A stretch of 45,384 nt of DNA from a virus. Lineage: Duplodnaviria; Heunggongvirae; Uroviricota; Caudoviricetes. The stretch spans positions 1 through 45,384 of the IMG/VR virus record IMGVR_UViG_2537561934_000012; one strand, 5' to 3'. The notes beneath the pieces are model-generated. The model ran no database searches. It saw only the letters and a list, made by a program, of their open reading frames with translations, and was not told the DNA's origin. Made by a program: the position numbers and the translations under genes. This document shows, piece by piece, positions 1 through 45,384 of the stretch. Within the stretch, counting starts at the first letter, position 1. Each line of letters opens with the position of its first letter.

Positions 1-1131
1 TCAAATGACCAGTTTTTTCCACTCCTTGCCGCGTGCATCGTTGTAAATATCGGTCATTTTTTGATTCGAATGACCCAGCAAAATTTTGGTATCAATTCCC
101 TGTTCTCTGAACAATCTTTCTGATAAAGATCTCTGCTCATGGAAAGAGGGTGGGGTGCCATTAGCACGCCAGTTGTAATCCACAGAATCCCGCGCTTTTT
201 TAAATGCAACAGTTAACGTTGCTGGCTTAACCATCCCGCCGCGCTTAGCTGTCCCTTTCGCGTGATGATGGTGCAATAGCCACGGACTAAGAACGCAATC
301 GCGACAGGATGACACCACATCATCCAGGGTGAGATTTAATTTATCGCAACGCAGAGCCAGAGGGATGGCAATCCGAGTTCCTGTTTTTTGCTGTTCGACA
401 TGAAGATAACCATCCCGGATATCCGAAAACTGCATTTTGCAAATATCTGAAAGGCGCTGGCCTGTCACCAGTGCCAGCAGCATGCCGCGCTGTAAAAAGT
501 AACCATCCTTTTCCGCTGCGTTATAAATCATCATCCACTCATCAAAAGTCAGTCGCTGTCTTGATATCCGCACCTGCGGTTTTTTTGCCGATTCTGCAGG
601 GTTAAAGCCTGGCGGGACATCGCCCGTTTGCTGAGCTTCCCGGAAAACATCGATCAGTACCTTCCTGAAAATTTGTCCCATTCTGTTATGTCCTCTGGCC
701 TTGTACTCTTCCAGCACCGATACCACATCTTTTACGGTGATGGCATCTAACGGTCTGGTGCCAAAACGTTCATCAAATACTCTGAGAGGGGCCGCTTTTT
801 GTTTCAGCGTGTTGAGTTTGATTTCTCCGTTTTCATATCTTTCCTGTTGAATTTTTCTGTAATTATTCAGAAAAATGGAAACAGTTGATGAACCGCCGGT
901 ATCATTAATAATTTTCTCCTGCAGACTGAGCATTTGTTCCATTTGCTGCCTGGCAAGACGGCTGTTCGCTTCTGCTGCAATAGTTTCTGCCAGTTTCTGG
1001 TCAATACTGCCGAGACCGTGATTTTTGCCTGTTATGGGATGCCTGTAACGCCAGTAAACTTTGTTATTTCTTTTGTCAAAATATGGAGACAATCCCGGAA
1101 CATCGGTTTTATATTTTCGCGGGCGCGCCAT
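1..1131 (-). CDS. int: Tyrosine-type site-specific integrase, lambda Int family
   Basis: 376-aa ORF with stop at window positions 1-3. C-terminal half reads like lambda Int (TGQRLSDI..., FHEQRSLSERL..., LLGHSNQKMTDIYNDARGKEWKKL), giving the R...HxxR...H...Y catalytic pattern. Sits at the prophage edge next to an excisionase-like gene. Confidence 0.88.
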   Translation of the reverse strand: MARPRKYKTDVPGLSPYFDKRNNKVYWRYRHPITGKNHGLGSIDQKLAETIAAEANSRLARQQMEQMLSLQEKIINDTGGSSTVSIFLNNYRKIQQERYENGEIKLNTLKQKAAPLRVFDERFGTRPLDAITVKDVVSVLEEYKARGHNRMGQIFRKVLIDVFREAQQTGDVPPGFNPAESAKKPQVRISRQRLTFDEWMMIYNAAEKDGYFLQRGMLLALVTGQRLSDICKMQFSDIRDGYLHVEQQKTGTRIAIPLALRCDKLNLTLDDVVSSCRDCVLSPWLLHHHHAKGTAKRGGMVKPATLTVAFKKARDSVDYNWRANGTPPSFHEQRSLSERLFREQGIDTKILLGHSNQKMTDIYNDARGKEWKKLVI

Positions 1132-1357
1132 CTTCCAGTATCCTCTTCAAAGCAGGGTGATCTGTGGCGATCACCTCCGGCTTGTTTACCATTCCGACAA
1201 AGCGAGCTCGCGGATCCACTCGCCAGTGTCTTCCAACTTTTTTGGGGAGAGGAAATATCATTCCGGCTTTAGCGTATTTACTTAACGTGCCTGGAGTAGG
1301 GACCGGATCGCTGAATTCCTCTTTTGCCCACTCAGTGAGCAGAATAAGTCTTGCCAT
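1109..1357 (-). CDS. xis: Excisionase-like DNA-binding protein
   Basis: 82-aa ORF immediately upstream of int and overlapping its start by 23 bp. Small basic protein in the lambda Xis position. Confidence 0.6.
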   Translation of the reverse strand: MARLILLTEWAKEEFSDPVPTPGTLSKYAKAGMIFPLPKKVGRHWRVDPRARFVGMVNKPEVIATDHPALKRILEDGAPAKI

Positions 1358-1421
1358 GAGCGTCGTTCGCTAATCATGGTCGCCGCCACTATAGCTGGTG
1401 GGCGACGACCGGGGTTGAACA

Positions 1422-3905
1422 TTAAAAATCAGCCTGACTCGGGATCAGTTTTTGTATCGTAGCTGTAACGTATTTTGCCTGGTGACGGGCGTCATCCAGC
1501 GCATTGTGGCGCACGCCTTCGAATGGAATAACGGTTCTGGCATCAAAGTCGATTGTTTTTCCCAGCTCAACGATTGTGCGTACATCGCGATCGTTGTAGT
1601 AGCGCCACGGGCAGGGGATGTCCAGGCGTTCGTATGAGGTGCGCAAAATTGCGTTATCGAAAGTTGCACCATTACCCCATACCTGAACTAATTTTTCATC
1701 TGAGTATTCGTTGATGAACTCCCGAAACCGCGAAAGGGCATCCTTCAGTTTTACCTGGTCTGTTAAAATGGCAGCTCTGGCTTCACTGGACTGCTTCAGC
1801 CACCATTCGATGGTTCCACCGTCAGGAACAGCCCCTGTATTCATTGCGTCAGTCAGACTGATAACGATATAAAATACTGGCCCGATTTCCCCTGTTTGTG
1901 GGTCGAAGAAAACCGCACCAATAACCACGATGGGCGCATTGGTGTTGGTTCCCATTGTTTCAAGGTCGATCATCAGGTGGTACCACACTCTGCTGGTGGA
2001 TGTGATAACGTGATGACCGTTCACCGCAATTAAGGGATCTGCCGTCTCGCCAGTTTCATTATCGCTGGCGTGGTCCTGAGCGCTGCCAGCATTCTCCTTT
2101 TGTGGATGTTCAGCGCCTTCCATTTCCTCCGGATCATTTTCCTGAACTTCAACCTGATTCTCTTCATCGAATGTTTCCTGGTATGTTGCGTCGCCCATCA
2201 CCGCACTACAATCAGGGCAGTTGCCGCCACCGATCTGACCGCAGGCTGTGCAGACTTTTTCCGCTTCCTGTTGCGCTACCGGTTCGGATTGTTTCGTTTC
2301 TGGCTCGTTTTGTAACGCATTTTGGCTGTTTTGTTCCGCTTTCTGGTTGTTCTGTTCCGTTTCTTGCTGGTTCTGGTTCACAGAATCGCGGGTTTCAATC
2401 CCCTTCACCCATTTCGGATCATTCGGGTCGCTAATCCCTGCAACAAATTCTCCGCGAGAGGCAGCAAGCAGTTCATTAGCGTCAGGCTGGCTGATATTGG
2501 CTGCCTGCATAATTTTGTTTACTTCGTCAGCGGTAACTTTTACCGGCTCTGGTTGTGCGGTCGTGTCAGATGCACCAGTATTTTGTTGTGAGCCTGAGTA
2601 TGTACCGTTTTTGCGGGCAAAATATTCTTCTTTCGTGATTTCAGTAGCCCCTGCAGCCAGCGCCTTATTCAGACCAGAAAGTTTGTTTGCACGACCATAT
2701 TTTTCGCCATCCTTATCGGTGAAAAGGAAGTAGAACGGCCCCTCACGCTCTACAGATGGTTCAGTTTCCAGCGTGCTTTCATTTTTTTGGGTATCAGATA
2801 CTTCAGTTTCCACTGCATCAGTTTGTGCTGCTGACGGCTGGAGAATATCAGCAGTGTTCTGGTCTGTTTCTTCATCCTCAAACACGCCCTTTGTCGCCAG
2901 GTATTCAGTGATGTATTTGTTCAGTGCTACGGGATCTTTGTGAATGTCGATCGGACGCTCACGGACAAGGCCAAAAATAGTCTGACGGTCGTAGCGAACG
3001 GCATCGGGTTGTTTGCGCATTGATGCGGAAATGCGCTTCCAGTCTTCGCGATCTTTGTCGATAACTTCATTTTTTGCCCAGCGATGGATGCTGCCGTCAA
3101 TGTTTCCGGCATCAATATCACCAGGCCAGAGATAGTAGGCCAGCTCCCTGTCCAGGGTTTTCCATGTCTGCTTGTATTCACGACGAATGGCGGCAGTGAC
3201 AGGAGGGATTTTTTCTGCTGGGTTTTCAGTGTCCTGCCGGTTAACTTTGGCGCGGGCGAGATCAACAACAGAAGTATATGCATCACCTTCTTTGCGCTCC
3301 TTTTCCTGGCGTTTTTTACGGTCGAGAAAATATGCCTGAACGTCGGGCCATTTGGCGGTTGGTTTTAAATCACGTCTGGCATCGTTGATGTATTCAATCT
3401 GACGTTCCGGATACATGGCGTTAATTTCTTTAGTCCGGATAATTGCCTCTGCGAGGTGTCCGTCAAAGGTCATCATGTCGTCATCGCCAAGAAGCCCGCT
3501 TGCGTTGATGACCATATCCACGGTGATGTTTTCATGTGTGCCAAACTTAACGAGGACAGCAGCCTGCTTGTCGTCAGATAACTGATTAAAGTTAACAATT
3601 TCTGTATTCGGCTCAGGTTCGACCGGGACAAAGGAAGCGGATTCCTCATCCCAGAGGTTTTCCTGCATATAATCAGTATCCCAGGAATCAAGGGCAGGGC
3701 GGGCCATGCCGGGTTTATCCTCGCAGACAAGAAATTTATAAGCGCAGTCCTGAGCTGCCGGATATTGTTCCAGGAATTGCCAGGTAAATTTGGCACGGGC
3801 GCGGCGTTCGTCGCCAGCTTCAATGGCAGTGGCAACAGCAACTGCACCTTCTTCCTTTATTGCCTGTTCGTCCGGAATGGCGGCGCAAATAAAGACTTTA
3901 CTCAT
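1422..3905 (-). CDS. RecE-like (exonuclease VIII family) protein with C-terminal DnaQ-like 3'-5' exonuclease domain
   Basis: 827-aa ORF. Central segment LLAASRGEFVAGISDPNDPKWVKGIETRD closely matches the remembered Rac RecE middle region. C-terminal about 190 aa (HLMIDLETMGT...GNGATFDNAIL...HNALDDARHQAKY) reads as a DEDDh-type exonuclease fold. Confidence 0.65.
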   Translation of the reverse strand: MSKVFICAAIPDEQAIKEEGAVAVATAIEAGDERRARAKFTWQFLEQYPAAQDCAYKFLVCEDKPGMARPALDSWDTDYMQENLWDEESASFVPVEPEPNTEIVNFNQLSDDKQAAVLVKFGTHENITVDMVINASGLLGDDDMMTFDGHLAEAIIRTKEINAMYPERQIEYINDARRDLKPTAKWPDVQAYFLDRKKRQEKERKEGDAYTSVVDLARAKVNRQDTENPAEKIPPVTAAIRREYKQTWKTLDRELAYYLWPGDIDAGNIDGSIHRWAKNEVIDKDREDWKRISASMRKQPDAVRYDRQTIFGLVRERPIDIHKDPVALNKYITEYLATKGVFEDEETDQNTADILQPSAAQTDAVETEVSDTQKNESTLETEPSVEREGPFYFLFTDKDGEKYGRANKLSGLNKALAAGATEITKEEYFARKNGTYSGSQQNTGASDTTAQPEPVKVTADEVNKIMQAANISQPDANELLAASRGEFVAGISDPNDPKWVKGIETRDSVNQNQQETEQNNQKAEQNSQNALQNEPETKQSEPVAQQEAEKVCTACGQIGGGNCPDCSAVMGDATYQETFDEENQVEVQENDPEEMEGAEHPQKENAGSAQDHASDNETGETADPLIAVNGHHVITSTSRVWYHLMIDLETMGTNTNAPIVVIGAVFFDPQTGEIGPVFYIVISLTDAMNTGAVPDGGTIEWWLKQSSEARAAILTDQVKLKDALSRFREFINEYSDEKLVQVWGNGATFDNAILRTSYERLDIPCPWRYYNDRDVRTIVELGKTIDFDARTVIPFEGVRHNALDDARHQAKYVTATIQKLIPSQADF

Positions 3906-3985
3906 TTTGTTTTAACCTCATTACAGATTTAAGGGTGAACAAATCCCTGCCATTGCTGGCATATAAAAATGAAACCGGATATTAA

Positions 3986-4189
3986 TTACGGTGCTGTATT
4001 AAATCCTGCCGGGATTTCGGTATTATCCATGCGAATAACTTTCTCGACCGGATAACAGTTACCAGGAATTTTCTGTTCTGCTGCGGCAGCCATACATTCT
4101 TTCATTGAACCATATATACCAGTAACCACATCAACAGGTTCGCCAGTATTGAGAAAAACAGTCAGAGTGAGGGCAACAGCAGTATTCAT
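3986..4189 (-). CDS. Hypothetical early-left-operon protein
   Basis: Likely start at internal ATG (MNTAVALTL...), which overlaps the stop of the upstream gene in an ATGA arrangement suggesting translational coupling. The ORF track extends it to 4243. Confidence 0.4.
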   Translation of the reverse strand: MNTAVALTLTVFLNTGEPVDVVTGIYGSMKECMAAAAEQKIPGNCYPVEKVIRMDNTEIPAGFNTAP

Positions 4190-4374
4190 TGCCAGTATCC
4201 TTTTTGCATCAGACGTAAACGGGCCAGCATTGAAACAATGCAAATTTGATTTAATAACTCCCGTTCGTGTTTTCTCTTATTAATGGCATCTTCAGTAAAT
4301 ACAGGGTTACTGATTCTGACTCCAATTTCAAAACAACCTTCAGACGTATTAACGTTTGGTAATAACGTTTCCAT
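4186..4374 (-). CDS. Hypothetical early-left-operon protein
   Basis: Likely start METLLPNV... preceded by a GAGGA Shine-Dalgarno on the minus strand. The ORF track extends it to 4470. Confidence 0.4.
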   Translation of the reverse strand: METLLPNVNTSEGCFEIGVRISNPVFTEDAINKRKHERELLNQICIVSMLARLRLMQKGYWQ

Positions 4375-4939
4375 TATCGCGTCCTCAACAATGAACTTTG
4401 TGATGCGGTGCCTGGTGCCTCCAGGTGACGTTAACCAGTTAACAATTAACGCCGGATACAGAGAACCCACCCATAAGAACCAATACGGAAGTCAACTGGC
4501 CTTTTTAACTGTTCCGCGTGCGCTGAGCCGCATTCACCGCATCACAAAATTCACTTTAAAAAAGGGCGGACATCAGCCAGCAATGAAAACTGATGCCGCC
4601 AAAAGGTAATCAACATGGGTTGTTGCAGCGGGGTTGTCACTCAGGCGTATGGTCAACCTGACAACCCGGTGTTATCTCGAGGAAAGGATAGCCTCGCCAT
4701 ACTTACCGCCGCGCCATTTCGCGGGTTGCCACAACCGGAAGCGCACGGTCGAATTAAATTTAACGACACCGTACAGTGAGACGAACTTCGCCGTGCGCTT
4801 TCGTGTTGTGCCCTGACTTTTCAGGGATATATCCTTTCAGTAAACTGTCAGTGCCGGATGCTCACCCGTGTCCGGCGCACGCACTCCACCTGACCCGTGG
4901 AGAACTCCTTAATTACCAACCATCAGGAGGGTGAAATTT

Positions 4940-5131
4940 ATGACACAAGAAGAAAAAGTAATGTTTCTTATGCGCCTGGCTGTGGAAACCTTTAACGCCC
5001 ATTGCCAGGTGTCCATTTCACCATCTCACGCCATTTCTCTTGCTACCGAGCAAATGGGGGAGATTGACGTCATTTACGATAAATTTGAAGCATTCCTGGA
5101 TAAGAAGCTTATGGCAGAGAAGCGTCAATAA
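4940..5131 (+). CDS. Hypothetical small protein (63 aa) on opposite strand to the early-left operon
   Basis: ATG at 4940 preceded by AGGAGG at 9-nt spacing (track start 4931 is an in-frame GTG). Convergent with and overlapping the 3' end of the 5109..5714 gene. Confidence 0.45.
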   Translation: MTQEEKVMFLMRLAVETFNAHCQVSISPSHAISLATEQMGEIDVIYDKFEAFLDKKLMAEKRQ

Positions 5132-5714
5132 TCCTCATTACCCATCGTAAATATACAGGAGTGGGCTTGACGTTGTGTTTTTCAAGCTCGCTCTTCATTA
5201 CTTCCTGCAACTTTGAGCTGATAATAAACAAATCAGGTTTATCGTTATTATTTTTATCAGCATCGTCTTTTTTTGTTTTCGACTCTTGTGGTGAATGTTC
5301 GAAAGTAACTTGCAGGGTATTATTTTTAGCGTCCGCAGAGCCTAAAGTATGTGCATATGGATGTGCTATTGTGCGCCCTCGCAGATTTGCATCATTTTCT
5401 AAATTCACTGAACGAAACAGGGCATCAACAAGGCTCTGTACAATGCAAAGGCAATCGAAGACTGTCGCTGTTTCTGTTTTGATTGATGAAAGAACATGGC
5501 CATTCAGGCAAACAGAAATTACCCGTTCATTAACATCGCTTTCCCGCTTTTGATTATCAGAACCATATAGCCCGGTAAACGCATCGCGCACATTACGAAC
5601 CATATTATCGATGGTTTCTTTTTTTGCGGATCCCGGTTTAATTTCCACCAGGCTATCGCTAAGTGTCGTTGCAGCAATTGTCTGGATTTCTTTTGGTAAA
5701 TCTTTAAATTCCAT
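5109..5714 (-). CDS. Hypothetical protein (201 aa), AT-rich accessory gene in early-left region
   Basis: Long ORF in visibly AT-rich DNA. No transmembrane segment or recognisable motif. C-terminal acidic/Lys/Asn-rich stretch. Confidence 0.5.
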   Translation of the reverse strand: MEFKDLPKEIQTIAATTLSDSLVEIKPGSAKKETIDNMVRNVRDAFTGLYGSDNQKRESDVNERVISVCLNGHVLSSIKTETATVFDCLCIVQSLVDALFRSVNLENDANLRGRTIAHPYAHTLGSADAKNNTLQVTFEHSPQESKTKKDDADKNNNDKPDLFIISSKLQEVMKSELEKHNVKPTPVYLRWVMRIIDASLP

Positions 5715-5736
5715 TATTAGCCTCGTTGGTCAGCTA

Positions 5737-5955
5737 TTAACGTGGGTATGTAACCATTCTGGCAATGCTTAATGCCGCTGCTTTTTCCAGCCTGGTGATA
5801 TCCTGCTCCAGAGCGGACAGATTTTCAGCCTGCTTAGCCCTGGCTTCATTGGCCCATTTCAGGTCCTGCGCTGCCATAATTTTCTGGCGCATCCACTCAT
5901 AAAGCTCATCATCGGTATAGTCTGGCGCGATGATGACGGGTTCTCGTTTCTGCAT
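5737..5955 (-). CDS. Hypothetical small protein (72 aa), coiled-coil-like
   Basis: ORF with GAGG Shine-Dalgarno upstream on the minus strand, in the early-left operon. Confidence 0.45.
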   Translation of the reverse strand: MQKREPVIIAPDYTDDELYEWMRQKIMAAQDLKWANEARAKQAENLSALEQDITRLEKAAALSIARMVTYPR

Positions 5956-5985
5956 ACTGAATTCCTCGCGGTGATGTTTCGCTTA

Positions 5986-6114
5986 TCAGCCGTTATATTT
6001 TGCCGAACTGGAAAGCGCCTGTTTAAACTCACTGAAGCTGAGAGCTTCTTCGCCTTCGGCAAGGCCTTCGAAGTATTCTTCGTAAGCCTTTTCCATGATT
6101 GCGTCGAAATCCAT
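5986..6114 (-). CDS. Hypothetical small protein (42 aa), below ORF-track threshold
   Basis: ATG preceded by a GGTGAG Shine-Dalgarno-like sequence on the minus strand. Tightly packed between the flanking genes. Acidic product MDFDAIMEKAYEEYFEGLAEGEEALSFSEFKQALSSSAKYNG. Confidence 0.3.
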   Translation of the reverse strand: MDFDAIMEKAYEEYFEGLAEGEEALSFSEFKQALSSSAKYNG

Positions 6115-6115
6115 A

Positions 6116-6271
6116 TCACTCACCTGAGTTTCTTTCCAGCCAGCGACGAGCGCCAGTTTCGGTTTTAAACGTTTTGCTTTTGGTATACGTCATCGCGGTG
6201 AATGTGCCGTCCTGGTTGGGAAACACGCCGTATACCAGAGATTCGTTGTTGCCAAGATCGATAGTATCCAT
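6116..6271 (-). CDS. Small early-left protein (51 aa), Rac YdaF-like
   Basis: Likely start MDTIDLGNNESL... with a GAGG Shine-Dalgarno upstream. Resembles the remembered 51-aa Rac YdaF. The track ORF extends to 6349. Confidence 0.45.
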   Translation of the reverse strand: MDTIDLGNNESLVYGVFPNQDGTFTAMTYTKSKTFKTETGARRWLERNSGE

Positions 6272-6439
6272 GCTGACCTCATTTCCCCTTAACGCCGGGG
6301 TAGCGGAACAAAAACCTGCTGCATAGTTAAAGTTGAACCCTGCCGTCATGTTCTTACGCCTCGGGCTGGCTACTTACCCCCTGACCACTGCCTGGTAACT
6401 CGAAGTATTGCCCTGCGTTCTGTGGGGTGGGGTGGGTTG

Positions 6440-6500
6440 GTATGCAATAAATCTAAAAGTATTTAGTTTTATAGTCAAGGGGAATCTAAATTAATTTAAA
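6440..6500 (-). promoter_or_regulatory. PL-like leftward promoter with OL-like operator half-sites
   Basis: On the minus strand: TTGACT (plus-strand 6473-6478), 17-nt spacer, TAGATT (plus-strand 6450-6455). Repeated AATCTAAA half-site motif also found in the OR region. Confidence 0.4.
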
Positions 6501-6524
6501 AAAAAGGTCGGTATAACCGACCTT
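6498..6524 (-). terminator. Rho-independent terminator downstream of the repressor gene
   Basis: On the minus strand: GGTCGG stem, 5-nt loop, CCGACC, followed by a run of 8 T. Confidence 0.55.
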
Positions 6525-6545
6525 AAGTTCAAGGACATGGCAGTG

Positions 6546-7193
6546 TTATAGGTTGAACTGTACACCTTTTGCTACGGCAACAATTTTACACTCTGGCGTA
6601 AGCAAGGATGATTGATAGCGCGGATTGAGAGGGCTTAAATACACAAGTTTTCCATCAATAACTAATTTTTTTATAGTCATAGACGGTTCATTTGTAAGTG
6701 GATCTGGAACTATTACAGCGACAATACTGCCATTTTTATAACTTTCTCCTGGTCTTAGGATCACAGTGGCACCAACCGGGATACTCGGCGACCCTGAGGG
6801 GTTATGCATAGTGTCATCAGGCATTGAAACGGCAAAATCACCTTCCACTACATCAAAGAATGTGGTGATCCTATCGACATTTCCCATTGTTTTCTCTCCT
6901 TCTAAGATTAGGAAAGAAATCGCGTCACCCCACGAAAAGTAGGGGATCTTGGTGCCTGGATTGCTCTGCACAAAAGATAGTTCAGGAGACGATACTCCAT
7001 ACAGGAGATAGGACTCAGTAGTTCCTAATGCTTGAGCTAACTTACTTAGAGCTTTGCTGCCGGGTTCGTTTAGATCTTTCTCCCAGTACCCTATAGTAAC
7101 CCCAGTCACGCCTGAAAGCTTACCCAGTTCTACTTGGGTGAGTCCCTTATCTTTTCTGAGTTTCTTAAGCCTGATGCCAAGGCTTTCCATCAT
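6546..7193 (-). CDS. cI: CI-type phage repressor (HTH plus LexA/S24-like autocleavage domain)
   Basis: 215 aa. N-terminal HTH (LKKLRKDKGLTQVELGKLSGVTGVTIGYWEKD) and C-terminal S24-peptidase-like region. Divergent from the cro-like gene across an operator region. Confidence 0.85.
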   Translation of the reverse strand: MMESLGIRLKKLRKDKGLTQVELGKLSGVTGVTIGYWEKDLNEPGSKALSKLAQALGTTESYLLYGVSSPELSFVQSNPGTKIPYFSWGDAISFLILEGEKTMGNVDRITTFFDVVEGDFAVSMPDDTMHNPSGSPSIPVGATVILRPGESYKNGSIVAVIVPDPLTNEPSMTIKKLVIDGKLVYLSPLNPRYQSSLLTPECKIVAVAKGVQFNL

Positions 7194-7289
7194 TTTCTCC
7201 CGCGAGTTGAATATAAATTATTTTAGATTGCATTGACCTAAAAAAAATTATCCTGTAATCTAAAAATACTTAGATTTTAGGAGAGTGAA
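7194..7289. promoter_or_regulatory. OR-like operator region with PR-like rightward promoter and presumptive PRM
   Basis: TTGACC (7233-7238), 17-nt spacer, TAATCT (7256-7261) upstream of cro. Three copies of the TTTTAGATT / AATCTAAAA half-site motif, including a palindrome CTAAAAATACTTAGATTTTAG. Confidence 0.5.
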
Positions 7290-7517
7290 ATGCGAGTTGA
7301 TGAACTTGTTCAGTTTTTTGGCTCTGTTCAGAGGGTCGCTGATTTTTATGGGATAACCCGCGAAGCTATTTACATGTGGCGTAAGCGCCCCGGTGAAATA
7401 GTTCCGAAAGGGAGAGCTGCGGAAGCTGCCGCATACTCCAAGGGAAAATTATCTTTGAACCCAGAGCTTTACAAAAAGAAGGATACCACTCAGAGCGAAA
7501 GGAAGAGTGATTCATGA
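7290..7517 (+). CDS. cro: Cro-like regulator (Rac YdaS-like HTH protein)
   Basis: 75 aa, divergent from cI, AGGAG Shine-Dalgarno upstream. Stop overlaps the next start (ATGA). Confidence 0.65.
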   Translation: MRVDELVQFFGSVQRVADFYGITREAIYMWRKRPGEIVPKGRAAEAAAYSKGKLSLNPELYKKKDTTQSERKSDS

Positions 7518-7939
7518 AAATCAAGCATGAACACATCCGCATGGCGATGAATGCCTGGGCGCATCCGGATGGTGAAAAAGTTCCGGCAGCTGAAATAACC
7601 CGGGCTTATTTTGAGCTGGGTATGACGTTCCCGGAACTGTATGACGACAGCCATCCGGAAGCCCTGGCTCGCAATACTCAGAAAATTTTCCGCTGGGTGG
7701 AGAAAGACACCCCTGATGCAGTTAAAAAAATTCAGGCGCTCTTACCAGCGATCGAAAAGGCAATGCCACCTCTGCTGGTGGCCCGAATGCGCAGCCACAG
7801 TTCAGCCTATTTTCGGGAGCTGGTGGAGACACGGGAGCGACTGGTGAGAGACGCTGATGATTTTGTCGCAGTGGCAATCGCCGGTTTCAATCAGATGAAC
7901 CGCGGTGGCCCGGCAGGAAATGCTGTGGCAGTGCATTGA
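7514..7939 (+). CDS. cII-position regulatory protein, Rac YdaT-like
   Basis: 141 aa, translationally coupled to cro, in the position of lambda cII. Resemblance to YdaT is from memory. Confidence 0.4.
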   Translation: MKIKHEHIRMAMNAWAHPDGEKVPAAEITRAYFELGMTFPELYDDSHPEALARNTQKIFRWVEKDTPDAVKKIQALLPAIEKAMPPLLVARMRSHSSAYFRELVETRERLVRDADDFVAVAIAGFNQMNRGGPAGNAVAVH

Positions 7940-8004
7940 CTGACAATAGCCATATCGAATCGCTTCCGGCAACTCGTGAGTAAAAAGATTCGGTATCAGA
8001 AGAG

Positions 8005-9081
8005 GTGAGTATGGCTAACGCCTGGCTCAGATTATGGCATGACATGCCAAATGACCCTAAGTGGCGAACAATTGCCAGGGTGTCAGGGCAGCCAATTGCA
8101 ACAGTGATGGCAGTGTATATCCACCTCCTGGTGAGCGCGTCACGAAATGTCACGCGAGGTCACATTGATGTCACGACAGAAGATTTGGCAAGTGCGCTCG
8201 ACGTGACAGAAGAGGTAATTGATTCAATTTTGCAGACGATGCAGGGGCGGGTACTTGACGGTGATTTAATCACTGGATGGGAAAAACGCCAGGTGCTGAA
8301 AGAGGACAACGGCAATATTTCGCAAACCGCAAAATCTCCTGCAGAGCGCAAGAGGGCGCAGCGAGAGAGGGAAAGAAAGCGGGAACAAAATGGCAATTGT
8401 CACGGCGCGTCACGAAATGTCACGCACATGTCACGACGAGTCACGACAGATAAAGATACAGATAAAGATACAGATCAAGAAGATCAAAACACTATGGTCC
8501 ATGGCGTAAAAAACGCCACGAACCAGGCAGGGGATGTTCAGACCGTCAATCCTGGTCAGCCAGCAGGCACGACACCGGAAGCCGATTCAGCGTATGCGCT
8601 GAAAGCCGATTCGGGCGCTGTGCAGCAGGTGATGACCGCAAGGCCGGAGCAATCACACCAACTGCAGCAGCCTGAAGCCGATTCCGCCATTCAGCGGGAA
8701 GCCGATCGGGTAGTCCCGGAAAACACCGGGCAGCCTGTGAGACGAGTGGATTATCCGGATGTGTTCGAACAGGTCTGGCGGGAATACCCGCTGCGTGCTG
8801 GGGCAAACCCGAAGAAATCCGCTTTCAGTGCCTGGAAGGCCAGATTACGCGAGGGGGTGTCACCAGAGGCCATGCTGGATGGCGTGAGGCGTTACGCAAG
8901 ATACCTTGCGGCTACCGGGAAAACGGGAACGGAATTTGTTCAGCGAGCGACGACGTTTTTTGGACCGGACCGGAATTTTGAAAACCCCTGGCTGCTCCCG
9001 GTAAGCGGCACGAACAACCAGCGTTGTGTGAATCATATTTCTGAACCGGATACCGAAATTCCACCGGGCTTCAGGGGGTAA
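8005..9081 (+). CDS. Replication initiator (O-like / replisome-organiser-type) with internal origin iterons
   Basis: 358 aa, in the lambda O position. Contains two clusters of four GTCACG repeats at roughly 10-bp spacing inside the ORF. Track start is GTG at 8005; ATG at 8011. Confidence 0.6.
   Translation: MSMANAWLRLWHDMPNDPKWRTIARVSGQPIATVMAVYIHLLVSASRNVTRGHIDVTTEDLASALDVTEEVIDSILQTMQGRVLDGDLITGWEKRQVLKEDNGNISQTAKSPAERKRAQRERERKREQNGNCHGASRNVTHMSRRVTTDKDTDKDTDQEDQNTMVHGVKNATNQAGDVQTVNPGQPAGTTPEADSAYALKADSGAVQQVMTARPEQSHQLQQPEADSAIQREADRVVPENTGQPVRRVDYPDVFEQVWREYPLRAGANPKKSAFSAWKARLREGVSPEAMLDGVRRYARYLAATGKTGTEFVQRATTFFGPDRNFENPWLLPVSGTNNQRCVNHISEPDTEIPPGFRG
8135..8186. repeat. Iteron cluster 1 (4 x GTCACR at about 10-bp phasing)
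   Basis: GTCACG at 8139, 8149, 8170 and GTCACA at 8159. The 21-bp stretch GCGCGTCACGAAATGTCACGC recurs exactly at about 8405. Confidence 0.55.
8405..8490. repeat. Iteron cluster 2 plus adjacent AT-rich GATAAAGATACA tandem repeat (putative origin)
   Basis: GTCACG at 8409, 8419, 8430, 8440, followed by GATAAAGATACA x2 and GATCAAGAAGATCAA. Confidence 0.55.
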
Positions 9082-9121
9082 GTGTTGATTTCTGGTCATG
9101 AGGTAATTTTCAGGAGGACTT

Positions 9122-9544
9122 GTGGCAAAAGTTTTTACACAAGAAGAGCGAGAAAAAATTAAAGGGCAGGTTGTTGAACTCGTACGCCAGAGTGGGCGCG
9201 AGACGTTACGACAACTGGAAGCTAAGACAGGTGCGACAAGATATCTGATGAGCATTCTTGCCAGAGAGTTGGTTGCCAGTGGTGATGTATACAACTCTGG
9301 CTATGGGTTATTTCCCTCTGAACAGGCTCGTAAGGATTGGCAAAACGCCCGCAAAAAACTATCCAGGGCAAAGGTGAAAAAAACGGTTGTGGTTGATCCT
9401 GACCTTATCTGGTCGTTACCAGACGGCGAAATACGCCGCTACGACAGGCGCCTAAACATAATCTGTCGCGAGTGCCGGAAGAGTGAAGCTATGCAGCGCG
9501 TACTGGCGTTTTATCAGGGGAATTTTGAGGAGGAGGTGCGGTGA
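9122..9544 (+). CDS. Hypothetical replication-module protein (140 aa)
   Basis: ORF following the initiator. Its stop lies 4 bp before the IS left end. No helicase-loader motif recognised. Confidence 0.4.
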   Translation: MAKVFTQEEREKIKGQVVELVRQSGRETLRQLEAKTGATRYLMSILARELVASGDVYNSGYGLFPSEQARKDWQNARKKLSRAKVKKTVVVDPDLIWSLPDGEIRRYDRRLNIICRECRKSEAMQRVLAFYQGNFEEEVR

Positions 9545-9619
9545 GTGATGACCTGCTCCCCGTTGATTAGTACACCCCGATGTTAGTAATGTCTTCATAA
9601 GCCACATGAGGACATCCCC

Positions 9620-9883
9620 ATGAAGAAGCGTTTTTCCGACGAACAGATCATCAGTATTCTCCGCGAAGCCGAAGCTGGGGTACCCGCCCGTGAACTCTGC
9701 CGCAAGCATGCCATTTCCGATGCCACGTTTTACACCTGGCGTAAGAAGTATGGCGGTATGGAGGTGCCTGAAGTTAAGCGCCTGAAGTCGCTTGAGGAAG
9801 AGAACACCAGACTCAAGAAGCTGCTTGCCGAAGCCATGCTGGATAAAGAGGCGCTTCAGGTGGCTCTTGGGCGAAAGTACTGA
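9620..9883 (+). CDS. IS3-family transposase OrfA (HTH and leucine-zipper-like region)
   Basis: 87 aa [20 protein letters not shown]..., typical of IS3-family OrfA proteins. Confidence 0.85.
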
Positions 9884-9906
9884 CGACAGACCAGAAGCGG
9901 GAAGCC

Positions 9907-10740
9907 GTGATGTTGATGTGTGATGCGACCGGTCTGTCGCAACGTCGTGCCTGCAGGCTTACAGGTTTATCCCTGTCGACCTGCCGCTATGAGGCTCACC
10001 GTCCGGCTGCTGATGCGCATTTATCAGGGCGCATCACTGAGCTGGCACTGGAGCGCAGGCGTTTTGGCTACCGTCGTATTTGGCAGTTGCTGCGCCGTGA
10101 AGGGCTTCATGTTAATCATAAGCGCGTGTACCGGCTTTATCACCTCAGTGGCCTGGGCGTAAAACGCAGAAGACGTCGTAAAGGGCTGGCAACAGAACGT
10201 CTGCCGCTGCTCCGTCCGGCGGCGCCCAATCTGACCTGGTCGATGGATTTCGTCATGGACGCACTTTCCACCGGTCGCAGGATCAAGTGTCTTACCTGCG
10301 TCGATGATTTCACAAAGGAATGCCTGACGGTCACTGTTGCCTTTGGGATTTCAGGCGTTCAGGTCACGCGTATTCTGGACAGCATTGCACTGTTTCGAGG
10401 CTATCCGGCGACGATAAGAACTGACCAGGGGCCGGAGTTCACTTGCCGTGCACTGGATCAATGGGCCTTTGAGCATGGTGTTGAGTTGCGCTTAATCCAG
10501 CCGGGCAAGCCAACGCAGAACGGATTTATTGAGAGCTTTAACGGACGATTTCGCGATGAATGTTTGAATGAGCACTGGTTCAGCGATATCGTTCATGCCA
10601 GGAAAATTATTAATGACTGGCGGCAGGATTATAACGAATGCCGCCCGCACTCCACGCTGAATTATCAGACACCGTCTGAATTTGCAGCGGGCTGGAGAAA
10701 GGGTCATTCTGAGAATGAAGATTCCGACGTTACTAACTGA
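9907..10740 (+). CDS. IS3-family transposase OrfB (DDE integrase core); expected to be made as an OrfAB -1 frameshift fusion
   Basis: DDE/rve-like core (...TDQGPEFTC...[32 protein letters not shown]...). Reading frame is -1 relative to OrfA. Confidence 0.85.
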
Positions 10741-10855
10741 GTGTTGTATCTAATCGTGGGGGCAGGTCAGTGAATCAAAATGCCAGGTTAATGGCAACAA
10801 GATAGAACCATGCGCAGCACTGGCAAAGTCCCTTGAGCATGATGCTGAATACACG

Positions 10856-11020
10856 ATGCGAAAAGGTCTGCTGATATACAAAATCTGGAATGAGAGTTTA
10901 ACTCGCGGTCCTGATTTTGTGATGTTGCGTTCCGGTGAATTTTCTAAATTACCAGTTCGGGTTTCATTTTGTCCGTTCTGTGGTGAAAGTCTGAAAACGT
11001 GGGAGAACAGAAATGAATGA
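10856..11020 (+). CDS. Hypothetical small protein (54 aa) with a CPFCG motif, below ORF-track threshold
   Basis: ATG ORF ending 8 bp into the next gene; product ...VSFCPFCGESLKTWENRNE. No clear Shine-Dalgarno. Confidence 0.2.
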   Translation: MRKGLLIYKIWNESLTRGPDFVMLRSGEFSKLPVRVSFCPFCGESLKTWENRNE

Positions 11021-11324
11021 AATTAAAGAAATACCAGTAGAACGTGATGAATATGGCTGCTGGGCACATCCTGAATATGAGAAATTCTGTGACGGTCGGG
11101 AATATATTTCAACGGAAGAGTTTAACGCCTGGATGGAGGAAAATAATCTTCAATACGTCCTCTGCTTCAGAGATGAAGGATGTGCTGACCTTGATGCGTG
11201 TGATGCTGATATTTCTGCATGGGAACCGGAACGACCAGAGGGCAATGGATGGTTTATTGGTTCAATACATGACACCGAAGATGGCCCGATTTGTGTATGG
11301 CTGAGAAATAAGGCCGAAGCATAA
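11013..11324 (+). CDS. Hypothetical acidic Cys-containing protein (103 aa)
   Basis: ORF downstream of the IS. Several Cys and His residues (CWAHPEYEKFCDG...CFRDEGCADLDAC). Confidence 0.45.
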   Translation: MNEIKEIPVERDEYGCWAHPEYEKFCDGREYISTEEFNAWMEENNLQYVLCFRDEGCADLDACDADISAWEPERPEGNGWFIGSIHDTEDGPICVWLRNKAEA

Positions 11325-11629
11325 AGGCTATAAACCGACTAACAACTAAATACTGAAGATTTAAATCAGAAACGATTTTTATTAAATCCTTAACCGGAGG
11401 GATTCTGCACCCTCAGAACATCAGGAGGCCGTCTGAAAGGGCGGAACAGATAATGCTTACGTTGAAAAATTTTATCGACATACCAACATGGTTAGCCGTC
11501 ATTGCTTTTGTTAAAATACACATCCACTTTTCTGTGCAATGTTTAACCACTGGTCATATCAAATGGCATTCATGCGAACCATGATATAGAATCATGGCTT
11601 GAGAGAGTCGATGAAAGCGCAACTATGGT

Positions 11630-12208
11630 ATGAGAGACATTGATGTAAGAAAGGCTGTGCATGCCAAGATTCTGAGAGATCATCATAAAGATCCTGACAC
11701 CCTAATCATTGATGAGTTTACGATGAATCTAGGGGCTAGCAGAGCTGATATAGCAGTGATCAATGGGCTTATACATGGTTATGAGTTGAAGAGCAAGAGT
11801 GATAACTTGCTCAGATTACCAGCGCAGGTGCAACATTACTCATCAGTGATGGATAAAGTAACTTTGGTTGTCTCTGATTGCCATCTTTATGATGCTTTAA
11901 GCATAGTTCCATCATGGTGGGGGATAAAGCAAGTTACGCAAGGTGCACGGCAAGGTATCCATTTAAAAACAATTCGAACTAGCAAGTTGAATCCACAAGT
12001 GGACAAACTTTCCTTAACAATGCTTCTTTGGAAAGATGAATTGCTTTCCCTATTAAGTGATGTAGGGGAGCTACAGAATTTGAAAAATAAACCTAAACGC
12101 GTCTTATGGTCAAAACTCGCCAATAGTATGGATGTTGGCGAGCTTCGTGAAGCTGTTCGAGTTAAACTTAAAGCCCGTAAAGAGTGGCGAGTTGCTCAAC
12201 AACCTTAG
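11630..12208 (+). CDS. PD-(D/E)xK-type predicted nuclease (192 aa), candidate defence component A
   Basis: Motif arrangement IIDEF ... RADIAVINGLIHGYELKSK (D, then E-x-K about 12 residues later) typical of restriction-endonuclease-fold proteins. AT-rich gene. Recalls the database family label sce7726 (from memory). Confidence 0.55.
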   Translation: MRDIDVRKAVHAKILRDHHKDPDTLIIDEFTMNLGASRADIAVINGLIHGYELKSKSDNLLRLPAQVQHYSSVMDKVTLVVSDCHLYDALSIVPSWWGIKQVTQGARQGIHLKTIRTSKLNPQVDKLSLTMLLWKDELLSLLSDVGELQNLKNKPKRVLWSKLANSMDVGELREAVRVKLKARKEWRVAQQP

Positions 12209-13265
12209 TTATGTGATGGTTTTGCCCAATCCTACGCCATACCTCTGGGCTACCAAATTTATAGTTACCAGAGGGATTGGCTTTGTAGGCTTGATACTCG
12301 TTTGCATAATATTCTATGTCTCTATCTCCCGCACAGAATGTAGGCCCTGAATATTCTCGATGAGCAAGAATATCCTCACTATGTTTACCATATTGTTCAT
12401 AACCAAAGCGATTAGCTACTCTTCCTCGAAATACCCAAAAGTCATTATCTCCAGAGTATCTGACGCTGGCAGATACGCTAGGGAATCGCGTCGAAAGCCT
12501 ATTAAAGTCGGGGTGCTGTACTCCATAATCACTATAAATCACATTTCTGGCAAGTTCTTTTCTATTCATTAAACTCTGCCATAAAATCCACTCGATTCGA
12601 GGTTGAGAATATAGACCAACAGAAATATCACTGAGATCTGTAGGAAATGAACCCCCAGAAAGAATCACTTTTCTGTATTCATTGAGGTGCGCCAGATTGT
12701 TTATCAATCCCATTGCCAAAGTATATAGTTCGCCGGAATTAAGTTTATCCTCGGTTAACTCATCTCTTAAGTCAATAATTATATCAATATTTGATAAAGG
12801 AATTCCCAGATGATTAATGTAATGCGTTATTAATTGTGGGTTAACCAGATCTAACGTGGTTAATCTCAAGCATATTTCATTCTGCATTAATTCATCAATC
12901 GCTCTTTTATAGTTAGATGGGCGAGTTGGTGAACTGACAGGAATAACTCTTATCCCCATATCTCTAACTTGATTAACCGCATTTATTATAGGGTAATGAT
13001 CTTCAGGAGAAATAAAATGCTCTTCAATTAATAATCCATCAATATAAACACCTTGCATATCTGAGCAAGATTTTGAGACTTTCTTTCCGAACTCTATAAG
13101 AGTCTCGTTATAACTCTTTAAGGCAATACCTGAATCAGGGTCAATTGGCACTGGTTCAATTTCGAGTAATGGCAAAATTTTTGATTTCTTTTCAATGGAT
13201 AGCTGCGATAAAGCTGATAACTCAGAACGTTTCGCTTTCAGAATAGGAATATATGAAATTGTCAT
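12168..13265 (-). CDS. Hypothetical protein (365 aa), candidate defence component B, convergent partner of the PD-(D/E)xK gene
   Basis: Long ORF in AT-rich DNA with an AAGG Shine-Dalgarno. Its 3' end overlaps the partner's 3' end by 41 bp on the opposite strand. Recalls the sce7725-type partner family (from memory). Confidence 0.55.
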   Translation of the reverse strand: MTISYIPILKAKRSELSALSQLSIEKKSKILPLLEIEPVPIDPDSGIALKSYNETLIEFGKKVSKSCSDMQGVYIDGLLIEEHFISPEDHYPIINAVNQVRDMGIRVIPVSSPTRPSNYKRAIDELMQNEICLRLTTLDLVNPQLITHYINHLGIPLSNIDIIIDLRDELTEDKLNSGELYTLAMGLINNLAHLNEYRKVILSGGSFPTDLSDISVGLYSQPRIEWILWQSLMNRKELARNVIYSDYGVQHPDFNRLSTRFPSVSASVRYSGDNDFWVFRGRVANRFGYEQYGKHSEDILAHREYSGPTFCAGDRDIEYYANEYQAYKANPSGNYKFGSPEVWRRIGQNHHITKVVEQLATLYGL

Positions 13266-13822
13266 GTTAATACCTTATACAGAATCAATTAACAATTAAT
13301 GGTTCTTCGGACATTGAAATTTATATCGCAAAAATTGGCAAACTCTCCTCGACTACTCACTTGTGGGTATCCTGGCGTAAAAGGAATGACTTGGCAATAC
13401 CCGGTGTGATCATAAGTCATTGAAAATGATCATTTTTATCAGTCTTTCTTCCATGATGAATGCTAATGCCATTTGATTTGTTGAGGTAAAAAGTGTTAAA
13501 AATCAAAACGATGTAATTGAAATGAACGTTCGGTAGCATTCACGCTTTAAATGTTTCTTTTGTGCTGATTGGATGAATTTTGGTCACTTATGATGAGAGA
13601 TGTTGCAGGAAAAGAAGTTGGCATTGATCTATTGGATAGTTAGAATTGCTGCGGGTGCTTGAGGCTATCTGCCTCAGGCATGAACACCAAAAGGCAGATA
13701 GAGAAAAGCCCCAGTTAACATTACGCGTCCTGCAAGACGCTTAACATTAATCTGAGGCCCAATCTATGTCTCACAAATGTAGGTTAGCCTCTTACGTGCC
13801 GAAAGGCAAGGAGAAGCAGGCT

Positions 13823-13978
13823 ATGAAGCAGCAAAAGGCGATGTTAATCGCCCTTATCGTCATCTGTTTAACCGTCATAGTGACGGCACTGGTAACGAGG
13901 AAAGACCTCTGCGAGGTACGAATCCGAACCGGCCAGACGGAGGTCGCTGTCTTCACAGCTTACGAACCTGAGGAGTAA
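13823..13978 (+). CDS. hokD: Hok/Gef-family type I toxin (51 aa), HokD/RelF-like
   Basis: Product MKQQKAMLIALIVICLTVIVTALVTRKDLCEVRIRTGQTEVAVFTAYEPEE matches the remembered HokD sequence. Single transmembrane helix. An in-frame upstream extension starts at 13766. Confidence 0.8.
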   Translation: MKQQKAMLIALIVICLTVIVTALVTRKDLCEVRIRTGQTEVAVFTAYEPEE

Positions 13979-14046
13979 GAGACCAGGCGAGGGAGAAATC
14001 CCTCGCCACCTCTTATGTGGCAGGCATCCTCAACGCACCCGCACGT

Positions 14047-14073
14047 AACCCGCTTCGGCGGGTTTTGTTTTTT
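14047..14073 (+). terminator. Rho-independent terminator downstream of hok
   Basis: AACCCGC, ttcg loop, GCGGGTT, followed by a T-run. Confidence 0.55.
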
Positions 14074-14145
14074 CCTGGCATTCTGGTTTACAATTCGCAC
14101 GCCAGCCTGAACAACTGGCACCTGCTGCGCCAGCAGAGACAACCG

Positions 14146-14424
14146 ATGGCGCACGATACCAAATTACACAATTCTAATGATTCTGCCGTCTTTGCCAGTA
14201 GGTGCGGACGGCGTTTTCACGCATTCAAATCAGACTGGTTCCAGCATCCTCCATGCACTGAAGAGCAGGCGGAATGGATAATTCAGTGTTACCGCAGGCG
14301 CGGATACGAGGTTAAGAAAGCTCTTAGCCTCGACTACCGTCACTGGATAATCTCAGTCAGACTCCCTTACTCCGAACGCCCACCGCGTTCATCCCGCACA
14401 TACCAGCAACGCATCTGGAGGTAA
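14146..14424 (+). CDS. Hypothetical protein (92 aa)
   Basis: ATG after the hok terminator. The track ORF from 14017 would overlap the terminator, so the internal start is preferred. Confidence 0.4.
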   Translation: MAHDTKLHNSNDSAVFASRCGRRFHAFKSDWFQHPPCTEEQAEWIIQCYRRRGYEVKKALSLDYRHWIISVRLPYSERPPRSSRTYQQRIWR

Positions 14425-14425
14425 C

Positions 14426-15475
14426 GTGCGGGTGTTACTTCGACCTGTTCCGGTACCGGAACTTGGGCTGGTGGTGCTAAAACCGGGCCGTGAATCCATG
14501 CAGGTATTTCATAACCCTCGAGTTCTGGTGGAGCCGGAACCGAAAAGCATGCGCGGTCTGCCGTCCGGAGTCGTTCCTGCTGTTCGCCAGCCGCTGGCGG
14601 AGGATAAATCATTACTGCCATTTTTCAGCGATGAGCGGGTGATTCGTGCTGCTGGTGGTGCTGGGGCACTGTCTGACTGGCTGTTGCGTCATGTCAAATC
14701 CTGCCAGTGGCCACACGGCGATTATCATCACAGCGAAACCGTTATTCACCGATATGGTACCGGCGCAATGGTGTTGTGCTGGCACTGCGACAACCAGCTG
14801 CGTGACCAGACATCCGAATCACTCGGGCAACTTGCTCATCAAAACCTGTCAGCATGGATGATTGACGTCATCGGTCACGCAATAAGCGGTACGCAGGAGC
14901 GTGAATTATCTCTGGCTGAATTATCCTGGTGGGCGGTCCGCAATCAGGTGGCGGACGCGCTACCGGAAGCGGTATTACGTCGTTCGCTGGGCTTGCGTGC
15001 GGAAAAAATCCGCTCGGTGTACCGCGAAAGCGACATCGTACCGGGAGAGCAGACCGCCACCAGCATACTGAAACAGCGCACAAAAAATCTTGCGCCGCTG
15101 CCTCACGTCCACCAGCAACAGAACGCACCACAGGAAAAGACGGTGGTCAGCATTGCCGTAGATCCGGAGTCTCCGGAATCTTTCATGAAACGACCTAAAC
15201 GTCGCCGTTGGATAAATGAGAAATACACACGCTGGGTAAAGACACAGCCGTGTGCGTGTTGTGGTCAGCCAGCCGACGATCCCCATCACCTGATTGGTCA
15301 CGGTCAGGGAGGGATAGGAACAAAATCCCACGATATTTTCACGCTACCGCTGTGTCGGGAGCATCACAACGAGCTTCATGCGGATCCGCTGGCGTTTGAA
15401 GAAAAATATGGTTCTCAGATTGATTTAATTTTTCGTTTTCTTGATCACGCCTTTGCAACCGGCGTGCTCGGGTAA
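14426..15475 (+). CDS. DUF968-like protein with C-terminal HNH-like Cys/His motif (Qin YdfU-like)
   Basis: 349 aa. C-terminal CACCGQPADDPHHLIGHGQGG...LPLCREHHNELH. Confidence 0.55.
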   Translation: MRVLLRPVPVPELGLVVLKPGRESMQVFHNPRVLVEPEPKSMRGLPSGVVPAVRQPLAEDKSLLPFFSDERVIRAAGGAGALSDWLLRHVKSCQWPHGDYHHSETVIHRYGTGAMVLCWHCDNQLRDQTSESLGQLAHQNLSAWMIDVIGHAISGTQERELSLAELSWWAVRNQVADALPEAVLRRSLGLRAEKIRSVYRESDIVPGEQTATSILKQRTKNLAPLPHVHQQQNAPQEKTVVSIAVDPESPESFMKRPKRRRWINEKYTRWVKTQPCACCGQPADDPHHLIGHGQGGIGTKSHDIFTLPLCREHHNELHADPLAFEEKYGSQIDLIFRFLDHAFATGVLG

Positions 15476-15487
15476 AAGAGGTTACTG

Positions 15488-15859
15488 ATGCGTATAGAGT
15501 TTGTTTTGTCTTACCCGCCGACGGTGAACACCTACTGGCGACGCCGTGGCAGCACATATTTTATCTCTGAGGAGGGAAAGCGTTATCGCCGGGCTGTGGC
15601 GCTTATTGTTCGCCAGCAGCGGCTGAAATTAAGGCTGTCCGGAAGGCTGGCGATAAAGGTGATTGCAGAGCCACCGGATAAGCGTCGTCGCGACCTGGAC
15701 AATATCCTGAAAGCACCGCTGGATGCGCTGACGCATGCGGGAGTGTTAATGGACGATGAGCAGTTTGATGAAATCAATATTGTGCGCGGTCAGCTCGTTC
15801 CTGGTGGTCGGCTGGGCGTGAAGATTTACGAAATTACAGGTGATAACGATGGCGCGTGA
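15488..15859 (+). CDS. rusA: RusA-type Holliday junction resolvase
   Basis: 123 aa. [12 protein letters not shown]...[29 protein letters not shown] matches the RusA pattern, including the conserved DxD and DD acidic residues. Confidence 0.8.
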
Positions 15860-16235
15860 TATTCAGCAGGTTATGGAGCGGTGGGGAGCATGGGCTGCAA
15901 ACAATCACGAAGATGTGTCATGGGAGTCAATAGCTGCTGGTTTTAAAGGATTAATCCCGCCGAAAGTGAAATCACGCCCTCAGTGTTCTGATGATGATGC
16001 AATGATAATTTGTGGCTGCATGGCCCGGTTGAACAAGAAAAATCAGGATTTGCACGATTTGTTGGTGGATTATTACGTAGGTGGAATGACTTTTATGGGG
16101 CTGGCACGAAAGCATGGGTGTTCGGATACCTGTATTGGCAAGCGCCTGCAGAAAGCGGAAGGGGTTATTGATGGCATGTTGATGATGCTTGATATCCGAC
16201 TGGAGATGGACAGATACGTAGAACGAATCATGTAG
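15840..16235 (+). CDS. quuD: Late-gene antiterminator Q (phage-82 / QuuD-like)
   Basis: 131 aa. [23 protein letters not shown]...[19 protein letters not shown]...[26 protein letters not shown] closely matches the remembered DLP12 QuuD. Confidence 0.8.
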
Positions 16236-16239
16236 GAGC

Positions 16240-16356
16240 TTGACCAGACACATTGTCCGGGGCTATATTTCCGACGCAACCGCAAAATCGGTTGTCGGGA
16301 TTAGCACCCCGGATGTTTACGGAGCGATATGAGGCGCGCCCGCGTCTTTTTTCATA
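16240..16356 (+). promoter_or_regulatory. Putative late promoter (PR-prime-like) with downstream Q-responsive terminator-like hairpin
   Basis: TTGACC (16240-16245), 18-nt spacer, TATATT (16264-16269) just after Q. GC-rich element followed by T6 at about 16331-16352. Confidence 0.35.
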
Positions 16357-16516
16357 TCGTTTGCACAGTCATATTCGCGATTTATGGCGGGCTGTGTGGG
16401 GGAGCCGAAAGGCTCGCCGGTTTCCGTACCCGGTAGTGCTAACCCCGCACAGTTCGCCACCACGATGATTAGCACCTGACGGTGGCGATAATGTCCAAAT
16501 GTACGGAGTTATCGTT

Positions 16517-17104
16517 ATGACCACTCAGATTTCTGTCGAAACTCTTTCCCCAATTACACACAACCAAATTCCCGTTATCACTACCGAGTTACTGGCACAG
16601 CTTTACTGTACCGATATCAACAACATCAAAGTAAATTACACCCGTAATTCCGAGCGTTTTGTTGAGGGTAAACACTTTTTCAAGGTTGTTGGTGATGAGT
16701 TGAAAAATTTGCGGGTTACTTTAAGTAACTCACAAAATTTGCAACCATCTTTAAGAGGGTTACAAATTCCCCCGAAAACCCGCTCCCTTATCCTCTGGAC
16801 AGAACGCGGAGCAGCCCGTCATGCCAAAATGCTGGAAACCGATCAGGCGTGGGATGTGTTCGAAAAACTGGAAGACTGTTATTTCAGCCAGAAACAGCCA
16901 CCAGCAGCACAAAACTCCCCAACACCAAATGATGGATGCGCATTGCTGATCCACTTCGATAAACATGGTCAGGTCGAATTCACGGAAAAAGTCCCCGCCG
17001 ATGCGATGGTATGCACTCTGGAACGGTTTAAATTTTATCTGGAGCAATACGGCTGGATCGTTGCCCGTAAAGAGCAACTGGTGGAACGACTGATGAGGCT
17101 TTAA
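16517..17104 (+). CDS. ORF6N-domain-like protein (antirepressor/DNA-binding family), copy 1
   Basis: Start MTTQISVETL preceded by GGAG. N-terminal region (ITTELLAQLY...NIKVNYTRNSERFVEGKHFFKV) resembles the ORF6N pattern. An inverted paralogue lies at 44689..45252. Confidence 0.55.
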   Translation: MTTQISVETLSPITHNQIPVITTELLAQLYCTDINNIKVNYTRNSERFVEGKHFFKVVGDELKNLRVTLSNSQNLQPSLRGLQIPPKTRSLILWTERGAARHAKMLETDQAWDVFEKLEDCYFSQKQPPAAQNSPTPNDGCALLIHFDKHGQVEFTEKVPADAMVCTLERFKFYLEQYGWIVARKEQLVERLMRL

Positions 17105-17180
17105 AAATTTCCCCCGAACGCTTTACGATCGTAAAAAGTTGAATATCCTGTTAAGAGTGGTTACTACGCCACACAGCTTA

Positions 17181-17206
17181 AACCCGCCGCCGAGCGGGTT
17201 TTTTTG
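17181..17206 (+). terminator. Rho-independent terminator
   Basis: AACCCGC, 6-nt loop, GCGGGTT, followed by a run of 7 T. Confidence 0.55.
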
Positions 17207-17401
17207 TGTCCGGAAAGTGGTGCAGTACGTTAAATGCGCATGTTATTTTTCTAAAATTCATGAATAATAAAAATACATACATATATTTACGAATATTGAC
17301 ATGATTTTCTATTGAAAAAAGAGCCGGCATTATTAATATCCATCTTCGGTTCCGAATGGGATATAAAGCGCGGTCATTTTTATTTCTCTTGAGGAACCAA
17401 T

Positions 17402-17477
<76 letters not shown>

Positions 17478-17480
17478 TAT

Positions 17481-17555
<75 letters not shown>

Positions 17556-17920
17556 GCATTTGCAACAAGCCTTATTGTATTGCGTCACTGGTGTATTTTT
17601 TATTACGTGGGAGCAGGTTGTTTTGAAAAAGCATTCTGTTCTCTGGCTATAATTTGAGGCCAGGTGTAGCCTCAGTGCTGATTTTTTTACGACAGCAGAA
17701 TGGTGCATTATCGGTGGAGATTTTGTATTTCCTGGCAGGGTCGGTGATGCATCATTCTGGTGTTGTAAATCGCACCAAAGAGGCGCACCTCAGTGCGAGT
17801 GTGGTTTAAAGAGTCGGTTTAGCTGGAAATCACAGTATCCATACAGCACGGAATACTTCGGGAGGCGCCAGACGCCTCGGTTTAATAACAATTAAAAAAT
17901 TCATCCCTTGCATTGACCAA

Positions 17921-17943
17921 CCGCCATATCTGGCGGTTTTTTT
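17921..17943 (+). terminator. Rho-independent terminator
   Basis: CCGCCA, tatc loop, TGGCGG, followed by a run of 7 T. Confidence 0.5.
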
Positions 17944-18270
17944 ATTCCTTTCTCATGACGAAAAAAGACACGAGCATCCAGGAATACTCGTGGGACAACG
18001 TCCTTTGGATAGCAATTTGCGAGAGGGTGAAAAGTAGCGCGGTCGTCGGATTAAGACCGCGGGACAAAGTCCATGAAGAATAATAAGTATTGGCCCCCTT
18101 CCGGGGACATGTTCATACTACTAAGATTCAGAAGTGGTTTAAATCCTCAAATTAACATTAATTTCCGATAAGTCTTATTTCATTTCTTTGCGCCACATCT
18201 GGCGCGCATCAAATAACGCCACGCAAAGGGCATCTGCGGATGCCGGTGCTTTTGACGGGGTGTTTTTTAC

Positions 18271-18292
18271 GGGCCGCTGGTGGCCCTTTTTT
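18271..18292 (+). terminator. Terminator-like hairpin immediately upstream of the lysis genes
   Basis: GGGCC, gctggt loop, GGCCC, followed by a run of 6 T, about 20 bp before the holin-like gene's ribosome-binding site. Confidence 0.5.
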
Positions 18293-18311
18293 ATTTACAG
18301 GAGAAAAAAGT

Positions 18312-18704
18312 ATGTCTGAACCCTTATCCGGTTCCGGCACGGCTGCGGCGCTCGGCGGGGCGACGGTGTACGGGCTGTTTACCGGGACGGATTTCGGGAT
18401 TGTGTTTGGTGCGTTCGCCGGTGCGTTATTTGTGGCAACGATGCCGCAGGCGCTTTCAGCCTGGCGTGTGGCGGCGCATTTTCTGGTGTCGTTCATTATC
18501 GGCGTGCTGGGGGCAGAGGTTCTGGCGTCCTGGCTGGTAAAGCATACAGGGTTTGACGGTGCACCTGTCGACGCACTGTGTGCAGTGCTGGTGTCAGTGG
18601 TGTCGGTGAAGATTCTGTCGTTCATCCACCAGCAGGATATTGCATCACTGGTGTCCGGTGTGTTCTCCCGCCTGCGGGGCGGAGGAGGCGGCAATGTTAA
18701 GTAA
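18312..18704 (+). CDS. Putative holin (130 aa, multi-pass membrane protein)
   Basis: AGGAG Shine-Dalgarno. Gly/Ala-rich hydrophobic segments. First gene of the lysis cluster. Confidence 0.5.
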   Translation: MSEPLSGSGTAAALGGATVYGLFTGTDFGIVFGAFAGALFVATMPQALSAWRVAAHFLVSFIIGVLGAEVLASWLVKHTGFDGAPVDALCAVLVSVVSVKILSFIHQQDIASLVSGVFSRLRGGGGGNVK

Positions 18705-18972
18705 CCTTCCCGGATTGCTGAATGTGGCGTTATGCACGGTTATCGTGCTGACGCTCTTTTTTTATCGTCGTCGTGACTCCAGACACAAACCGCTGATGTC
18801 ATGGCTGGCCTGGCTGCTGATGCTGCTGTATGCCTTTGCGCCCCTCAGCTATCTGTGCGGTCGCCCGTTAGCGGTGAACTGGCTGGCGGTGGGGCTTAAT
18901 CTGCTGTTCTGCGTGTTGGTGATTCGCGCACGCGGGAACGTTTCAAAAATCTTTGTATTACGAAGGCGCTGA
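18694..18972 (+). CDS. Putative holin or antiholin-like membrane protein (93 aa)
   Basis: Three hydrophobic segments with a basic C-terminus. Overlaps the upstream gene's end and precedes the endolysin. Confidence 0.45.
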   Translation: MLSNLPGLLNVALCTVIVLTLFFYRRRDSRHKPLMSWLAWLLMLLYAFAPLSYLCGRPLAVNWLAVGLNLLFCVLVIRARGNVSKIFVLRRR

Positions 18973-18973
18973 T

Positions 18974-19519
18974 ATGAAGTCGAAAGATGAAATTTTTGAC
19001 GAAGTTCTGGGAAAAGAGGGCGGTTACGTCAATCACCAGGATGATAAAGGCGGACCGACAAAATGGGGTATTACTGAAAAAGTTGCCCGTGCGCACGGAT
19101 ACCAGGGCGATATGCGTGATCTGACGCGCGGACAGGCGCTGGAAATACTCGAGGCGGACTACTGGTATGGACCACGTTTTGACCAGGTGGCAGCGTTATC
19201 CCCTGATATTGCCGCAGAGTTGTGTGATACGGGCGTCAACATGGGGCCAGCCGTGGCGTCAAAAATGCTTCAACGCTGGCTGAACGTTTTCAACCTGCGC
19301 GGGAAACTGTATCCGGATATGGATGCAGACGGACGTATCGGGCCGCGTACTCTTAATGCATTACGGGTATATCTGAAAAATCGTGGCAGGGATGGAGAGC
19401 TGGTAATGCTGACCGCACTGAACTGTACGCAGGGTGACCGCTATCTGGAGCTGGCAGAGAAACGGGAGGCTAACGAGTCGTTTGTTTACGGCTGGATGAA
19501 AGAGCGCGTAGCAGTTTAA
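18974..19519 (+). CDS. Endolysin, glycoside hydrolase family 108-type muramidase with C-terminal peptidoglycan-binding domain
   Basis: N-terminal EGGYVNHQDDKGGPTKWGIT motif typical of GH108. C-terminal region resembles PG_binding_3. Confidence 0.7.
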   Translation: MKSKDEIFDEVLGKEGGYVNHQDDKGGPTKWGITEKVARAHGYQGDMRDLTRGQALEILEADYWYGPRFDQVAALSPDIAAELCDTGVNMGPAVASKMLQRWLNVFNLRGKLYPDMDADGRIGPRTLNALRVYLKNRGRDGELVMLTALNCTQGDRYLELAEKREANESFVYGWMKERVAV

Positions 19520-19615
19520 AAACTGACACTGAAGTGCTGAACACCCTCAACTCATGCAGGCTCTTTTCTGGGGCTACGATGAGCAAAAGTAAGGGGCATA
19601 GCATTAGATAGCAAA

Positions 19616-19650
19616 AACCCCGGCTGCGGTAACAGTCCGGGGTTTTCTGT
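19616..19650 (+). terminator. Rho-independent terminator after the endolysin
   Basis: AACCCCGG, 13-nt loop, CCGGGGTT, followed by a T-rich tract. Confidence 0.5.
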
Positions 19651-19679
19651 TTCTGGCCTTGGGTAAGGCAAAGGAGAAC

Positions 19680-19862
19680 ATGAGGAAGTATAAACTAATT
19701 CTGTTGAGGTTGACTATGAAAAACGGCCTTGAATTGAAAGCGCCCGTAACTGATGACATCAGCAGAGCGGTGGCTTTTGCCATTAAGTGGGTGGCTGTCG
19801 GTATCGCTGTGTCTCCGATGCTGTATGGGATGGCAAAATTGATCATTGCTGTGAAATCGTAA
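19680..19862 (+). CDS. Hypothetical small membrane protein (60 aa)
   Basis: AAGGAG Shine-Dalgarno and a C-terminal hydrophobic segment. Confidence 0.3.
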   Translation: MRKYKLILLRLTMKNGLELKAPVTDDISRAVAFAIKWVAVGIAVSPMLYGMAKLIIAVKS

Positions 19863-19879
19863 GTGGGGCAGGGGTAAAT

Positions 19880-20014
19880 ATGTCAGATAGCATTATAAAA
19901 CTGGCGCGAATTCTCTGTGTGGTTGTTGGCCTTTCATTTTCAGCAATGTTGGTTGCCATTTTCATTTCCACCACCTGGCGAGTATTGAGCTTATCCGGAT
20001 TGATTGGTGGATAG
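19880..20014 (+). CDS. Hypothetical small membrane protein (44 aa)
   Basis: Single transmembrane segment (ILCVVVGLSFSAMLVAIFI). Confidence 0.3.
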   Translation: MSDSIIKLARILCVVVGLSFSAMLVAIFISTTWRVLSLSGLIGG

Positions 20015-20018
20015 TGAG

Positions 20019-20201
20019 ATGAAGCGAAAACACTGGACACACAGAATGCCGCGAACGGCGGCGAAATGGGCACTGGTAGCGATACTGGTGCCTTTTTTAT
20101 TGGTGGGATGCGTCAGCCTGGATAAGGCGCGCCAGCTTTTCGATACAGCTTCTCAGGTCTGCAAAATTGTCGACGGTGTCCGGCATTGCATGCAGAACTG
20201 A
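20019..20201 (+). CDS. Putative lipoprotein (60 aa) with lipobox LLVGC
   Basis: Signal-peptide-like N-terminus with a lipobox cysteine. Could be a spanin-like component, but no canonical partner is seen. Confidence 0.35.
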   Translation: MKRKHWTHRMPRTAAKWALVAILVPFLLVGCVSLDKARQLFDTASQVCKIVDGVRHCMQN

Positions 20202-20372
20202 TCGCCTGTAAGAGCAGAATATTTTGCTGAAAAATGAAGGATGCGTCAGCGTCCGGAAAGCATGAAATTCTGTGTTTGTGGCTACTCAATAAAATAAATT
20301 CTTTCTTTCGCCGCGAATACTCAAATGTTGATCAGTGCCCGGTGCGGCGACGGGCTTCGATATCAGGAGACG

Positions 20373-20723
20373 ATGATGGAAACAACAGAAAACAAACCGA
20401 TTGTAATTGGTGCCGCTACTGTCCCGTTTAAGTTTGAGTTGTCTCAACTGGTGGAGATGCGCATCAGTGATGAATGGGGTGAGGTTAAAGCTCGCGCGCA
20501 GTATGCGGATGGCGAAAACCAGTACTTGATCCACTACAAGGCTGCTGATGGTCGCGCCACAACGGCGTGGTTTGGTGAGTCAATGCTGGGAGCAACAGAA
20601 GATGATCGCCATCCGGGCTGTCCGGTATTTGCCGGTATGAAATTACCGGAAGGTGCAGTTGAACTGCAGCCGGGTGAGGTGTTCGTAATGACAGACATCA
20701 TTGATGGTAAACCGCAGTATTAG
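20373..20723 (+). CDS. Hypothetical protein (116 aa)
   Basis: AGGAG Shine-Dalgarno. Lies between the lysis genes and cos. Confidence 0.4.
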   Translation: MMETTENKPIVIGAATVPFKFELSQLVEMRISDEWGEVKARAQYADGENQYLIHYKAADGRATTAWFGESMLGATEDDRHPGCPVFAGMKLPEGAVELQPGEVFVMTDIIDGKPQY

Positions 20724-21139
20724 CGTATTGAAATGAATAGTAAGAGTGCTCGCCTGATTCGTGAGTAACAGGCATTACAGCAGCCCTTCACTCTAAGGGG
20801 TTGCTGTAATGTGAGAAATAAAAAACCGGTCACAGGGAGCAGCTACACAGAAGCGGCCGGCGAAGACCGCCAATACCACCCATGCATTGATGTAACATAC
20901 TAATGACAATAGCCGCTATTGATGTAAATGCAATGTTATGCATCGACGAAAATAAAAAACCGGCAGGGGAAATCCATTGAAGATTTGCCGGTGGCAAAAG
21001 AGGGCCATGTTTTTAACCTTAGTCGCAGAGTTACGGAGTGCAACTACGAATGCTGCCGGTATATGGCTGAATGGCGTTTCAATGATGTACGTCATCTTAT
21101 CTGTAAATGTTAATGACAAACGCTCTCATTTGTGCGGGT

Positions 21140-21260
21140 CCTTCCGGTGGGGTGGCCTGCCACGGGGCGGCAGCGGCGCGGATTTTCGCTATTTATGAAA
21201 ATTTTTCGGGAAAAAGCGTGTCGGTACTTCTCGTGTATAACTCATTGTTTTTTCATAAAT
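21140..21260 (+). promoter_or_regulatory. cos site (cosQ, cosN, cosB), lambda-like
   Basis: GCGGGTCCTTCCGGTG...CACG GGGCGGCAGCGG...GATTTTCGCTATTTATGAAAATTTT closely matches the remembered lambda right-end / left-end junction, directly upstream of Nu1. Confidence 0.65.
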
Positions 21261-21352
21261 CACATCCGTAAAAGGTACGACATGAAAGTGCCCGAAAAAG
21301 ACGTTTTTGAGCACTTCCATGTCGGACCCTGCATTTGATATGGAAATGTTTT

Positions 21353-21901
21353 ATGAAGGTTAACAAAAAGAAGCTCGCGGAAATTTTCAACGTGGATCCA
21401 CGAACGATTGAACGCTGGCAGTCTCAGGGGCTCTCTTGTGTCTCTGGTGGTAGTAAGGGGGTTGAATCTGTATTTGATACCGCCATGGCAATTCAGTGGT
21501 ATGCGCAGCGCGAAGCCGATATTGAAAACGAAAAACTCCGCAAAGAGACCGAGGATTTGCGTGCGGCTGCGGAATCATATTTACAACCCGGCACCATTGA
21601 CTATGAGCGCTACCGACTCACAAAAGCACAGGCTGATGCACAGGAACTGAAAAATGCCCGCGAAGAAGGGCTGGTACTGGAAACGGAATTGTTTACCTTC
21701 ATTCTGCAACGTGTGGCACAGGAGATTTCGGGGATACTTGTACGTGTGCCGCTGACATTACAGCGTAAATATCCGGATATTTCACCGTCACACCTTGATG
21801 TGGTGAAAACTGAAATCGCAAAAGCCTCCAACGTTGCAGCTAAAGCTGGTGAGAGCGTAGGCGGGTGGATTGATGATTTCAGACGCACAGAAGGCAGCTA
21901 A
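21353..21901 (+). CDS. nu1: Terminase small subunit Nu1
   Basis: [27 protein letters not shown]... and ...[23 protein letters not shown]... match remembered lambda Nu1. Confidence 0.85.
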
Positions 21902-23789
21902 TGCAGCCGGTGCGATAGCAACAGGGCTTGTATCTCTCAATATTCCGGTACCACTGACGACAGTTCAGTGGGCTGATCAGTATTATTATCTGCCAAAAGA
22001 GTCTTCATATACTCCCGGGCAATGGGAAACACTGCCGTTTCAGGTTGCCATCATGAACAGCATGGGGAATGACCGGATCCGCACCGTTAATCTGATTAAA
22101 TCGGCGCGTGTTGGTTACACCAAAATGCTGTTGGGGGTGGAGGCTTATTTTATTGAACACAAATCCCGTAACAGCCTGCTTTTTCAGCCGACAGATTCTG
22201 CGGCAGAAGATTTTATGAAATCCCATGTCGAACCAACGATAAGAGACGTTCCTGTATTACTGGAGCTGGCTCCGTGGTTTGGCAGAAAACATCGGGACAA
22301 CACGCTTACCCTGAAACGTTTCTCCTCCGGTGTGGGATTCTGGTGTCTGGGCGGAGCTGCTGCCAAAAACTACCGTGAAAAATCTGTGGATGTGGTCTGC
22401 TATGACGAACTCTCCTCGTTTGAACCGGATGTGGAAAAAGAAGGTTCACCAACCCTGCTTGGCGATAAGCGTATCGAAGGTTCGGTATGGCCTAAATCCA
22501 TACGCGGCTCAACGCCCAAAATTAAAGGTTTTTGCCAGATTGAAAAAGCCGCGAATGAATCTGCGCATTTCATGCGATTTTATGTCCCTTGCCCTCATTG
22601 TGGTGAAGCCCAGTATCTGAAGTTTGGCGATGATGCGACGCCGTTTGGCCTGAAATGGGAGAAGGGTAAACCGGAGACGGTGTATTACCTGTGTGAACAT
22701 AATGGCTGTGTGATCCGGCAGTCGGAACTTGACCAGACCGACGGGCGGTGGATTTGTGACAATACCGGGATGTGGACGCGTGACGGTCTGACATTTTACA
22801 GCGCCGGTGATGAGGAAATCCCGCCACCGCGCTCAATCTCGTACCACATCTGGACGGCATACAGCCCGTTCACCACCTGGGTACAGATTGTTTATGACTG
22901 GCTTGATGCACTGAAGGATCCGAATGGCGTCAAGACGTTCATTAACACCACGCTGGGGGAGCCTTATGAAGAGGCTGTGGCAGAAAAACTGAGCTTTGAG
23001 TTGTTGCTGGAAAAAGTCTGCCACTATGATGCGCAGGTTCCCCTGCGGGTGGTTTACCTGACCGCAGGGATCGACTCTCAGAAAAACCGTTATGAGATTT
23101 ATGTCTGGGGCTGGGCTCCTGGCGAAGAAGCTTTTCTGATTGACAAGCAGATCATCATGGGGAGACCGGAAGATGAGGACACCCTTAAACGCGTTGATGC
23201 CGTGATCCGGAAAAAATACCGTCATGCAGATGGCACTGAAATTTCCATTTCCCGCGTCTGCTGGGATACCGGTGGTATTGACCAGGACATTGTGTATCAG
23301 CGATCCAGAAAACACGGCACTTTTTTTGTGCTCCCCATCAAAGGGGCGTCGGTGTACGGCAAGCCGGTGATCACCATGCCAAAAAAGCGAAACCAGCGTG
23401 GGGTGTTTTTGTGTGAGGTGGGTTCCGATACCGTCAAGGAAATGCTGTATGCGCGTTTTGCCCTGCCGGTGGTATCTCCCAGTGAAGTCGCACCGTATAC
23501 CTTCCGTTTTCCGGATAACCCGGACATTTTTTCTGATGTTGAAGCTAAACAACTCGTGGCAGAAGAGCTGGTTGAAAAAGTTGTGAACGGGCGGGTGAAA
23601 CTCCAGTGGGATGCCAGAAAACGGCGTAATGAAGCTCTGGACTGTCTGGTGTATGCCTATGCAGCGCTGCGCATTTCCGTTCAGCGGTGGCAACTGGATC
23701 TGGATGCACTGGCCCGCGCCAGAAGAGATGAACAGGACGACGATGAAATGACTATTGAAGAAATCGCAGCTGCTCTGAGTGGAGGATAA
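21870..23789 (+). CDS. A: Terminase large subunit A
   Basis: 639 aa. ...[34 protein letters not shown]... matches lambda gpA. Confidence 0.9.
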
Positions 23790-24002
23790 GTGATGATTTA
23801 TACGCATGAAATGCTATGCGATGCCCGCCGGGCGTTACATGAACTGATGATCGGACGTGCTGTGGTTTCCGTCAGCAAGGACGGGCGTCAGGTTCAGTAT
23901 TCGCGGGCGACAATTGGTGAACTGCGTCAGTATATTGAAGAGCTGGAAAGTGCGCTGGGTGTATCCGGACGGCGTCGTGGCCCGGCAGGAGTGGGGCTGT
24001 GA
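23790..24002 (+). CDS. W: Head-tail joining protein W
   Basis: Small ORF between A and B. ...ARRALHELMIGR...QRRRGPAG resembles lambda gpW. Confidence 0.7.
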   Translation: MMIYTHEMLCDARRALHELMIGRAVVSVSKDGRQVQYSRATIGELRQYIEELESALGVSGRRRGPAGVGL

Positions 24003-25570
24003 ACGGGGAACTGGTGGATATTCATGGGCAGCCTTTACGGCAAAGCATGGGATATTCTGGTGGTGGTTCCGGGTTCGGTGGGCAAATGGCAGAATGGCTG
24101 CCTGCACCGGAAAGTGCCGACGTGGCGCTCTTACCTTCCATTCATCTGGGTAACGCCCGCGCGGATGATCTGGTCCGTAACAACGGTATTGCATCGAATG
24201 CAGTGGAAATTCATAAGGATCATATTGTCGGGCACATGTTTCGTCTGAGTTACCGTCCCAACTGGCGCTGGCTGGGGATGTCGGAAGCAGATTCACATGC
24301 TTTTATTGAAGATGTTGAGGCGGCGTGGATGGAATACTGCGATCCGGTGTTTGGTATGATGGATGTGGAAGGGCGTCGTTCGTTTACCGAATTCATTCGT
24401 GAAGGGGTGGGGGTCCATACGTTTAACGGTGAAATTTTTGTCCAGCCCGTATGGGATGCGGAATCCACGTCATTATTCCGGACGAAATTCAAAACCATCA
24501 GCCCGAAGCGTGTCAGTACACCCGGTTATGGTACCAGCGATCGTTTTATGCGTGCCGGGGTGGAAATAAACCGACACGGAAAAGCGCTGGCCTACCATGT
24601 TCAGGATGATGACTGGCCCGGCTACGGTGTCAGTAAATGGACACGAATTACGGCAACACTGCCTTCCGGACGACCGGGAATGATCCATGTGTTTCAGCCA
24701 CAGGAAGACGGGCAGACCCGCGGGGCCAACCAGTTTTATTCTGTAATGGAGCGTCTCAAGATGCTCGACACACTGCAGGCCACGCAACTGCAGTCGGCGG
24801 TGGTTCGCGCCATGTATGCCGCCACGATTGAATCCACACTGGATTCGGAAAAAGCGTTTGAATATATCGCCGGGGTGGGAGATGGAGGTAAAAATCCCCT
24901 GAACACCATCATGAAAGGCTACGCGCGTTATTACGCCACCAATACGGTAAAACTGGGCGGGGTCCGTATTCCGCATCTTTACCCGGGAGATTCACTGAAT
25001 CTGCAGACAGCCCAGAATGCGGATAATGGTTTTTCTGAACTGGAAAAGGCGCTGTTACGTTACATTGCTGCCGGACTGGGTGTGTCGTATGAGCAGCTTT
25101 CCCGTGATTATTCACAGGTCAGTTATTCCAGTGCCAGGGCATCCGCCAATGAGTCGTGGCGGTATTTTATGGGAAAACGAAAATTTGTGGCCAGTCGCCT
25201 GGCGTCACAGATGTTTGCCTGCTGGCTGGAGGAAGCCCTTATTCGTGGTGTGATCCGTCCGCCGAAATCCCGTTTCTCATTCTGGGAGGCCCGTTCCGGG
25301 TGGTGCCGTGCCGAGTGGATTGGTGCCGGTCGCATGGCGATTGATGGCCTTAAGGAAGTGCAGGAAGCGGTGATGCGCATTGAAGGCGGCCTGAGTACAT
25401 ACGAGAAAGAGCTGGCCCTGATGGGGGATGACTATCAGGAGATTTTCCGCCAGCAGCTACGGGAAACTCAGGAGCGACAGGCTGCCGGTCTTCCGCGTCC
25501 GGTCTGGATAAAGGACGCGTTTCAACAGCAGATCCGACAGACAACGGGAGAAAAAGGCGATGCGCTGTAA
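23999..25570 (+). CDS. B: Portal protein B
   Basis: 523 aa. ...GNARADDLVRNNG..., ...DGQTRGANQFYSVMERLKMLDTLQ..., ...GLGVSYEQLSR... match lambda gpB. Confidence 0.9.
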   Translation: MNGELVDIHGQPLRQSMGYSGGGSGFGGQMAEWLPAPESADVALLPSIHLGNARADDLVRNNGIASNAVEIHKDHIVGHMFRLSYRPNWRWLGMSEADSHAFIEDVEAAWMEYCDPVFGMMDVEGRRSFTEFIREGVGVHTFNGEIFVQPVWDAESTSLFRTKFKTISPKRVSTPGYGTSDRFMRAGVEINRHGKALAYHVQDDDWPGYGVSKWTRITATLPSGRPGMIHVFQPQEDGQTRGANQFYSVMERLKMLDTLQATQLQSAVVRAMYAATIESTLDSEKAFEYIAGVGDGGKNPLNTIMKGYARYYATNTVKLGGVRIPHLYPGDSLNLQTAQNADNGFSELEKALLRYIAAGLGVSYEQLSRDYSQVSYSSARASANESWRYFMGKRKFVASRLASQMFACWLEEALIRGVIRPPKSRFSFWEARSGWCRAEWIGAGRMAIDGLKEVQEAVMRIEGGLSTYEKELALMGDDYQEIFRQQLRETQERQAAGLPRPVWIKDAFQQQIRQTTGEKGDAL

Positions 25571-27176
25571 TTTATCACATATTGCCGCGATGGCATTTAA
25601 TGAGCCGCTTTTACTGGAACCCGCCTATGCGCGGGTTTTCTTTTGCGCACTGGGTAAGGAGATGGGGGCGGGCAGCCTTGCCGTTCCGCAGCAGGCCGTT
25701 CAGCTTGATGCCGATGGTATGCAGCTGGAGGTTACCGATTATATGACTGGTGGTCCGCGTCCGGTAAAGAGTTACCAGGTGAAAAATGGTATTGCCATTC
25801 TGCCGGTGAGCGGCACGCTGGTACATAAAATGGGTACCCTGCAGCCATATTCCGGTATGACCAGTTATGACGGTCTGACTGCCCGTCTTAAGTCAGCGGT
25901 GAACGACCCGGATGTACGCGGCATTTTACTGGATATCGACAGTCCGGGCGGTCAGGCTGCCGGGGCGTTTGACTGTGCTGACATGATTTACCGTCTGCGG
26001 GAACAGAAGCCCGTGTGGGCGCTGTGTAATGACATGGCCTGTTCAGCCGCCATGTTGCTGGCGGCGGCCTGTACGCGTCGGCTGGTCACGCAGACGGCAA
26101 AAATTGGTTCGATTGGTGTGATGATGGCGCACACCAGTTACGAGAAACAACTGGCACAGGAAGGCGTGGATATCACGCTGATTTACTCCGGGCAGCACAA
26201 GGTTGACGGCAACAGTATTCAGGCGTTGCCGACAGGTGTGCGTGCGGATTTTCAGCGCCGTATTGATGATGCCCGCCGGATGTTTGTCGACAAGGTGGCA
26301 CTTTATACGGGGCTGAGTTCAGAGGTGGTGATGAATACCGAGGCTGCCGTTTATGACGGTCAGGCAGGCATTGATACAGGCCTGGCTGATCAACTGATTA
26401 ATGCTGCAGATGCCGTTGATGTAATGGTTTCTGCTCTGAACGACTCTGTTACACAGGAGAATACGATGACACCAAAAAATCTCACCGTTGCTGAAGCGGT
26501 GTCCCAGGAAAATCAGCGCGTGATGGGGATCCTGAATTGTCAGGAGGCGAAAGGACGCGAAAAACTGGCGCAGATGCTGGCAGGTCAGCAGGGAATGTCA
26601 GTTGAGCAGGCAAAAACATTACTGGCAGCGGCACCGGCAACCGGCACGGCAAGTTCCGGCGATCAAATTATTGCGTTGCCGGAAGCAAAAGGACGTGAAC
26701 AACTGGCACGGACGCTGGCTGAACAGCCGGGAATGACGGTGGAGCAGGCGAAAACGTTACTGGCAGCGGCACCGGCAACCGGCACGGCAAGTTCCGGCGA
26801 TCAAATTATTGCGTTGCCGGAAGCAAAAGGACGTGAACAACTGGCACGGACGCTGGCTGAACAGCCGGGAATGACGGTGGAGCAGGCGAAAACGTTACTG
26901 GCAGCGGCACCGGCAACCGGCACGGCAAGTTCCGGCGATCAAATTATTGCGTTGCCGGAAGCAAAAGGACGCGAAAAACTGGCACAGGCGCTGGCTGAAC
27001 AACCGGGAATGACAGTGGAGCAGGCGAAAACGCTGCTGGCAGCTGCGCCATCAGTATCGCAACCGTCACAGGTAACACTTTTTGAGCGCTTCATGGCACA
27101 GCATGCCGCCAGTGCCGTTTCCGGTGGCGGAACTGCCGGGAACGGGGAAAAAGAACTGCTGATGAGTATGCCGTAA
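25560..27176 (+). CDS. C: Head protease / scaffold C (S49-type) with expanded C-terminal Nu3-like scaffold repeats
   Basis: 538 aa. N-terminal S49 ClpP-like region matches lambda gpC. C-terminal region carries four tandem 46-aa repeats. Confidence 0.85.
   Translation: MRCNLSHIAAMAFNEPLLLEPAYARVFFCALGKEMGAGSLAVPQQAVQLDADGMQLEVTDYMTGGPRPVKSYQVKNGIAILPVSGTLVHKMGTLQPYSGMTSYDGLTARLKSAVNDPDVRGILLDIDSPGGQAAGAFDCADMIYRLREQKPVWALCNDMACSAAMLLAAACTRRLVTQTAKIGSIGVMMAHTSYEKQLAQEGVDITLIYSGQHKVDGNSIQALPTGVRADFQRRIDDARRMFVDKVALYTGLSSEVVMNTEAAVYDGQAGIDTGLADQLINAADAVDVMVSALNDSVTQENTMTPKNLTVAEAVSQENQRVMGILNCQEAKGREKLAQMLAGQQGMSVEQAKTLLAAAPATGTASSGDQIIALPEAKGREQLARTLAEQPGMTVEQAKTLLAAAPATGTASSGDQIIALPEAKGREQLARTLAEQPGMTVEQAKTLLAAAPATGTASSGDQIIALPEAKGREKLAQALAEQPGMTVEQAKTLLAAAPSVSQPSQVTLFERFMAQHAASAVSGGGTAGNGEKELLMSMP
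26544..27060 (+). repeat. In-frame tandem repeat, 138-bp unit, about 4 copies (two central copies identical)
   Basis: Unit starts at about 26544, 26681, 26819 and 26957. Encodes EAKGRE(Q/K)LA..LAEQPGMTVEQAKTLLAAAPATGTASSGDQIIALP. Confidence 0.85.
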
Positions 27177-27186
27177 GCGTGGATCC

Positions 27187-27552
27187 GTGATTCAGATAAA
27201 TCAGGAGACTGAGAAAATGATTAAAACCACCACAGAAAAGCGCGCGGACGGGCGCATTTTTGCCGGAAGCGATCCGGTATATACCGCAACAGGTACCAGT
27301 GGTATCAGTGTTGCCACGCCTTCACTGACGCCACTGATGCTGGATGACGCCAGCGGAAAACTGGTGGCATGGGATGGTCAGAAAGCCGGAACGGCTGTGG
27401 GGGTGCTGGTACTGGCGCTGGCCGGGACCGAGCCCACACTGACGTACTACAAAAGTGGTACGTTTGCCACCGAATCGCTGGTCTGGCCGGATTCGGTGGA
27501 TGCGGTGAAAAAAGCCAACGCGTTTGTGGGAAGTGCCATCAGCCACGCCTGA
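27187..27552 (+). CDS. D: Head decoration protein D
   Basis: ...TPLMLDDASGKLVAWDG...YKSGTF... matches lambda gpD. Confidence 0.8.
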   Translation: MIQINQETEKMIKTTTEKRADGRIFAGSDPVYTATGTSGISVATPSLTPLMLDDASGKLVAWDGQKAGTAVGVLVLALAGTEPTLTYYKSGTFATESLVWPDSVDAVKKANAFVGSAISHA

Positions 27553-27621
27553 TGGTGAAATGATTAACTGAAAAAACGGGTCGTGATGCGGCCCGTTTGT
27601 GTTTTTAAAGGAAAGTCAATT

Positions 27622-28650
27622 ATGGGGTTATTTACCACGCGTCAGTTGCTCGGCTACACCGAGCAGAAAGTGAAATTCCGTGCGCTGTTTCTGGAGCTGT
27701 TTTTTCGTCGTACGGTCACTTTCCATACTCAGGAAGTGATGCTGGATAAAATCACTGGAAAAACACCGGTTGCGGCATATGTGTCTCCGGTTGTGTCAGG
27801 TAAGGTACTGCGCAGTCGTGGTGGTGAAACCCGCGTGTTACGCCCCGGCTATGTTAAACCAAAACACCGGCTGGATTATCAGCAGGCGGTGGAGCGTCTT
27901 CCGGGGGAAGATCCGGCCCGTCTTAATGACCCGGCCTACCGTCGCCTGCGTATTCTGACTGACAACCTGAAACAGGAAGAGCAGGCGATTGTGCAGGTGG
28001 AAGAAATGCAGGCGGTCAGCGCTGTTCTGCAGGGTAAGTACACCATGAGCGGTGAACAGTTTGAGACGGTGGAAGTGGATTTTGGACGTTCTGCCGCCAA
28101 TAACATAACGCAGGCAGATGGACGCGAATGGTCAAAACAGAATGTTGACACCTTTGATCCGACGCATGATCTGGATGCGTACTGCGATTTTGCTTCCGGT
28201 ACCATCAATATTGCGATTATGGACGGTACTGTCTGGCGTATGCTGAACGGTTTTAAGCTGTTTCGTGAAAAACTGGATACCCGCCGTGGCTCAAAATCTG
28301 AACTGGAAACCGCGCTGAAAGATCTGGGTTCCGTGGTTTCTTTTAAAGGTTATTACGGTGATCTGGCCATCATGGTGGCGAAAACAACGTATGTTGATGA
28401 AAGCGGGGATGAGCAGCGCTATCTGCCGGAAGGCACACTGATTCTTGGAAACACTCAGGTGGATGGTGTCCGTTGTTATGGCGCAATCCAGGATAACCAG
28501 GCGTTGAGTGAAGGGATCACCTCTGCAATTCGTTATCCGAAACACTGGTTAGAGGTGGGGGACCCGGGGTGCGAATATACCATGACGCAATCTGCGCCGT
28601 TGATGGTGTTGCCGGATCCGGACGCGTTTGTGGTAGTTAAGGTGAAATAA
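27622..28650 (+). CDS. E: Major capsid protein E
   Basis: ...TTRQLLGYTEQKVKF...LFLELFF...PKHRLDY...QVEEMQAVSAVLQGKYTM...SAPLMVLPDPD... match lambda gpE. Confidence 0.9.
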   Translation: MGLFTTRQLLGYTEQKVKFRALFLELFFRRTVTFHTQEVMLDKITGKTPVAAYVSPVVSGKVLRSRGGETRVLRPGYVKPKHRLDYQQAVERLPGEDPARLNDPAYRRLRILTDNLKQEEQAIVQVEEMQAVSAVLQGKYTMSGEQFETVEVDFGRSAANNITQADGREWSKQNVDTFDPTHDLDAYCDFASGTINIAIMDGTVWRMLNGFKLFREKLDTRRGSKSELETALKDLGSVVSFKGYYGDLAIMVAKTTYVDESGDEQRYLPEGTLILGNTQVDGVRCYGAIQDNQALSEGITSAIRYPKHWLEVGDPGCEYTMTQSAPLMVLPDPDAFVVVKVK

Positions 28651-28697
28651 GGTCAGGTGGGATATTCCCGCCTTTTTCTTTATCGCACAGGAGAGAT

Positions 28698-29081
28698 GTG
28701 ATGACAAAAGAAGAAATAACAGCGCGTCTTCAGGAGCTGGCGGTAGCACTCGGGCGCGATGCCGATATTTCAGGCTCTAAAGCTGATCTTGAACAACGTC
28801 TGGCGGAGTGGGAAGAAGAATTAAGTGATGGTTCAGACGGCCTGTATAAGGATGATGAAGAACCACAACAAAAAAACGAAACACGATCCGAACGTGGGGA
28901 GAGTGAGAACCGAAATTCTGTGGATATGGTCATGGTCAAAGCTGTGGTGATGTTACATGTCAATGCACTCCACGGCACACGGGATAACCCCGTGGAATTT
29001 GTACGTCCGGGAGAAGTGTTTCGTGTATCTGCTGTGGTGGCAGCCAGCATGGCAGAAAGTGGCCTCGTGAAAATGTGTTGA
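28698..29081 (+). CDS. FI: Head assembly/packaging protein FI
   Basis: MTKEEITARLQEL...HVNALHGTRDNPVEFVRPGEVFRVSA... resembles lambda FI. Confidence 0.7.
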   Translation: MMTKEEITARLQELAVALGRDADISGSKADLEQRLAEWEEELSDGSDGLYKDDEEPQQKNETRSERGESENRNSVDMVMVKAVVMLHVNALHGTRDNPVEFVRPGEVFRVSAVVAASMAESGLVKMC

Positions 29082-29094
29082 ATGTGGTGGAAAG

Positions 29095-29469
29095 GTGGCA
29101 GATTTCGATAATCCGTTTGATGCCGCCGTCGCCATGGCTGACGAGGTCATTCTTTGTCATATGGGGATTACGGCGGTAATTACGTCCGGTCAGCTTGAAG
29201 GAAAAACACTCAGGGGTGTTTTTGATGATCCTGAAAAAATTTCTTTCGTTGCCGGAGGAGTACGGTTTGAAGATTCTTCACCGTCTTTGTTTGTGAAAAC
29301 AGCAGATATTACGGGACTGCGCCGTCTGGATACGCTGGAGGTTGGTGGGGATCTTTTTCGGGTGGATCGCATTACTCCGGACGACGGGGGATGCTGTTAT
29401 ATCCGCCTGCAACGGTGTGACACTTCCCGGGGTGATATCAGTACTGGGCGATATTATGAAAGGTCTTGA
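29095..29469 (+). CDS. FII: Head-tail connector protein FII
   Basis: MADFDNPFDAAVAMADEVI...RGVFDDPE...SSPSLFV...PDDGG matches lambda FII. Confidence 0.75.
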   Translation: MADFDNPFDAAVAMADEVILCHMGITAVITSGQLEGKTLRGVFDDPEKISFVAGGVRFEDSSPSLFVKTADITGLRRLDTLEVGGDLFRVDRITPDDGGCCYIRLQRCDTSRGDISTGRYYERS

Positions 29470-30034
29470 AAACGCCATCCGTAATCTGAACAGCCTTGAT
29501 ACCCGTATGGTGCCACAGGCCAGCGCATGGGCGATAAACCGTGTAGCGCAGAAAGCGGTCTCGGTAGCTACCCGGCAGGTTGCGCAGAATACCGTTGCGG
29601 GTGACAACCACGTCAAAGGGATCCCCCTGAAAACGGTGCGTCAGCGCGTCCGGGTATTGAAGGCCAGCCCGTCAGGAAAAATGTATGCCCGTATCCGGAT
29701 TAACCGGGGCAACCTGCCAGCCATTAAGCTGGGGGCGGCTCAGGTCAGGCTGGCGCGGCGTGGCGGAAAGCTACGGTACCGGGGAAGTGTGCTGAAGGTG
29801 GGCAAATATCTTTTCCGGGATGCGTTTATTCAGCAACTGGCGAACGGTCGCTGGCATGTGATGCGGCGTATTGACGGCAAAAATCGTTACCCCATTGATG
29901 TGGTGAAAATCCCGTTGTCCGGACCGCTGACGCAGGCATTTACGGAAGCCAGTCGGCATATTGCTGAAACGGAGATGCCGAAACAACTGGGTTATGCACT
30001 GAAGCAGCAACTGAGGTTATTTCTGACACGATGA
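29456..30034 (+). CDS. Z: Tail completion protein Z
   Basis: ...NGRWHVMRRIDGKNRYPIDVVKIPL... matches lambda gpZ. Start overlaps the FII end. Confidence 0.8.
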   Translation: MKGLENAIRNLNSLDTRMVPQASAWAINRVAQKAVSVATRQVAQNTVAGDNHVKGIPLKTVRQRVRVLKASPSGKMYARIRINRGNLPAIKLGAAQVRLARRGGKLRYRGSVLKVGKYLFRDAFIQQLANGRWHVMRRIDGKNRYPIDVVKIPLSGPLTQAFTEASRHIAETEMPKQLGYALKQQLRLFLTR

Positions 30035-30432
30035 ACAGACATACAAAAATCCGTCAGGCGGTACTGGCACGTCTGTGTGAGGAGTGTGGCGAGTGCGCCA
30101 CATTTTTTGACGGGCTTCCGGCCTTTATTGATGCACAGGAGTTGCCCGCTGTGGCGGTCTGGCTGAGCGATGCCCGGTATACCGGAAAAATGACAGATGA
30201 GGACGACTGGCAGGCCGTTCTGCATATCGCTGTGTTTATCCGTGCGCAGGCACCGGATTCAGAGCTGGATGAGTGGATGGAAAATAGCATTTATCCGGCG
30301 CTGAGGCATATACCGGCGCTTTCCGGGCTGATCGACACCATGACACCGCAGGGGTTTAACTACCAGCGCGATGATGAGATGGCGACGTGGGCGATGGCGG
30401 AAATCACGTATCAGATCGCCTACACGAACTGA
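30031..30432 (+). CDS. U: Tail terminator protein U
   Basis: ...ATFFDG.PA...PAVAV.L...APDSELDEWME..IYPAL..IPALS.LI matches lambda gpU. Confidence 0.8.
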   Translation: MNRHTKIRQAVLARLCEECGECATFFDGLPAFIDAQELPAVAVWLSDARYTGKMTDEDDWQAVLHIAVFIRAQAPDSELDEWMENSIYPALRHIPALSGLIDTMTPQGFNYQRDDEMATWAMAEITYQIAYTN

Positions 30433-30451
30433 ATAAATAATGTAAGGAGGA

Positions 30452-31225
30452 GTGATGTCCACACCGAATCCACTGGAGAAAACGAAAGGCGCCGGGACAA
30501 CGTTCTGGATGTACACCGGGGCTGGGGATCCGTTTGCGTCTGCATTGTCAGACACGGACTGGCTGCGACTGGCAATGGTGAAGGATTTGCAGCCGGGCGA
30601 AATGACGGCTGATGCGGAAGACGACACATATCTTGATGATGAGAATGCGGACTGGAAGAGCACATCTCAGGGCCAGAAAACCGCTGGCGATACGTCTGCC
30701 ACACTGGCATGGCGTCCGGGCGACAGCGGACAGAAAAAACTGGTTGAGTTGTTTTATTCCGGCGAGGTTTGTGCGTTCCGCATTCTGTATCCCAACGGCA
30801 CAGTTGATGTTTTTCGTGGCTGGTTGAGTTCGCTGGGCAAAGCGGTGACGTCAACGGAAGTGATGACCCGGACCATCAAAATCACCGGGATTGGGCGTCC
30901 ACACCTGGCGGAAGAGTGTCAGGAGGTGGTCAGCGTCACCGGTGTGACGGTGACACCGATGGCGGTGACACTGCATCCTGGTGAAACGTCCAAACTGACG
31001 TTTGTGCTTGTACCGGAAAACGCCTCGGATAAAACGCTCACGGTGTTTTCCACGGATCCGCAGACAGCAACGGTAAGCCTGAGCGGCCTTGTGGCTACGG
31101 TATCTGCCCGCCAGGAAGGGACGGTCAGTATTGTGGGTATGAGCGGTGATGGCCGTACGGGGCAGGTGGTCAAGGTGACCGTGGCCCCTGCTGAGGAGAA
31201 GAGTACCGGACGTACCCGGGGATAA
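30452..31225 (+). CDS. V: Major tail tube protein V (with C-terminal Ig-like domain)
   Basis: ...KGAGTTFWMY...DDTYLDDENADW...GQKTAGDTS.TLAW...YPNGTVDVFRGW... matches lambda gpV. Confidence 0.85.
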   Translation: MMSTPNPLEKTKGAGTTFWMYTGAGDPFASALSDTDWLRLAMVKDLQPGEMTADAEDDTYLDDENADWKSTSQGQKTAGDTSATLAWRPGDSGQKKLVELFYSGEVCAFRILYPNGTVDVFRGWLSSLGKAVTSTEVMTRTIKITGIGRPHLAEECQEVVSVTGVTVTPMAVTLHPGETSKLTFVLVPENASDKTLTVFSTDPQTATVSLSGLVATVSARQEGTVSIVGMSGDGRTGQVVKVTVAPAEEKSTGRTRG

Positions 31226-31285
31226 CAGGGCCATGTTTATCATCAGCCCCGGTTCGCCGGGGTTTTTTATTCGGGGAGAAGAGAA

Positions 31286-31675
31286 ATGTTTCTGAAACAG
31301 GATACGTTTAATTACGGCAATCAGTCGGTGGTACTGAATGAACTGTCTGGTCTGCAGCGTGTGGAATACCTGGCTTATGCCCGTGAACGCGCGGCGCAGT
31401 TTGATGAGGCTTCTGCAGGAATGGAAGAAGGGGCCCGCCAGATTGCTTTTATGGAAATGGGGATGGACATCAACGCCTGGCTGGTTTCCCGTTCGCTGTG
31501 GAATGCCGACCAGTCTCAGAATGTGGCGGCGCTTTTTTCCTCCGTGCGCGTGACATGGTCCTGGGATGCGCTGGGGATGGCGGCGGAAAGCATTCTGGCG
31601 CTGAGCGGTATGGCACTGACAGTGGCGACAGAGGGGGATGACGTGAAGGAGGTGCTGACGCCGGAAAAGTCCTGA
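31286..31675 (+). CDS. G: Tail assembly chaperone G
   Basis: MFLKQDTF...LSGLQRVEYLA... resembles lambda gpG. Confidence 0.8.
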   Translation: MFLKQDTFNYGNQSVVLNELSGLQRVEYLAYARERAAQFDEASAGMEEGARQIAFMEMGMDINAWLVSRSLWNADQSQNVAALFSSVRVTWSWDALGMAAESILALSGMALTVATEGDDVKEVLTPEKS

Positions 31676-31998
31676 CGCAGGAAATGCAGTTTGTCATGCG
31701 GCTGGCCCGGGAGTTCCGGCGGGGCGACTGGCGGCGAATGCTGTCAGAAATGTCAGCCACAGAACTGGGAGAGTGGGGGGATTATTTCCGGCGGCAGAGT
31801 TTCAGTGATGTGTGGCTGGATGCGCAATTTGCCACACTGAAAACGCTGATTGTGCAGATGGTTTCCGGAAAAACCGTGGCGGCGGATATGTTCAGCCTGT
31901 TGCCTTCAGAGACAGAAGCGCCCGTCCGGACAGATGAAGAGCTGATGTTTCTGGGGGAAGGTATCGCGGGAGGAATAAGAATTGAGCCAGATAGCTGA
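31642..31998 (+). CDS. T: Tail assembly chaperone T portion of G-T (predicted -1 frameshift product)
   Basis: ORF in the -1 frame relative to G, open from about 31642 and overlapping the G 3' end. Candidate slip site GGAAAAG at about 31663-31669. Confidence 0.55.
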   Translation, partial: REGGADAGKVLTQEMQFVMRLAREFRRGDWRRMLSEMSATELGEWGDYFRRQSFSDVWLDAQFATLKTLIVQMVSGKTVAADMFSLLPSETEAPVRTDEELMFLGEGIAGGIRIEPDS

Positions 31999-34900
31999 CC
32001 TTGTTATTGATTTAAGTGTTGATACGGCTGATTTTAAGGAACAGCTTCCGCGTATTAAAGCGCAACTCAATGGTACCGCCAGCGAAGCGGCGCGCGCAGA
32101 AGCGCGGGTCAGACAGTTTGAAGCGAGTCAGAAGCAGGCGGCGACTACCGCGGTGAAACAGACTCAGGCACTGGCGGGGAATGCGCAGGCGCATGTTTCG
32201 TTGTCAGAGGATGTGGAACAGACCCGTCAGCGACTTGATGCCCTGAACCGGAAAATGCGTGAGGAGCAGGCGCAGGCGGCGGCACTGGCTGCTGCTCAGG
32301 ATAAAGCCGCTGCTGCATTTTATCGTCAGATTGACAGTGTGAAACAGGCGGGGGCCGGACTGCAGGAGCTGCAGCGTATTCAGCAGCAGGTCCGTCAGGC
32401 CAGAAACAATGGTGGCATCGCGCAGCAGGATTATCTGGCGTTAATCTCCGAAGTGACGGCAAAAACCCGCGTGCTGGCTCAGGCTGAAGAATCCGCCACC
32501 CGCCAGAAGACGGCCTTTATCCGGCGGCTGAAGGAGCAGGTATCCGCTCAGAATCTTTCATCCACGGAGCTGCTCAGGGCAAAAGCCGCGCAGCTGGGTG
32601 TCAGTAGTGCGGCTGAGGTGTATATCAGCAAAATGGAAAAAGCCGGGAAGGTCACGCATTCGCTGGGGCTGAAAAGTGCGGCGGCCCGCCAGGAGATAGG
32701 TGTTCTGATAGGTGAAATTGCCCGGGGTAATTTCGGTGCGCTTCGTGGCTCCGGGATCACCCTGGCTAACCGTGCCGGATGGATTGACGCGCTGATGTCC
32801 CCGAAAGGCATGGCTGTCGGCGGGGTTATCGGTGGACTCACTGCTGCTGTTGTCGGGCTGGGAAAGGCCTGGTATGACGGTCAGAAGGAGGGGGAGGTGT
32901 TTAATCGTCAGCTGGCGTTGACAGGGCATTATGCGGGCATCACTACCGGACAGCTGTGGACTCTCAGTCGCGCCATTTCCGGGAATGGTATCACGCAACA
33001 TGCTGCAGCCAGTGCGCTGGCTCAGGCGGTTGGCAGCGGTGCATTTCGTGGAGGTGATATCGCCATGGTGGCGAAAGCTGCCGCGCAAATGGAAAGTTCA
33101 GTGGGGCAGTCTGTCAGCGACACCATCAGTCAGTTTAAGCGACTGAAGGATGACCCGGTAAATGCAGCCAGGACGCTGGATAATGAACTGCATTTCCTGA
33201 CTGCCACCCAGCTTGAACAAATCCGTGTTCTCGGGGAACAGGGGCGTGCCAGTGATGCTGCCCGGATCGCCATGTCAGCGCTGGCAGAGGAAACCGGTAA
33301 ACGCACATCTGATATTGATAATAATCTCAATGCGCTGGGCAGTACGCTGCAAACCTTATCTGACTGGTGGAAGCAGTTCTGGGATGCCGCCATGAATATC
33401 GGGCGTAATGATTCCCTTGATGCGCAGATTGCGGCGCTGCAGGAAAAAATTCAGCGTGCGAAAAAATCGCCCTGGACAAATGCATCCACCACAGTGGAAT
33501 ACGACCAGCAGCGCCTTGATGAACTTCAGGAGAAAAAGCGCCAGAAAGATTTACAGGATGCAAAAGAGCAGGCAGAGCGGAATTATCAGGAGCAACAGAA
33601 ACGCCGGAATGCTGAAAATGCCGCGCTGAACCGGATGAACGAAACGGAAGCGGCACGACATCAGCGTGAAATTGCGCGTATTAATGCCATGCAGTACGCA
33701 GATCAGTCGGTCAGGGACGCAGCGATACAGCGTGAAAATAAACGTCACAAAAAAGCCATTAAGAAAGAAACGCCTGCCACCCGTAATGATGAGGCCACCC
33801 GGTTATTACTGCAGTACAGCCAGCAACAGGCGCAGGTGGAGGGGCAGATCGCCGCCGCCAGACAGTCCGCGGGACTGACCACGAAAAAAATGACGGAAGC
33901 GCATAAGCAGCTTCTGGCCCTGCAGCAGCGTATCAGTGATTTAGCCGGTAAAAAGCTGACGGCAGATGAAAAAAGCGTGCTGGCGCATAAGGATGAACTG
34001 ATTCAGGCGCTGACGCTGCTGGATGCAAAACAGCAGGAGCTGCAGAAGCAGACGGCGCTGAATGACCTTAAGAAAAAATCCATTCAGCTTGCCAGCCAGC
34101 TGGCGGAAGAGGAGCGGGTTCTGCGTCAGCAACATGACCTGGATATCGCCACGACAGGGATGGGGGATAAACAGCGTCAGCGATACCAGGCACAGTTCAG
34201 TCTGCAACAAAAATATCAGCAGCAGCGGGAACAGTTGGAGCGTGACAGTAAGCGGAAAGGAACATATGGCACAGATGAATACCGGAATGCTGAGCAGACG
34301 CTGACAGACAGTCTTAACCGGCAACTGAACGAAAACAGACGCTACTGGCAGGAGCAGGAACTGATGCAGGCAGACTGGAAAAACGGTGCCATGCGGGCGT
34401 TTCAGAATTTTACGGCAGATGCGGATAATGCGGCAGGAACTGCTGAGCAGATGTTTACAGCGGCATTTAACAGTGCAGGTAATGCACTGGCGACGTTCTG
34501 CACGACAGGTAAACTGAATTTCAAATCCTTTACCGCCTCGCTTCTTTCCGACCTGGCAAAAATCATGGCGCAGATGGCCATTATGCAGGCGGTGAAGGGG
34601 ATTGGTTCGGCGTTTGGCTGGGGGAGCGCATCCGCTGCCAGTGTGACGCCCAATGCGGATGGCGGTGTTTATCAGTCTGCGGATTTGAGCCGTTACAGTG
34701 GCTCAGTGGTTAACCGCCCGACGTTTTTTGCCTTTGCAAAAGGCGCGGGGGTGATGGGAGAAGCGGGGCCTGAAGCCATTCTGCCACTGCGTCGTGGTGC
34801 CGACGGTAAGCTGGGTGTTGTGGCGGATATTGGTGGTTCAGGCATGGTGATGTTTGCCCCGCAGTACAACATCGCGATCAATAACGATGGTACGAACGGG

Positions 34901-35014
34901 CAGATAGGTCCGGCTGCCCTGAAGGTGGTTTATGACCTCGGGAAAAAAGCTGCAGCGGACTTTATGCAACAGCAGTCCCGTGATGGCGGTCAGTTAAGCG
35001 GAGTGTATCGGTAA
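31982..35014 (+). CDS. H: Tail tape measure protein H
   Basis: 1010 aa. N-terminal ...DLVIDLSVDTADFKEQ... and C-terminal ...NNDGTNGQIGPAALKVVYD... match lambda gpH. Track start is a non-ATG codon. Confidence 0.85.
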   Translation: MSQIADLVIDLSVDTADFKEQLPRIKAQLNGTASEAARAEARVRQFEASQKQAATTAVKQTQALAGNAQAHVSLSEDVEQTRQRLDALNRKMREEQAQAAALAAAQDKAAAAFYRQIDSVKQAGAGLQELQRIQQQVRQARNNGGIAQQDYLALISEVTAKTRVLAQAEESATRQKTAFIRRLKEQVSAQNLSSTELLRAKAAQLGVSSAAEVYISKMEKAGKVTHSLGLKSAAARQEIGVLIGEIARGNFGALRGSGITLANRAGWIDALMSPKGMAVGGVIGGLTAAVVGLGKAWYDGQKEGEVFNRQLALTGHYAGITTGQLWTLSRAISGNGITQHAAASALAQAVGSGAFRGGDIAMVAKAAAQMESSVGQSVSDTISQFKRLKDDPVNAARTLDNELHFLTATQLEQIRVLGEQGRASDAARIAMSALAEETGKRTSDIDNNLNALGSTLQTLSDWWKQFWDAAMNIGRNDSLDAQIAALQEKIQRAKKSPWTNASTTVEYDQQRLDELQEKKRQKDLQDAKEQAERNYQEQQKRRNAENAALNRMNETEAARHQREIARINAMQYADQSVRDAAIQRENKRHKKAIKKETPATRNDEATRLLLQYSQQQAQVEGQIAAARQSAGLTTKKMTEAHKQLLALQQRISDLAGKKLTADEKSVLAHKDELIQALTLLDAKQQELQKQTALNDLKKKSIQLASQLAEEERVLRQQHDLDIATTGMGDKQRQRYQAQFSLQQKYQQQREQLERDSKRKGTYGTDEYRNAEQTLTDSLNRQLNENRRYWQEQELMQADWKNGAMRAFQNFTADADNAAGTAEQMFTAAFNSAGNALATFCTTGKLNFKSFTASLLSDLAKIMAQMAIMQAVKGIGSAFGWGSASAASVTPNADGGVYQSADLSRYSGSVVNRPTFFAFAKGAGVMGEAGPEAILPLRRGADGKLGVVADIGGSGMVMFAPQYNIAINNDGTNGQIGPAALKVVYDLGKKAAADFMQQQSRDGGQLSGVYR

Positions 35015-35343
35015 TGGAGACGTTTCACTGGAAAATTCGTCCTGATATGACAGTGGCATCGGAACCGAAGGTGTTGACGGTAAAGCTGGGGGATGGCTAT
35101 GAACAGCGGCGACCGGCAGGACTGAATAATTTATTGTCTGTTTACAGTGTGACTATCCGGATACGTAAAGGAGAACATCAGTCACTGGAGGATTTTCTGG
35201 CGCGGCATGGCGGTGTCAGGGCGTTTCAGTGGGTGCCGCCTTATGGCTGGAAACCAGTCAGGGTGGTTTGTCGTAAATGGTCGACACGCGTTGGGGCGTT
35301 ATGGGTGACTGTAACGGCAGATTTTGAGCAGGTGGTGAACTGA
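35014..35343 (+). CDS. M: Minor tail protein M
   Basis: 109 aa. ...GDGYEQRRPAGLN...YSVT...WVPPYGW...FEQVVN matches lambda gpM. Confidence 0.85.
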   Translation: METFHWKIRPDMTVASEPKVLTVKLGDGYEQRRPAGLNNLLSVYSVTIRIRKGEHQSLEDFLARHGGVRAFQWVPPYGWKPVRVVCRKWSTRVGALWVTVTADFEQVVN

Positions 35344-36041
35344 TGCAGGATATACAGCAGGAAACACTGAATGAATGCACCCGTGCGGAGCAGTCGGCCA
35401 GCGTGGTGCTCTGGGAAATCGATCTGACAGAGGTCGGTGGAGAACGTTATTTTTTCTGTAATGAGCAGAACGAAAAAGGTGAGCCGGTCACCTGGCAGGG
35501 GCGACAGTATCAGGCGTATCCCATTCAGGGGAGTGGTTTTGAACTGAATGGCAAGGGCAGTGCTGCCCGTCCGACACTGACGGTTTCTAACCTGCACGGC
35601 ATGGTCACCGGGATGGCGGAAGACCTGCAGAGTCTGGTCGGCGGAACGGTGGTCAGGCGTAAGGTTTACGCCCGTTTTCTGGATGCGGTGAACTTCGTCA
35701 ACGGAAACAGTGACGCCGATCCGGAGCAGGAGGTGATCAGCCGCTGGCGCATTGAGCAGTGCAGCGAACTGAGCGCGGTGAGTGCCTCTTTTGTACTGTC
35801 CACGCCGACGGAAACGGACGGCGCTGTTTTTCCGGGACGTATCATGCTGGCCAACACCTGCACCTGGACCTATCGCGGTGATGAGTGCGGTTATCACGGT
35901 CCGGCTGTCGCGGATGAATATGACCAGCCGACGTCCGATATCACGAAGGATAAATGCAGCAAATGCCTGAGTGGCTGTAAGTTTCGCAATAACGTCTGCA
36001 ACTTTGGCGGCTTCCTTTCCATTAACAAACTTTCGCAGTAA
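35343..36041 (+). CDS. L: Minor tail protein L
   Basis: 232 aa, same length as lambda gpL. Conserved Cys cluster near the C-terminus. Confidence 0.8.
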   Translation: MQDIQQETLNECTRAEQSASVVLWEIDLTEVGGERYFFCNEQNEKGEPVTWQGRQYQAYPIQGSGFELNGKGSAARPTLTVSNLHGMVTGMAEDLQSLVGGTVVRRKVYARFLDAVNFVNGNSDADPEQEVISRWRIEQCSELSAVSASFVLSTPTETDGAVFPGRIMLANTCTWTYRGDECGYHGPAVADEYDQPTSDITKDKCSKCLSGCKFRNNVCNFGGFLSINKLSQ

Positions 36042-36045
36042 TCCC

Positions 36046-36789
36046 ATGACAGAGACAGAATCAGCGATTCTGGCGCACGCCCGGCGATGTGCGCCAGCGG
36101 AGTCGTGCGGCTTCGTGGTGAGAACGCCGGAGGGGGAAAGATATTTTCCCTGCGTGAATATCTCCGGTGAGCCGGAGGATTATTTCCGGATGGCTCCGGA
36201 GGACTGGCTGCAGGCAGAAATGCAGGGTGAGATTGTGGCGCTGGTCCACAGTCATCCCGGTGGTCTGCCCTGGCTGAGTGATGCTGACCGGCGGCTGCAG
36301 GTGCAGAGTGATTTGCCGTGGTGGCTGGTCTGCCGGGGGGCGATTCATAAGTTCCGCTGTGTGCCGCATCTCACCGGGCGGCGCTTTGAGCACGGGTCGA
36401 CGGACTGTTACACGCTGTTCCGGGATGCTTATCATCTGGCGGGGATTGAGATGCCGGATTTTCATCGCGGGTATGACTGGTGGCGTAACGGTCAGAATCT
36501 CTATCTTGACAATATGGAGGCAACGGGTTTTTACCGTGTCGCACTGACAGAGGCGCAGCCGGGCGATGTGCTGCTGTGCTGTTTTGGTTCATCGGTGCCG
36601 AATCATGCCGCCATTTACTGTGGTGATGGCGAGCTGCTGCACCATATTCCTGAACAACTGAGCAAACGAGAGAGGTATACCGACAAATGGCAGCGACGCA
36701 CACACTCCCTCTGGCGTCACCGGGCATGGCGCGCATCTGCCTTTACGGGGATTTGCAACGATTTGGCCGCCGCATCGACCTTCGTGTGA
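36046..36789 (+). CDS. K: Tail assembly protein K (NlpC/P60-type peptidase fold)
   Basis: MTETESAILAHARRCAPAESCGFVV...HSHPGG...NHAAIYCGDGELLHH matches lambda gpK. Confidence 0.8.
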   Translation: MTETESAILAHARRCAPAESCGFVVRTPEGERYFPCVNISGEPEDYFRMAPEDWLQAEMQGEIVALVHSHPGGLPWLSDADRRLQVQSDLPWWLVCRGAIHKFRCVPHLTGRRFEHGSTDCYTLFRDAYHLAGIEMPDFHRGYDWWRNGQNLYLDNMEATGFYRVALTEAQPGDVLLCCFGSSVPNHAAIYCGDGELLHHIPEQLSKRERYTDKWQRRTHSLWRHRAWRASAFTGICNDLAAASTFV

Positions 36790-37328
36790 AAACGGGGGCT
36801 GAAGCCATCCGCGCACTGGCCACACAGCTCCCGGTGTTTCGTCAGAAACTGAGCGACGGCTGGTATCAGGTACGGATTGCCGGGCGTGATGCAGGTGAAA
36901 CCGAATTATCAGCCCGTCTTAATGAACCGCTGGCAAATGGTGCCGTGATCCACATCGTGCCGCGTCTGGCAGGAGCCAAAAGTGGCGGTGTGTTTCAGGC
37001 TGTGCTGGGGGCGGCTGTTATGGCGGTTGCTATATGGATGCCGGGGGTAGGAATTATGGCGAGTAATCTGCTGTTTTCTCTCGGTGCCAGTATGACGCTT
37101 GGCGGTGTTGCACAGATGCTGGCCCCTAAACCCAAAACCCCCCGCACACAGACAACGGATAACGGCAAACAGAACACCTATTTCTCCTCACTGGATAACA
37201 TGGTTGCCCAGGGCAATGTTCTGCCCGTTCTGTACGGTGAAATGCGCGTGGGGTCGCGGGTGGTCTCTCAGGAGATCAGCACGGCAGACGAAGGGGATGG
37301 TGGTCAGGTTGTGGTGATTGGTCGCTGA
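36687..37328 (+). CDS. I: Tail assembly protein I
   Basis: MAATHTLPLASPGMARICLYGDLQRFGRRIDLRVKTGAEAIRALATQLP... matches lambda gpI. Confidence 0.8.
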   Translation: MAATHTLPLASPGMARICLYGDLQRFGRRIDLRVKTGAEAIRALATQLPVFRQKLSDGWYQVRIAGRDAGETELSARLNEPLANGAVIHIVPRLAGAKSGGVFQAVLGAAVMAVAIWMPGVGIMASNLLFSLGASMTLGGVAQMLAPKPKTPRTQTTDNGKQNTYFSSLDNMVAQGNVLPVLYGEMRVGSRVVSQEISTADEGDGGQVVVIGR

Positions 37329-37388
37329 TGCAAAATGTTTTATGTGAAACCGCCTCCGGGCGGTTTTGTCGTTTATGGAGCGTGATGA

Positions 37389-40300
37389 ATGGGTAAAGGC
37401 AGCAGTAAGGGGCATACCCCGCGCGAAGCGAAGGACAACCTGAAGTCCACGCAGTTGCTGAGTGTGATCGATGCCATCAGCGAAGGGCCGGTTGAAGGTC
37501 CGGTGGATGGATTAAAAAGCGTGCTGCTGAACAGTACGCCAGTGCTGGACAGTGAGGGGAATACCAATATCTCCGGCGTCACGGTGGTGTTCCGGGCCGG
37601 TGAGCAGGAGCAGACACCGCCGGAGGGATTTGAATCCTCCGGCTCCGAGACGGTGCTGGGTACGGAAGTGAAATACGACACGCCGATCACCCGGACCATC
37701 ACGTCGGCAAACATTGACCGACTGCGTTTTACCTTCGGTGTGCAGGCACTGGTGGAAACCACCTCAAAGGGAGACCGGAATCCGTCGGAAGTCCGCCTGC
37801 TGGTTCAGATACAACGTAACGGTAGCTGGGTGACGGAAAAAGACATCACCATTAAGGGCAAAACCACCTCGCAGTATCTGGCCTCGGTGGTGGTGGATAA
37901 CCTGCCGCCGCGCCCGTTTAATATCCGGATGCGCAGGACGACGCCGGACAGCACCACAGACCAGCTGCAGAACAAAACGCTCTGGTCGTCATACACCGAA
38001 ATCATCGATGTGAAACAGTGCTACCCGAACACGGCACTGGTCGGCGTGCAGGTGGACTCGGAGCAGTTCGGCAGCCAGCAGGTGAGCCGTAATTATCATC
38101 TTCGCGGGCGTATTCTGCAGGTGCCGTCGAACTATAACCCGCAGACGCGGCAATACAGCGGTATCTGGGACGGAACGTTTAAGCCAGCATACAGCAATAA
38201 CATGGCCTGGTGTCTGTGGGATATGCTGACCCATCCACGCTACGGCATGGGGAAACGTCTTGGTGCGGCGGATGTGGACAAATGGGCGCTGTATGTCATC
38301 GGCCAGTACTGCGACCAGTCAGTGCCGGACGGCTTTGGCGGCACGGAGCCGCGCATCACCTGTAATGCGTACCTGACCACACAGCGCAAGGCGTGGGATG
38401 TGCTCAGTGATTTCTGCTCGGCGATGCGCTGTATGCCGGTATGGAACGGGCAGACGCTGACGTTCGTGCAGGACCGACCATCAGATAAGGTGTGGACCTA
38501 TAACCGCAGTAATGTGGTGATGCCGGATGATGGCGCGCCGTTCCGCTACAGCTTCAGCGCCCTCAAGGACCGCCATAATGCCGTTGAGGTGAACTGGATT
38601 GACCCGGATAACGGCTGGGAGACGGCGACAGAGCTTGTGGAGGACACGCAGGCCATTCTCCGTTACGGTCGTAACGTCACGAAGATGGATGCCTTTGGCT
38701 GTACCAGCCGGGGGCAGGCACACCGAGCCGGGCTGTGGCTGATTAAAACGGAGCTGCTGGAAACGCAGACCGTGGACTTCAGCGTGGGTGCTGAAGGGCT
38801 TCGCCATGTACCGGGCGATGTCATTGAAATCTGCGATGATGACTATGCCGGTATCAGCACCGGCGGGCGCGTGCTGGCGGTGAACAGCCAGACCCGGACG
38901 CTGACGCTCGACCGTGAAATCACGCTGCCATCCTCCGGTACCACGCTGATAAGCCTGGTTGACGGAAGTGGCAATCCGGTCAGCGTGGAGGTCCAGTCCG
39001 TCACCGACGGCGTGAAGGTAAAAGTGAGCCGTGTTCCTGACGGCGTTGCCGGATACAGCGTATGGGGGCTGAAGTTGCCGACGTTGCGCCAGCGCCTGTT
39101 CCGCTGTGTGAGTATTCGTGAGAACGATGACGGCACGCATGCCATCACTGCCGTGCAGCATGTACCGGAAAAAGAAGCCATCGTGGATAACGGGGCGCAC
39201 TTTGACGGCGACCAGAGCGGCACGGTGAATGGTGTCACGCCGCCAGCGGTGCAGCACCTGACTGCCGAAGTCACTGCAGACAGCGGGGAGTATCAGGTAC
39301 TGGCCCGCTGGGACACGCCGAAGGTGGTGAAGGGCGTGAGCTTCCTGCTTCGCCTGACTGTAACAGCGGATGACGGCAGTGAGCGGCTGGTCAGCACGGC
39401 CCGGACGACGGAAACCACTTACCGCTTCACACAACTGGCGCTGGGGAACTACAGGCTGACAGTCCGGGCGGTAAATGCGTGGGGACAGCAGGGCGATCCT
39501 GCCACCACCACCTTCCGGATTAACGCACCTGCAAAACCCGCCACCATTGAGCTGACGCCGGGGTATTTTCAGATAACGGCGGTCCCGCGTCTTGCGGTGT
39601 ATGACCCGACGGTACAGTTTGAATTCTGGTTCTCAGAAAAACGCATCACGAACACAGCACAGGTGGAAAAATCTGCCCGTTATCTGGGGACAGGCAGTCA
39701 GTGGACTGTCCAGGGGAGCCGGATTAAGCCGGGGACGGATTTCTGGTTTTACGTGCGAAGCGTCAACCTGGTGGGAAAATCTGCTTTTGTGGAAGCCAGC
39801 GGGCAGCCCAGCAATGATGGTGAAGGGTATCTGGAAATTTTCCGGGGGCTGATAGATGAGACGCTTCTTGGTCAGGCACTGAAAGAGCGCATTGATGCTT
39901 CAGCGCTGCGTACGGAGGTCACGCAACTGGAAGAAGACATCCGTCAGCGGATGGACACGGATATCGCAGAAGTGACCCGGAAAATCGGGAAGGCGGAAAA
40001 CACTCTCACGCAGCTGGTTGCGAAAAAGAATGAGGACCAGGCACTGGCCATCGCGCAGGTGAACCAGAAAGTGGACCGGGTGAGCAGTGAAATCTCACAG
40101 ACTGTCAGCCAGGGGCAGTCAGAAAACGCCCGACAGATAGCACAGGTCCGCCAGTACGTGGATAAAAAAGGGAGTGAAATTACCTCGACCACGGATAAAA
40201 AGCTGGGTGACCAGGCCGTGACCATACAGCAAATCCAGCGGGTTCAGTCAGACACGCGCAATGAGCTGAATGCCATGTATATGCTGAAGGTGCAGAAAAC

Positions 40301-41090
40301 AAAAAACGGTATTCCCTATGTGGCTGGGATTGGTGCAGGGATTGAGGATGTTGATGGTCAGACCCTGAGTAACATTCTGCTGCAGGCCGATCGCATTGCG
40401 ATGATTACCCCGGAGAACGGTAACACCACGCCGCTGTTTGTGGCGCAGGGGAATCAGCTGTTCATGAACGACGTGTTCCTGAAGCGACTGTTTGCGGTGA
40501 GCATCACGTCATCCGGTAATCCTCCGGCATTTTCCCTGACACCGGACGGGCGGCTGACGGCGAGAAATGCTGATATCAGCGGTAACGTGAATGCGAATTC
40601 CGGGACGCTCAACAACGTCACGATTAATCAGAACTGCCGGATCCTTGGAAAACTGTCAGCCAGCCATATTGAAGGCGATATTGTCAAAACGGTGGGTAAG
40701 GCTTTCCCGCGAAATGGAAGTTATGCCAGTGGCACGATAACCGTCACGGTTTATGATGATCAGGGATTCGACCGGCAGATTATCATTCCGCCGGTATTAT
40801 TTCGTGGTACGAAACACCAGAATTTCAACAGTCATAACCAACAGTCATACTGGTATTCCACCTGCAAGCTGCAGGTGTTTAAAAACGGGGCTGAGATTTT
40901 CCATGAACCGGCAACGGATGTCAGCCGGGTGTTCTCAACGGTGATAGATATGCCGGCAGGACGGGGTCATGTCACCCTGACGTTTAATGTGTCATCGACC
41001 GGCGCGAACAAATGGACGCCGACAACGTACATCAGCGATTTACTGGTGGTGGTCATGAAAAAATCCACGGCAGGAATCAGTATCAGCTGA
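37389..41090 (+). CDS. J: Tail tip / host specificity protein J
   Basis: 1233 aa, largest ORF, directly after I in the lambda J position. Identified by size and position. Confidence 0.85.
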
Positions 41091-41157
41091 CGATTTATTA
41101 ACCCGGAGGGGCACCCGAAGCGGTGCCTTTTTTATTGACTGAAAACGAGAGGTAATC

Positions 41158-41769
41158 ATGCGCCATATTTTATTTTTTGTCGCTTTTCTGGCAGGAATGG
41201 CCCTTCCTGCGCAGGCTGAAGTCGGACACGGTGCGTTTTCCGTGGGATATGCTCAGGTTCACCCGGGCGGCGTGCCGGCATTGTCCGGTACCGGTGCCCG
41301 TACAGGTGATTTAAAAGGGATTAACGTGAAATACCGTTATGAATTCACGGACCATGCGGGTGGTATTGTTTCGCTGAGTTATGCGTCGGCGAAAAAAAGC
41401 GACACGATGAAGACGGGTGAAAATACGTTCCATTATGAAAGCCTGCGCGGTCGTTATGTGAGTCTGATGGCCGGCCCTGTCTGGCAGGTCAGTGAGCAGG
41501 TCAGTCTCTATGGCACGGCTGGGATGGCTTACACCCGCTGGTCTGACAGTGTTCAGGATTACCGACGTGATGAATTGAAACCGGGGTATGTGAAGGAGAC
41601 GACCACCGCCAGTGATGGCTATACCGCACGACACCTGTCGCTGGCATGGGGTGCGGGTCTTCAGTTCAGCCCGGCAGAAACGGTGACTATTGACCTTGCT
41701 TATGAAGGCTCCGGCAGTGGTGACTGGCGCACTGACGGTTTCATCGTGGGTGTCGGTTATAAGTTCTGA
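41158..41769 (+). CDS. lom: Lom / Ail-family outer membrane beta-barrel protein
   Basis: Signal peptide (LAGMALPAQA). C-terminal ...GVGYKF. In the lambda lom position. Confidence 0.85.
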   Translation: MRHILFFVAFLAGMALPAQAEVGHGAFSVGYAQVHPGGVPALSGTGARTGDLKGINVKYRYEFTDHAGGIVSLSYASAKKSDTMKTGENTFHYESLRGRYVSLMAGPVWQVSEQVSLYGTAGMAYTRWSDSVQDYRRDELKPGYVKETTTASDGYTARHLSLAWGAGLQFSPAETVTIDLAYEGSGSGDWRTDGFIVGVGYKF

Positions 41770-41827
41770 TTAGCCAGGTAACACAGTGTTATGACAGCCC
41801 GCCGGTTCAGGCGGGCTTTTTTGTGGG

Positions 41828-43822
41828 GTGAATATGGCAGTAAAGATTTCAGGTGTGCTGAAAGACGGGGCGGGTAAGCCTGTCGTAAATTGTGCGATTG
41901 AACTGCGGGCCAGAAGAACCAGTCCGACCGTTGTGGCACACGTTGTCGCCACTTGCGTGACGGACAATAACGGTGCTTATGTGATTGAGGCTGAGCCGGG
42001 GTATTACGAGGTTGCGCTTAACCGTAACGGCTGGCAGCCAACCCGTGTCGGGGATATTTATGTGGCACCGACTGACACACCTGGGACACTGAACGCGTTT
42101 CTGGATGCACCAAAGGATGGTGATTTACGTCCGGAGGTGATGAAGCGTTTTGAGGAAATGGTGGATGTAGTTACCCGGCAGTCAGAGCAGGTCACTGATG
42201 ACCGTAAAAGAGCAGAGTCGGCAGCGGATACAGCAACAAACGCAGCGACCTCTGCTCTTGACAGTAAAAATAAGGCAGAAGAGCTGAAAAATCAGGCACA
42301 GCAGAGCGCCGAAGCGGCTGCCAAAAGCGAGAAGAACGCGAAAAGTCACGCCGATAATGCAGCCGGAAGCGCCAGCCAGTATAAGGAAGCAGCATCTTCG
42401 GCTGCGACCAGTGCAGAAAATGCGGCAAATGTTGCGCTGGGCCATGAAAATAACGCTGCCGAATACGCCCGGCAGGCGAAGGCCAGCCAGGATGCGAGCG
42501 CAGGCAATGCGCAGGAAGCGAAACAGCACAGGGACGAGGCGCAACGGATAGTTGATGACCTGAAGGGAAGCAATGCATCCACGACAGAAAAAGGCCTGGT
42601 GCAACTCTGTAGTGATACAGACAACGACAGTGAAGAACTGGCAGCCACACCAAAGGCTGTCAAAACCGTCATGGACGAGACGAAAACAAAAGCGCCGCTG
42701 GACAGCCCGGCATTCACCGGCACACCCACCACACCAACCCCACCGGACGATGCTGCCGGTCTGGAAACAGCGAACGCGGCATTTGTTCGCAAACTGCTTG
42801 CTGCGCTGGTTGACTCGTCACCGGAAGCCCTGGACACGCTGAACGAGCTGGCAGCAGCGCTGGGCAATGACCCGAACTTTGCGACAACGGTTACTAAAGC
42901 ACTGGCAGGTAAACAGCCGCTTAACAATACGTTAACCAATATCAGCAAGGCAGGGGTGGGACAAAACTCTCTCCTTTATTTTGGTGATAACTTTAAAGCA
43001 AAAGCAATTCCATGCAGCAACAAGGCTCGCTCATTACTGGCACGAAACACGCCTGAATCCATGCGCGCGGAGCTTGAACTGAAAGCGGCTGCGACGATGG
43101 AACCCCAGACCGATATCCGTGACCGCACACCCGGCAGGCTGTCGCTACCGGGCGCTTTTGGCTTTGGTAAGGCATTCAGTAACACAGAAGCCCTGACATT
43201 TAACGGGCAGGCTGATTTTGCTGAATGGCTGAAGGAAGCCATGCCGGGGCGTTATGCGGTCAGTATTGCGGACTCTTCCACGCTGCTGGCTGGCACAACG
43301 AAATTTAACGGCATCATTGATGTGATGTGGTCGCCCTTTGATAACGATGAGTCGGACACAATACGCAAATTCAAAACACTGCTGTGTTTTAACCAGTATT
43401 ACGAAGGTGAGCATAGTATTCATTTCCTGACTTACCGCTTTAGTGGAAACAACTGGAATGCAACAGTAAGCCCCATTATTTACGACGGCGATTCGCTGGC
43501 CTTCCTGCTGTCCAGGACGGCGGGCTCAGGCTCATATTTCAAATACCCGGCAGTGGGTGTTCCAGTGCTGGCTGTTTATCGCGGAACAACTTTCGGGGAT
43601 AAAGAAATCAATATTGGCCTGGGTGATGTGGTGCAGGGGTCACAACTGGGCGGAGTTAATCTTTCGTGCTTAATATCTTCTCCTGGGGTTGGCTCCTACA
43701 ATTCCGCACCGAGTGCAGGAGCTACAGGGTACACTTTCCCGGGGCGTTATATGGCGCTATCCGGGGTCAGGGACTCTAAAGGAATAACCGGTCGTATCTG
43801 CCTGTTTGTGCGCATCGAGTAA
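41828..43822 (+). CDS. stf: Side tail fibre protein Stf
   Basis: N-terminal MAVKISGVLKDGAGKPV... and ...EELAATPKAVKTVMDETK... match the lambda Stf conserved N-terminus. Ala/Ser-rich central region. Confidence 0.8.
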   Translation: MNMAVKISGVLKDGAGKPVVNCAIELRARRTSPTVVAHVVATCVTDNNGAYVIEAEPGYYEVALNRNGWQPTRVGDIYVAPTDTPGTLNAFLDAPKDGDLRPEVMKRFEEMVDVVTRQSEQVTDDRKRAESAADTATNAATSALDSKNKAEELKNQAQQSAEAAAKSEKNAKSHADNAAGSASQYKEAASSAATSAENAANVALGHENNAAEYARQAKASQDASAGNAQEAKQHRDEAQRIVDDLKGSNASTTEKGLVQLCSDTDNDSEELAATPKAVKTVMDETKTKAPLDSPAFTGTPTTPTPPDDAAGLETANAAFVRKLLAALVDSSPEALDTLNELAAALGNDPNFATTVTKALAGKQPLNNTLTNISKAGVGQNSLLYFGDNFKAKAIPCSNKARSLLARNTPESMRAELELKAAATMEPQTDIRDRTPGRLSLPGAFGFGKAFSNTEALTFNGQADFAEWLKEAMPGRYAVSIADSSTLLAGTTKFNGIIDVMWSPFDNDESDTIRKFKTLLCFNQYYEGEHSIHFLTYRFSGNNWNATVSPIIYDGDSLAFLLSRTAGSGSYFKYPAVGVPVLAVYRGTTFGDKEINIGLGDVVQGSQLGGVNLSCLISSPGVGSYNSAPSAGATGYTFPGRYMALSGVRDSKGITGRICLFVRIE

Positions 43823-43835
43823 CGGGGAATAAAAC

Positions 43836-44408
43836 ATGAAAATCAGAGCGGTAAAGGGCATCAGAAACGCCCATTATCTTGAAAATGGTGCGGTTGACTG
43901 CGAGGTGTTATTTGAAGGTGAAACGGAATTCGTCCCGTATACCGCCATGCAGGATGATACCGCACCGACAGGCCAGCGCATCTGGGAAGAGTTGCAGAAC
44001 GGCAAATGGGGCGAAATCGCCCCTTTCACTGTCACGCCGGAACTTATCGCCGCGGCGAAGGATGCCAAAAAGCAGGAAATCGAGGCATGGCGCACAGAAC
44101 AGGAAGCACTGCCGTTCACCTTTGAATGGAACGGTCGCACCTGGAACGCTGGCCCCGACTCAATGGCCCGTCTTTATCCGGTAGTAATGGCGGCGAAATC
44201 CGATACGGCACGAACCGCCCTTGCATGGGGTGATGCCGATAATCAACAGGTGAAACTGTCAATGCCGGAACTGGAAGAACTGGCGACAGCAATGGCGCAG
44301 GCGCAGGTCGATCGCAACGACGAGATTTATCAACGTCAGCGGGAGATGAAAGAGAGGTTGAGCAGTCTGGATGATTTGGTTTCAATCCGAGCGTTTGACG
44401 TTGAGTAA
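43836..44408 (+). CDS. Putative tail fibre assembly / chaperone-like protein (Tfa position)
   Basis: 190-aa ORF immediately after stf. Assigned by position only. Confidence 0.35.
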   Translation: MKIRAVKGIRNAHYLENGAVDCEVLFEGETEFVPYTAMQDDTAPTGQRIWEELQNGKWGEIAPFTVTPELIAAAKDAKKQEIEAWRTEQEALPFTFEWNGRTWNAGPDSMARLYPVVMAAKSDTARTALAWGDADNQQVKLSMPELEELATAMAQAQVDRNDEIYQRQREMKERLSSLDDLVSIRAFDVE

Positions 44409-44451
44409 TGAATAAGCCGCCATGAGCGGTTTTTTTGTATCTGAAAAATGA

Positions 44452-44482
44452 AAGCCCGGCTGTGTCAACAGTCGGGCTTTTA
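44452..44482. terminator. Bidirectional terminator-like hairpin between convergent genes
   Basis: AAGCCCGGCTG ... CAGTCGGGCTT inverted repeat with T-rich flanks on both strands. A weaker hairpin plus T7 lies at about 44414-44437. Confidence 0.45.
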
Positions 44483-44688
44483 GCTTTTGAGTATAGCAAG
44501 TTCTAATATGGAGGTCTTCCGTGATCAATTTTAGCGGAGGAGACTGGATTGTGAAAGTTCTAAAACTACTGGCAAGAAGCAGAAGGCTACGACAGATATT
44601 ATTCCACATTAGTTGCTGTGCTGATGTATGCTCTGATGCGTTCCCCGGTATTAGTTGAGCTAATAAAACAATACGGGAATTAATAAAA

Positions 44689-45252
44689 TCAGAGTCGCAT
44701 CAATCTTTCCACTAGTTGTTCTTTACGGGCAACGATCCACCCATGTTGCTCCAGATAAAATTTAAACCGTTCCAGAGTGCATACCATCGCATCGGCGGGG
44801 ACTTTTTCTGTTAACTCGACCTGACCGTGTTTATCGAAGTGGATCAGTAATGCGCATCCATCATTTTCGGTGGGGGAGTTTTGTGTTGCTGGTGGCTGTT
44901 TCTGGCTGAAATAACAGTCTTCCAGTTTTTCGAACACTTCCCACGCCTGATCGGTTTCGAGCATTTTGGCATGGCGGGCTGCGCCGCGTTCTGTCCAGAG
45001 GATGAGGGAGCGAGTTTTGGGAGAGATGGGATTTTGTGAGTGACTTAAAGTCACCCGCAAATTCTTTAGTTCATCGCCAATCACCTTGTAAAAGTGCTTA
45101 CCTTCACAAAAGCGATCTGCGTTGCGCGAATAATTCTTTTTGATGTTATCTGAGTCCGTGCCATAAAGCTGTGCCAGTAACTCGGTAGTGATAACGGGAA
45201 TTTGGTTGTGTGTAATTGGGGAAAGAGTTTCGACAGAAATCTGAGTGGTCAT
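44689..45252 (-). CDS. ORF6N-domain-like protein, copy 2 (inverted paralogue of 16517..17104)
   Basis: Product about 90% identical to copy 1 with a short internal deletion. Upstream non-coding sequence is also shared. The track ORF runs to the window edge at 45384. Confidence 0.55.
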   Translation of the reverse strand: MTTQISVETLSPITHNQIPVITTELLAQLYGTDSDNIKKNYSRNADRFCEGKHFYKVIGDELKNLRVTLSHSQNPISPKTRSLILWTERGAARHAKMLETDQAWEVFEKLEDCYFSQKQPPATQNSPTENDGCALLIHFDKHGQVELTEKVPADAMVCTLERFKFYLEQHGWIVARKEQLVERLMRL

Positions 45253-45384
45253 AACGATAACTCCGTACATTTGGAAATTATCGCCACCGACGACGCCAAT
45301 CGAACTGGTGGCGAACTGTGCAGGGTTGGCGTAACCGGGTACGGAAACCGGCGAGCCTTTCGGCTCCCCCACACAGCCCGCCAT

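Follow-up and report, generated by a model that had tools for sequence, protein, structure and literature searches.

Which function is served by a large prophage protein that resembles RecE, ends in a different kind of nuclease, and has no RecT-like annealase encoded beside it? The question is raised by a gene of 827 codons in the stretch of phage DNA analysed here, which is 45,384 nucleotides long and is called the window in the following. The sequence as such is not novel, and the gene is an unremarkable member of a catalogued and very common prophage family. The literature yielded no experimental work, biochemical or genetic, on the fused protein; the papers on ydfE and dicB are silent on function, and the Gifsy-1/RtcR paper deals with different genes (PMC9879122). 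The gene and its neighbours at the left end of the prophage are:

1..1131, minus strand: integrase gene at the left end of the prophage, an ORF whose homologues match Arm-DNA-bind_1 and Phage_integrase
1109..1357, minus strand: excisionase gene, directly 3' of the exonuclease gene (PF07825)
1422..3905, minus strand: exonuclease gene of the YdfE / PHROG 2082 family, an 827-aa ORF with an ATG start
3986..4189, minus strand: YdfD-like DUF1482 gene, directly 5' of the exonuclease gene (PF07358)
4186..4374, minus strand: dicB, encoding a cell-division inhibitor (PF05358, E=5e-38)
4564..4615, minus strand: DicF-like sRNA (Rfam RF00039, 39.4 bits, E=5.5e-7, under the gathering score of 48)

The start of the 827-aa ORF is preceded, at a distance of about 11 nt, by a GAGG Shine-Dalgarno sequence, and residues 1-827 match the phrog_2082 profile over positions 1-823 of 823 with 1547 bits. 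An NCBI 'exonuclease' of E. fergusonii is 95% identical. Residues 1-257 are 69% identical to the remnant of YdfE (b1577) in the Qin prophage of E. coli K-12, which belongs to the same family and has the same position in its operon; the gene is the intact orthologue of the K-12 pseudogene. While the copy in the window is intact, IS2E interrupts ydfE of K-12 after about 256 codons, so that everything from the domain called N2 below and onwards is missing there, the exonuclease included.

The operon is ordered CI, ydfA/B/C-like genes, DicF, dicB, ydfD, the exonuclease gene, xis and int, and the exonuclease gene is the last gene of this dicBF-type early-left (pL-like) operon, whose type is indicated by the DicF-like sRNA. 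The YdfD-like gene is also annotated as such by PGAP in a 97.5%-identical locus in L001. When positions 1-9000 were searched with Rfam at gathering thresholds there was no match, and DicF was seen only in an E-value search. The order from dicB through ydfD, the exonuclease gene and xis to int recurs in K-12 Qin, E. coli PSS-15, phage Tritos and viral contigs, and the excisionase gene occupies the equivalent position in relatives of the exonuclease gene. A separate promoter in front of the exonuclease gene was considered and rejected, as promoter-like sites are no commoner there than in shuffled sequence. Elsewhere the prophage carries defence-like cargo in the form of a PD-Lambda-2_C-like protein.

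A match to at least 80% of the gene is present in 3452 of 5426 complete E. coli genomes, or about two thirds, and E. coli genomes have a median of two and a maximum of nine related places. The ORF is full-length and intact in 78 of 80 viral contigs, the gene order is conserved at 22 fused loci in genomes of different species, and plaque-forming phages are among the carriers, viable phages with the gene including Tritos, Evi and mEp460; PHROGs also includes fragment families of the protein. The names given to it differ. PGAP calls the E. coli copies "exonuclease" or "3'-5' exonuclease", many NCBI records read '3'-5' exoribonuclease', and 'exodeoxyribonuclease VIII' is a frequent mislabel.

The protein consists of small folded domains on long acidic disordered linkers, with the exonuclease as the last domain:

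3288..3905, minus strand: N-terminal module of 'type B', aa 1-206, made up of an alpha/beta domain and then a helical one
2886..3176, minus strand: helical domain N2, aa 244-340 (AF2 pLDDT about 90; dN/dS 0.13)
2598..2741, minus strand: small beta-hairpin/helix domain N3, aa 389-436, 'GPFYF...GRANK...EEY.ARKNG' (AF2 pLDDT 84-90; dN/dS 0.07)
2028..2483, minus strand: acidic, Q/N-rich linker in common with RecE, aa 475-626, including an RGEFVxGISDPNDPKW motif (BLASTP and composition)
2208..2252, minus strand: zinc-knuckle CxxC...CxxC, aa 552-566, CTACGQIGGGNCPDC (inspection of the sequence; also in RecE alignments)
1461..1979, minus strand: DEDDh 3'-5' exonuclease domain of the Rv2179c-like/DexA family, aa 643-815 (PF16473 match)

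A first-pass annotation of the locus had described the C-terminus as a DEDDh exonuclease in place of the PD-(D/E)xK nuclease of RecE, and domain-level profile searches bear this out. PF16473 (Rv2179c-like 3'-5' exoribonuclease) is matched over positions 2-175 of 177 with E=1.4e-67 and 227.3 bits against a cut-off of 27, and PF00929 (RNase_T) is matched weakly. The catalytic residues D647, E649, D750, H800 and D805 fall in columns that are invariant when the domain is aligned with T4 DexA and stand-alone homologues. PF12684/DUF3799, the model of the RecE PD-(D/E)xK nuclease, found no match in the 827-aa protein at E<=0.1, while the Rac-SA53 RecE used as control was matched. In the PDB the domain matches the 227-aa 'Exodeoxyribonuclease' chains of 8KEL and 8KEN (E=1e-8), which correspond to T4 DexA.

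The catalytic domain is 27-29% identical to T4 DexA, with identical DEDDh residues; with stand-alone homologues of about 185 aa the identity is 44-50%, rising to 62% among enterobacterial genome loci. Both DexA and EcD ('HREX'), its stand-alone homologue in E. coli, have been reported as 3'-5' DNA exonucleases (PMC12153337); the published EcD sequence was not recognised among the stand-alone homologues by residue numbering. Here, unlike in DexA and EcD, the domain makes up the last quarter of a protein of 827 aa, and the extra loops of DexA are missing. The founder of PF16473, Rv2179c of M. tuberculosis, is related through the full-length match to the family model (E=1e-67), but is a stand-alone bacterial exoribonuclease, and no Rv2179c PDB sequence was matched at E<=0.01. 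The polarity, earlier considered unclear, is thereby predicted to be 3'-5', as reported for DexA and EcD and as in the name of the Pfam model. Since T4 DexA is the nearest relative with a solved structure, and both DexA and EcD are reported to be DNA exonucleases, DNA is the probable substrate.

The relationship to RecE is strongest just in front of this domain. By BLASTP, residues 475-625 are 73% identical over 151 aa to residues 471-614 of Rac-SA53 RecE, and the alignment to K-12 RecE stops at residue 626, corresponding to residue 591 of RecE. The similarity of residues from about 475 to 626 (73-75% identity) ends exactly where the RecE nuclease starts, and the suggestion of a domain swap relative to RecE is thus confirmed, the junction falling precisely where the nuclease domain begins. 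The zinc-knuckle motif is found in all of 120 close homologues. The middle of the protein had been said to match Rac RecE almost exactly; this is an overstatement, the similarity being about 75% over about 150 aa and the second RecE-like stretch (aa 263-336, in the helical domain N2) being weak at 23% identity. The NCBIfam RecE equivalog model NF007259 gives 267.5 bits against a cut-off of 1269, and only positions 271-603 of its 877 are matched. The term RecE-like therefore fits the linker with its zinc knuckle and, weakly, the helical domain, but not the N-terminal 240 aa, which form a separate module (phrog_5943) and not PF06630. This Exonuc_VIII model, found in RecE and in other Rv2179c fusions, has no match in the 827-aa protein, and fold searches with the N-terminal domains gave no informative match.

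Taken as whole proteins, Rac RecE and the 827-aa protein are both large, multi-domain early-left prophage proteins encoded between kil/dicB-type genes and xis-int, and both have the nuclease at the far C-terminal end. They differ in that RecE has a PD-(D/E)xK nuclease (5'-3') where the 827-aa protein has a DEDDh domain (3'-5' by homology), and in that RecE has PF06630 and a recT gene 3' of it, both of which are lacking here.

Other relatives display the same kind of exchange. The RecE-type N-terminus (PF06630) is joined to an Rv2179c-like nuclease in P0124, P0125, P0134 and others, while the type-B N-terminus is joined to this nuclease in the 827-aa protein and P0121, and to the DUF3799 PD-(D/E)xK nuclease in P0139. 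Judged from these domain matches, there are two unrelated N-terminal scaffolds, each combined with either nuclease type. N2 has relatives in proteins with the RecE-type N-terminus (31-40% identity by BLAST; P0134, P0135, P0138 and P0144), and N3 is kept in all type-B relatives. A further group, typified by P0151 and likewise encoded at this position of lambdoid early-left operons, has the type-B N-terminus and N3, but a non-nuclease C-terminus (phrog_7838); a Sipho_Gp157 gene always lies 3' of it and Gam is sometimes found 5'. The phrog_7838 domain gave sub-threshold Pfam matches to Rad52_Rad22 in five of five sequences, the best with E=0.003, hinting at a Rad52-like domain. This reading is kept as a hint only, because a profile search of the PDB returned only noise, the Pfam matches are sub-threshold, AF2 modelled the domain with low confidence (pLDDT 62), and the GenBank names of the homologues are inconsistent. 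Scanning the viral contigs with the single protein P0151 gave no match.

The proposed lack of a recT partner was upheld. The gene directly downstream is xis, and tblastn of the 45-kb window with RecT, lambda Bet, lambda Exo, Gam, the RecE nuclease and a Rad52-like candidate gave only noise. Nor did an annealase emerge when the early-left and nin-region ORFs of the window were scanned with Pfam and PHROG. The same fusion is present in related prophages, where a RecT/Redβ or Rad52-like relative lies within 6-7 kb of the DEDDh version at none of 22 species-level genome loci and in none of 78 viral contigs (0/100 in all), and the annotation of phage Tritos, a complete isolate which carries the exonuclease gene, lists no annealase. 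The absence of Erf and Sak4 outside the window is judged from gene sizes, Pfam scans of conserved neighbours and the deposited annotation. For the PD-(D/E)xK versions, recT is found directly 3' at four of four loci (Rac-SA53, K-12, L088 and L089). The neighbouring partner gene thus changes with the nuclease type.

The gene shows purifying selection, with dN/dS values of 0.07-0.29 across the folded domains (0.18 in the exonuclease domain) against 0.67 in a linker. All four motifs that were checked, three catalytic ones and the zinc knuckle, are retained in 110 of the 120 close homologues. Since dN/dS is low in the folded domains and the motifs are kept, the gene is to be regarded as functional and not decaying. 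Two cluster representatives, P0138 and P0155, have substitutions in two catalytic motifs, and catalysis may therefore be dispensable in some lineages.

From its homologies, the protein is most likely a DNA 3'-5' exonuclease that operates without a phage annealase. Candidate roles are the processing of ends or recombination, DNA degradation as by DexA, and the exclusion of competing phages. Because no phage annealase accompanies the gene, it does not encode part of a two-component recombinase of the RecET or Red type. The best overall explanation, held with moderate confidence, is that an induced operon supplies a scaffold-delivered 3'-5' DNA exonuclease in the absence of any phage annealase. 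Prophage induction would derepress the early-left operon, and the YdfE-family protein would then act as a Mg2+-dependent 3'-to-5' exonuclease at DNA 3' ends, while the RecE-type scaffold and the linker would bring the catalytic domain to the DNA ends or to the partners that RecE addresses. We infer such targeting to DNA ends solely from the scaffolds that the protein has in common with RecE. A role in recombination is not the obvious reading, since 3'-5' resection removes the 3' tails used by RecA and annealases. If there is such a role, it would have to proceed via intermediates with 5' tails, via host functions or via single-strand annealing that needs no annealase; precedents for the last of these are E. 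coli XthA, in in-vivo cloning, and vaccinia DNA polymerase with its 3'-5' exonuclease.

A possible, though rather improbable, alternative is that the protein acts as DexA does, degrading host DNA after induction for nucleotide scavenging, or as EcD does, excluding T-even phages with modified DNA and thereby protecting the lysogen. The operon also contains dicB, and DicB has been reported to protect against some phages; the PD-Lambda-2_C-like protein would be further defence-like cargo of the same prophage. The catalytic domain is homologous to that of T4 DexA, and a stand-alone E. coli homologue of DexA has been reported to cleave 5hmC-containing T4 DNA and to protect against T4 even when its expression is only leaky (Kang et al., 2025; PMC12153337). 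However, the residues proposed to recognise 5hmC are not conserved, W152 of DexA being replaced by Y770 and D169 by T784, the latter in a gapped loop where the alignment is uncertain. The EcD type is moreover defined by loss of the equivalent of D90 (no tetramer), while the 827-aa protein keeps it as D722. PADLOC leaves the exonuclease gene unmatched; the gene comes last in an early operon under repressor control, and no promoter-like site ahead of it exceeds background. Nor would this reading account for a RecE-type scaffold some 640 aa long.

A second alternative is that the protein is the nuclease half of a two-component recombination system whose annealase comes in trans, either from the host (RecA with RecFOR) or from another resident prophage (e.g., Rac RecT). 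The gene shares genome position and scaffolds with RecE, and since prophages are numerous in each E. coli genome, as the median of two and up to nine related places illustrate, complementation in trans is conceivable. It is nevertheless unlikely, as a 3'-5' polarity would leave 5' tails, which are not the classical substrate of a RecT-type annealase, RecT/Bet relatives are linked to none of the 100 related loci, and complete viable phages carrying the gene have no annotated annealase.

That the protein is instead an exoribonuclease, trimming or degrading RNA such as oligoribonucleotides or, at their 3' ends, transcripts of host or phage, appears quite improbable. In its favour, the operon's own transcript is processed to yield DicF. 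The Pfam model is named for the 3'-5' exoribonuclease Rv2179c of M. tuberculosis, an NCBIfam oligoribonuclease model weakly matches the 827-aa protein, and many NCBI records use the corresponding name. These database names are, however, transferred from the Pfam name, the characterised phage-borne members DexA and EcD act on DNA, and the domain stands in for a DNA nuclease, on a scaffold that elsewhere accompanies recombination proteins. Finally, the notion that the gene is what is left of a recombination module, no longer functional and in decay, as the truncated K-12 pseudogene, the fragment families in PHROGs and the catalytic substitutions in two representatives might suggest, is very improbable indeed and was rejected, being largely refuted by the purifying selection on every folded domain, together with the intact ORF in nearly all viral contigs, the gene order kept across species and the carriage by plaque-forming phages.

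The preferred reading, a scaffold-delivered DNA exonuclease without a phage annealase, concerns what is among the commonest of E. coli prophage genes. Because its predicted polarity is opposite to that of RecE and no annealase accompanies it, the gene should not be counted as evidence of a RecET-type system, and the 'exodeoxyribonuclease VIII' mislabel therefore matters for annotation. In the present data the PD-(D/E)xK effector is always found with recT, the possibly Rad52-like one always with Gp157, and the DEDDh one has no partner. A more speculative idea, offered as doubtful, is that the N-terminal regions of the RecE family are general platforms of lambdoid early-left operons with exchangeable C-terminal effectors for DNA processing, and that the DEDDh version runs an undescribed annealase-independent pathway. 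If this is true, the pathway might be end joining or recombination via intermediates with 5' tails, or the exclusion of foreign DNA by the prophage. The same scaffolds with alternative effectors also give a handle on an old minor puzzle, namely the purpose of the dispensable N-terminal 590 residues of RecE. Should the DEDDh version indeed drive annealase-independent recombination or exclude phages with modified DNA, this would bear on prophage mosaicism and on the immunity of lysogens.

The YdfE-family protein, encoded on the minus strand at 1422..3905 and 827 aa long from an ATG start, joins a RecE-like scaffold to another type of nuclease. The ORF coincides exactly with the one proposed in the first-pass annotation, and a GAGG ribosome-binding site is found about 11 nt 5' of it. 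In Pfam, aa 643-815 match the complete PF16473 domain (Rv2179c-like 3'-5' exoribonuclease; profile positions 2-175 of 177) with E=1.4e-67 and a score of 227 bits (cut-off 27); RNase_T, the general DEDD family, gives a weak match. Neither the RecE nuclease (PF12684/DUF3799) nor the RecE N-terminal domain (PF06630) is matched in Pfam; both are found in the genuine RecE of phage Rac-SA53, used as control. The C-terminus is thus, as had been proposed, a DEDDh exonuclease instead of the RecE nuclease, and neither Pfam nor BLASTP aligned it to the canonical RecE nuclease. The active site is intact: the catalytic residues D647, E649, D750, H800, and D805 are all present, in columns that stay invariant when the protein is aligned with T4 DexA and with six homologues that stand alone.

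The protein is closely related to RecE right up to the nuclease junction, but unrelated beyond it, which bears out the suggested domain swap. The NCBIfam RecE equivalog model matches aa 247-627 only (profile positions 271-603 of 877), and its score is 267 bits where the cut-off is 1269. In BLASTP against Rac-SA53 RecE, aa 475-625 are 73% identical over 151 columns and aa 263-336 are 23% identical, so the claim that the middle of the protein matches Rac RecE almost exactly was too strong, although the close kinship up to the junction stands. The alignment with K-12 RecE stops at residue 626 of the window protein and residue 591 of RecE, where the minimal active RecE fragment (RecE588/606) begins. 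The segment common with RecE, an acidic linker rich in Q/N that is presumably disordered, carries an RGEFVxGISDPNDPKW motif and a CxxC...CxxC zinc knuckle. An AlphaFold2 model of the N-terminal region, built on a 15-sequence alignment, displays these confident domains:

aa 1-100, alpha/beta
aa 105-206, helical
aa 245-340, helical
aa 390-435, beta-hairpin with helices

Among 1.8 billion cluster representatives searched, 11,821 relatives were found. The majority consist of the exonuclease alone (about 180-195 aa), 44-50% identical to the C-terminal domain, whereas the architecture of the long relatives is combinatorial:

Scaffold and C-terminal combinations (P-numbers are cluster representatives of relatives)
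RecE-type N-terminus (PF06630) with Rv2179c: P0124, P0125, P0134, P0135, P0138, P0144, P0146, P0155, P0156
type-B N-terminus (phrog_5943) with Rv2179c: window protein, P0121
type-B N-terminus with DUF3799 PD-(D/E)xK nuclease: P0139
type-B N-terminus with a third C-terminal domain (phrog_7838): P0151, P0158, P0164, P0202, P0254
either N-terminus with a short conserved tail and without nuclease: P0131, P0148

Both nuclease types are found on both scaffolds, so the swap, judged by these architectures, is not a one-off. P0131 and P0148 keep the RecE-type linker and end in the tail 'LTIAA.GLCANPA...'. In the RecE-N/Rv2179c fusions P0138 and P0155 two catalytic motifs are substituted at once (DLKTMG for DLETMG, and F-A/N-N for F-D-N), which suggests catalytically dead variants in some lineages.

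The protein belongs to a catalogued and ubiquitous family, which the first-pass annotation missed. PHROG 2082 ('exonuclease', 823 positions) matches it end to end with 1547 bits, and an E. fergusonii protein at NCBI is 95% identical. The best 120 of 7975 matching clusters in a large protein collection are 86-96% identical and go under the names 'exonuclease', '3'-5' exoribonuclease', or 'exonuclease VIII'. Of 5426 complete E. coli genomes, 3452 have a megablast match over at least 80% of the gene; the median number of related places in these is two, and PGAP labels them 'exonuclease' or '3'-5' exonuclease'. The gene is also carried by isolated phages, including Evi, mEp460, Tritos, HannyBb, and PhiR42_1, and by the PPompW prophages of Stx2a strains. 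K-12 ydfE (b1577) is a pseudogene cut by IS2E and corresponds to the N-terminal 257 aa of the family (69% identity). The sequence family (YdfE / PHROG 2082) is already known; literature searches found nothing on the fused protein.

Purifying selection acts on the exonuclease gene: compared pairwise with 80 relatives, its four folded parts have dN/dS values of 0.29, 0.13, 0.07, and 0.18, and the linker at aa 341-388 has 0.67. The dS values vary five-fold along the gene (linker and zinc-knuckle segment 0.18, N-terminal module 0.74, exonuclease domain 1.04), as expected of a mosaic gene, and this indicates recombination breakpoints within it.

The gene belongs to an induction-controlled early-left operon with the same gene order as the K-12 Qin dicBF operon. 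Its same-strand upstream neighbours are, in order, a YdfD-like DUF1482 gene, dicB, a DicF-like sRNA, and a 201-aa protein, and beyond these ydfC-, ydfB-, and ydfA-like genes and a CI-type repressor.

Other features of the window
1-1131, integrase ORF, downstream of the excisionase
1109-1357, excisionase (PF07825), next downstream of the exonuclease gene
4564-4615, minus strand, DicF-like sRNA between the 201-aa ORF and dicB; RF00039 positions 1-52 (full model)
4931-5131, plus strand, 66-aa ORF (phrog_2605), opposite to and overlapping the 3' end of the 201-aa gene
5109-5714, minus strand, 201-aa early-left protein (phrog_1363)
9907-10740, plus strand, 277-aa transposase-family ORF (phrog_157, E=2e-75, C-terminal part of profile only)
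11630-12208, plus strand, 192-aa protein in low-GC island (PADLOC PDLC02989 'cll', E=2e-28)
12168-13265, minus strand, 365-aa protein in low-GC island (PADLOC PD-Lambda-2_C, E=1e-41)

The DicF-like sRNA scores 39.4 bits (E=5.5e-7), below the Rfam gathering score of 48, and default Rfam annotation would therefore miss it. The 201-aa protein has no match in Pfam or PADLOC; of the 78 viral contigs with a full-length relative, 36 encode homologues of it upstream of the exonuclease, while K-12 Qin has only non-coding sequence in its place between ydfC and dicF. The transposase-like ORF, just past the replication and Ren-like genes, is probably an IS fragment or insertion. In the early-right region, the low-GC island at 11000-14000 (GC 0.39-0.41 against about 0.5 in the flanks) is probably defence cargo. 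The nin region encodes an HNH/DUF968-type protein, RusA, and Q.

No RecT-like partner lies next to the exonuclease gene, which is followed by the excisionase and then the integrase; on this point the first-pass annotation was right. Nor was an annealase found elsewhere in the window: tblastn of the whole 45 kb with RecT, lambda Bet, lambda Exo, Gam, the RecE nuclease, and a candidate Rad52-like domain gave noise only, and the nin region contains no annealase.

The PD-(D/E)xK versions have recT directly downstream in Rac-SA53 and K-12, and also in L088 and L089, both of the complete type-B/PD-(D/E)xK viral loci. In the phrog_7838 versions (about 80 viral loci, L090-L170) the next gene is always a Sipho_Gp157 gene (PF05565, E=1e-40), as in L091 (6001-6858, next gene 6864-7367), and a Gam homologue is found upstream in four. 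The phrog_7838 domain gives weak Rad52_Rad22 matches in five of five sequences (best E=0.003), and these proteins may be annealases fused to a RecE-family scaffold.

The DEDDh versions were sampled as 22 fused loci from a collection in which each species is represented by a single genome. Downstream of the gene lie xis and int, or int alone, with two exceptions (one next gene recognisable as neither, one contig that ends first). All but one of the same-strand upstream genes encode at most 163 aa, and the larger ORF (310 aa, in locus L012) has no Pfam match. The 78 viral contigs with full-length relatives display the same neighbour pattern, and phmmer with RecT, Bet, and Rad52-like seeds found nothing within 6-7 kb in either set; outside the window, the absence of Erf and Sak4 is judged by the sizes of the genes, by deposited annotation and by Pfam scans of the neighbours that are conserved. 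These neighbours encode an HTH_3 repressor, YdaT, an Rrf2-like regulator, a replication protein, and an integrase. The isolated phage Tritos, whose genome is complete, has the same int-xis-exo-ydfD-dicB-DicF order and no annealase among 56 annotated features. A linked RecT- or Redβ-type annealase is systematically absent from the DEDDh versions.

In 14 of the 22 fused genome loci (among L009-L083) a 124-aa Rrf2-family regulator is encoded upstream on the exonuclease strand. It is usually the nearest same-strand neighbour (for instance 5182-5556 in L014), and occupies the place held by dicB and ydfD in the window and the examined E. coli relatives.

The YdfE-family protein is no recombinase of the RecET type. 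Its C-terminal domain belongs to the DexA/Rv2179c family, and the only solved structures matched by sequence, 8KEL and 8KEN (227-aa 'Exodeoxyribonuclease' chains, E=1e-8), have the sequence of T4 DexA. Judged by its homology to DexA and to the stand-alone E. coli protein EcD, the enzyme would take nucleotides off DNA 3' ends, and the scaffold may steer it to the contexts addressed by RecE, since such scaffolds are common to proteins with recombination-gene partners. Any role in recombination would go via host functions or intermediates with 5' tails, for which there are precedents in XthA-dependent in-vivo cloning and the vaccinia polymerase 3'-5' exonuclease.

The alternative that survives best, though clearly a minority reading, is DexA-like DNA degradation or HREX-type exclusion. 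Kang et al. (PMC12153337) report cleavage of 5hmC-containing T4 DNA by EcD and protection of cells against T4 ('HREX'). However, DexA W152, proposed for 5hmC recognition, aligns with Y770 of the window protein and is not conserved, while D169, also proposed, aligns with T784 in a gapped-loop column where the assignment is uncertain. The EcD type is defined by loss of D90, whereas the window protein keeps the equivalent residue (D722). With these differences the domain appears to fall outside the published HREX subtype. An annealase supplied in trans is unlikely. Slightly less likely still is an RNA substrate, which the exoribonuclease name of PF16473 would suit and the match to DexA would not. 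A decaying relic is highly improbable, being largely excluded by the selection data.

The assignment of the YdfE-family protein as a 3'-5' exonuclease on a RecE-type scaffold puts right the 'exonuclease VIII' label of the family. The effector domain and the partner gene co-vary, and the role of RecE-type scaffolds thereby becomes testable.

Follow-up and report, generated by a model that had tools for sequence, protein, structure and literature searches.

The interval 4610-5714 of the window (IMG/VR virus record IMGVR_UViG_2537561934_000012, a Caudoviricetes sequence of 45,384 nucleotides) consists of two separate things, an untranslated RNA that lies upstream of the small RNA DicF and a rare, swappable cassette of 795 bp. 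We consider it fairly probable (roughly 0.6) that the former is the untranslated region of a dicBF operon and that the latter carries a convergent effector/partner module, formed by a 63-amino acid gene on the plus strand (gene A) and a 201-amino acid gene on the minus strand whose product ends in a motif that we call B. The original prediction had described the interval as a single accessory unit, composed of a structured, non-coding region of 320 bp and the two genes. The sequence features that it listed were all recovered at, or a few bases from, the positions given for them, and the two genes are indeed accessory, forming a presence/absence cassette in the early-left operon. The 320-bp region, however, falls outside this unit: K-12 keeps it without the cassette, and a 1,121-bp query containing it finds matches in 4,310 of 5,426 E. 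coli genomes.

The left edge of the interval abuts a DicF-like small RNA (4564-4615, minus strand) that the first reading had overlooked, so that the proposed start at 4610 lies inside it. We assigned this RNA by its match to Rfam RF00039 and by its synteny with K-12 dicF. The match covers model positions 1-52 of 52 and scores 39.4 bits (E 1.9e-6), which is below the gathering score of 48, and the copy is a sequence variant in which the 5′ part and the loop are changed and the stem and U-run are intact, with a terminator hairpin followed by the U-run. On the minus strand, ydfC (5737-5955) is followed by a long untranslated spacer, the DicF-like RNA, and dicB (4186-4374; Pfam match E 1.5e-38). 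Pfam domains likewise identify a ydfA-like and a ydfD-like gene, and ydfC is assigned by synteny. The dicBF operon of the K-12 Qin prophage has the same order on the same strand (ydfA-like, ydfB-like, ydfC, long untranslated region, DicF, dicB, ydfD-like), with flanks that are 84–96% identical in DNA. It differs from the window in that no 795-bp cassette separates ydfC from the untranslated region, in its DicF, which in the window is altered in the 5′ part and loop to a sub-threshold Rfam score, and in its immunity repressor, which is DicA in Qin and of the S24-peptidase cI type here.

The structured untranslated region spans 4616-4921 (minus strand) and belongs to a blastn alignment to K-12 Qin of 84% identity that extends on through dicB; we also aligned it with phage Evi and strain Br_190. 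In K-12 it is the 3′ untranslated region of ydfC, and in the window it has become that of the 201-amino acid gene. The region is a documented part of the dicBF-operon transcript that carries DicF on the minus strand, from which, in K-12, DicF is excised by RNase E and RNase III (PMC5069750, PMC9438474). According to Faubladier et al. (1990), as cited in these two papers, RNase E generates the 5′ end, and intrinsic termination or RNase III generates the 3′ end. By analogy, the window's copy would be processed like K-12 DicF. In line with the original description, the region is GC-rich (0.54–0.56 over 4600-4899) and non-coding, as no convincing protein-family ORF lies in 4616-4939 and the sequence is homologous to the non-coding K-12 ydfC-dicF spacer. 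We rejected three candidate ORFs of 54, 60 and 52 amino acids that belong to no convincing family; one 23-residue PHROG match (E 8e-5) was judged spurious. An Rfam scan of 3800-6600 at E values up to 1 returned only DicF, an STnc100-like match and a chance match to sroD, and nothing inside 4616-4939.

The cassette itself (4922-5716) is missing from K-12 Qin, where blastn places its breakpoints between adjacent nucleotides: window position 5717 corresponds to position 2562 of the Qin locus, and window position 4921 to position 2563. Full-length copies occur in 8 of the 5,426 complete E. coli genomes, strains B7A and TD225-C4 among them; a search of 50,697 phage records returned none. Its GC content of 0.365–0.44, compared with 0.48–0.56 in the flanking untranslated region and ydfC, is that expected of a moron, as is its presence/absence polymorphism between collinear phages, being absent from Qin and having other cassettes in its place elsewhere. 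In strain Br_190, gene A and the 201-amino acid gene are both disrupted; the cassette can therefore decay in an established lysogen.

Upon close examination of the untranslated region, we located both of the inverted repeats named in the original prediction. The first (GGGTTGTCA/TGACAACCC, 4631-4639/4659-4667, minus strand) has arms of 9 nt that are 100% complementary, and the resulting hairpin, 4631-4667, is nearly invariant among homologous spacers. The second (GCCGGA/TCCGGC, 4853-4858/4871-4876) forms the first of two adjacent hairpins at 4853-4902 on the minus strand, the other being CTCCAC/GTGGAG at 4884-4889/4897-4902. A further stem pairs CCCTGA with TCAGGG (4811-4816/4821-4826). The hairpin CCCUGAAAAGUCAGGG has a boxB-like appearance that suggested a nut site, but no boxA lies nearby and we do not claim one. 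The best-supported stem is a long-range helix on the minus strand in which 4730-4753 pairs with 4787-4810 over about 22 bp. It appears in minimum free energy folds, in RNAalifold and as the inverted repeats I1 and I6. Its variants, scored in sequence sets of which the first had one arm fixed by the search pattern, are mostly C-to-U or A-to-G changes on the minus-strand 5′ arm; a U-G pair occupies 4732/4808 in 79 of 102 sequences. Two prophage loci, L135 and K-12 Rac, provide clean cases of compensatory change. With respect to the proposed check for conserved RNA structure, the long helix keeps its pairing through many one-sided changes and these two compensatory ones, but several variants carry mismatches and two contigs (L179 and L186) have lost the helix, so that its conservation is at best tentative.

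This variation bears on which strand forms the structure. Among wobble-type variants, pairing is confined to the minus strand in 421 cells and to the plus strand in 208, and one-sided changes in the long helix keep G-U pairs on the minus strand where the plus strand would have A-C mismatches. Together with the compensatory changes in L135 and Rac, these patterns of sequence variation favor the reading that the inverted-repeat stems belong to a minus-strand RNA.

Gene A (4940-5131, plus strand) is antisense to the early-left operon, as originally described, and encodes an acidic protein of 63 amino acids. An AGGAGG Shine-Dalgarno sequence, also correctly predicted, sits at 4925-4930 with a 9-nt spacer to the ATG. 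The product is a member of phrog_2605 (E 2.4e-22) with homologues at 44–92% identity. Among these, pN is 0.17–0.39 against a pS of 0.50–0.94, with synonymous sites near saturation, and dN/dS is 0.17–0.41 where dS was calculable, all in pairs below 90% amino-acid identity. Given the strong Shine-Dalgarno sequence and ATG, the spread of homologues and these dN/dS values, comparative sequence evidence indicates that A is a real protein gene under purifying selection. AlphaFold2 models the protein with helices at residues 3-23 and 28-62 (pLDDT 75.8), a predicted helical hairpin for which Foldseek returned no match in the PDB or a viral structure library. The family is small: an exhaustive profile search of 1.84 billion proteins with the A alignment retrieved no more than 18 cluster representatives and no link to a larger family. 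A plasmid search for A yielded one unannotated Salmonella record, and thus no sign of a plasmid toxin-antitoxin context.

The 201-amino acid early gene (5109-5714, minus strand) encodes a mosaic of domains. Its conserved N-terminal domain (residues 1-55, MEFKDLPKEIQ...RNVRDAFTGLY; 5550-5714) occurs on many different C-terminal parts. The middle domain (residues ~56-128; 5331-5549) is common to 135-amino acid proteins of phrog_1363 such as that of phage Evi, with which the window has a mosaic junction at 5331/5332. A Lys/Asp/Asn-rich, low-complexity linker, recognized in the translation, follows (residues ~129-159; 5238-5330). No other stretch of the interval is as AT-rich (GC 0.365–0.38), and the same GC range over 5100-5399 bears out the earlier description of the ORF as AT-rich. 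The protein ends in the B motif (residues ~160-201, DLFIISSKLQEVMKSELEKHNVKPTPVYLRWVMRIIDASLP; 5112-5237), which is always linked to gene A. Because phrog_1363 spans only residues 1-128 (E 6.3e-44) and B matches other families (phrog_2982 and phrog_15476), the protein is a fusion without one family of its own. Indeed, B also occurs by itself, in proteins of 57–64 amino acids, or joined to N-terminal parts of at least four unrelated kinds. When the B region alone was used as query in a word-indexed homology search, only one close match was returned. A ribbon-helix-helix fold (Arc/MetJ/CopG) was considered for B on the lead of a hydrophobic strand followed by two helices, and rejected: B had no Pfam or PDB sequence match, and hhalign, comparing the B alignment with hand-entered sequences of Arc and CopG, gave a probability of ~1%.

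Homology and structure prediction had been proposed as a check of both proteins. Both match phage families (phrog_2605 and phrog_1363), each annotated as 'unknown function', in a cassette that is rare; these matches thus neither bear out nor dismiss the original alternative of ordinary conserved early genes. The model of A is confident in both helices. Beyond this, searches of Pfam, NCBIfam and PADLOC with A, the 201-amino acid protein and the B motif produced no match, whether to a toxin, antitoxin, defense or anti-defense family or to any other, A and B match no PDB sequence and show no similarity to DNA-binding families, and the model of the 201-amino acid protein (pLDDT 39.6) is unusable for a fold search.

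A and the 201-amino acid gene overlap at their 3′ ends by exactly the 23 bp that had been predicted (5109-5131), and all the A/B pairs that we examined overlap convergently in this way. Among 28 distinct pairs the overlap measures 12–36 bp in 27, A being truncated in the 28th. The convergent partner of A has the B motif at its C-terminus in 27 of the 28, and only a remnant of it in the locus L134; no intact A was found in this set without at least a B remnant. Minimal pairs, of 63 and 57 amino acids, occur in the loci L008 and L133. Shigella phage SfII and Edwardsiella phage EPP-1 add two further pairs with the B motif. Overall, the pairs come from Escherichia, these two phages, Serratia, Buttiauxella (with the B remnant) and metagenomic contigs, and the pairing persists at 44–56% protein identity across several genera. 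The flanking genes change from one setting to another (ydfC/dicF, kilR/N, cI/rdgC, and int-xis in SfII). B is often unannotated, the B partner in SfII being one example. Sequence comparison thus shows A and B as a linked, tail-to-tail pair with overlapping ends, whatever B is fused to; the linkage may be partly trivial, since adjacent genes are co-inherited anyway. We infer that A serves B-domain proteins as a cognate partner that binds or inhibits them. Their physical binding is purely conjectural, given that the model of A has no Foldseek match and that of the 201-amino acid protein is unusable.

Could the interval nevertheless work as one integrated unit, in which the 320-bp region is a leader or regulatory RNA of A, supplying a promoter, 5′ untranslated hairpins and an anti-Shine-Dalgarno sequence to a toxin-antitoxin or exclusion module? 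The folding energies lean this way, as the plus strand (4616-4940) folds better relative to shuffled sequences (z = -5.6) than the minus strand (4555-4940; z = -2.7). So does the architecture of the cassette, which supplies only ~18 nt upstream of the ATG of A and thus leaves no room for a promoter, such that A must be transcribed from the conserved region. In addition, CTCCT at 4906-4910 is complementary to the AGGAG of the Shine-Dalgarno sequence, and, by eye, a similar-looking hairpin (CACCAC...GTGGT) stands at a comparable site before the A genes of other genera and before sieB in Rac, and a weak candidate promoter, TTTTCA-N17-TAAACT, lies at 4818-4846 (8 of 12 positions). Yet the region is equally conserved in K-12, where the slot has no plus-strand gene, which is also the commonest state among viral contigs with a classifiable slot. 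On the minus strand it runs on into DicF, and it is documented in that transcript (PMC5069750, PMC9438474), and its variation preserves minus-strand G-U pairs. Moreover, a simple consensus scan of the plus strand upstream of A, which weak or activated promoters could escape, found no sigma-70-like promoter with at least 9 of 12 matches, and no toxin-antitoxin or defense homology emerged. We consider such a unit quite unlikely, and prefer to separate the operon's untranslated RNA from the cassette.

Within the cassette, A and the 201-amino acid gene might be two independent morons, that is unrelated cargo whose overlap and co-occurrence reflect physical linkage and shared recombination junctions. 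It is well established that lambdoid early regions are mosaics joined at gene boundaries. Many unrelated gene pairs are found in the slot, phage Evi carries a different small gene beside a protein that has the N-terminal and middle domains without B, and the case for the A-B pairing comes from sequence linkage. What ordinary mosaicism accounts for poorly is that A and B stay together across at least four N-terminal contexts of B (or none) and changing neighbors, at protein identities down to 44–56% in several genera, with no exception of an intact A lacking any trace of B among the 28 pairs; we therefore regard independence as unlikely. It is very improbable that A matters only as a transcript, with an antisense action on the early-left gene's 3′ end comparable to that of lambda OOP on cII. 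The conserved convergent overlap of 12–36 bp and the 91% DNA identity of the first 56 nt of A between otherwise diverged types would suit such an RNA. They stand against a strong Shine-Dalgarno sequence and ATG, a protein that is conserved while its synonymous sites are saturated, helix-forming residues that are conserved in homologues down to ~45% identity, and the confidence of AlphaFold2 in both helices. The reading of A and B as partner and effector remains the one that we favor.

The slot that the cassette occupies, with ydfC on one side and the untranslated region on the other, is hypervariable. It is empty in K-12 Qin and filled elsewhere by at least 11 alternative cassettes, as counted by plus-strand gene types, and there is an almost one-to-one match between these types and the variable C-terminal parts carried by the shared N-terminal domain. 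The junction that holds the Shine-Dalgarno sequence of A, CAGGAGGGTGAA, recurs in other prophages ahead of several small ORFs unrelated to one another. Among the other slot proteins, PADLOC and Pfam detected nothing apart from one marginal match, by which one alternative occupant is GhoS-like. In phage Evi, the different small gene lies opposite a partner without B, so a convergent overlap in the slot does not always signify a cognate domain.

In K-12 Rac the same slot is filled by sieB (kilR, the KilS small RNA, sieB, ydaF). As in the window, a division-inhibitor gene and a small RNA lie on the early-left strand, and plus-strand sieB converges on an early-left gene of the YdfA family, ydaF, with an overlap of 4 bp. 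The kilR-KilS region of Rac is 80% identical to window positions 4390-4601, and Rac retains remnants of the long helix. The occupants themselves differ. SieB has 162 amino acids and is annotated as a phage superinfection exclusion protein, whereas A is a soluble, predicted helical hairpin of 63 amino acids for which family searches gave no match to SieB and a Pfam scan returned no family. Likewise, ~100 nt upstream of sieB leave room for a promoter of its own, compared with the ~18 nt of the A cassette. By analogy, sieB in the Rac slot is a fair precedent for the general idea, raised in the original prediction, that opposite-strand genes here often serve functions such as exclusion. We found nothing relevant to the slot in the literature on KilS and sieB.

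Known two-gene systems offer several points of comparison. Type II toxin-antitoxin systems typically consist of two small co-directional genes in one operon, unlike the convergent cassette genes with their 23-bp 3′ overlap. Type I systems share an overlap, but here the antisense partner A is a selected protein gene, and neither A (acidic, amphipathic) nor B (mixed) is a hydrophobic peptide. In polymorphic toxin-immunity loci, such as CdiA-CT/CdiI, Rhs and the colicins, a conserved N-terminus carries alternative C-termini, each with its own small adjacent gene. The nearly one-to-one match between C-terminal and small-gene types in the slot resembles this arrangement. The slot differs in that its partner gene is convergent and overlapping, as opposed to downstream on the same strand, and in that its proteins, which are tiny (105–216 amino acids), lack any domain for secretion or delivery; nor did we detect toxin or immunity domains in them, and the pairing could be mere linkage. 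Temperate phages also use convergent antisense control, as with lambda OOP RNA against cII, P22 sar against ant, and the face-to-face pR and pL of coliphage 186. As in these cases, facing units overlap at their ends in an early control region, where antisense pairing and interference would be possible; in contrast to them, the antisense partner A encodes a conserved protein.

The arrangement of the cassette suggests how it might operate. The early-left operon ydfABC-dicF-dicB would be read on the minus strand through 4616-4921 into the DicF-like RNA at 4564-4615, with the inverted repeats forming stems of this untranslated RNA. As long as the prophage is repressed, A would be the only one of the two that could be produced. 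Upon induction, transcription from the early-left promoter is proposed to produce B while suppressing A by collision and antisense pairing, because the two genes converge and overlap. The unit would then comprise an effector (B) and a cognate, oppositely timed partner (A), in the slot that sieB holds in Rac. The only plus-strand terminator-like site that we found, 5760-5787, lies inside ydfC. A bolder extension, which we regard as decidedly doubtful, would make the whole slot beside the DicF or KilS small RNA a polymorphic effector/partner locus, in which the MEFKDLP... domain carries interchangeable C-terminal effectors, antisense-encoded small proteins are their cognates, and convergent transcription acts as the switch. 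The partner would be made in the lysogen, from a ribosome-binding site shared by the small proteins, and the effector on induction, with A/B as one ancient, portable member. The role of such a locus could be inter-phage competition, exclusion or control of host takeover, and its plus-strand transcript might pair with the DicF precursor and alter DicF maturation.

The structured RNA of the interval is the DicF precursor region and not new, and recognizing it as such removes one false lead. By contrast, we found no description of the A/B protein motifs and gene names in the literature, and three features appear undescribed. A/B is a portable, convergent, overlapping two-gene module that was kept across enterobacterial genera while the fusions of B changed. 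The hypervariable slot, whose alternative cassettes have one ribosome-binding junction and one N-terminal domain in common, adjoins DicF and DicB, regulators of medical and physiological relevance. In some prophages, a protein gene lies antisense to the DicF precursor transcript. If the reading of A and B as effector and cognate inhibitor is false, the pair is ordinary lambdoid mosaic cargo. If it is true, A/B would represent a new family among prophage-encoded conflict systems and would give genetic access to the silencing of toxic early genes in lysogens.

The window comes from a lambdoid E. coli phage or prophage, in which a series of minus-strand genes is read leftward from a cI-type repressor (6546-7193): a YdfA-like DUF1391 gene (ORF 6116-6349), a YdfB-like gene (5986-6123), ydfC (5737-5955), the 201-aa ORF (5109-5714), a gene-free stretch of about 320 bp, a DicF-like sRNA (4564-4615), dicB (4186-4374; Pfam E 1.5e-38), a YdfD-like DUF1482 gene and, leftmost, a gene for an 827-aa exonuclease-domain protein (1422-3905). 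The last sits at the position of recE/exo-type genes; the N-terminal part of its product is long, acidic and of low complexity, and in related records its C-terminal part is annotated as a 3'-5' exonuclease domain. Facing the 201-aa gene on the plus strand is the 63-aa gene A (4940-5131), with AGGAGG at 4925-4930, 9 nt ahead of its ATG. Both genes, the AT-richness of the longer one (GC 0.365-0.38 over 5100-5399) and their 23-bp overlap (5109-5131) are as originally predicted.

Comparison with the Qin prophage of K-12 (locus L003) shows that the interval between DicF and ydfC is composite. Window positions 4921-3901 align with L003 2563-3583 at 84% identity, and 6309-5717 with L003 1971-2562 at 96%. 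Because these two blocks are contiguous in K-12, 4616-4921 corresponds to the 340-nt K-12 ydfC-dicF spacer, and the 795 bp at 4922-5716 are not in K-12. The boundaries of this cassette lie 3 nt ahead of A's Shine-Dalgarno sequence and 2 nt past the 201-aa gene's start codon. As a lambdoid accessory unit, it belongs to a known class of elements. The original prediction had included the structured region in that unit. Rather, that region is the untranslated sequence already known to carry dicF; K-12 aligns to it without the cassette, and the structured RNA is itself known: two papers (PMC5069750, PMC9438474) describe K-12 DicF as freed from the ydfC-dicF transcript by RNase E, together with termination or RNase III.

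The untranslated region is GC-rich (0.54-0.56 over 4600-4899) and holds both predicted inverted repeats, GGGTTGTCA/TGACAACCC at 4631-4639/4659-4667 and GCCGGA/TCCGGC at 4853-4858/4871-4876, besides several further stems. In a four-way alignment it is highly conserved, both repeats included, and a 1,121-bp query containing it matched 4,310 of 5,426 complete E. coli genomes; Rfam gave no match to it. Each strand folds more stably than shuffled controls (plus 4616-4940, z = -5.6; minus 4555-4940, z = -2.7). The best-supported element, judged from 102 distinct viral-contig spacers, is a ~22-bp helix formed by 4730-4753 and 4787-4810. Where sequences differ in it, the change is usually C-to-U or A-to-G in the 5' arm as transcribed from the minus strand, which keeps G-U pairs on that strand and would leave A-C mismatches on the plus strand; position 4732/4808 is U-G in 79 of the 102 sequences. 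Among the stems common to both folds, minus-only pairing accounts for 421 cells versus 208 for plus-only. These spacers had been gathered by searching with one arm of the helix, which fixed that arm, so a second collection was made with a different anchor. It contains one clean compensatory change (G-C to A-T, in viral locus L135), as well as mismatch-bearing variants and two contigs with the helix deleted; the K-12 Rac helix carries an A-T to G-C change. The two viral contigs that have lost the long helix are L179 and L186, in L179 apparently by deletion between two TTTCGCG copies, which means either that it is dispensable in at least some prophages or that these copies are decaying. Conserved RNA structure was something the prediction had marked for checking; we read the structure of the sense (minus-strand) transcript as probably real, moderately constrained and not indispensable.

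A minus-strand hairpin at 4811-4826 (CCCUGAAAAGUCAGGG), with a nearly invariant GAAAAG segment, resembles lambda boxB (GCCCUGAAAAAGGGC) plus three extra bases; because no boxA-like sequence lies nearby, this is a resemblance only. The window DicF scores 39.4 bits, below the Rfam gathering score of 48. It differs from K-12 DicF in the loop and in the 5' part, which in K-12 is the portion that pairs with the xylR and pykA targets, and resembles instead the DicF-like hairpin of Rac-type prophages (L004 and the KilS region of K-12 Rac). It may have a target range different from that of K-12 DicF. Between DicF and dicB, a minus-strand stretch (4397-4551) matches the Rfam sRNA family STnc100 below threshold (33.7 bits, gathering score 47, E 5.7e-5) and shares 80% identity with kilR-KilS of K-12 Rac (compared span, window 4390-4601).

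The slot that holds the cassette is hypervariable. Among about 125 viral contigs sharing the spacer, it is most commonly empty, as in K-12; when filled, it carries one of many small plus-strand ORFs (48-106 aa), several of them directly behind the same CAGGAGGGTGAA junction. Clustering of 81 filled loci sorted the plus-strand genes into 11 types and the C-terminal ends of the convergent minus-strand genes likewise into 11, paired almost one-to-one, and nine of the 11 plus-strand types face a partner with the same N-terminal domain (MEFKDLP...RNVRDAFTGLY). The slot proteins all fall in PHROGs of unknown function or in none; one 94-aa plus-strand occupant (L105, L071) is marginally similar to GhoS, a type V antitoxin, scoring 21.2 bits with PF11080, whose cut-off is 21. 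In K-12 Rac (L205 2406-3312) the equivalent position is occupied by sieB, in the order kilR, the sRNA KilS (annotated as such in RefSeq), sieB; the last lies on the opposite strand and is convergent with ydaF, the two genes overlapping by 4 bp. Full copies of our cassette occur in eight of 5,426 E. coli genomes, and its A/B half in none of 50,697 phage records. One of the eight, Br_190, has both genes disrupted; in this closest genomic relative (L001 3328-4103, 96.6% identity) a frameshift cuts A to 42 aa and the 201-aa gene carries a pseudogene annotation.

PHROG matches, the phage Evi and the homologue list show the 201-aa protein to be a mosaic of four parts: N (residues 1-55), M (56-128; N+M corresponds to the 135-aa phrog_1363 protein of Evi), a Lys/Asp/Asn-rich linker (129-159) and the motif B (~160-201). 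In homologue P0029, N is joined directly to linker and B, with M missing. B matched nothing in Pfam or among PDB sequences, searches gave no support to a ribbon-helix-helix reading of it, and the predicted structure of the whole protein was too poor for use. Elsewhere B ends proteins of 118-119 aa with a different N-terminus (Rac-like E. coli prophages), 121 aa (Edwardsiella phage EPP-1) and 158, 171 or 195 aa (other partners), and it stands alone in Serratia (57 aa) and metagenomic contigs (57-64 aa). On contig L130 (3151-3543, minus) a YdfC-like N-terminus (MIKQEPKIIAGHFSNEELLGWM...) is joined to B in a 130-aa protein; ydfC-type and B-type modules can thus fuse.

Gene A is a selected protein-coding gene. 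Its diverged copies approach saturation at synonymous sites (pS 0.5-0.9) with lower pN (0.17-0.39), dN/dS is 0.17-0.41 for pairs where dS is calculable, and the motifs EEKVMFLMRLAV and IY..FE.FLD.KL are kept in homologues down to ~45% identity. The protein falls in phrog_2605 (E 2.4e-22), and scans of Pfam, NCBIfam and PADLOC gave no match for it. An exhaustive profile search of 1.84 billion proteins yielded no more than 18 cluster representatives. AlphaFold2 models it as a two-helix hairpin (pLDDT 75.8), for which a fold search returned no structural neighbours. The first 56 nt of A (4940-4995, plus) are 91% identical between the window and Rac types, and the remainder is too diverged for blastn; this stretch could mark a recombination junction within the gene or be under added constraint.

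Every A homologue found is convergent with a gene whose product ends in B or its remnant, and the 3' ends of the two genes overlap by 12-36 bp. Among 28 distinct pairs plus Shigella phage SfII and EPP-1, no intact A lacks at least a B remnant. In SfII (L203, NC_021857) a 68-aa B ORF (MTARRPREEK...ISSELLGVLKSELTAHGIEPTDENLSWVLSIIQQSLKPSLSKLFIE; ~3660-3870, minus), unannotated in the reference record, overlaps the end of the A homologue SfII_36.

The A/B module appears to be undescribed so far, as do cassette exchange via a shared junction and the nearly one-to-one match between small antisense genes and the variable C-termini they face. Tests for such defining features of toxin-antitoxin, defence and DNA-binding families as are accessible to computation found none of them. 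As an unproven proposal, A may be a cognate partner or inhibitor of B-domain proteins. A promoter scan found none for A; because the cassette supplies just ~18 nt upstream of its ATG, any promoter must lie in the conserved untranslated region, where the best candidate by eye is TTTTCA-N17-TAAACT (4818-4846, 8/12 positions), conserved in empty slots as well. Downstream of A, the one candidate terminator on the plus strand is a hairpin followed by a T-run inside ydfC (5760-5787), also present with empty slots. The face-to-face overlap suggests that A and the B protein would be expressed reciprocally: on induction, transcription from the early-left promoter would yield the B-containing protein and interfere with A, and in the repressed prophage A alone could be made. 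A transcript from the candidate promoter would also run antisense to the DicF precursor, so that A expression may engage in crosstalk with DicF maturation.

Follow-up and report, generated by a model that had tools for sequence, protein, structure and literature searches.

What is the role of two sets of one short repeat inside a single phage gene? This question is raised by the open reading frame at 8011..9081 (plus strand) of a 45,384-nucleotide stretch of caudoviral DNA (IMG/VR record IMGVR_UViG_2537561934_000012; the whole stretch is referred to as the window). A preliminary description had reported two clusters of the hexamer GTCACG in this frame and had interpreted them, together with an AT-rich tandem repeat, as the probable replication origin within an initiator gene. 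The analysis described here leads to a related answer. With a probability of roughly four in five, segment 8135-8525 is the bipartite replication origin of the prophage, contained in the gene (rep) that encodes the initiator and bound by the product of that gene.

Nine of the 31 GTCACG copies of the window, counted on both strands, are located in 8139-8445, all inside the rep gene. The Poisson probability of at least nine copies in 307 bp is 9e-14, or 1.4e-11 when corrected for the number of windows, and the clustering and one-turn phasing of the hexamer are far beyond chance. Array I (8139..8175, plus strand) has exact copies at 8139, 8149 and 8170 and a degenerate, in-phase GTCACA at 8159, with start-to-start spacings of 10, 10 and 11 bp. 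An inverted iteron at 8202..8207 on the minus strand (on the plus strand CGTGAC, giving D-V-T) has its centre 32 bp from that of the last direct copy of array I; it is kept at gene nt 192 in 13 of 24 other GTCACG-class loci. Array II (8399..8445, plus strand) consists of five exact copies at 8399, 8409, 8419, 8430 and 8440, spaced 10, 10, 11 and 10 bp. The phasing of roughly 10 bp that had been described is confirmed by these measurements, but the count of four copies per cluster is not, as the first cluster holds three exact, one degenerate and one inverted copy and the second five exact ones. The exact 21-bp direct repeat GCGCGTCACGAAATGTCACGC, two iterons plus a spacer, was indeed found at 8135..8155 and 8405..8425 (both plus strand). 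The distance of 270 bp given for the clusters holds for these two repeat copies; the clusters themselves start 260 bp apart. What is conserved of the iteron is a non-palindromic core of 6 bp, repeated directly every 10-11 bp with variable spacers.

Array II is adjoined by an A-rich, AT-rich tract (8446..8495, plus strand; 50 bp, 70% purine on the top strand), a candidate DNA unwinding element with 28% GC compared to 54% for the rep gene as a whole. The AT-rich tandem repeat noticed earlier is part of this tract: ACAGATAAAGAT is present twice at 8446-8469, followed by a third, degenerate copy. The number of these 12-bp units differs between relatives, with one copy in locus L002, two in the window and three in L003. 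The tract also contains GATC at 8473 and 8482 and encodes TDKDTDKDTDQEDQ. In the main iteron classes, the last iteron is followed by a purine-rich tract of the GATAAA/GATACA type. Most loci, including ones of 57-69% GC, have 30-nt GC minima of 0.10-0.30 past array II. With more than three helically phased direct repeats next to an AT-rich tract, the window locus has the anatomy of an iteron-type origin. Directly after the AT tract lies a hairpin-capable palindrome, TGGTCCATGGCGTAAAAAACGCCACGAACCA (8495..8525, no strand assigned), with 13 pairs and a folding energy of -8.7 kcal/mol (z = -3.1). Across loci, short palindromes rich in GC are modestly enriched at 45-60 nt past array II (p = 3e-6); the palindrome is the weakest of the proposed origin parts. 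DnaA boxes are not enriched (36 found, 36 expected) and oriC-like 13-mers do not exceed chance (19 found, 13 expected), the AT tract holding only one, with two mismatches. No promoters or terminators above chance were found; a single antisense promoter-like site in array II appears because GTGACA resembles TTGACA. Rfam revealed no RNA family in the region.

Both copies of the 21-bp repeat are translated in the same reading frame, to ASRNVT, and the iteron-encoded residues are the most conserved ones in the protein alignment. On these grounds one might see in the DNA repeats nothing but the consequence of a peptide motif (SRNVT...VT) that is repeated or conserved, without a function as DNA. This explanation is, in our view, refuted by codon analysis of 20 divergent loci from beta- and gamma-proteobacteria and has a negligible likelihood. 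The array I codons V47 GTC, T48 ACG, G50 GGT, H51 CAC, V54 GTC and T55 ACG were each found in 20/20 loci, so that third-position entropy at the iteron codons is 0. Other invariant four-fold residues, P13, P16, T20, P28, V32, G79, V81 and G89, use all codons (third-position entropy 1.4-2.0 bits), and the spacer codons R45 and R49 within array I vary as well. V65, encoded by the inverted iteron, is GTG in 18 of the 20 loci. Lack of synonymous variation at the iteron codons, while other invariant residues vary freely, points to selection on DNA. Furthermore, translation of GTCACG occurs in each of the three frames (VT, xH-G, SR) and gives unrelated residues, which a protein motif does not explain; in array II the successive readings are CH-G, SR, VT, SR and VT. 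The linker encoded by array II is not conserved apart from its iteron-encoded residues. As judged from these codon patterns, the repeats are maintained by selection on DNA, not on protein.

The rep gene (8011..9081, plus strand, ATG start at 8011) encodes a protein of 356 aa, with a winged-helix N-domain (aa 1-95), a basic helix (aa 110-130), a disordered linker (about aa 131-245) and a C-domain (aa 246-356). The N-domain has a DnaD-NTD-like winged-helix fold. Phage_rep_org_N (PF09681) aligns over nearly its full length (profile positions 1-119 of 121) with aa 5-123, at a sub-threshold score of 16.6 bits compared to a cut-off of 23.3 (E=0.008). The remainder, aa 121-356, matches phrog_1701, 'DnaD-like helicase loader' (E=2e-62), and a weak DnaT-like tail was detected (NF002770, E=0.0015). 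The protein appears to be of the "replisome organizer" type, combining a DnaD-NTD-like winged helix, a basic helix, a linker and a DnaD/DnaT-like C-domain, and this fold and family fit an origin-binding role. The preliminary description had called the gene 'O-like', which is not supported. Searches of Pfam with the whole protein returned no family at E<=0.01, and with the N-domain at E<=10 only PF09681 and HTH_Crp_2; Phage_rep_O (PF04492) was absent, and homology of rep to lambda O is rejected. Neither was PF09524 (the Phg_2220_C-type C-terminal domain) detected by Pfam. No solved structure matched the protein sequence, and Foldseek against PDB gave only weak, generic winged-helix matches (E>0.4). 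In the structural model array II and the AT tract are encoded in the low-confidence linker (aa 130-162), so for these two the lambda-like linker position suggested before holds true. It does not for array I, which is part of the sequence coding for the folded N-domain: aa 43-55 (A-SR-N-VT-R-GH-ID-VT) are encoded here, reaching in the winged helix from the end of helix 1 through a loop to strand 1.

The N-domain family has more than 800 homologues and ranges over the Proteobacteria and beyond. Some relatives are named 'phage replisome organizer' in RefSeq, while the label is mostly 'hypothetical protein'. Among 5,426 complete E. coli genomes, 1,646 carry the rep module at >=80% coverage. The isolated phage Tritos carries a rep gene 99% identical to that of the window in the same loader-less module; in both, rep is followed by a DUF977/Ren-like gene, without an adjacent P-type loader. 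Where relatives do have a loader, this is a DnaC-like or lambda-P-like gene, the latter seen only behind the hybrid rep gene of L004. Comparison of relatives also changes the view of the duplicated cluster, which had been thought less usual. Two arrays of one hexamer were found in 41/52 related genes compared to 1/784 control segments, although the related loci share common ancestry and their counts overstate the number of independent observations. In 9 of the 52 genes the dual array is not clear. The two-cluster layout thus appears, from these comparisons, to be conserved as the characteristic feature of a large and unstudied phage replication protein family and not an oddity of one prophage.

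The identity of the hexamer depends on the lineage. GTCACG, GTAACG or CGAACG(C) is used, and both arrays of a gene always match. The iteron sequence covaries with the cognate initiator, three hexamer classes being found within the N-domain family. A fourth iteron, AAGGGGCTT at 11-bp spacing, is present in L005. The N-domain of L005 has no similarity that could be detected, and hhalign likewise showed no direct homology to it. The N-domain and both arrays travel as one mosaic module, while C-domains and downstream loaders differ between relatives, and the joint between the N- and C-modules maps to 8468-8486, within the AT tract. These data bear on the question which protein binds the repeats. 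In E. coli relatives YdaT-like and DUF977 genes flank rep, and the repeats might be sites for such a neighbour (YdaT/CII-like or DUF977/Ren-like) or for a host factor. This is very improbable, since rep is the only gene common to all 20 GTCACG-class loci, which come from many genera; the next most common gene families occur in 12 and 10 of them, and no other co-inherited gene was found that could encode the binder. The hexamer, moreover, switches with the N-domain lineage and not with the host, and a host factor leaves four iteron types in related genes unexplained. DNA-level selection, covariation of the two arrays across lineages, the tract of 10-30% GC and the exclusive sharing of rep all favour the earlier proposal of a probable origin in the initiator gene.

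The proposed bipartite origin may function as follows. Its core would be formed by array II, five GTCACG copies at one-turn spacing, and the adjoining A-rich tract of 28% GC. Bound along one face of the helix at array II, initiator molecules would oligomerise and melt the AT tract at 8446-8495. Array I lies about 260 bp upstream; with its four direct iterons and the inverted one, it is proposed to be an auxiliary binding array, which looping or wrapping would bring into the same nucleoprotein complex. Recruitment of host DnaB/DnaC by the C-domain would follow, the phage being without a loader gene of its own. The observations behind this model are the anatomy, the DNA-level selection, the covariation of the arrays, the conserved AT tract and the co-inheritance of the arrays with the N-domain only; from these we infer binding of the repeats by the rep product, melting, looping and helicase recruitment.

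For array I, a different role is possible, though rather unlikely: array II and the AT tract could be the whole origin, and array I a control element outside the initiation complex. It could act by titration of the initiator, by handcuffing with array II or a sister copy, as known for P1 incA, or by blocking RNA polymerase 130 nt into the rep gene, resulting in negative feedback. Array I indeed lies within the transcribed rep gene, and it is variable. Its copy number ranges from 3 to 6 or more by in-frame insertions; all N-domain indels fall in array I and add iterons. Some relatives lack it. L038 has no array I and an array II enlarged to seven CGAACG copies, with a different loop in the protein, and L057 has likewise kept an enlarged array II without array I, so array I is dispensable in at least some lineages. 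The first-to-first distance between the arrays has a median of 259 bp, and at 219-282 bp for most loci helical phase is not kept, which argues against a rigid loop. On the other hand, selection on array I is as strict as on array II and the same hexamer is always kept, which fits a control role as well as an origin role. The iteron total stays roughly constant when array I is lost (seven in L038), suggesting that the arrays add up and do not oppose each other.

The peptide encoded by array I deserves separate mention. Residues 43-56 form the only hypervariable, indel-prone segment of an otherwise highly conserved N-domain. It can be speculated, with little confidence, that this peptide helps to read the iterons, so that changes in array I would rewrite the DNA-reading surface of the protein, with gene conversion between the arrays completing the switch in specificity. 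If true, this would represent a self-referential initiator/origin code and would explain the several iteron classes in one family. The loop as sole reader of specificity is weakened by L038, where CGAACG copies in array II coexist with a different loop and no array I, and by the insertions of 7-22 aa that the loop tolerates.

Several known systems resemble this locus in part. In the central part of lambda gene O, iterons bound by the O protein adjoin an AT-rich tract (PMC7466680). Lambda and the Stx-phage O origins share with the rep locus the position of the origin within the initiator gene and the order of phased sites followed by an AT-rich unwinding tract. In these O proteins, too, the number of iterons varies between relatives (4 versus 6), matched by extra amino acids in the protein, and in lambda O the N-terminal part and the origin likewise form one specificity module, whereas the C-terminal part faces the helicase loader. 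In lambda, the AT tract is followed on its right by a palindrome, and the iterons are dyad-symmetric units of about 19 bp, each bound by an O dimer. The window iterons differ in being 6-bp direct cores at 10-11 bp, one-turn spacing, without dyad symmetry, so the likeness to lambda that had been proposed does not extend to iteron type. Other differences from lambda are the DnaD-NTD-like fold of a protein without Phage_rep_O homology, the second array about 260 bp upstream in the coding sequence of a folded DNA-binding domain, and the lack of a P-type loader gene.

In phage SPP1, gp38 binds the direct repeats of oriL inside gene 38, adjoining an AT-rich unwinding element (PMC6316719). This protein (G38P) and rep both match phrog_1701 in their C-terminal parts (SPP1 G38P aa 119-240, E=2.4e-11), while hhalign showed no direct similarity between the two proteins (probability 0.1%). 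SPP1 gene 38 was found to have repeats in one mid-gene region only and no dual cluster; the other region of SPP1 to which the protein binds (oriR) is about 13 kb distant. A loader and a helicase (gp39, gp40) are encoded by SPP1 itself. In P4 (ori/crr) and the P1 plasmid (incC/incA), one initiator is served by two separate clusters that share the same iteron. The second cluster is needed in cis in P4, and in P1 it is a copy-control locus that acts by handcuffing. The P1 clusters flank repA and those of P4 are kilobases apart, in both cases outside the initiator coding sequence. The window arrays, in contrast, lie within 310 bp inside the coding sequence, and the initiators are unrelated. The DnaD N-terminal domain and the RepA_N plasmid initiators are also among the closest known systems. 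No account of these iterons or of the origin of the rep family was found in the full-text literature searched; older subscription literature was largely outside its scope and may hold an earlier description. Binding, melting or replication data on the family were not found in the searchable literature either, and neither origins nor iterons are a subject of the Eru papers on non-lambdoid Stx phages.

These findings define a likely origin and initiator for a replication module that is very common in E. coli prophages. The locus is also a clear natural example of codes that overlap: the gene of a DNA-binding domain contains a DNA-binding array that is translated in three frames, with zero synonymous variation and with a protein loop that grows as iterons are added. 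Outside one loop and one basic helix, the N-domains of at least three iteron classes hardly differ, which makes the family a tractable system for studying the switching of initiator-origin specificity and the role of a second, nearby array. The iteron class could, finally, serve to type replication modules and to predict the replication incompatibility of co-resident prophages.

Within the window's candidate replication initiator gene (rep gene, 8011-9081, plus strand), two arrays of the hexamer GTCACG are followed by an A-rich tract (AT tract), the proposed DNA unwinding element. GTCACG occurs 31 times in the window (both strands) and 9 of these copies lie within 8139-8445; the probability of at least 9 copies in 307 bp is 9e-14, or 1.4e-11 once corrected for the number of windows. 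Array I consists of exact copies at 8139, 8149 and 8170, joined in phase by GTCACA at 8159, and of a perfect copy in inverted orientation at 8202-8207. The five members of array II, at 8399, 8409, 8419, 8430 and 8440, are all exact. With spacings of 10/10/11 bp and 10/10/11/10 bp, respectively, all iteron copies are therefore on one helix face. The preliminary description had given four copies per cluster, which is slightly off. Array I does not lie in a linker but in the stretch coding for the folded DNA-binding domain. The exact 21-bp direct repeat (8135-8155 = 8405-8425) and the two tandem copies of ACAGATAAAGAT inside the AT tract (8446-8469) were present as it stated. An antisense promoter-like site at 8396-8423 on the minus strand (GTGACA, 16 nt, GACAAT) was dismissed, as one such site was found with 2.3 expected; it is made of the iterons' reverse complement.

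The hexamer is translated in three frames, as GTC ACG (V-T), nGT CAC Gnn (x-H followed by G, A, D or E) and nnG TCA CGn (x-S-R). Codon use was analyzed in 20 divergent loci of the GTCACG class, with N-domains 55-75% identical to that of the window, from Aquitalea, Bordetella, Pseudomonas, Acidovorax, Serratia, Gilvimarinus, Chromobacterium, Pseudothauera and other genera. Iteron codons V47 (GTC), T48 (ACG), G50 (GGT), H51 (CAC), V54 (GTC) and T55 (ACG) showed no synonymous variation (20/20 each), and the inverted copy was likewise constrained (V65 is GTG in 18/20). Spacer codons R45 and R49 were variable, and the invariant four-fold residues outside the iterons (P13, P16, T20, P28, V32, G79, V81 and G89) had third-position entropies of 1.4-2.0 bits, with all codons used. 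An explanation of the repeats as a protein motif is excluded by this invariance of iteron codons against free codon use elsewhere, and the codon comparison indicates that the repeats are under selection as DNA. The rep gene is the only gene common to all 20 loci, and its product is therefore the sole cis-encoded candidate for binding the repeats.

A search with the N-terminal 160 aa yielded more than 800 homologues, and a genome scan identified 53 loci in Gamma-, Beta- and Alphaproteobacteria, Acidobacteria and others. In 25 genes, including that of the window, GTCACG occurs at gene nt 129/139/149/160, often with an inverted copy at 192, and again in a second array at gene nt 379-499, the 5-6 kb flanks being almost devoid of copies. 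More distant N-domains have GTAACG or CGAACG(C) at both array positions. At least two phased copies of one hexamer per zone were found in 41 of 52 genes compared to 1 of 784 control segments drawn from the same loci, and the median first-to-first array distance was 259 bp; such locus counts overstate independence, since related loci have common ancestry. An O157 prophage relative (L005) shares the C-domain of the window's protein, and similarity between the two N-domains was not detectable. Its gene has two arrays of AAGGGGCTT, 267 bp apart and with copies spaced 11 bp, and a (GAACAG)n tract comes after them. Of the arguments against a purely historical explanation, the strongest is that the layout recurs with other hexamers and with an N-domain lacking detectable similarity.

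The AT tract (8446-8495, 50 bp) has 28% GC and 70% purine in the top strand, compared to 54% GC for the whole rep gene, and is followed by a hairpin-capable palindrome at 8495-8525 (dG -8.7 kcal/mol, z = -3.1). In the main iteron classes, a purine-rich tract of GATAAA or GATACA type, encoding DK or DT repeats, comes after the final iteron of array II. The 30-nt GC minimum after array II was 0.10-0.30 in most loci, including those of 57-69% GC. The 12-bp unit is present once in L002, twice in the window and three times in L003, and short GC-rich palindromes 45-60 nt after array II were modestly enriched across loci. A (C/T)AGATAAAGATAAAG-type tract starts right after array II in L008-L052, in GTCACG, GTAACG and CGAACG classes alike, and is thus independent of iteron specificity; it often terminates in GATC, with the GAACAG tract in its place in L005. 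A host factor or a conserved part of the initiator could recognise it.

The window is a lambdoid prophage of E. coli, with genes for an integrase and an exonuclease VIII-like protein first in its gene order. A cI-like repressor (6546-7193, minus strand), a Cro-like gene (7290-7517) and a YdaT/CII-like gene (7514-7939) precede the rep gene, and a DUF977/Ren-like gene (9122-9544) follows. Directly downstream lies an IS2-type insertion of the IS2/IS3 family (9620-10740, two ORFs) with an IS1222-type ribosomal frameshift element (RF00383, 9850-9967), at the site where relatives have further early genes. The prophage may be disrupted at this point, just 3' of the replication module, and as a whole may be defective; the rep gene and origin region are intact. 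Further Rfam matches in the window were sok antitoxin RNA, isrK, two C4 antisense RNAs and two tRNA genes (jointly 13653-13828, 16276-16464, 17402-17552 and 45304-45384).

No Pfam match was found for the 356-aa rep protein at E<=0.01, and no trace of lambda Phage_rep_O; Phage_rep_org_N aligned over its full length with the N-domain below threshold (16.6 bits, cut-off 23.3). phrog_3729 ('replication initiation protein') has this protein as its type member; phrog_1701 ('DnaD-like helicase loader') matches the C-terminal two-thirds, and the final 24 residues bear a weak resemblance to the C-terminus of DnaT. An AlphaFold2 model, based on 76 homologues, showed a confident winged helix (aa 1-95), a basic helix (aa 110-130), ~115 disordered residues and a helical C-domain; PDB searches with Foldseek and by sequence gave no significant match. 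The disordered linker includes a 36-nt imperfect direct repeat (8575-8610 and 8671-8706, 75% identity) encoding PEADS... twice, where L005 has 8 aa fewer. In function the rep gene therefore corresponds to lambda O, yet it is grouped with replisome organizers. In the isolated phage Tritos the corresponding gene is 99% identical and belongs to the same module without a loader, and the rep gene is present at >=80% coverage in 1,646 of 5,426 complete E. coli genomes, mostly annotated as 'hypothetical protein'.

Placing the origin in the gene of its initiator, with an AT tract after the iterons, is a known design. Lambda O acts at ori-lambda, whose iterons adjoin an AT-rich tract midway through gene O (PMC7466680), and SPP1 gp38 acts at oriL, where direct repeats within gene 38 adjoin an AT-rich unwinding element (PMC6316719). 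In the most likely mechanism, the rep gene would be transcribed together with cro and the CII-like gene upon derepression. By analogy with the two systems above, the winged-helix N-domain would then bind the GTCACG cores on one DNA face at both arrays. Oligomerisation at array II would strain and then melt the A-rich tract, and the C-domain would recruit host DnaB/DnaC. Array I probably joins the array II complex by looping or wrapping of the ~220 bp in between. The main rival explanation is that array I is a control element, acting by titration, handcuffing or as a transcriptional roadblock. Its variable spacing, not phase-locked, and its occasional loss lean slightly towards such a dispensable, modulatory role. 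However, array I is under equally strict DNA-level selection and the iteron total remains roughly constant where it is lost, which leans towards additive binding. A few relatives retain array II without array I. L038 (an Edaphobacter MAG) has seven CGAACG copies in array II (gene nt 345-411), none in array I and a total similar to that of two-array genes; L057 is similar. In L051 (Serratia) and L056 (Pantoea) the same N-domain is fused to another C-terminal part, whose YVYY...GISxNPW motif looks similar to GIY-YIG; array I is absent, and the fusion junction (gene nt 320-470) instead has direct and inverted repeats of ACTACG/CGTAGT.

The present arrangement differs from the known design in its protein family and short direct 6-bp cores, and in the conserved second array within the part of the gene that codes for the folded DNA-binding domain; the repeats of SPP1 gene 38 are confined to a single mid-gene region. 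It also differs in a hexamer read in three frames with zero synonymous variation, a protein loop that lengthens with iteron number, and several iteron classes on otherwise very similar N-domains. A full-text literature search, with much subscription literature outside its reach, gave no account of the present iterons or of an origin for this protein family. Every indel in the N-domain alignment maps to the loop that array I encodes and is made up of extra iterons (gains of 7 aa in L007 and L004, 14 aa in L043 and 22 aa in L031). N-domains of different iteron classes are nearly identical except for this loop and the post-wing basic helix, which raises the idea that the loop encoded by the iterons contributes to reading them, a self-referential reading that we regard as improbable. 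The loop as sole determinant is opposed by L038, where CGAACG iterons are retained with a different loop, and by the tolerated insertions of 7-22 aa. The basic helix type tracks iteron class ('AKSAAERKR' with GT(C/A)ACG, 'SAERAKAWRE' with AACGC-type), a correlation confounded by shared ancestry.

Partial matches in E. coli genomes break at 8468-8486, within the AT tract, one set stopping at 8468 and another beginning at 8486, and the N-domain with both arrays therefore moves as a single module. A hybrid rep gene occurs on the 195 kb E. coli plasmid p23AR0151A (L004), which may be a phage-plasmid or carry an integrated prophage and has a complete lambdoid immunity and replication module (locus 2561-4055). 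There the same N-domain, with two additional array I iterons, is joined to a DnaT-like (PF17948-type) C-domain, with a lambda-P-like gene downstream. The module is coupled to different C-domains, followed by nothing, a DnaC-like ATPase or a lambda-P-like gene, and the unwinding tract may also serve as a recombination joint.

Follow-up and report, generated by a model that had tools for sequence, protein, structure and literature searches.

Prophage context of the element

The window, that is, the whole stretch of DNA analysed here, comprises 45,384 nucleotides and corresponds to positions 1 to 45,384 of IMG/VR record IMGVR_UViG_2537561934_000012. It is a mosaic lambdoid or Rac-like prophage, in which an integrase, a LexA-type repressor, a YdaT/CII-like gene and a replication initiator are followed by a DUF977 gene and then by an insertion sequence (Table 1). 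Downstream of the insertion sequence lie small genes, a convergent pair (sce7726-like and Beta_protein), hok/sok, DUF968, RusA and the Q antiterminator gene, with lysis and structural genes beyond. The insertion sequence is co-oriented with the early-right operon and is found approximately 5 kb upstream of Q.

Several neighbouring features of this prophage can be described. The sce7726-family gene (11630-12208, + strand) belongs to phrog_984, with a precomputed Pfam hit to Phage_P4_cII in L085, and overlaps by 41 bp the convergent Beta_protein gene (PF14350; 12168-13265, - strand). The pair, which is common to E. coli ST866 and looks like a moron or defence-type cassette, is inserted in the nin-like region, after the replication genes and before hok/sok. 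Rfam models place a sok antitoxin RNA at 13653-13828 beside a hokD-like gene, and isrK (16276-16352) followed by a C4 antisense RNA (16380-16464) directly upstream of an anti-repressor-like gene (16499-17104, ORF6N). A second Rfam match to C4, on the - strand at 45304-45384, is cut by the end of the window. Phage-borne tRNA-Thr(TGT) and tRNA-Gly(TCC) are located at 17402-17555, downstream of Q and the anti-repressor gene.

Table 1. Features of the insertion locus and of the surrounding prophage (positions in the window).
Feature	Position	Strand	Evidence or remark
Integrase	1-1131	-	
LexA-type repressor	6546-7193	-	
YdaT/CII-like gene	7514-7939		
Replication initiator	8005-9081		Followed by the DUF977 gene, then the insertion sequence
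DUF977 gene, intact, upstream of the element	9122-9544	+	phrog_142 'Ren-like exclusion protein', E = 2e-47
5' stub of the 84-aa gene (start codon and 5 nt)	9541-9548	+	Reads into the element: 9 aa, VSDDLLPVD*
Left target duplication GTGA	9545-9548	.	Sequence; empty-site alignment with a single GTGA
ISSen4, complete, 1221 bp, IS3 family, IS407 group	9549-10769	+	100% identity to annotated copies
Left inverted repeat (IRL), TGACCTGCTCCC..., imperfect	9549-9593	+	Similarity to the right end traceable for ~45 nt
orfA, 87 aa, HTH_Tnp_1 DNA-binding protein	9620-9883	+	Pfam PF01527, E = 1.5e-23
orfB frame (HTH_21, rve and rve_3)	9847-10740	+	Pfam; predicted as a 373-aa OrfAB fusion
Frameshift element, Rfam RF00383 (IS1222_FSE)	9850-9967	+	cmscan
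Predicted -1 frameshift site G_CGA_AAG	9871-9877	+	Codon table; PMC5009743; relatives
Right inverted repeat (IRR), ...GGGGGCAGGTCA	10725-10769	+	Inverted-repeat pair, gapped alignment, 12-mer search
Right target duplication GTGA	10770-10773	.	Sequence; empty-site alignment
Remainder of the 84-aa gene, start-less and promoterless	10772-11020	+	phrog_4030, CPFC motif
Q antiterminator gene	15840-16235		Lysis and structural genes beyond

Identity of the insertion sequence

Along all of its 1221 bp, on the + strand, the body of the element shows 100% identity to RefSeq copies named "IS3-like element ISSen4 family transposase". By the ISfinder convention, isoforms share at least approximately 95% nucleotide identity; here, judged on the RefSeq-named copies, identity to ISSen4 is complete over the 1221 bp. 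ISSen4 copies elsewhere have the same ends, the same orfA and orfB and the same frameshift region, and they too can be flanked by duplications of 4 bp, as are the copies of E. coli MB56 (GTGG and GTTA). The copy in the window differs from them in its insertion site only.

Family assignment was supported by protein models, as the OrfAB fusion scored 308.4 bits against NCBIfam NF033516 transpos_IS3 (cut-off 160), the curated model of the IS3 family, versus 140.9 bits against the IS481 model, under its cut-off of 224. A scan of genomes yielded 80 relatives of the element. Identical copies were observed in Morganella, Enterobacter and Kluyvera, relatives in Erwinia and Pantoea have a protein identity of approximately 86-93%, and those in Burkholderia are 1236 bp long with a transposase identity of approximately 62%. 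This spread, from identical copies to the 62% of Burkholderia, is consistent with the placement of the element in the IS407 group, and the record of phage mEp234 calls the product of an identical orfA an IS407 transposase. Among 5426 complete E. coli genomes, 412 contain a copy with at least 80% coverage of the element, in chromosomes as well as plasmids, and E. coli C has 20 places that match it. The object is an ordinary one: the insertion sequence, present here in complete form, is known, and so is its curated frameshift element.

Ends, target duplication and empty site

The initial annotation, made from the letters of the window, described an intact-looking IS3-family element of about 1221 bp with imperfect terminal inverted repeats, a 4-bp GTGA target duplication and OrfA and OrfB in a -1 frame relationship. 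All of these descriptions hold under closer analysis, with the model score and ISSen4 identity given above placing the element in its family, and zero differences over 1221 bp, open frames and a whole DDE triad bearing out its integrity. The termini TGACCTGCTCCC and GGGGGCAGGTCA, when paired as inverted repeats, agree at 11 of 12 positions, the outermost 8 being identical, and gapped alignment extends a patchy similarity between IRL and IRR to approximately 45 nt. Exact matches to the terminal 12-mer were found at both ends in a search allowing one mismatch, for which shuffles of the window gave an average of 0.41 matches. Imperfect terminal inverted repeats of the form 5'-TG...CA-3' are those expected of the IS3 family, and the two ends here have this form. 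The same search returned a third match with one mismatch, TGACCTGCTCAC, on the - strand at 41492-41503 inside a tail-region ORF; the surroundings of this site hold no IS-like sequence, and the match is probably due to chance.

Related prophages provide the uninterrupted site that the initial annotation had proposed to look for. The empty prophage site of E. coli AVS0501 has GTGA once, and in a three-way alignment the two flanks from the window overlap on precisely these 4 bases; the uninterrupted ST866 prophage has a single GTGA as well. GTGA is therefore a true duplication and not a chance repeat. A 1 kb empty-site query, consisting of the window flanks with 9549-10773 removed, was at least 80% covered in 185 complete E. 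coli genomes, and the best 24 of these 185 gave full cover in a single uninterrupted alignment at approximately 95% identity. Duplications of 4 bp are characteristic of the IS407 group and of ISSen4. Within a sample of 43 full-length relatives with both flanks readable, an exact 4-bp duplication was present in 14, against a chance expectation of approximately 0.2, and duplications of 3 bp or of at least 5 bp in none.

Two features of the target may be recorded. The target GGTGA|GTGA (9540-9548) resembles the right end of the element with its duplication, GGTCA|GTGA (10763-10773). In the ISSen4 clade, five of six duplications begin with G (GTGA, GTGG, GTTA, GGTG and GTAG, versus CGAG), which may reflect a target preference in what is a tiny sample (n=6).

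The insertion disrupts a conserved phage gene

The TGA stop codon of the DUF977 gene occupies 9542-9544, so the target duplication begins at the immediately adjacent base. This stop overlaps the GTG start codon (9541-9543) of a second gene of 84 aa, which is annotated in the prophages of AVS0501 and ST866 that lack the insertion, where it overlaps the DUF977 stop by 4 nt (GTGA). The element is inserted after the eighth nucleotide of this gene. In-silico excision, joining 9541-9548 to 10774-11020, restores an 84-aa protein that is 100% identical to the ST866 homologue and that has exact matches on at least 1000 contigs. Against PHROGs it matches phrog_4030 (function not assigned) with E = 2e-39. 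With the insertion in place, the first in-frame start codon remaining is the ATG at 10856, which would leave 54 aa. Because its start codon and first 8 nt are cut off, the 84-aa gene, which is coupled in translation to the DUF977 gene, should be inactivated, and a knock-out of a conserved phage gene is the most likely outcome suggested by the sequence.

The position given at the outset, 1 bp after a replication-module gene, is accurate with respect to the intact DUF977 gene; the site is also within the 84-aa gene and is thus not only intergenic. Likewise, the label of replication-module gene fits the DUF977 gene by position only, since PHROGs names its family 'Ren-like exclusion protein'. The gene sits where ren stands in lambda, after the replication genes.

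Coding frames and catalytic residues

A GAGGA Shine-Dalgarno-like motif can be read 7 nt upstream of the orfA ATG. The orfB frame is open from 9847 and ends at a stop codon at 10740, and by the codon table it overlaps orfA by 37 nt (9847-9883) in the -1 relationship. Two overlapping ORFs in the 0 and -1 frames, of which OrfA has a helix-turn-helix domain and OrfB an rve (DDE) domain, form the arrangement by which the IS3 family is recognised. The exact sequence of the constructed 373-aa OrfAB fusion was absent from the protein collection, so the junction codon of annotated fusions may differ slightly from the one chosen here.

The catalytic triad of OrfAB consists of D210, D269 and E305; 35 residues separate the last two, and R312 follows the E by seven residues. 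A DD(35)E triad with K or R seven residues after the E is again typical of the IS3 family. None of these four residues varies among 57 unique relatives, whose identity ranges from 50 to 95%. A search of PDB sequences aligned the triad with the D, D and E columns of the integrase of prototype foamy virus (PFV), which we take to be its residues D128, D185 and E221. Loss of the DDE triad from OrfB had been named beforehand as an observation that would count against an intact element, and the triad is in place.

On the + strand between 9300 and 11100, no consensus sigma-70 promoter for orfA reached the threshold of the scan. A weak promoter candidate, TTGATT-16-AGTAAT, can be picked out by eye at 9563-9590.

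The predicted programmed frameshift element

The initial annotation had noted that no A6G heptamer is present at the OrfA/OrfB overlap and had suggested a search for the frameshift signal and downstream structure. The heptamer is indeed missing from the overlap, where the search found instead the hexanucleotide signal G_CGA_AAG, followed by a 9-bp stem. The codons at the end of orfA are GGG CGA AAG TAC TGA, which places CGA_AAG in the orfA frame at 9872-9877, with the AAG codon (9875-9877) followed by one sense codon and then the stop. IS1222 makes its transposase by -1 frameshifting at G_CGA_AAG (PMC5009743), and the lack of a slippery heptamer would be explained by use of this documented hexanucleotide.

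The whole region matches the Rfam family RF00383 with 156.6 bits, compared with a gathering score of 45, over positions 1-118 of the 118 in the model and with no non-canonical pairs flagged, and it holds both the CGA_AAG motif and the downstream stem. In the Rfam consensus, 9884-9892 (CGACAGACC) pairs with 9931-9939 (GGUCUGUCG) to form the 9-bp stem, which encloses two small hairpins and begins 6 nt downstream of the AAG shift codon. The minimum-free-energy fold contains the same stem. When its arms were shuffled, the duplex energy of the stem in the window corresponded to z = -3.05, whereas the fold of the whole 98-nt region (z = -0.67) was no more stable than shuffles; support for the stem therefore comes from the match to Rfam and from the test specific to its arms. 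In a cruder comparison based on the number of paired bases in minimum-free-energy folds, the excess over controls was modest (87% observed versus 48%). RefSeq labels identical copies 'programmed frameshift'.

Conservation of the signal was assessed in 53 unique relatives that passed a filter for NNA_AAG/A followed by one codon and a stop, with 3 loci excluded. The motif is at a fixed position in 53/53, as the filter requires. It reads CGA_AAG in 38 of them, GGA_AAG in 9, CAA_AAG in 2, GGA_AAA in 2, GUA_AAG in 1 and AAA_AAG in 1, and the layout of NNA_AAG, one codon and stop is kept in relatives down to approximately 50% OrfB identity. For the 14 nt directly 3' of the orfA stop, downstream pairing beats 95% of arm shuffles in 41 of the 53 relatives. 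The 3' arm of the stem lies in alignment columns 63-71 in the ISSen4 clade and in columns 88-103 in others; with its position varying by clade, no single dot-bracket string can represent all of the relatives, and it seems that the structure persists through changes of sequence and register. The 5' arm (columns 16-27) stays right after the orfA stop across relatives of the IS407 group, with the 3' arm at two places. Some copies from Erwinia and Pantoea have GGUCUGUC at both of the 3'-arm places, making two alternative pairings possible.

An additional stimulator was considered and rejected. The optimum for -1 stimulation by a Shine-Dalgarno sequence is approximately 10-14 nt. The Shine-Dalgarno-like AGGUGG at 9858-9863, taken as a dnaX-like stimulator, is only 7 nt before G_CGA_AAG.

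Distribution and age of the insertion

A query across the junction of the occupied site was nowhere covered to 80% or more in the 5426 complete E. coli genomes, and the exact 28-nt left junction is absent from IMG/VR and from the JGI metagenomes. Across all searches, the same junction was recovered in two NCBI draft E. coli assemblies only (GCA_000354735.2 and GCA_000354615.2), the draft assemblies being reached by an exact-protein look-up of the neighbouring replication gene. Contig AQEW01000007.1 of GCA_000354735.2 is 100% identical to 4011-13081 of the window (9 kb) and probably represents its source or a sibling of it. A third contig with the same replication protein, L087, has unrelated sequence after DUF977 and is uninformative on the site. 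A junction limited to two drafts, together with zero divergence of the element from other copies, fits a recent, lineage-specific insertion, in line with the initial view of a fairly recent event, drawn from the preserved duplication.

A candidate for the same insertion in E. coli MB56 (74% cover) was rejected as a different event, downstream of a different DUF977 allele. In this genome (NZ_CP073936.1), ISSen4 is present at 4587-5807 (+) and 6871-8091 (-) of excerpt L002, and the two copies, in opposite orientation, flank a hypothetical ORF of 963 bp approximately 160 bp downstream of that allele. Each MB56 copy has its own duplication (GTGG and GTTA, respectively), so these are independent insertions into one prophage neighbourhood and not a single composite transposon.

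A further copy, 100% identical, lies between int and bet in the cultured lambdoid phage Escherichia phage mEp234 (PV340539.1; 2148-3368 of excerpt L084), where the annotation names nothing but hypothetical proteins. This copy lacks a target duplication (its flanks are CTCG and CAAC), a pattern suggestive of an adjacent deletion or of recombination between copies.

Interpretation and alternatives

The locus is almost certainly to be read as a complete, probably active copy of ISSen4, an IS1222-like element, that entered a lambdoid or Rac-like prophage of E. coli by transposition, with duplication of GTGA at the target. The identity, ends, duplication, empty site, frameshift element and catalytic residues are directly observed, and present-day activity of this copy is probable given the integrity of its sequence and the behaviour of its family. 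In the proposed mechanism, orfA would be translated into a small helix-turn-helix protein, and a minority of ribosomes would slip by -1 at G_CGA_AAG, with the lysine tRNA re-pairing from AAG to AAA and the stem-loop 6 nt downstream helping the slip. How often this occurs in the window copy would presumably follow the family. The resulting OrfAB transposase, predicted to combine the DNA-binding domain with a DDE (RNase H-fold) catalytic domain, would act on the TGACCTGC...GCAGGTCA ends, and by analogy with the IS3 family transposition may proceed as copy-out/paste-in via a circular intermediate.

A dead relic, IS-like but immobile and flanked by GTGA repeats through coincidence, is a very improbable reading. 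Target duplications are missing in 24 of the 43 related copies, so rearranged copies are common in the group; the window copy, however, shows zero differences over 1221 bp from copies in hundreds of genomes and at 20 places in one strain, has both frames open, a full-length frameshift element and an intact DDE triad, and is flanked by a GTGA that the empty-site alignment shows to be truly duplicated. It is just as hard to credit that ribosomal frameshifting has no part in producing the transposase, which would then come from OrfA and OrfB made separately or from transcriptional slippage. Some members of the IS3 family do produce OrfB separately, and here a GTG at 9907 opens a 277-aa ORF spanning the catalytic domain. 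Transcriptional slippage is known from A-rich runs of at least 6, and the A run at the site, at 3 nt, is too short for it. Arguing against both routes, relatives conserve the motif together with its spacing from the stop and the downstream stem, Rfam curates the region as a frameshift element, the RefSeq label of identical copies says the same, and -1 frameshifting of IS1222 is reported at the identical motif (PMC5009743).

For the complete, probably active ISSen4 copy, there is also the question of its effect on the phage. The insertion might be functionally important, either by blocking early-right transcription before Q, which might lock the prophage in, or by putting the transposase under phage pR, which would tie transposition to induction. 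The element has the orientation of the early-right operon in which it lies, with the replication genes before it and Q after it, and the directly coupled downstream gene is left without its start. Even so, such importance is unlikely. A consensus scan found no intrinsic-terminator-like site on the + strand between 9300 and 11100, uninterrupted relatives already have the convergent minus-strand Beta_protein gene between the site and Q, and the viable phage mEp234 carries an identical ISSen4. A polar effect, as suggested in the initial annotation, is conceivable, e.g. by Rho-dependent termination in the untranslated stretch after orfB. Less probable still is that SOS de-repression of pR would read into orfA and increase the amount of transposase, coupling ISSen4 transposition, or its packaging and phage-borne spread, to induction, while the insertion might also dampen Q and the genes beyond it.

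These results bear mainly on annotation. The appropriate label for the region is a complete ISSen4 with a transposase produced via a predicted programmed -1 frameshift at CGA_AAG, and the phrog_4030 gene should be marked as disrupted, instead of a 54-72-aa remnant being annotated as a gene. The absence of an A6G heptamer is no argument against frameshifting in IS407-group elements. As its junction was recovered from no more than two draft assemblies, the insertion is useful for marking the lineage of the prophage or strain, and it adds one more case of IS traffic into lambdoid prophages.

Comparison with known systems

A close comparison is with IS1222 of Enterobacter/Pantoea agglomerans, a distinct named element from ISSen4 that was compared here via RF00383 and its published shift site. 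The shift site G_CGA_AAG is the same in both, and the window matches the IS1222_FSE model over its full length with an identical 9-bp stem. IS1222 is presumably of the same length, 1221 bp, and of the same group as the element in the window. The primary paper on its frameshifting appeared in J. Bacteriol. in 2004.

IS407-type elements of Burkholderia (1236 bp) are more distant. Their transposase is approximately 62% identical to that of the window element, and both have ends of the TGACCTGC type, 4-bp duplications and the layout of NNA_AAG, one codon and stop. Their shift site is GGA_AAG whereas that of the window is CGA_AAG, and the 3' arm of their stem lies approximately 25-30 nt further downstream (columns 88-101 versus 63-71).

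IS911, IS150 and dnaX use the heptamer A_AAA_AAG, whereas in the window element only the A-site tRNA can re-pair well. IS911, IS3 and IS150 resemble the window element in having OrfA and OrfAB, a DDE transposase and short target duplications. In these elements and in dnaX, the lysine tRNA slips from AAG to AAA in the -1 direction with the help of a downstream structure, as is known for the family (PMC5009743). Re-pairing in the A site only, as expected for the copy of ISSen4 in the window, is associated with relatively low-level frameshifting (PMC5009743).

Follow-up and report, generated by a model that had tools for sequence, protein, structure and literature searches.

The gop-beta-cII block of satellite P4 was described by Rousset et al. 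(2022, PMC9122126) as protecting against phages lambda and P1. In the same account P4 beta neutralises the toxin gop, gop and beta are described as a likely toxin-antitoxin (TA) pair, and the known toxic component in P4 is gop, not cII (PMC9122126). In addition, a phage orf184 has been reported to trigger cell death via gop-beta-cII (bioRxiv 10.1101/2023.04.06.535777). In these two sources, protection and phage-triggered cell death are reported for the three-gene blocks of P4 and ECOR59 only (PMC9122126; bioRxiv 10.1101/2023.04.06.535777). The second related system, PD-lambda-2, is TA-derived and consists of a HigB-like component A, an Xre-HTH/IrrE-peptidase component B and a beta-like component C, the last of which is needed for defence and not for neutralising the toxin of that system (Vassallo et al. 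2022, PMC9519451). Both gop-beta-cII and PD-lambda-2 have been experimentally validated and are mechanistically unexplained.

Here we describe a locus in a Rac-like prophage that carries homologues of beta and cII and no gop. The homology of these genes to beta and cII had itself already been annotated.

The two-gene locus and its genomic setting

The features of interest in the window, that is, the whole stretch of viral DNA that was analysed (45,384 nucleotides), are as follows:

11325–11629, plus strand: region upstream of the sce7726 gene, with one promoter-like site at 11563–11592 (ATGGCA-18-TAGAAT) in a consensus scan, its assignment uncertain
11630–12208, plus strand: sce7726 / Phage_P4_cII-family gene, 192 aa, predicted PD-(D/E)xK nuclease with a C-terminal helical domain
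12168–12208, both strands: antisense 3' overlap of 41 bp, coding on both strands
12168–13265, minus strand: Beta_protein-family gene, 365 aa, predicted TIM barrel with a C-terminal helical extension
13266–13652, minus strand: region upstream of the beta gene and its presumed promoter site, AT-rich (GC 0.35), without a gop-like or conserved small ORF

The convergent reading frames, their coordinates and the 41-bp overlap of their 3' ends were all as claimed in an earlier note on this DNA. The AT-richness that the note attributed to the pair was also confirmed, with a GC content of 0.384 in the pair compared to 0.48–0.49 in the 5-kb flanks and 0.510 in the window. The overlap encodes approximately residues 180–192 of the sce7726 protein, including the conserved K181, R183 and W186, and approximately residues 353–365 of beta, including the conserved V355 and L359. 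No terminator was found between the two genes, and the numbers of promoter and terminator sites found by consensus scan in the pair region were not above shuffled expectation. An Rfam scan identified no RNA elements within the pair, its matches being the neighbouring sok and the frameshift element of an insertion sequence (IS).

Of 5426 complete E. coli genomes, 93 (many of them O111, O121 and O103 STEC) carried the pair with at least 98% identity, and none of these copies was disrupted. Each of the two proteins also has hundreds of homologues. These are real genes, therefore, and not chance ORFs.

The pair follows the replication module of the prophage. Upstream is an IS3-family element (transposase ORFs at 9620–10740, Rfam IS1222 frameshift element at 9850–9967) and downstream is hok/mok/sok (sok at 13653–13828, ORF at 13766–13978), in agreement with the prophage location and the IS and hok neighbours that had been claimed for it. 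Annotated near-identical copies lie in Rac-like prophages, with the replication module (ydaU/ydaV, DUF977) on one side and hokD / DUF968 / RusA / DUF1133 on the other; the Rac-like lambdoid neighbours of the pair are racR, ydaT/U/V, DUF977, hokD, DUF968 and RusA. A second allele was found at another position in prophages, flanked by lysis genes and terminase genes.

Homologous pairs were found in prophages, satellites and plasmids and beside defence genes. Outside phages, the pair was found on rhizobial plasmids, in Patescibacteria, and in chromosomal islands where BREX, restriction-modification and DRT genes are its neighbours. The neighbours at homologous loci, given here as a descriptive list, were BrxL, a type III methyltransferase, MzaA, DRT reverse transcriptases, a type IV restriction enzyme, integrases and P4-type primases. 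Together, the second prophage slot and the non-phage settings indicate that the pair behaves as portable cargo, unlike a core function of the phage. The defence context proposed in the earlier note holds as a description, in that homologous pairs occur in mobile elements and beside defence genes and have relatives in validated anti-phage systems.

Families and predicted folds of the two proteins

The 192-aa protein is a full-length member of the sce7726 / Pfam “Phage_P4_cII” family. Its residues 1–184 matched the 184-position NCBIfam sce7726 model (NF033832) at 191.1 bits, against a cut-off of 70, and it matched the PADLOC cll model at 2.4e-28. The sce7726 nuclease family is large, comprising approximately 5,400 clusters at 50% identity. 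The AlphaFold model of the 192-aa protein (pLDDT 94) has the PD-(D/E)xK fold that the earlier note expected of it, with the core alpha-beta-beta-beta-alpha-beta arrangement present, D40 on the strand formed by residues 37–44, and E52 and K54 on that formed by residues 48–54. The restriction-endonuclease motif order read from the sequence was also found, as E29 (in IIDEF), D40 (in RADIAVI) and, twelve residues on, E52 and K54 (in E52-L-K54) were 100% conserved across a 37-sequence alignment and 95 unique homologues. Q66xxxY70 was likewise invariant in the 37-sequence alignment. The nearest structural neighbour was 3dnx, which is MmcB-like, and one database name among the homologues is MmcB-like DNA repair protein. 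No sequence similarity of the sce7726 protein to any solved nuclease was detectable, such that the link to these enzymes is by fold comparison alone. The 192-aa protein is a PD-(D/E)xK nuclease-fold protein with an intact catalytic motif, and is predicted to be a nuclease.

The core fold and catalytic motif are common to this protein and other PD-(D/E)xK nucleases, such as MmcB-like 3dnx, the nuclease domains of Can2/Card1, NucS, Cap4 and type II restriction enzymes. However, unlike effectors of the Can2/Cap4 type, the 192-aa protein has no sensor domain fused to it, whether CARF/SAVED or another, and beta, as a separate protein, would have to provide its regulation. As with Can2 and Cap4, the nuclease would then work under control, as an effector, and not as a free-standing enzyme.

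The 365-aa partner, in which the earlier note could name no motif, was readily placed by profile searches. Its residues 5–356 aligned to positions 1–341 of the 342-position Pfam Beta_protein model (PF14350; 2.4e-52, 179 bits against a threshold of 27), and it matched both PADLOC PD-Lambda-2_C models over their full length (PDLC03983 at 1.4e-41 and PDLC03984 at 3e-38). The protein is far closer to PD-Lambda-2_C than to the P4-type PADLOC “beta” HMM (1.4e-41 versus 2e-4), the latter match being weak and confined to the N-terminus. Its predicted fold is a TIM barrel followed by a C-terminal helical extension, and invariant acidic and basic residues line a polar pocket at the catalytic face of the barrel in the model and the alignment of homologues. 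The top ranks of a Foldseek search with the beta model held only triosephosphate isomerases and aldolases, which are generic TIM-barrel matches, and no solved structure related to beta by sequence was found.

The family labels sce7726 and sce7725 had been suggested for the pair in the earlier note, and only the first of these was retained. NCBIfam describes a pair, sce7725/sce7726 (NF033831/NF033832), which resembles the present one in that an sce7726-family protein has a conserved adjacent partner, and differs in the family of the partner, which is Pfam Beta_protein here. The sce7725 model NF033831 matched only the N-terminal 35 residues of the 365-aa protein, with 12.3 bits where the cut-off is 60, and was also unmatched by all ten of ten diverse beta partners of sce7726 homologues.

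Conservation of the pair and comparison with gop-beta-cII and PD-lambda-2

At 140 loci from more than 10 phyla, the beta and cII genes almost always faced each other, their 3' ends overlapping by a median of 47 bp in a fixed phase. A convergent partner was present at 72 of 80 genome loci anchored on sce7726; an overlap greater than zero was found at 70 of 73 genome loci, again with a median of 47 bp, and its length was 2 mod 3 in 67 of the 70. Viral loci anchored on beta, sampled with alignment A2 and hence biased toward the beta subfamily of the 365-aa protein, had a convergent partner in 54 of 60 cases, with overlapping 3' ends in all but one of the 54. The two proteins also co-diverge (Mantel r = 0.856, a value reached by 0 of 999 permutations). 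These data on co-occurrence and synteny, which the earlier note had proposed as a check, support the two genes being a conserved, co-inherited pair.

Sequence comparisons linked both proteins to those of P4: P4 cII was 28% identical to the 192-aa protein (E 1.4e-14) and P4 beta 23% identical to the 365-aa protein over residues 9–347 (E 9e-7). P4 cII also carries the catalytic E, D and ExK residues, the beta and cII homologues have the same convergent, tail-to-tail layout (beta at 651–1718 on the plus strand and cII at 1746–2540 on the minus strand in the P4 annotation), and in both cases the cassette is accessory cargo of a temperate mobile element. Existing annotation of copies of the pair reads “CII phage-like protein / beta” and “sce7726 family / beta family” (phage Rac-SA53, RefSeq). 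The claim that this is an undescribed system was therefore not upheld in full, and the suggested kinship with defence was, since the relatives of the pair belong to experimentally validated anti-phage systems. The P4 block is named Rst_gop_beta_cll in DefenseFinder, and PADLOC has models gop, beta and cll for it.

There were also clear differences from P4. The P4 beta and cII genes are separated by a 27-bp gap that holds a terminator, whereas here they overlap by 41 bp. P4 cII has 264 residues compared to 192 here, where its C-terminal extension is absent. The P4 block is located at a cos-proximal hotspot, next to cos/psu/int, whereas the pair described here is in a lambdoid Rac-like prophage. 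In P4 the small membrane toxin gene gop is directly upstream of beta, whereas the pair here is without gop. The best tblastn match of P4 gop in the window had an E of 1.3 and fell at unrelated sites, phmmer with gop against the six-frame translation of the window returned nothing at E <= 10, and the PADLOC gop HMM was also negative, on which basis we rejected a degraded or unannotated gop. Two small ORFs upstream of beta (40 and 43 aa) were likewise rejected as gop candidates, as their conservation did not extend beyond E. coli copies of at least 99% identity and they had no PADLOC match.

The 365-aa protein corresponds over its full length to component C of PD-lambda-2. Neither component A nor component B is present anywhere in the window: a phmmer search with the PD-Lambda-2_A protein of locus L035, verified by its match to the PADLOC model (2.5e-37), and a search of the six-frame translation with an HMM built from 17 PD-Lambda-2_B homologues both found nothing at E <= 10. 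At 17 of 72 surveyed loci a PD-lambda-2 B-C operon was followed by a convergent, overlapping sce7726 gene, with a HigB-like A in 6 of the 17, and plasmid pCB3126_2 has the same arrangement. These loci indicate that the PD-lambda-2 and beta/cII architectures share the same core, upstream of whose beta gene either gop or HigB plus the Xre-peptidase was optionally present among the surveyed loci. The published PD-lambda-2 clone extends approximately 396 bp beyond gene C, too short for an intact convergent sce7726 gene, which indicates that beta-containing systems can defend without the cII nuclease. Some loci with B and C also have no sce7726 (e.g., L151). By contrast with the published clone, the only recognisable effector at the locus described here is the nuclease.

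Proposed role of the pair in the lysogen

Based on these comparisons, we favour, with a probability of roughly 55%, the interpretation that the intact two-gene cassette of this Rac-like prophage is the bare beta-cII core common to gop-beta-cII and PD-lambda-2, and that it protects the lysogen from other phages. In the mechanism we infer, beta would be the infection sensor or switch, as suggested by PD-lambda-2 C and by the restraint of gop by P4 beta, and the cII-like nuclease would be the effector, cutting DNA in response to a trigger. A candidate for this trigger is an accessory protein of the infecting phage, like the orf184 reported for gop-beta-cII, and the most likely outcome would be abortive infection or superinfection exclusion. 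The convergent overlap would prevent the two genes from being separated, and antisense transcription through it may link their expression. Points that count against this interpretation are that the toxin known from P4 is gop and not cII, that systems with beta can defend without the cII nuclease, and that the fold matches of beta are generic. Our literature search found nothing on a two-gene, gop-less form or on the biochemistry of beta and cII.

We consider it unlikely that the pair is instead chiefly a TA or addiction module, with the cII-like nuclease as toxin and beta as antitoxin, whose main role is prophage stabilisation by post-segregational killing and for which defence is incidental. 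A tight two-gene layout on mobile elements, here adjoining another TA locus, hok/sok, would suit such a module, as would the neutralisation of gop by P4 beta in what was described as a likely TA pair (PMC9122126) and the TA origin of PD-lambda-2 (PMC9519451). However, the toxin countered by P4 beta is gop, which is absent here, and PD-lambda-2 C is dispensable for neutralising the toxin of its system (PMC9519451). In addition, sce7726 is intact at two loci in which beta is destroyed (split by IS1 in L114, a fragment in L043), and the reverse was found in L123, where sce7726 is frameshifted and beta intact; judged by gene content, neither gene looks obligatorily lethal alone.

A restriction-modification-like role, in which beta would modify DNA or the nucleotide pool (cf. 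the DpdA/TGT transglycosylases) and the nuclease would cut unmodified incoming DNA, appears improbable. Restriction-modification systems commonly have an enzyme gene and a nuclease gene in convergent orientation, and the catalytic face of the beta barrel carries invariant residues, both acidic and basic, as an enzyme would. However, the relatives of the pair reportedly work through abortive infection or cell death and not through restriction (PMC9519451; bioRxiv 10.1101/2023.04.06.535777). The similarity of beta to DpdA/TGT is also no better than that to dozens of unrelated TIM barrels, beta has no sequence link to any solved enzyme, and copies with a disrupted beta and an intact nuclease exist.

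Similarly improbable is a benefit to the phage apart from immunity, either in lysogeny control, for which it counts that P4 “cII” was named for the clear-plaque phenotype of its mutants, or in DNA repair or recombination by an MmcB-like nuclease, to which the 3dnx neighbour, the MmcB-like DNA repair name and the adjoining prophage replication and recombination genes point. Against this, the same pair is present outside phages, in rhizobial plasmids, chromosomal islands beside defence genes and Patescibacteria, its second prophage slot between lysis and terminase genes fits portable cargo, and the P4 three-gene block has anti-phage activity demonstrated by Rousset et al. (PMC9122126).

A broader form of the defence interpretation, which we consider less likely than not, is that beta and cII are an ancient, self-sufficient immune core formed by a TIM-barrel sensor or enzyme and a RecB/Cas4-like PD-(D/E)xK nuclease, with the phase of the 3' overlap kept across more than 10 phyla. 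In that case gop and HigB/Xre-peptidase would be bolt-on effectors upstream of beta, the nuclease would execute defence in the minimal form, beta would contribute an activity, catalytic or ligand-binding, that phage immunity has not been known to use, and the two genes might regulate each other at the RNA level by way of the overlap.

Current detection rules call for gop, or for components A and B of PD-lambda-2. The gop-less, two-gene form would consequently be missed, and these rules would need updating. This form is not rare, given that 93 of the 5426 complete E. coli genomes carry this one allele, that a second allele exists elsewhere and that the nuclease family has approximately 5,400 clusters. 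The conserved, dual-coding convergent overlap is an unusual feature of gene organisation and a possible means of antisense regulation. If the bare pair is functional, it would be the smallest tractable model for these systems, with only two genes, a confident structure model for each product and obvious residues to mutate, and the conserved beta and cII unit would become the object of study, with the toxin genes as its accessories.

Two convergent genes in a lambdoid accessory slot

The earlier note had described two convergent, AT-rich ORFs with shared 3' ends, and their coordinates were exactly as given there. The GC content of the pair is 38.4%, versus 51.0% for the window and 48–49% for the 5-kb flanks on each side.

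Features of the pair and its neighbours in the window
11630-12208, + strand: ORF of the 192-aa protein
12168-13265, - strand: ORF of the 365-aa protein
12168-12208: 41-bp overlap of the 3' ends of these convergent genes
9620-9883 and 9907-10740: transposase ORFs of an IS3-family element upstream of the pair, between the DUF977 gene and a rac22-like ORF
9850-9967: IS1222 frameshift element within the IS3-family element (Rfam)
13653-13828: sok (Rfam, 121.7 bits) of a hok/mok/sok type I toxin-antitoxin locus downstream of the pair
13766-13978: mok/hok ORF of the same locus

The IS and hok neighbours that had been pointed out are real, and the hok/mok/sok locus, annotated as hokD in relatives, directly adjoins the upstream region of the 365-aa protein (beta) gene. 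The proposed prophage position, between replication module and Q region, matched the annotated copies in phage Rac-SA53 and the E. coli O121 and O103 chromosomes (Rac-like lambdoid prophages), in which the slot is bordered by ydaU/ydaV and DUF977 replication genes on one side and by hokD, DUF968, RusA and DUF1133 (Q-region) genes on the other. The window's DUF968 gene (14426-15475, with a weak HNH-nuclease signal) and the RusA-family resolvase gene that follows it (15488-15859) are ordinary lambdoid nin-region genes. Other copies carried other insertions, IS1 in Rac-SA53 and an IS3 downstream of beta in O121 RM8352, and these differences in element and position mark the area as a target zone for IS insertion.

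A predicted nuclease fold and a beta-family partner

The 192-aa protein is a full-length member of the NCBIfam sce7726 family (1.7e-56; 191 bits vs a cut-off of 70), as the earlier note had suggested, and also matched PADLOC "cll" (2.4e-28) and phrog_984; its homologues carry the precomputed Pfam assignment PF26915, "Phage_P4_cII". The nuclease motif and restriction-type fold proposed from the sequence were borne out by the AlphaFold model (pLDDT 94.2, 37-sequence alignment), in which D40 sits on core strand 2 and E52-x-K54 on core strand 3. E29, D40, E52 and K54 were invariant in those 37 homologues and in a set of 95 unique homologues. Q66 and Y70 were invariant too; QxxxY spacing is typical of the RecB/Cas4 branch. 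No sequence relative was found among solved structures. Based on the model and these residues, the protein is assigned a PD-(D/E)xK nuclease fold with an intact catalytic motif. The family is large, with 5,442 representatives at 50% identity clustering (E <= 1e-3) among 1.84 billion proteins.

The sce7725 half of the suggested label did not hold for the 365-aa partner, which scored 12.3 bits against a cut-off of 60; none of 10 diverse partners of sce7726 homologues reached that model either. The partner instead matched Pfam Beta_protein across the whole model (2.4e-52), PADLOC PD-Lambda-2_C (1.4e-41) and phrog_9159. Its AlphaFold model (pLDDT 94.5, pTM 0.93, 47 sequences) has alternating strands and helices, and we count as a new point that beta is, as modelled, a TIM barrel with an enzyme-like pocket. 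The most conserved residues (E15, D165 and D246, 100%; W343, 99%; R223 and H351, 98%), together with D76, R134, D161, R198 and H350, lie mostly at the C-terminal ends of the barrel strands, the substrate-binding site of TIM-barrel enzymes, and beta would thus appear to be an enzyme or a ligand-binding protein.

Conservation of the pair and variation upstream of beta

With a single genome sampled for each species, a scan anchored on sce7726 yielded 80 loci, distributed over Enterobacterales, Vibrionales, Alpha- and Betaproteobacteria, Myxococcota, Desulfobacterota, Acidobacteria, Firmicutes, Cyanobacteria/Melainabacteria, Patescibacteria, Chloroflexi, Gemmatimonadetes, Nitrospirae and Elusimicrobiota. 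The co-occurrence that the earlier note had proposed checking was found: a convergent beta-family gene lay immediately downstream in 72 loci (two of the other eight are contig ends), and a beta-anchored scan of viral contigs recovered a convergent sce7726 partner in 54 of 60. The 3' ends overlapped in 70/73 loci of the first scan (median 47 bp) and in all partnered viral loci except the frameshifted L123. Overlap length was 2 mod 3 in 67 of the 70, so the phase in which the two strands are read has stayed unchanged from the common ancestor onwards; the antiquity of the convergent overlap and its phase is likewise new here. Both strands of the overlap encode conserved residues (sce7726 R183, 100%, and W186, 95%; beta V355 and L359). 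In addition, the identity matrices of the two proteins correlated (r = 0.856, 95 unique pairs), a value reached in 0 of 999 permutations. That the two genes are a conserved core unit is a further addition.

In phage P4, gop (+) lies directly upstream of beta (+), which converges with cII (-) as in the window; RefSeq names the latter two "beta family protein" and "sce7726 family protein", and they are 23% and 28% identical to the window proteins. The pair is therefore not the undescribed system that had been supposed, but the P4 beta-cII module in a variant form that lacks gop. Neither gop nor PD-lambda-2 A or B homologues were found at E <= 10 in a six-frame translation of the window, there was no PADLOC match for the immediate neighbours or small ORFs, and no small ORF upstream of beta was conserved beyond near-identical copies. 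Together, these data indicate a true two-gene form. The viral loci of the beta-anchored scan likewise had no gop and no PD-lambda-2 A or B.

Among the 72 paired loci, 17 had a same-strand Xre-peptidase gene upstream of beta (PADLOC PD-Lambda-2_B, 3.7e-155), and six of these also had a HigB-like gene (PD-Lambda-2_A, 2.5e-37), giving a four-gene arrangement of A-B-C and convergent sce7726. At the loci examined for upstream genes, gop was seen in P4 only.

Loci with a PD-lambda-2 B-C operon and convergent sce7726
L035, 1107-4395: B-C operon, then convergent overlapping sce7726
L045, L053, L054, L056, L057, L059-L063, L067, L071, L073, L079, L080, L082: same arrangement
L148, 3106-6409: B-C and convergent sce7726 on a Sinorhizobium plasmid

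The gop and PD-lambda-2 toxin genes are alternative add-ons upstream of beta, also a new point, and the arrangement raises the possibility that sce7726 is a frequent fourth component absent from PD-lambda-2 as described. The published clone extends only ~396 bp past gene C, which leaves no room for a complete convergent nuclease gene, and a Rhizobium plasmid carries PD-lambda-2 B and beta without sce7726; both indicate that beta is able to function alongside other partners and that the nuclease is not a universal requirement.

Several loci departed from these arrangements. At nine, a 60–173-aa gene occupied the usual position of the HigB-like A upstream of the B-like gene, with DUF6932/PADLOC PDC-M63A matches at L053 (7871-8350) and L057 (7876-8355). 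In Melainabacteria/Obscuribacterales (L072, 2412-7828; L074; L078; L081), the sce7726 homologue had a lysine/arginine-rich C-terminal extension and a Ser/Thr kinase gene upstream (4/4). It converged, with a 10–13-bp overlap, on a 713-aa DUF4388/DUF4384 protein gene rather than beta in L072, L074 and L081, and a transposase-like ORF intervened in L078; the genes here seem to form an alternative set of partners. In Xenorhabdus koppenhoeferi (L011, 5001-6810), sce7726 was followed by a same-strand protein-kinase fragment and a PP2C phosphatase gene, with no beta. On Acinetobacter pNDM plasmids (L149, 3501-6915), a B-like gene preceded a beta truncated by an IS30-family element, itself immediately upstream of blaNDM-1.

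Possible role of the pair

The main intuition of the earlier note, a nuclease with a partner, the sce7726 label and carriage as defence cargo, was a good one. By sequence comparison, this is a conserved, co-evolving pair on mobile cargo, whose members are homologues of components of two validated defence systems. Rousset et al. (PMC9122126) report that gop-beta-cII gives protection from lambda and P1, and cite older work in which gop was toxic without beta; Silas et al. (bioRxiv 10.1101/2023.04.06.535777) describe cell death via gop-beta-cII triggered by the phage accessory gene orf184. The PD-lambda-2 system of Vassallo et al. (PMC9519451) has a HigB-like protein and an Xre-peptidase fusion, and its third member, described as "related to a P4 phage antitoxin", is needed for defence and dispensable for toxin neutralisation. 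In a purely descriptive sample of 150 ORFs, neighbours of the pair included BrxL, a type III methyltransferase, MzaA, DRT-type reverse transcriptases and a type IV restriction enzyme, as well as integrases, P4-type primases and phage lysis genes.

The window allele was present in 93 of 5426 complete E. coli genomes, always chromosomal, with both genes full length and at least 98% identical. A second E. coli allele (L145, 3134-4763; also L146 and L147), ~54% identical to the window nuclease, encodes 206- and 355-aa proteins with a 59-bp overlap and occupies a different lambdoid accessory slot, with the Rz lysis gene on one side and terminase Nu1 on the other. Rare decayed copies occurred in both directions. 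In L114 (4001-7661), an inverted segment flanked by two IS1 copies split beta into 232-aa N-terminal and 133-aa C-terminal parts with sce7726 intact; L043 had a beta fragment and an intact nuclease, and L123 a frameshifted nuclease and an intact beta. In L116, beta was truncated by IS1 and sce7726 was lost. The first three argue against either gene being obligatorily lethal alone. A toxin-antitoxin or addiction module is an unlikely alternative. A restriction-modification-like enzyme pair is slightly less probable again, and a lysogeny or repair function is just as improbable.

We favor the pair being an anti-phage module in its own right, at a rough probability of 0.55 for the reading as a whole and far lower for any single mechanistic step. 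Beta would act as the sensor or switch, responding to a phage product, and the nuclease as the effector, probably bringing about abortive infection or superinfection exclusion. The overlap would guarantee co-inheritance of the two genes and may also couple their expression.

Follow-up and report, generated by a model that had tools for sequence, protein, structure and literature searches.

The window considered here, a 45,384-nt stretch of viral DNA (Caudoviricetes; IMG/VR record IMGVR_UViG_2537561934_000012), carries on its plus strand a short gene for a protein of 51 residues, MKQQKAMLIALIVICLTVIVTALVTRKDLCEVRIRTGQTEVAVFTAYEPEE. This product scores 81.6 bits on the Hok/Gef family of Pfam (PF01848; cut-off 22) and is identical at all 51 of 51 residues (100%) to HokD of a K-12-derived strain, which bears out an earlier reading of the sequence alone, in which a hok-family toxin gene matching HokD/RelF had been recognized. 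The interval then singled out, 13266-14073, ran from the base just past the start codon of a 365-aa gene on the minus strand through the end of the terminator. The features that we place in and around this interval, including the predicted RNA elements, are as follows.

Upstream of hok: 192-aa gene, 'sce7726 family' in RefSeq (PADLOC 'cll', 2.4e-28)
Upstream neighbour of hok, minus strand: 365-aa beta-family gene (Pfam PF14350; PADLOC PD-Lambda-2_C, 1.4e-41)
13618-13646, plus strand: hok promoter, with -35 TTGGCA (13618-13623), a 17-bp spacer and -10 TAGAAT (13641-13646)
13653-14072, plus strand: predicted full-length hok mRNA of ~420 nt, the 5' end placed from the promoter and the Rfam start, the 3' end from the terminator
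13653-13828, plus strand: 5' leader of the hok mRNA, matching Rfam RF01794 ('sok') over model positions 1-157 of 157
13653-13664, plus strand: tac box GGGUGCUUGAGG, the 5'-terminal translational activator element, paired with 14028-14040 in the full-length minimum-energy fold
13700-13774, minus strand: predicted Sok antisense RNA of ~71-75 nt, overlapping the mok start codon and Shine-Dalgarno (SD) sequence; sokW of phage 933W maps to 13704-13774
13706-13714, plus strand: ucb or anti-SD box AAGCCCCAG, its role assigned after the R1 model (PMC9841398)
13754-13757, plus strand: SD sequence of mok, GAGG, 8 nt 5' of the mok ATG, as read from the sequence
13766-13978, plus strand: mok reading frame, 70 codons, in the hok frame and with a stop codon common to both
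13781-13809, minus strand: Sok promoter, with -35 TTGCCT (13809-13804), a 17-bp spacer and -10 TAACCT (13786-13781)
13788-13816, plus strand: hairpin CCUCUUAC (13788-13795)...AAGGAGAAG, which sequesters the hok SD GGAG (13810-13813) and is paired in all minimum-energy folds
13823-13978, plus strand: hok toxin gene, 51 codons and stop
13961-13964, plus strand: UACG motif read from the sequence at codons Tyr47-Glu48, a candidate site for A-to-I editing by TadA (Tyr to Cys)
13986-14007, plus strand: hairpin GGCGAGGGAGAAAUCCCUCGCC in the 3' UTR, counterpart of the R1 processing hairpin
14028-14040, plus strand: fbi (fold-back inhibitory) box CCUCAACGCACCC, complementary to tac and starting 49 nt after the stop codon
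14047-14075, plus strand: intrinsic terminator of the hairpin-plus-T-run type, stem-loop AACCCGCTTCGGCGGGTT followed by TTTGTTTTTTC

The extent of the leader is best judged from its conservation. A megablast search with 13266-14100 against 5426 complete E. coli genomes gave matches in 4739, almost all of which start at query base 376 (13641) and end at 14072-14100, most often at query position 807 (14072); the matches in phage records show the same left edge, and the whole query is covered in only 55 E. coli genomes. In the great majority of its carriers the 432-bp module so delimited (13641-14072) shows 95-99% identity. Its leader portion, 13641-13808, is present in 4290 of the 5426 genomes (nearly 80%; median 2 copies per genome, up to 10) versus only 93 for 13266-13640. 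Base composition shifts at the same place, with a GC fraction of ~0.33-0.40 over 13200-13700 and 0.31-0.45 in the neighbouring genes as against 0.45-0.56 in the hok module.

Consistent with this left edge, the hok promoter matches consensus at 10 of 12 positions, and a -10-like hexamer (TAGAAT, TATAAT, TACAAT and variants) stands equally far 5' of GGGTGCTTGAGG in 26 distinct hok loci, in several of which a -35 of the form TTGGCR or TTTGCR recurs. Since the -35 hexamer here comes from poorly conserved flanking DNA, the strength of the promoter is uncertain. The Rfam match (121.7 bits, gathering score 59, E = 1.5e-28) was recovered in a scan of the whole window too; RF01794 bears the Sok name, but by strand and by extent what it matches is the hok mRNA leader as far as the hok AUG. 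With conservation starting at 13641, the promoter at 13618-13646 and the Rfam model starting at 13653, the transcribed leader would begin at about 13653 and measure ~170 nt (13653-13822). The ~500 bp previously allotted to it is thus too long, the left edge of the module lying near 13618-13641 by the genome and phage matches, the leader and spacer counts and the GC shift alike. The 352-375 bp 5' of the module are, by their composition and distribution, a low-GC spacer belonging to the neighbouring beta/sce7726 insert; over 13266-13640 we found no Rfam match, no annotated gene either in RefSeq or in phage records, and no repeats other than short ones at chance level. The suspicion that the leader might hold mok-like and sok-like elements was nonetheless sound in its substance, as these elements are found within 13653-13822, although not in a long leader of ~500 bp.

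The in-frame ATG at 13766, which opens a 70-aa reading frame through hok, had been seen in the sequence-only reading and taken for an unusual extension, on the ground that mok normally overlaps hok in another frame. The ATG is indeed there, and the reading frame that it opens is mok itself. Its SD sequence is the same GAGG motif as that of R1 mok (PMC9841398), its product differs from the annotated MokW of phage 933W at 7 of 70 residues (90% identity), and database entries for the window protein are mostly 70 aa long. Nor is the frame an oddity. Across 46 aligned hok loci the mok ATG precedes the hok ATG by 56, 57, 58 or 59 nt, and relative frames of 0, +1 and +2 all occur, sometimes inside one clade; in some of these loci mok is a 19-codon frame ending at the hok start. 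Within the hokD/hokW/hokC group the in-frame state is the commonest, as in mokW of 933W and in K-12-type hokC with its 69-aa in-frame ORF, while canonical R1-type sequences have mok at +1. As all three frames are found across the family, the frame of mok is evidently unconstrained, in keeping with the idea that mok serves to bring ribosomes in and not to produce a specific peptide.

Opposite the start of mok lies a predicted cis-encoded antisense gene that would cover it. A search of the leader for a sok promoter, which the earlier reading had suggested, turned up the minus-strand TTGCCT-17-TAACCT listed above; the surrounding 13781-13822 is base-for-base identical to phage 933W, where sokW is annotated, and all 46 loci have the TTGC of the -35. 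Mutation of the -10 region of sokW abolished antitoxin activity (PMC8621323). The Sok RNA predicted from this promoter has an unpaired 5' end that is complementary to the mok start, then a long hairpin and a U-rich tail, CUUUUCUCU.

The key long-range element of the hok mRNA is the pairing of its two ends. The tac-fbi pairing, which forms in the minimum-energy fold of the 420-nt RNA, is worth -21.5 kcal/mol, the two boxes being complementary except for one bulged C, and the alternative partners of tac are 13671-13681 (in a 5' hairpin of the 3'-truncated fold) and the ucb box. Against shuffled sequences the duplex of single sequences gives only modest z values, from -0.3 to -4.0, so that the case for it rests on fixed position and covariation rather than on energy. 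To collect the loci, 80 hok loci were taken from species-representative genomes, using a three-sequence Hok alignment as seed (a five-sequence alignment was too divergent), and reduced to the 46 distinct ones with a recognizable 5' box, among them the window, 933W and an R1-type plasmid. In these, the 3' partner of the 5' box lies at a fixed place, ~50-65 nt past the stop codon, and the two boxes covary, GGUGC with GCACC in the hokD/hokC clade and GGCGC with GCGCC in the R1 clade. MAFFT, whether run on whole loci or on the joined 5' and 3' segments, misaligned the two clades' fbi boxes by 2 columns owing to the bulged C of the hokD clade, and for this reason exact complements were counted in place of column-based pairs. 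The exact complement of a locus's own 5' pentamer is present in its 3' segment in 42 of the 46 loci, as against 2 of 46 for the box of the other clade, which served as control. Among the exceptions is a K-12-type hokC locus, whose 3' region diverges abruptly. This divergence we take to be the IS186 insertion described for K-12.

The remaining elements of the mRNA are similarly placed. In the full-length fold, GCCCCAG (13708-13714) pairs with CUGAGGC (13752-13758), and because this pairing covers the mok SD we assign the box at 13706-13714 as anti-SD/ucb; its AAGCCCC is invariant, or almost so, in the 46 loci. The inner stem of the hairpin over the hok SD covaries between loci (GUGCC/GGCA, CGACC/GGUC, CGCGC/GCGC), and a G+C-rich hairpin occupies the position of 13986-14007, between stop codon and fbi, in all aligned loci. 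In R1 a hairpin at the equivalent position protects and ends the processed, active mRNA (PMC9841398), and by analogy the one here would stop 3' processing. The terminator that the earlier reading had assigned to hok is found as described: at 14047-14064 a G+C-rich hairpin of 7 bp precedes TTTGTTTTTT, and this is the sole terminator-like site on the plus strand of 13100-14300. Folding and alignment to hok/sok loci, also proposed at that stage, thus place tac, fbi and ucb and reveal the covariation of tac with fbi. Thermodynamic folding fails to reproduce the refolding step, a kinetic matter that energy models cannot settle: in the 3'-truncated RNA the tac-ucb fold costs 6.2 kcal/mol relative to the minimum, the mok SD is predicted to be equally accessible in full-length and truncated RNA, and the truncated fold shows a local 5' hairpin, unlike the published open form.

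The 3' UTR bears a two-hairpin resemblance to the sRNA isrK, and an isrK-like 3'-UTR sRNA was considered and rejected at 27.9 bits, below the cut-off of 50. A true isrK match lies 2.3 kb downstream of the hok 3' UTR, and this UTR, when used as a query against phages, matched only hok loci and generic terminators.

From these observations we conclude, with a probability of about 0.9, that 13618-14075 is a type I toxin-antitoxin cassette of the hok/mok/sok kind, complete and of the hokD/hokW clade, situated among the early genes of a lambdoid prophage. Judged from the DNA, the elements of a hok mRNA and its Sok are all present, in the right order and complementary to one another, and evolution has kept the key long-range pair. 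The cassette is a textbook type I module of a kind already known, the prophage version hokW-sokW having been annotated and tested before, and it carries little weight as a discovery; its value lies in points of annotation.

A close and experimentally tested relative is the hokW/mokW/sokW module of the Stx2 phages 933W and Sp5 (VT2-Sakai), which is 92.7% identical in nucleotide sequence over 13641-14050. The 933W module shares with that of the window the -10, tac, ucb, an in-frame mok of 70 codons with a stop codon common to mokW and hokW, hok, the 3' hairpin and fbi; its Sok promoter and hok SD region are identical, and its carrier, too, is a lambdoid prophage. Past fbi the two part ways, as 933W does not have the AACCCGC...GGGTT terminator, and the settings also differ: in 933W the module is at 58.4-58.8 kb, toward the right end of the 61.7-kb linear record, whereas in the window it sits between replication-type genes and DUF968/RusA. 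HokW is toxic and is neutralized by sokW expressed from its own promoter (PMC8621323); the hokW-sokW system depends in part on RNase III and Hfq and contributes two-fold to the release of phage after mitomycin C (PMC8621323).

The archetype, hok/sok (parB) of plasmid R1, has the same set of elements in the same order, with the same pairing of tac and fbi at the ends (as summarized for the R1 model in PMC9841398), an anti-SD box over the mok SD, an antisense Sok over the mok start, and a Sok promoter of the same form, TTGCxx-17-TAxCCT, in the same place. The differences lie in the sequences and the carrier. R1 Hok is only ~41-43% identical to the Hok of the window, canonical R1-type mok reads in frame +1 to hok rather than in the hok frame, the tac/fbi cores are GGCGC/GCGCC as opposed to GGUGC/GCACC, and R1 is a plasmid, for which post-segregational killing has been demonstrated.

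By analogy with R1 (PMC9841398) and hokW-sokW (PMC8621323), and given the presence and placement of the parts, the cassette would probably work as follows. A constitutive promoter would yield the ~420-nt hok mRNA, in which tac pairs with fbi; in this closed form the anti-SD box at 13708-13714 would cover the ribosome-binding site of mok, and the local hairpin that of hok, giving a stable pool of mRNA that is silent and inaccessible to Sok. Slow trimming of the 3' end to the 13986-14007 hairpin would remove fbi, upon which the 5' end would refold and expose the mok start region. As long as the locus is transcribed, short-lived Sok (13774 to ~13700, minus strand) would pair with this exposed region, blocking the translation of mok and the coupled translation of hok and marking the duplex for RNase III. 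Should Sok synthesis stop, possibly through loss of the DNA, shut-off of host transcription by an infecting phage, or prophage induction, translation entering at mok would yield Hok, a 51-aa inner-membrane toxin expected to collapse the membrane potential. With mok in frame, ribosomes starting at mok would also make a 70-aa, N-terminally extended Hok. For the prophage the cassette may accordingly serve stabilization, abortive infection, or help with lysis on induction.

An intact structure does not by itself prove an active killing module, given that the chromosomal hokA, hokB and hokC show no post-segregational killing (Pedersen and Gerdes, as cited in bioRxiv 10.1101/2025.08.07.668861). The cassette could then be structurally whole and yet inert as a killer, its Hok output being too low or dependent on a TadA-mediated change of Tyr47 to Cys, and persist as a small selfish passenger recombining between lambdoid prophages. 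We regard this as possible but rather unlikely, and it concerns the biological output of the cassette, not its identity. Position 47 of the Hok here is indeed Tyr, not Cys, within the UACG motif; TACGAA is almost invariant in the 46 loci, and editing of hokD, hokC and hokE is reported in literature cited in the same preprint (bioRxiv 10.1101/2025.08.07.668861). The several copies per genome, a median of 2 and up to 10, could moreover cross-protect via Sok. On the other hand, a passenger without effect sits poorly with a 432-bp module kept at 95-99% identity in the great majority of its carriers, with covariation of tac and fbi across the family, which implies that their pairing has been kept, and with the measurable phenotype of native hokW-sokW on prophage induction.

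The surroundings of the cassette are as the sequence-only reading gave them: relBE is absent, and the upstream neighbour is the 365-aa gene, a beta-family gene on the minus strand. Replication-type genes lie upstream of the cassette, and DUF968 (ydfU-like), RusA and a 131-aa ORF downstream. That hok lies beside a candidate defence pair likewise stands as a statement of adjacency; the association is probably a hot-spot coincidence, for among 44,248 Hok homologues surveyed, enrichment of hok was seen in prophages and not near defence systems (bioRxiv 10.1101/2025.08.07.668861). Adjacency, the PADLOC matches of the pair, the origin of the hok -35 in DNA from the pair's side, and the occurrence of the arrangement in at least 55 genomes and in phage Rac-SA53 might be read to mean that hok and sce7726/beta form one defence unit, with 13266-13640 as a shared regulatory region or long leader. 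This we consider highly improbable: leader and spacer counts of 4290 and 93 genomes mean that the pair is absent from nearly all hok loci, hok and the pair are divergently transcribed, the GC content shifts at the junction, and the published survey shows no enrichment near defence systems. The hok cassette and the candidate defence pair beside it are best seen as two cargo units at a single swap site. A more speculative idea, to which we give very little credence, is that the near-consensus -35 TTGGCA of the insert would raise hok expression in these at least 55 genomes and Rac-SA53, making hok an addiction module that fixes the defence pair, or the abortive-infection effector of that pair; in a variant, the 70-aa Mok-Hok would be a functional second toxin isoform and not a by-product of coupling.

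The local gene order is shared with Escherichia phage Rac-SA53 (KU052037.1), which has the cII-like (sce7726) gene, beta, a 375-bp spacer that is 99.5% identical, mok and hok. There, mok and hok are already annotated, in frame and with a common stop codon. Its hok module is only ~94% identical to that of the window, and its downstream genes (rem, irsA, ybcO, Q) are unlike those here. Several E. coli genomes, STEC and others, have the order DUF977 - sce7726 - beta - hokD - DUF968 - RusA at ~96% identity.

The absence of relBE had been set against K-12, where hokD of the Qin prophage was said to lie downstream of relBE. It does so in K-12, but the implied oddity is reversed. The Qin hokD (relF) encodes a 51-aa protein identical to that of the window, its DNA is 97.7% identical over 13809-14072, including the 3' hairpin, fbi and terminator, and downstream it has genes of the same type as the window (rem / DUF968 ydfU / Q). 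Homology begins only at 13809, at the hok SD, so that promoter, tac, ucb, mok start and Sok are missing; in place of the hok leader stands relBE, of whose operon hokD is the third gene. It is K-12 that is derived, relBE having replaced all that lies 5' of 13809, and the ancestral hokD ORF of ~70 codons was shortened by the integration (PMC6379469). The window, with its full leader from 13641 and no relBE, does not have the K-12-type relBE-hokD (relBEF) arrangement; it has the ancestral, complete form of hokD, the full-length counterpart of the derived, 5'-truncated K-12 gene. That the locus might instead, as the earlier reading allowed, be a decaying remnant like K-12 hokD, which keeps only the part from 13809 on as a toxin ORF stripped of regulatory RNA elements, is scarcely credible and contradicted by the conserved leader structure, in view of the unbroken homology to full-length loci over 13641-14072, the end-to-end Rfam match (1-157 of 157), the ATG and SD of mok, a Sok promoter identical to that of the tested sokW, and tac and fbi boxes complementary except for one bulged base.

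Taken together, the sequence-only reading was right about the gene, its terminator, the in-frame ATG and the neighbours, and, in its interpretation, about a hok toxin with mok- and sok-like elements and no relBE; what falls away is the leader of 500 bp and the sense that an in-frame mok and a missing relBE are anomalies. As regards annotation, RefSeq labels only the 51-aa ORF, as hokD, so that more than 4000 genomes lack annotation of mok, Sok and the regulatory leader, and the K-12 copy that gave hokD its name is a truncated exception to a full-length norm. In these prophages the site between the replication-type genes and DUF968/RusA is a swap site, at which relBE (K-12) or the candidate defence pair (window) abuts or cuts into the hok module. 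Further downstream, the 131-aa ORF is a putative antiterminator-like gene of the DUF1133 type, matching by its position the DUF1133 gene of a related genome.

The possibility that the toxicity of this Hok depends on RNA editing is raised by a short motif near the end of its reading frame, taken together with what has been reported for its relatives:

13961-13964, + strand: UACG, candidate TadA motif, in the Hok Tyr47-Glu48 codons UAC GAA

Across the 46 hok loci of the locus alignment, TACGAA is almost unchanged. In hokC, hokD and hokE, the Tyr at the position of Hok Tyr47 is reported to be recoded to Cys by A-to-I editing, in literature cited by bioRxiv 10.1101/2025.08.07.668861. By analogy, editing at Tyr47 may be required for toxicity here as well.

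Six loci in the comparison set (L014, L024, L031, L066, L067 and L068) are identical or nearly so to E. coli or R1-type sequences. Their contigs, mostly of no more than a few kb, are labelled Veillonella, Acinetobacter, Xanthomonas, Ferruginibacter, Streptomyces and Oscillibacter; enterobacterial or plasmid contamination of the labelled assemblies is the most likely explanation. A K-12-type hokC locus (L022) diverges abruptly from every other hokC-clade locus ~20–30 nt past the hokC stop, and its 3' UTR is without the fbi box. Such a break is consistent with the IS insertion said to inactivate K-12 hokC.

In all 12 RefSeq records listed, drawn from 4290 genomes with a leader match, PGAP leaves the hok leader, the mok start and the Sok region (equivalents of window 13641-13808) unannotated. 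It names the 51-aa ORF alone, calling it hokD even at full-length hokW-like loci.

The hok 3' UTR also bears a likeness to the isrK RNA family, which is found in its own right further downstream:

13987-14068, + strand: hok 3' UTR span, holding hairpin, fbi and terminator
16276-16352, + strand: isrK sRNA (RNA-family match, 71.2 bits)
16380-16464, + strand: C4 antisense RNA (RNA-family match, 78 bits)
45304-45384, - strand: second C4 match, partial, truncated by the window end
17402-17474, + strand: tRNA gene
17481-17552, + strand: second tRNA gene, adjoining the first

Judged by its score, above the cut-off of 50, the match at 16276-16352 is genuine. The 3' UTR scores below that cut-off (27.9 bits, E = 0.0023), probably a mere two-hairpin resemblance, and phage records queried with it returned hok loci and generic terminators, nothing else. 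C4 directly follows isrK, with a 201-aa ORF close downstream, an arrangement that resembles a lambdoid-prophage regulatory region of the isrK/antirepressor type. The tRNA pair lies within the prophage late-regulatory region.

Upstream of hok lie the following features:

9850-9967, + strand: IS1222-type programmed-frameshift element (156.6 bits)
9907-10740: transposase ORF
11630-12208, + strand: sce7726/'cII-like' gene (PADLOC 'cll', 2.4e-28)
12168-13265, - strand: beta-family gene (PF14350; PADLOC PD-Lambda-2_C, 1.4e-41)

The sce7726 and beta genes are convergent with overlapping ends, in a region of low GC (0.31–0.45), and occupy the slot that in K-12 Qin is held by relBE. A 375-bp spacer (13266-13640) accompanies the pair (n = 93 genomes). 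Upstream of the pair, the frameshift element and transposase ORF are the mark of an IS3-family insertion; strain 2013C-3513 and other related genomes have the equivalent neighbourhood without it.
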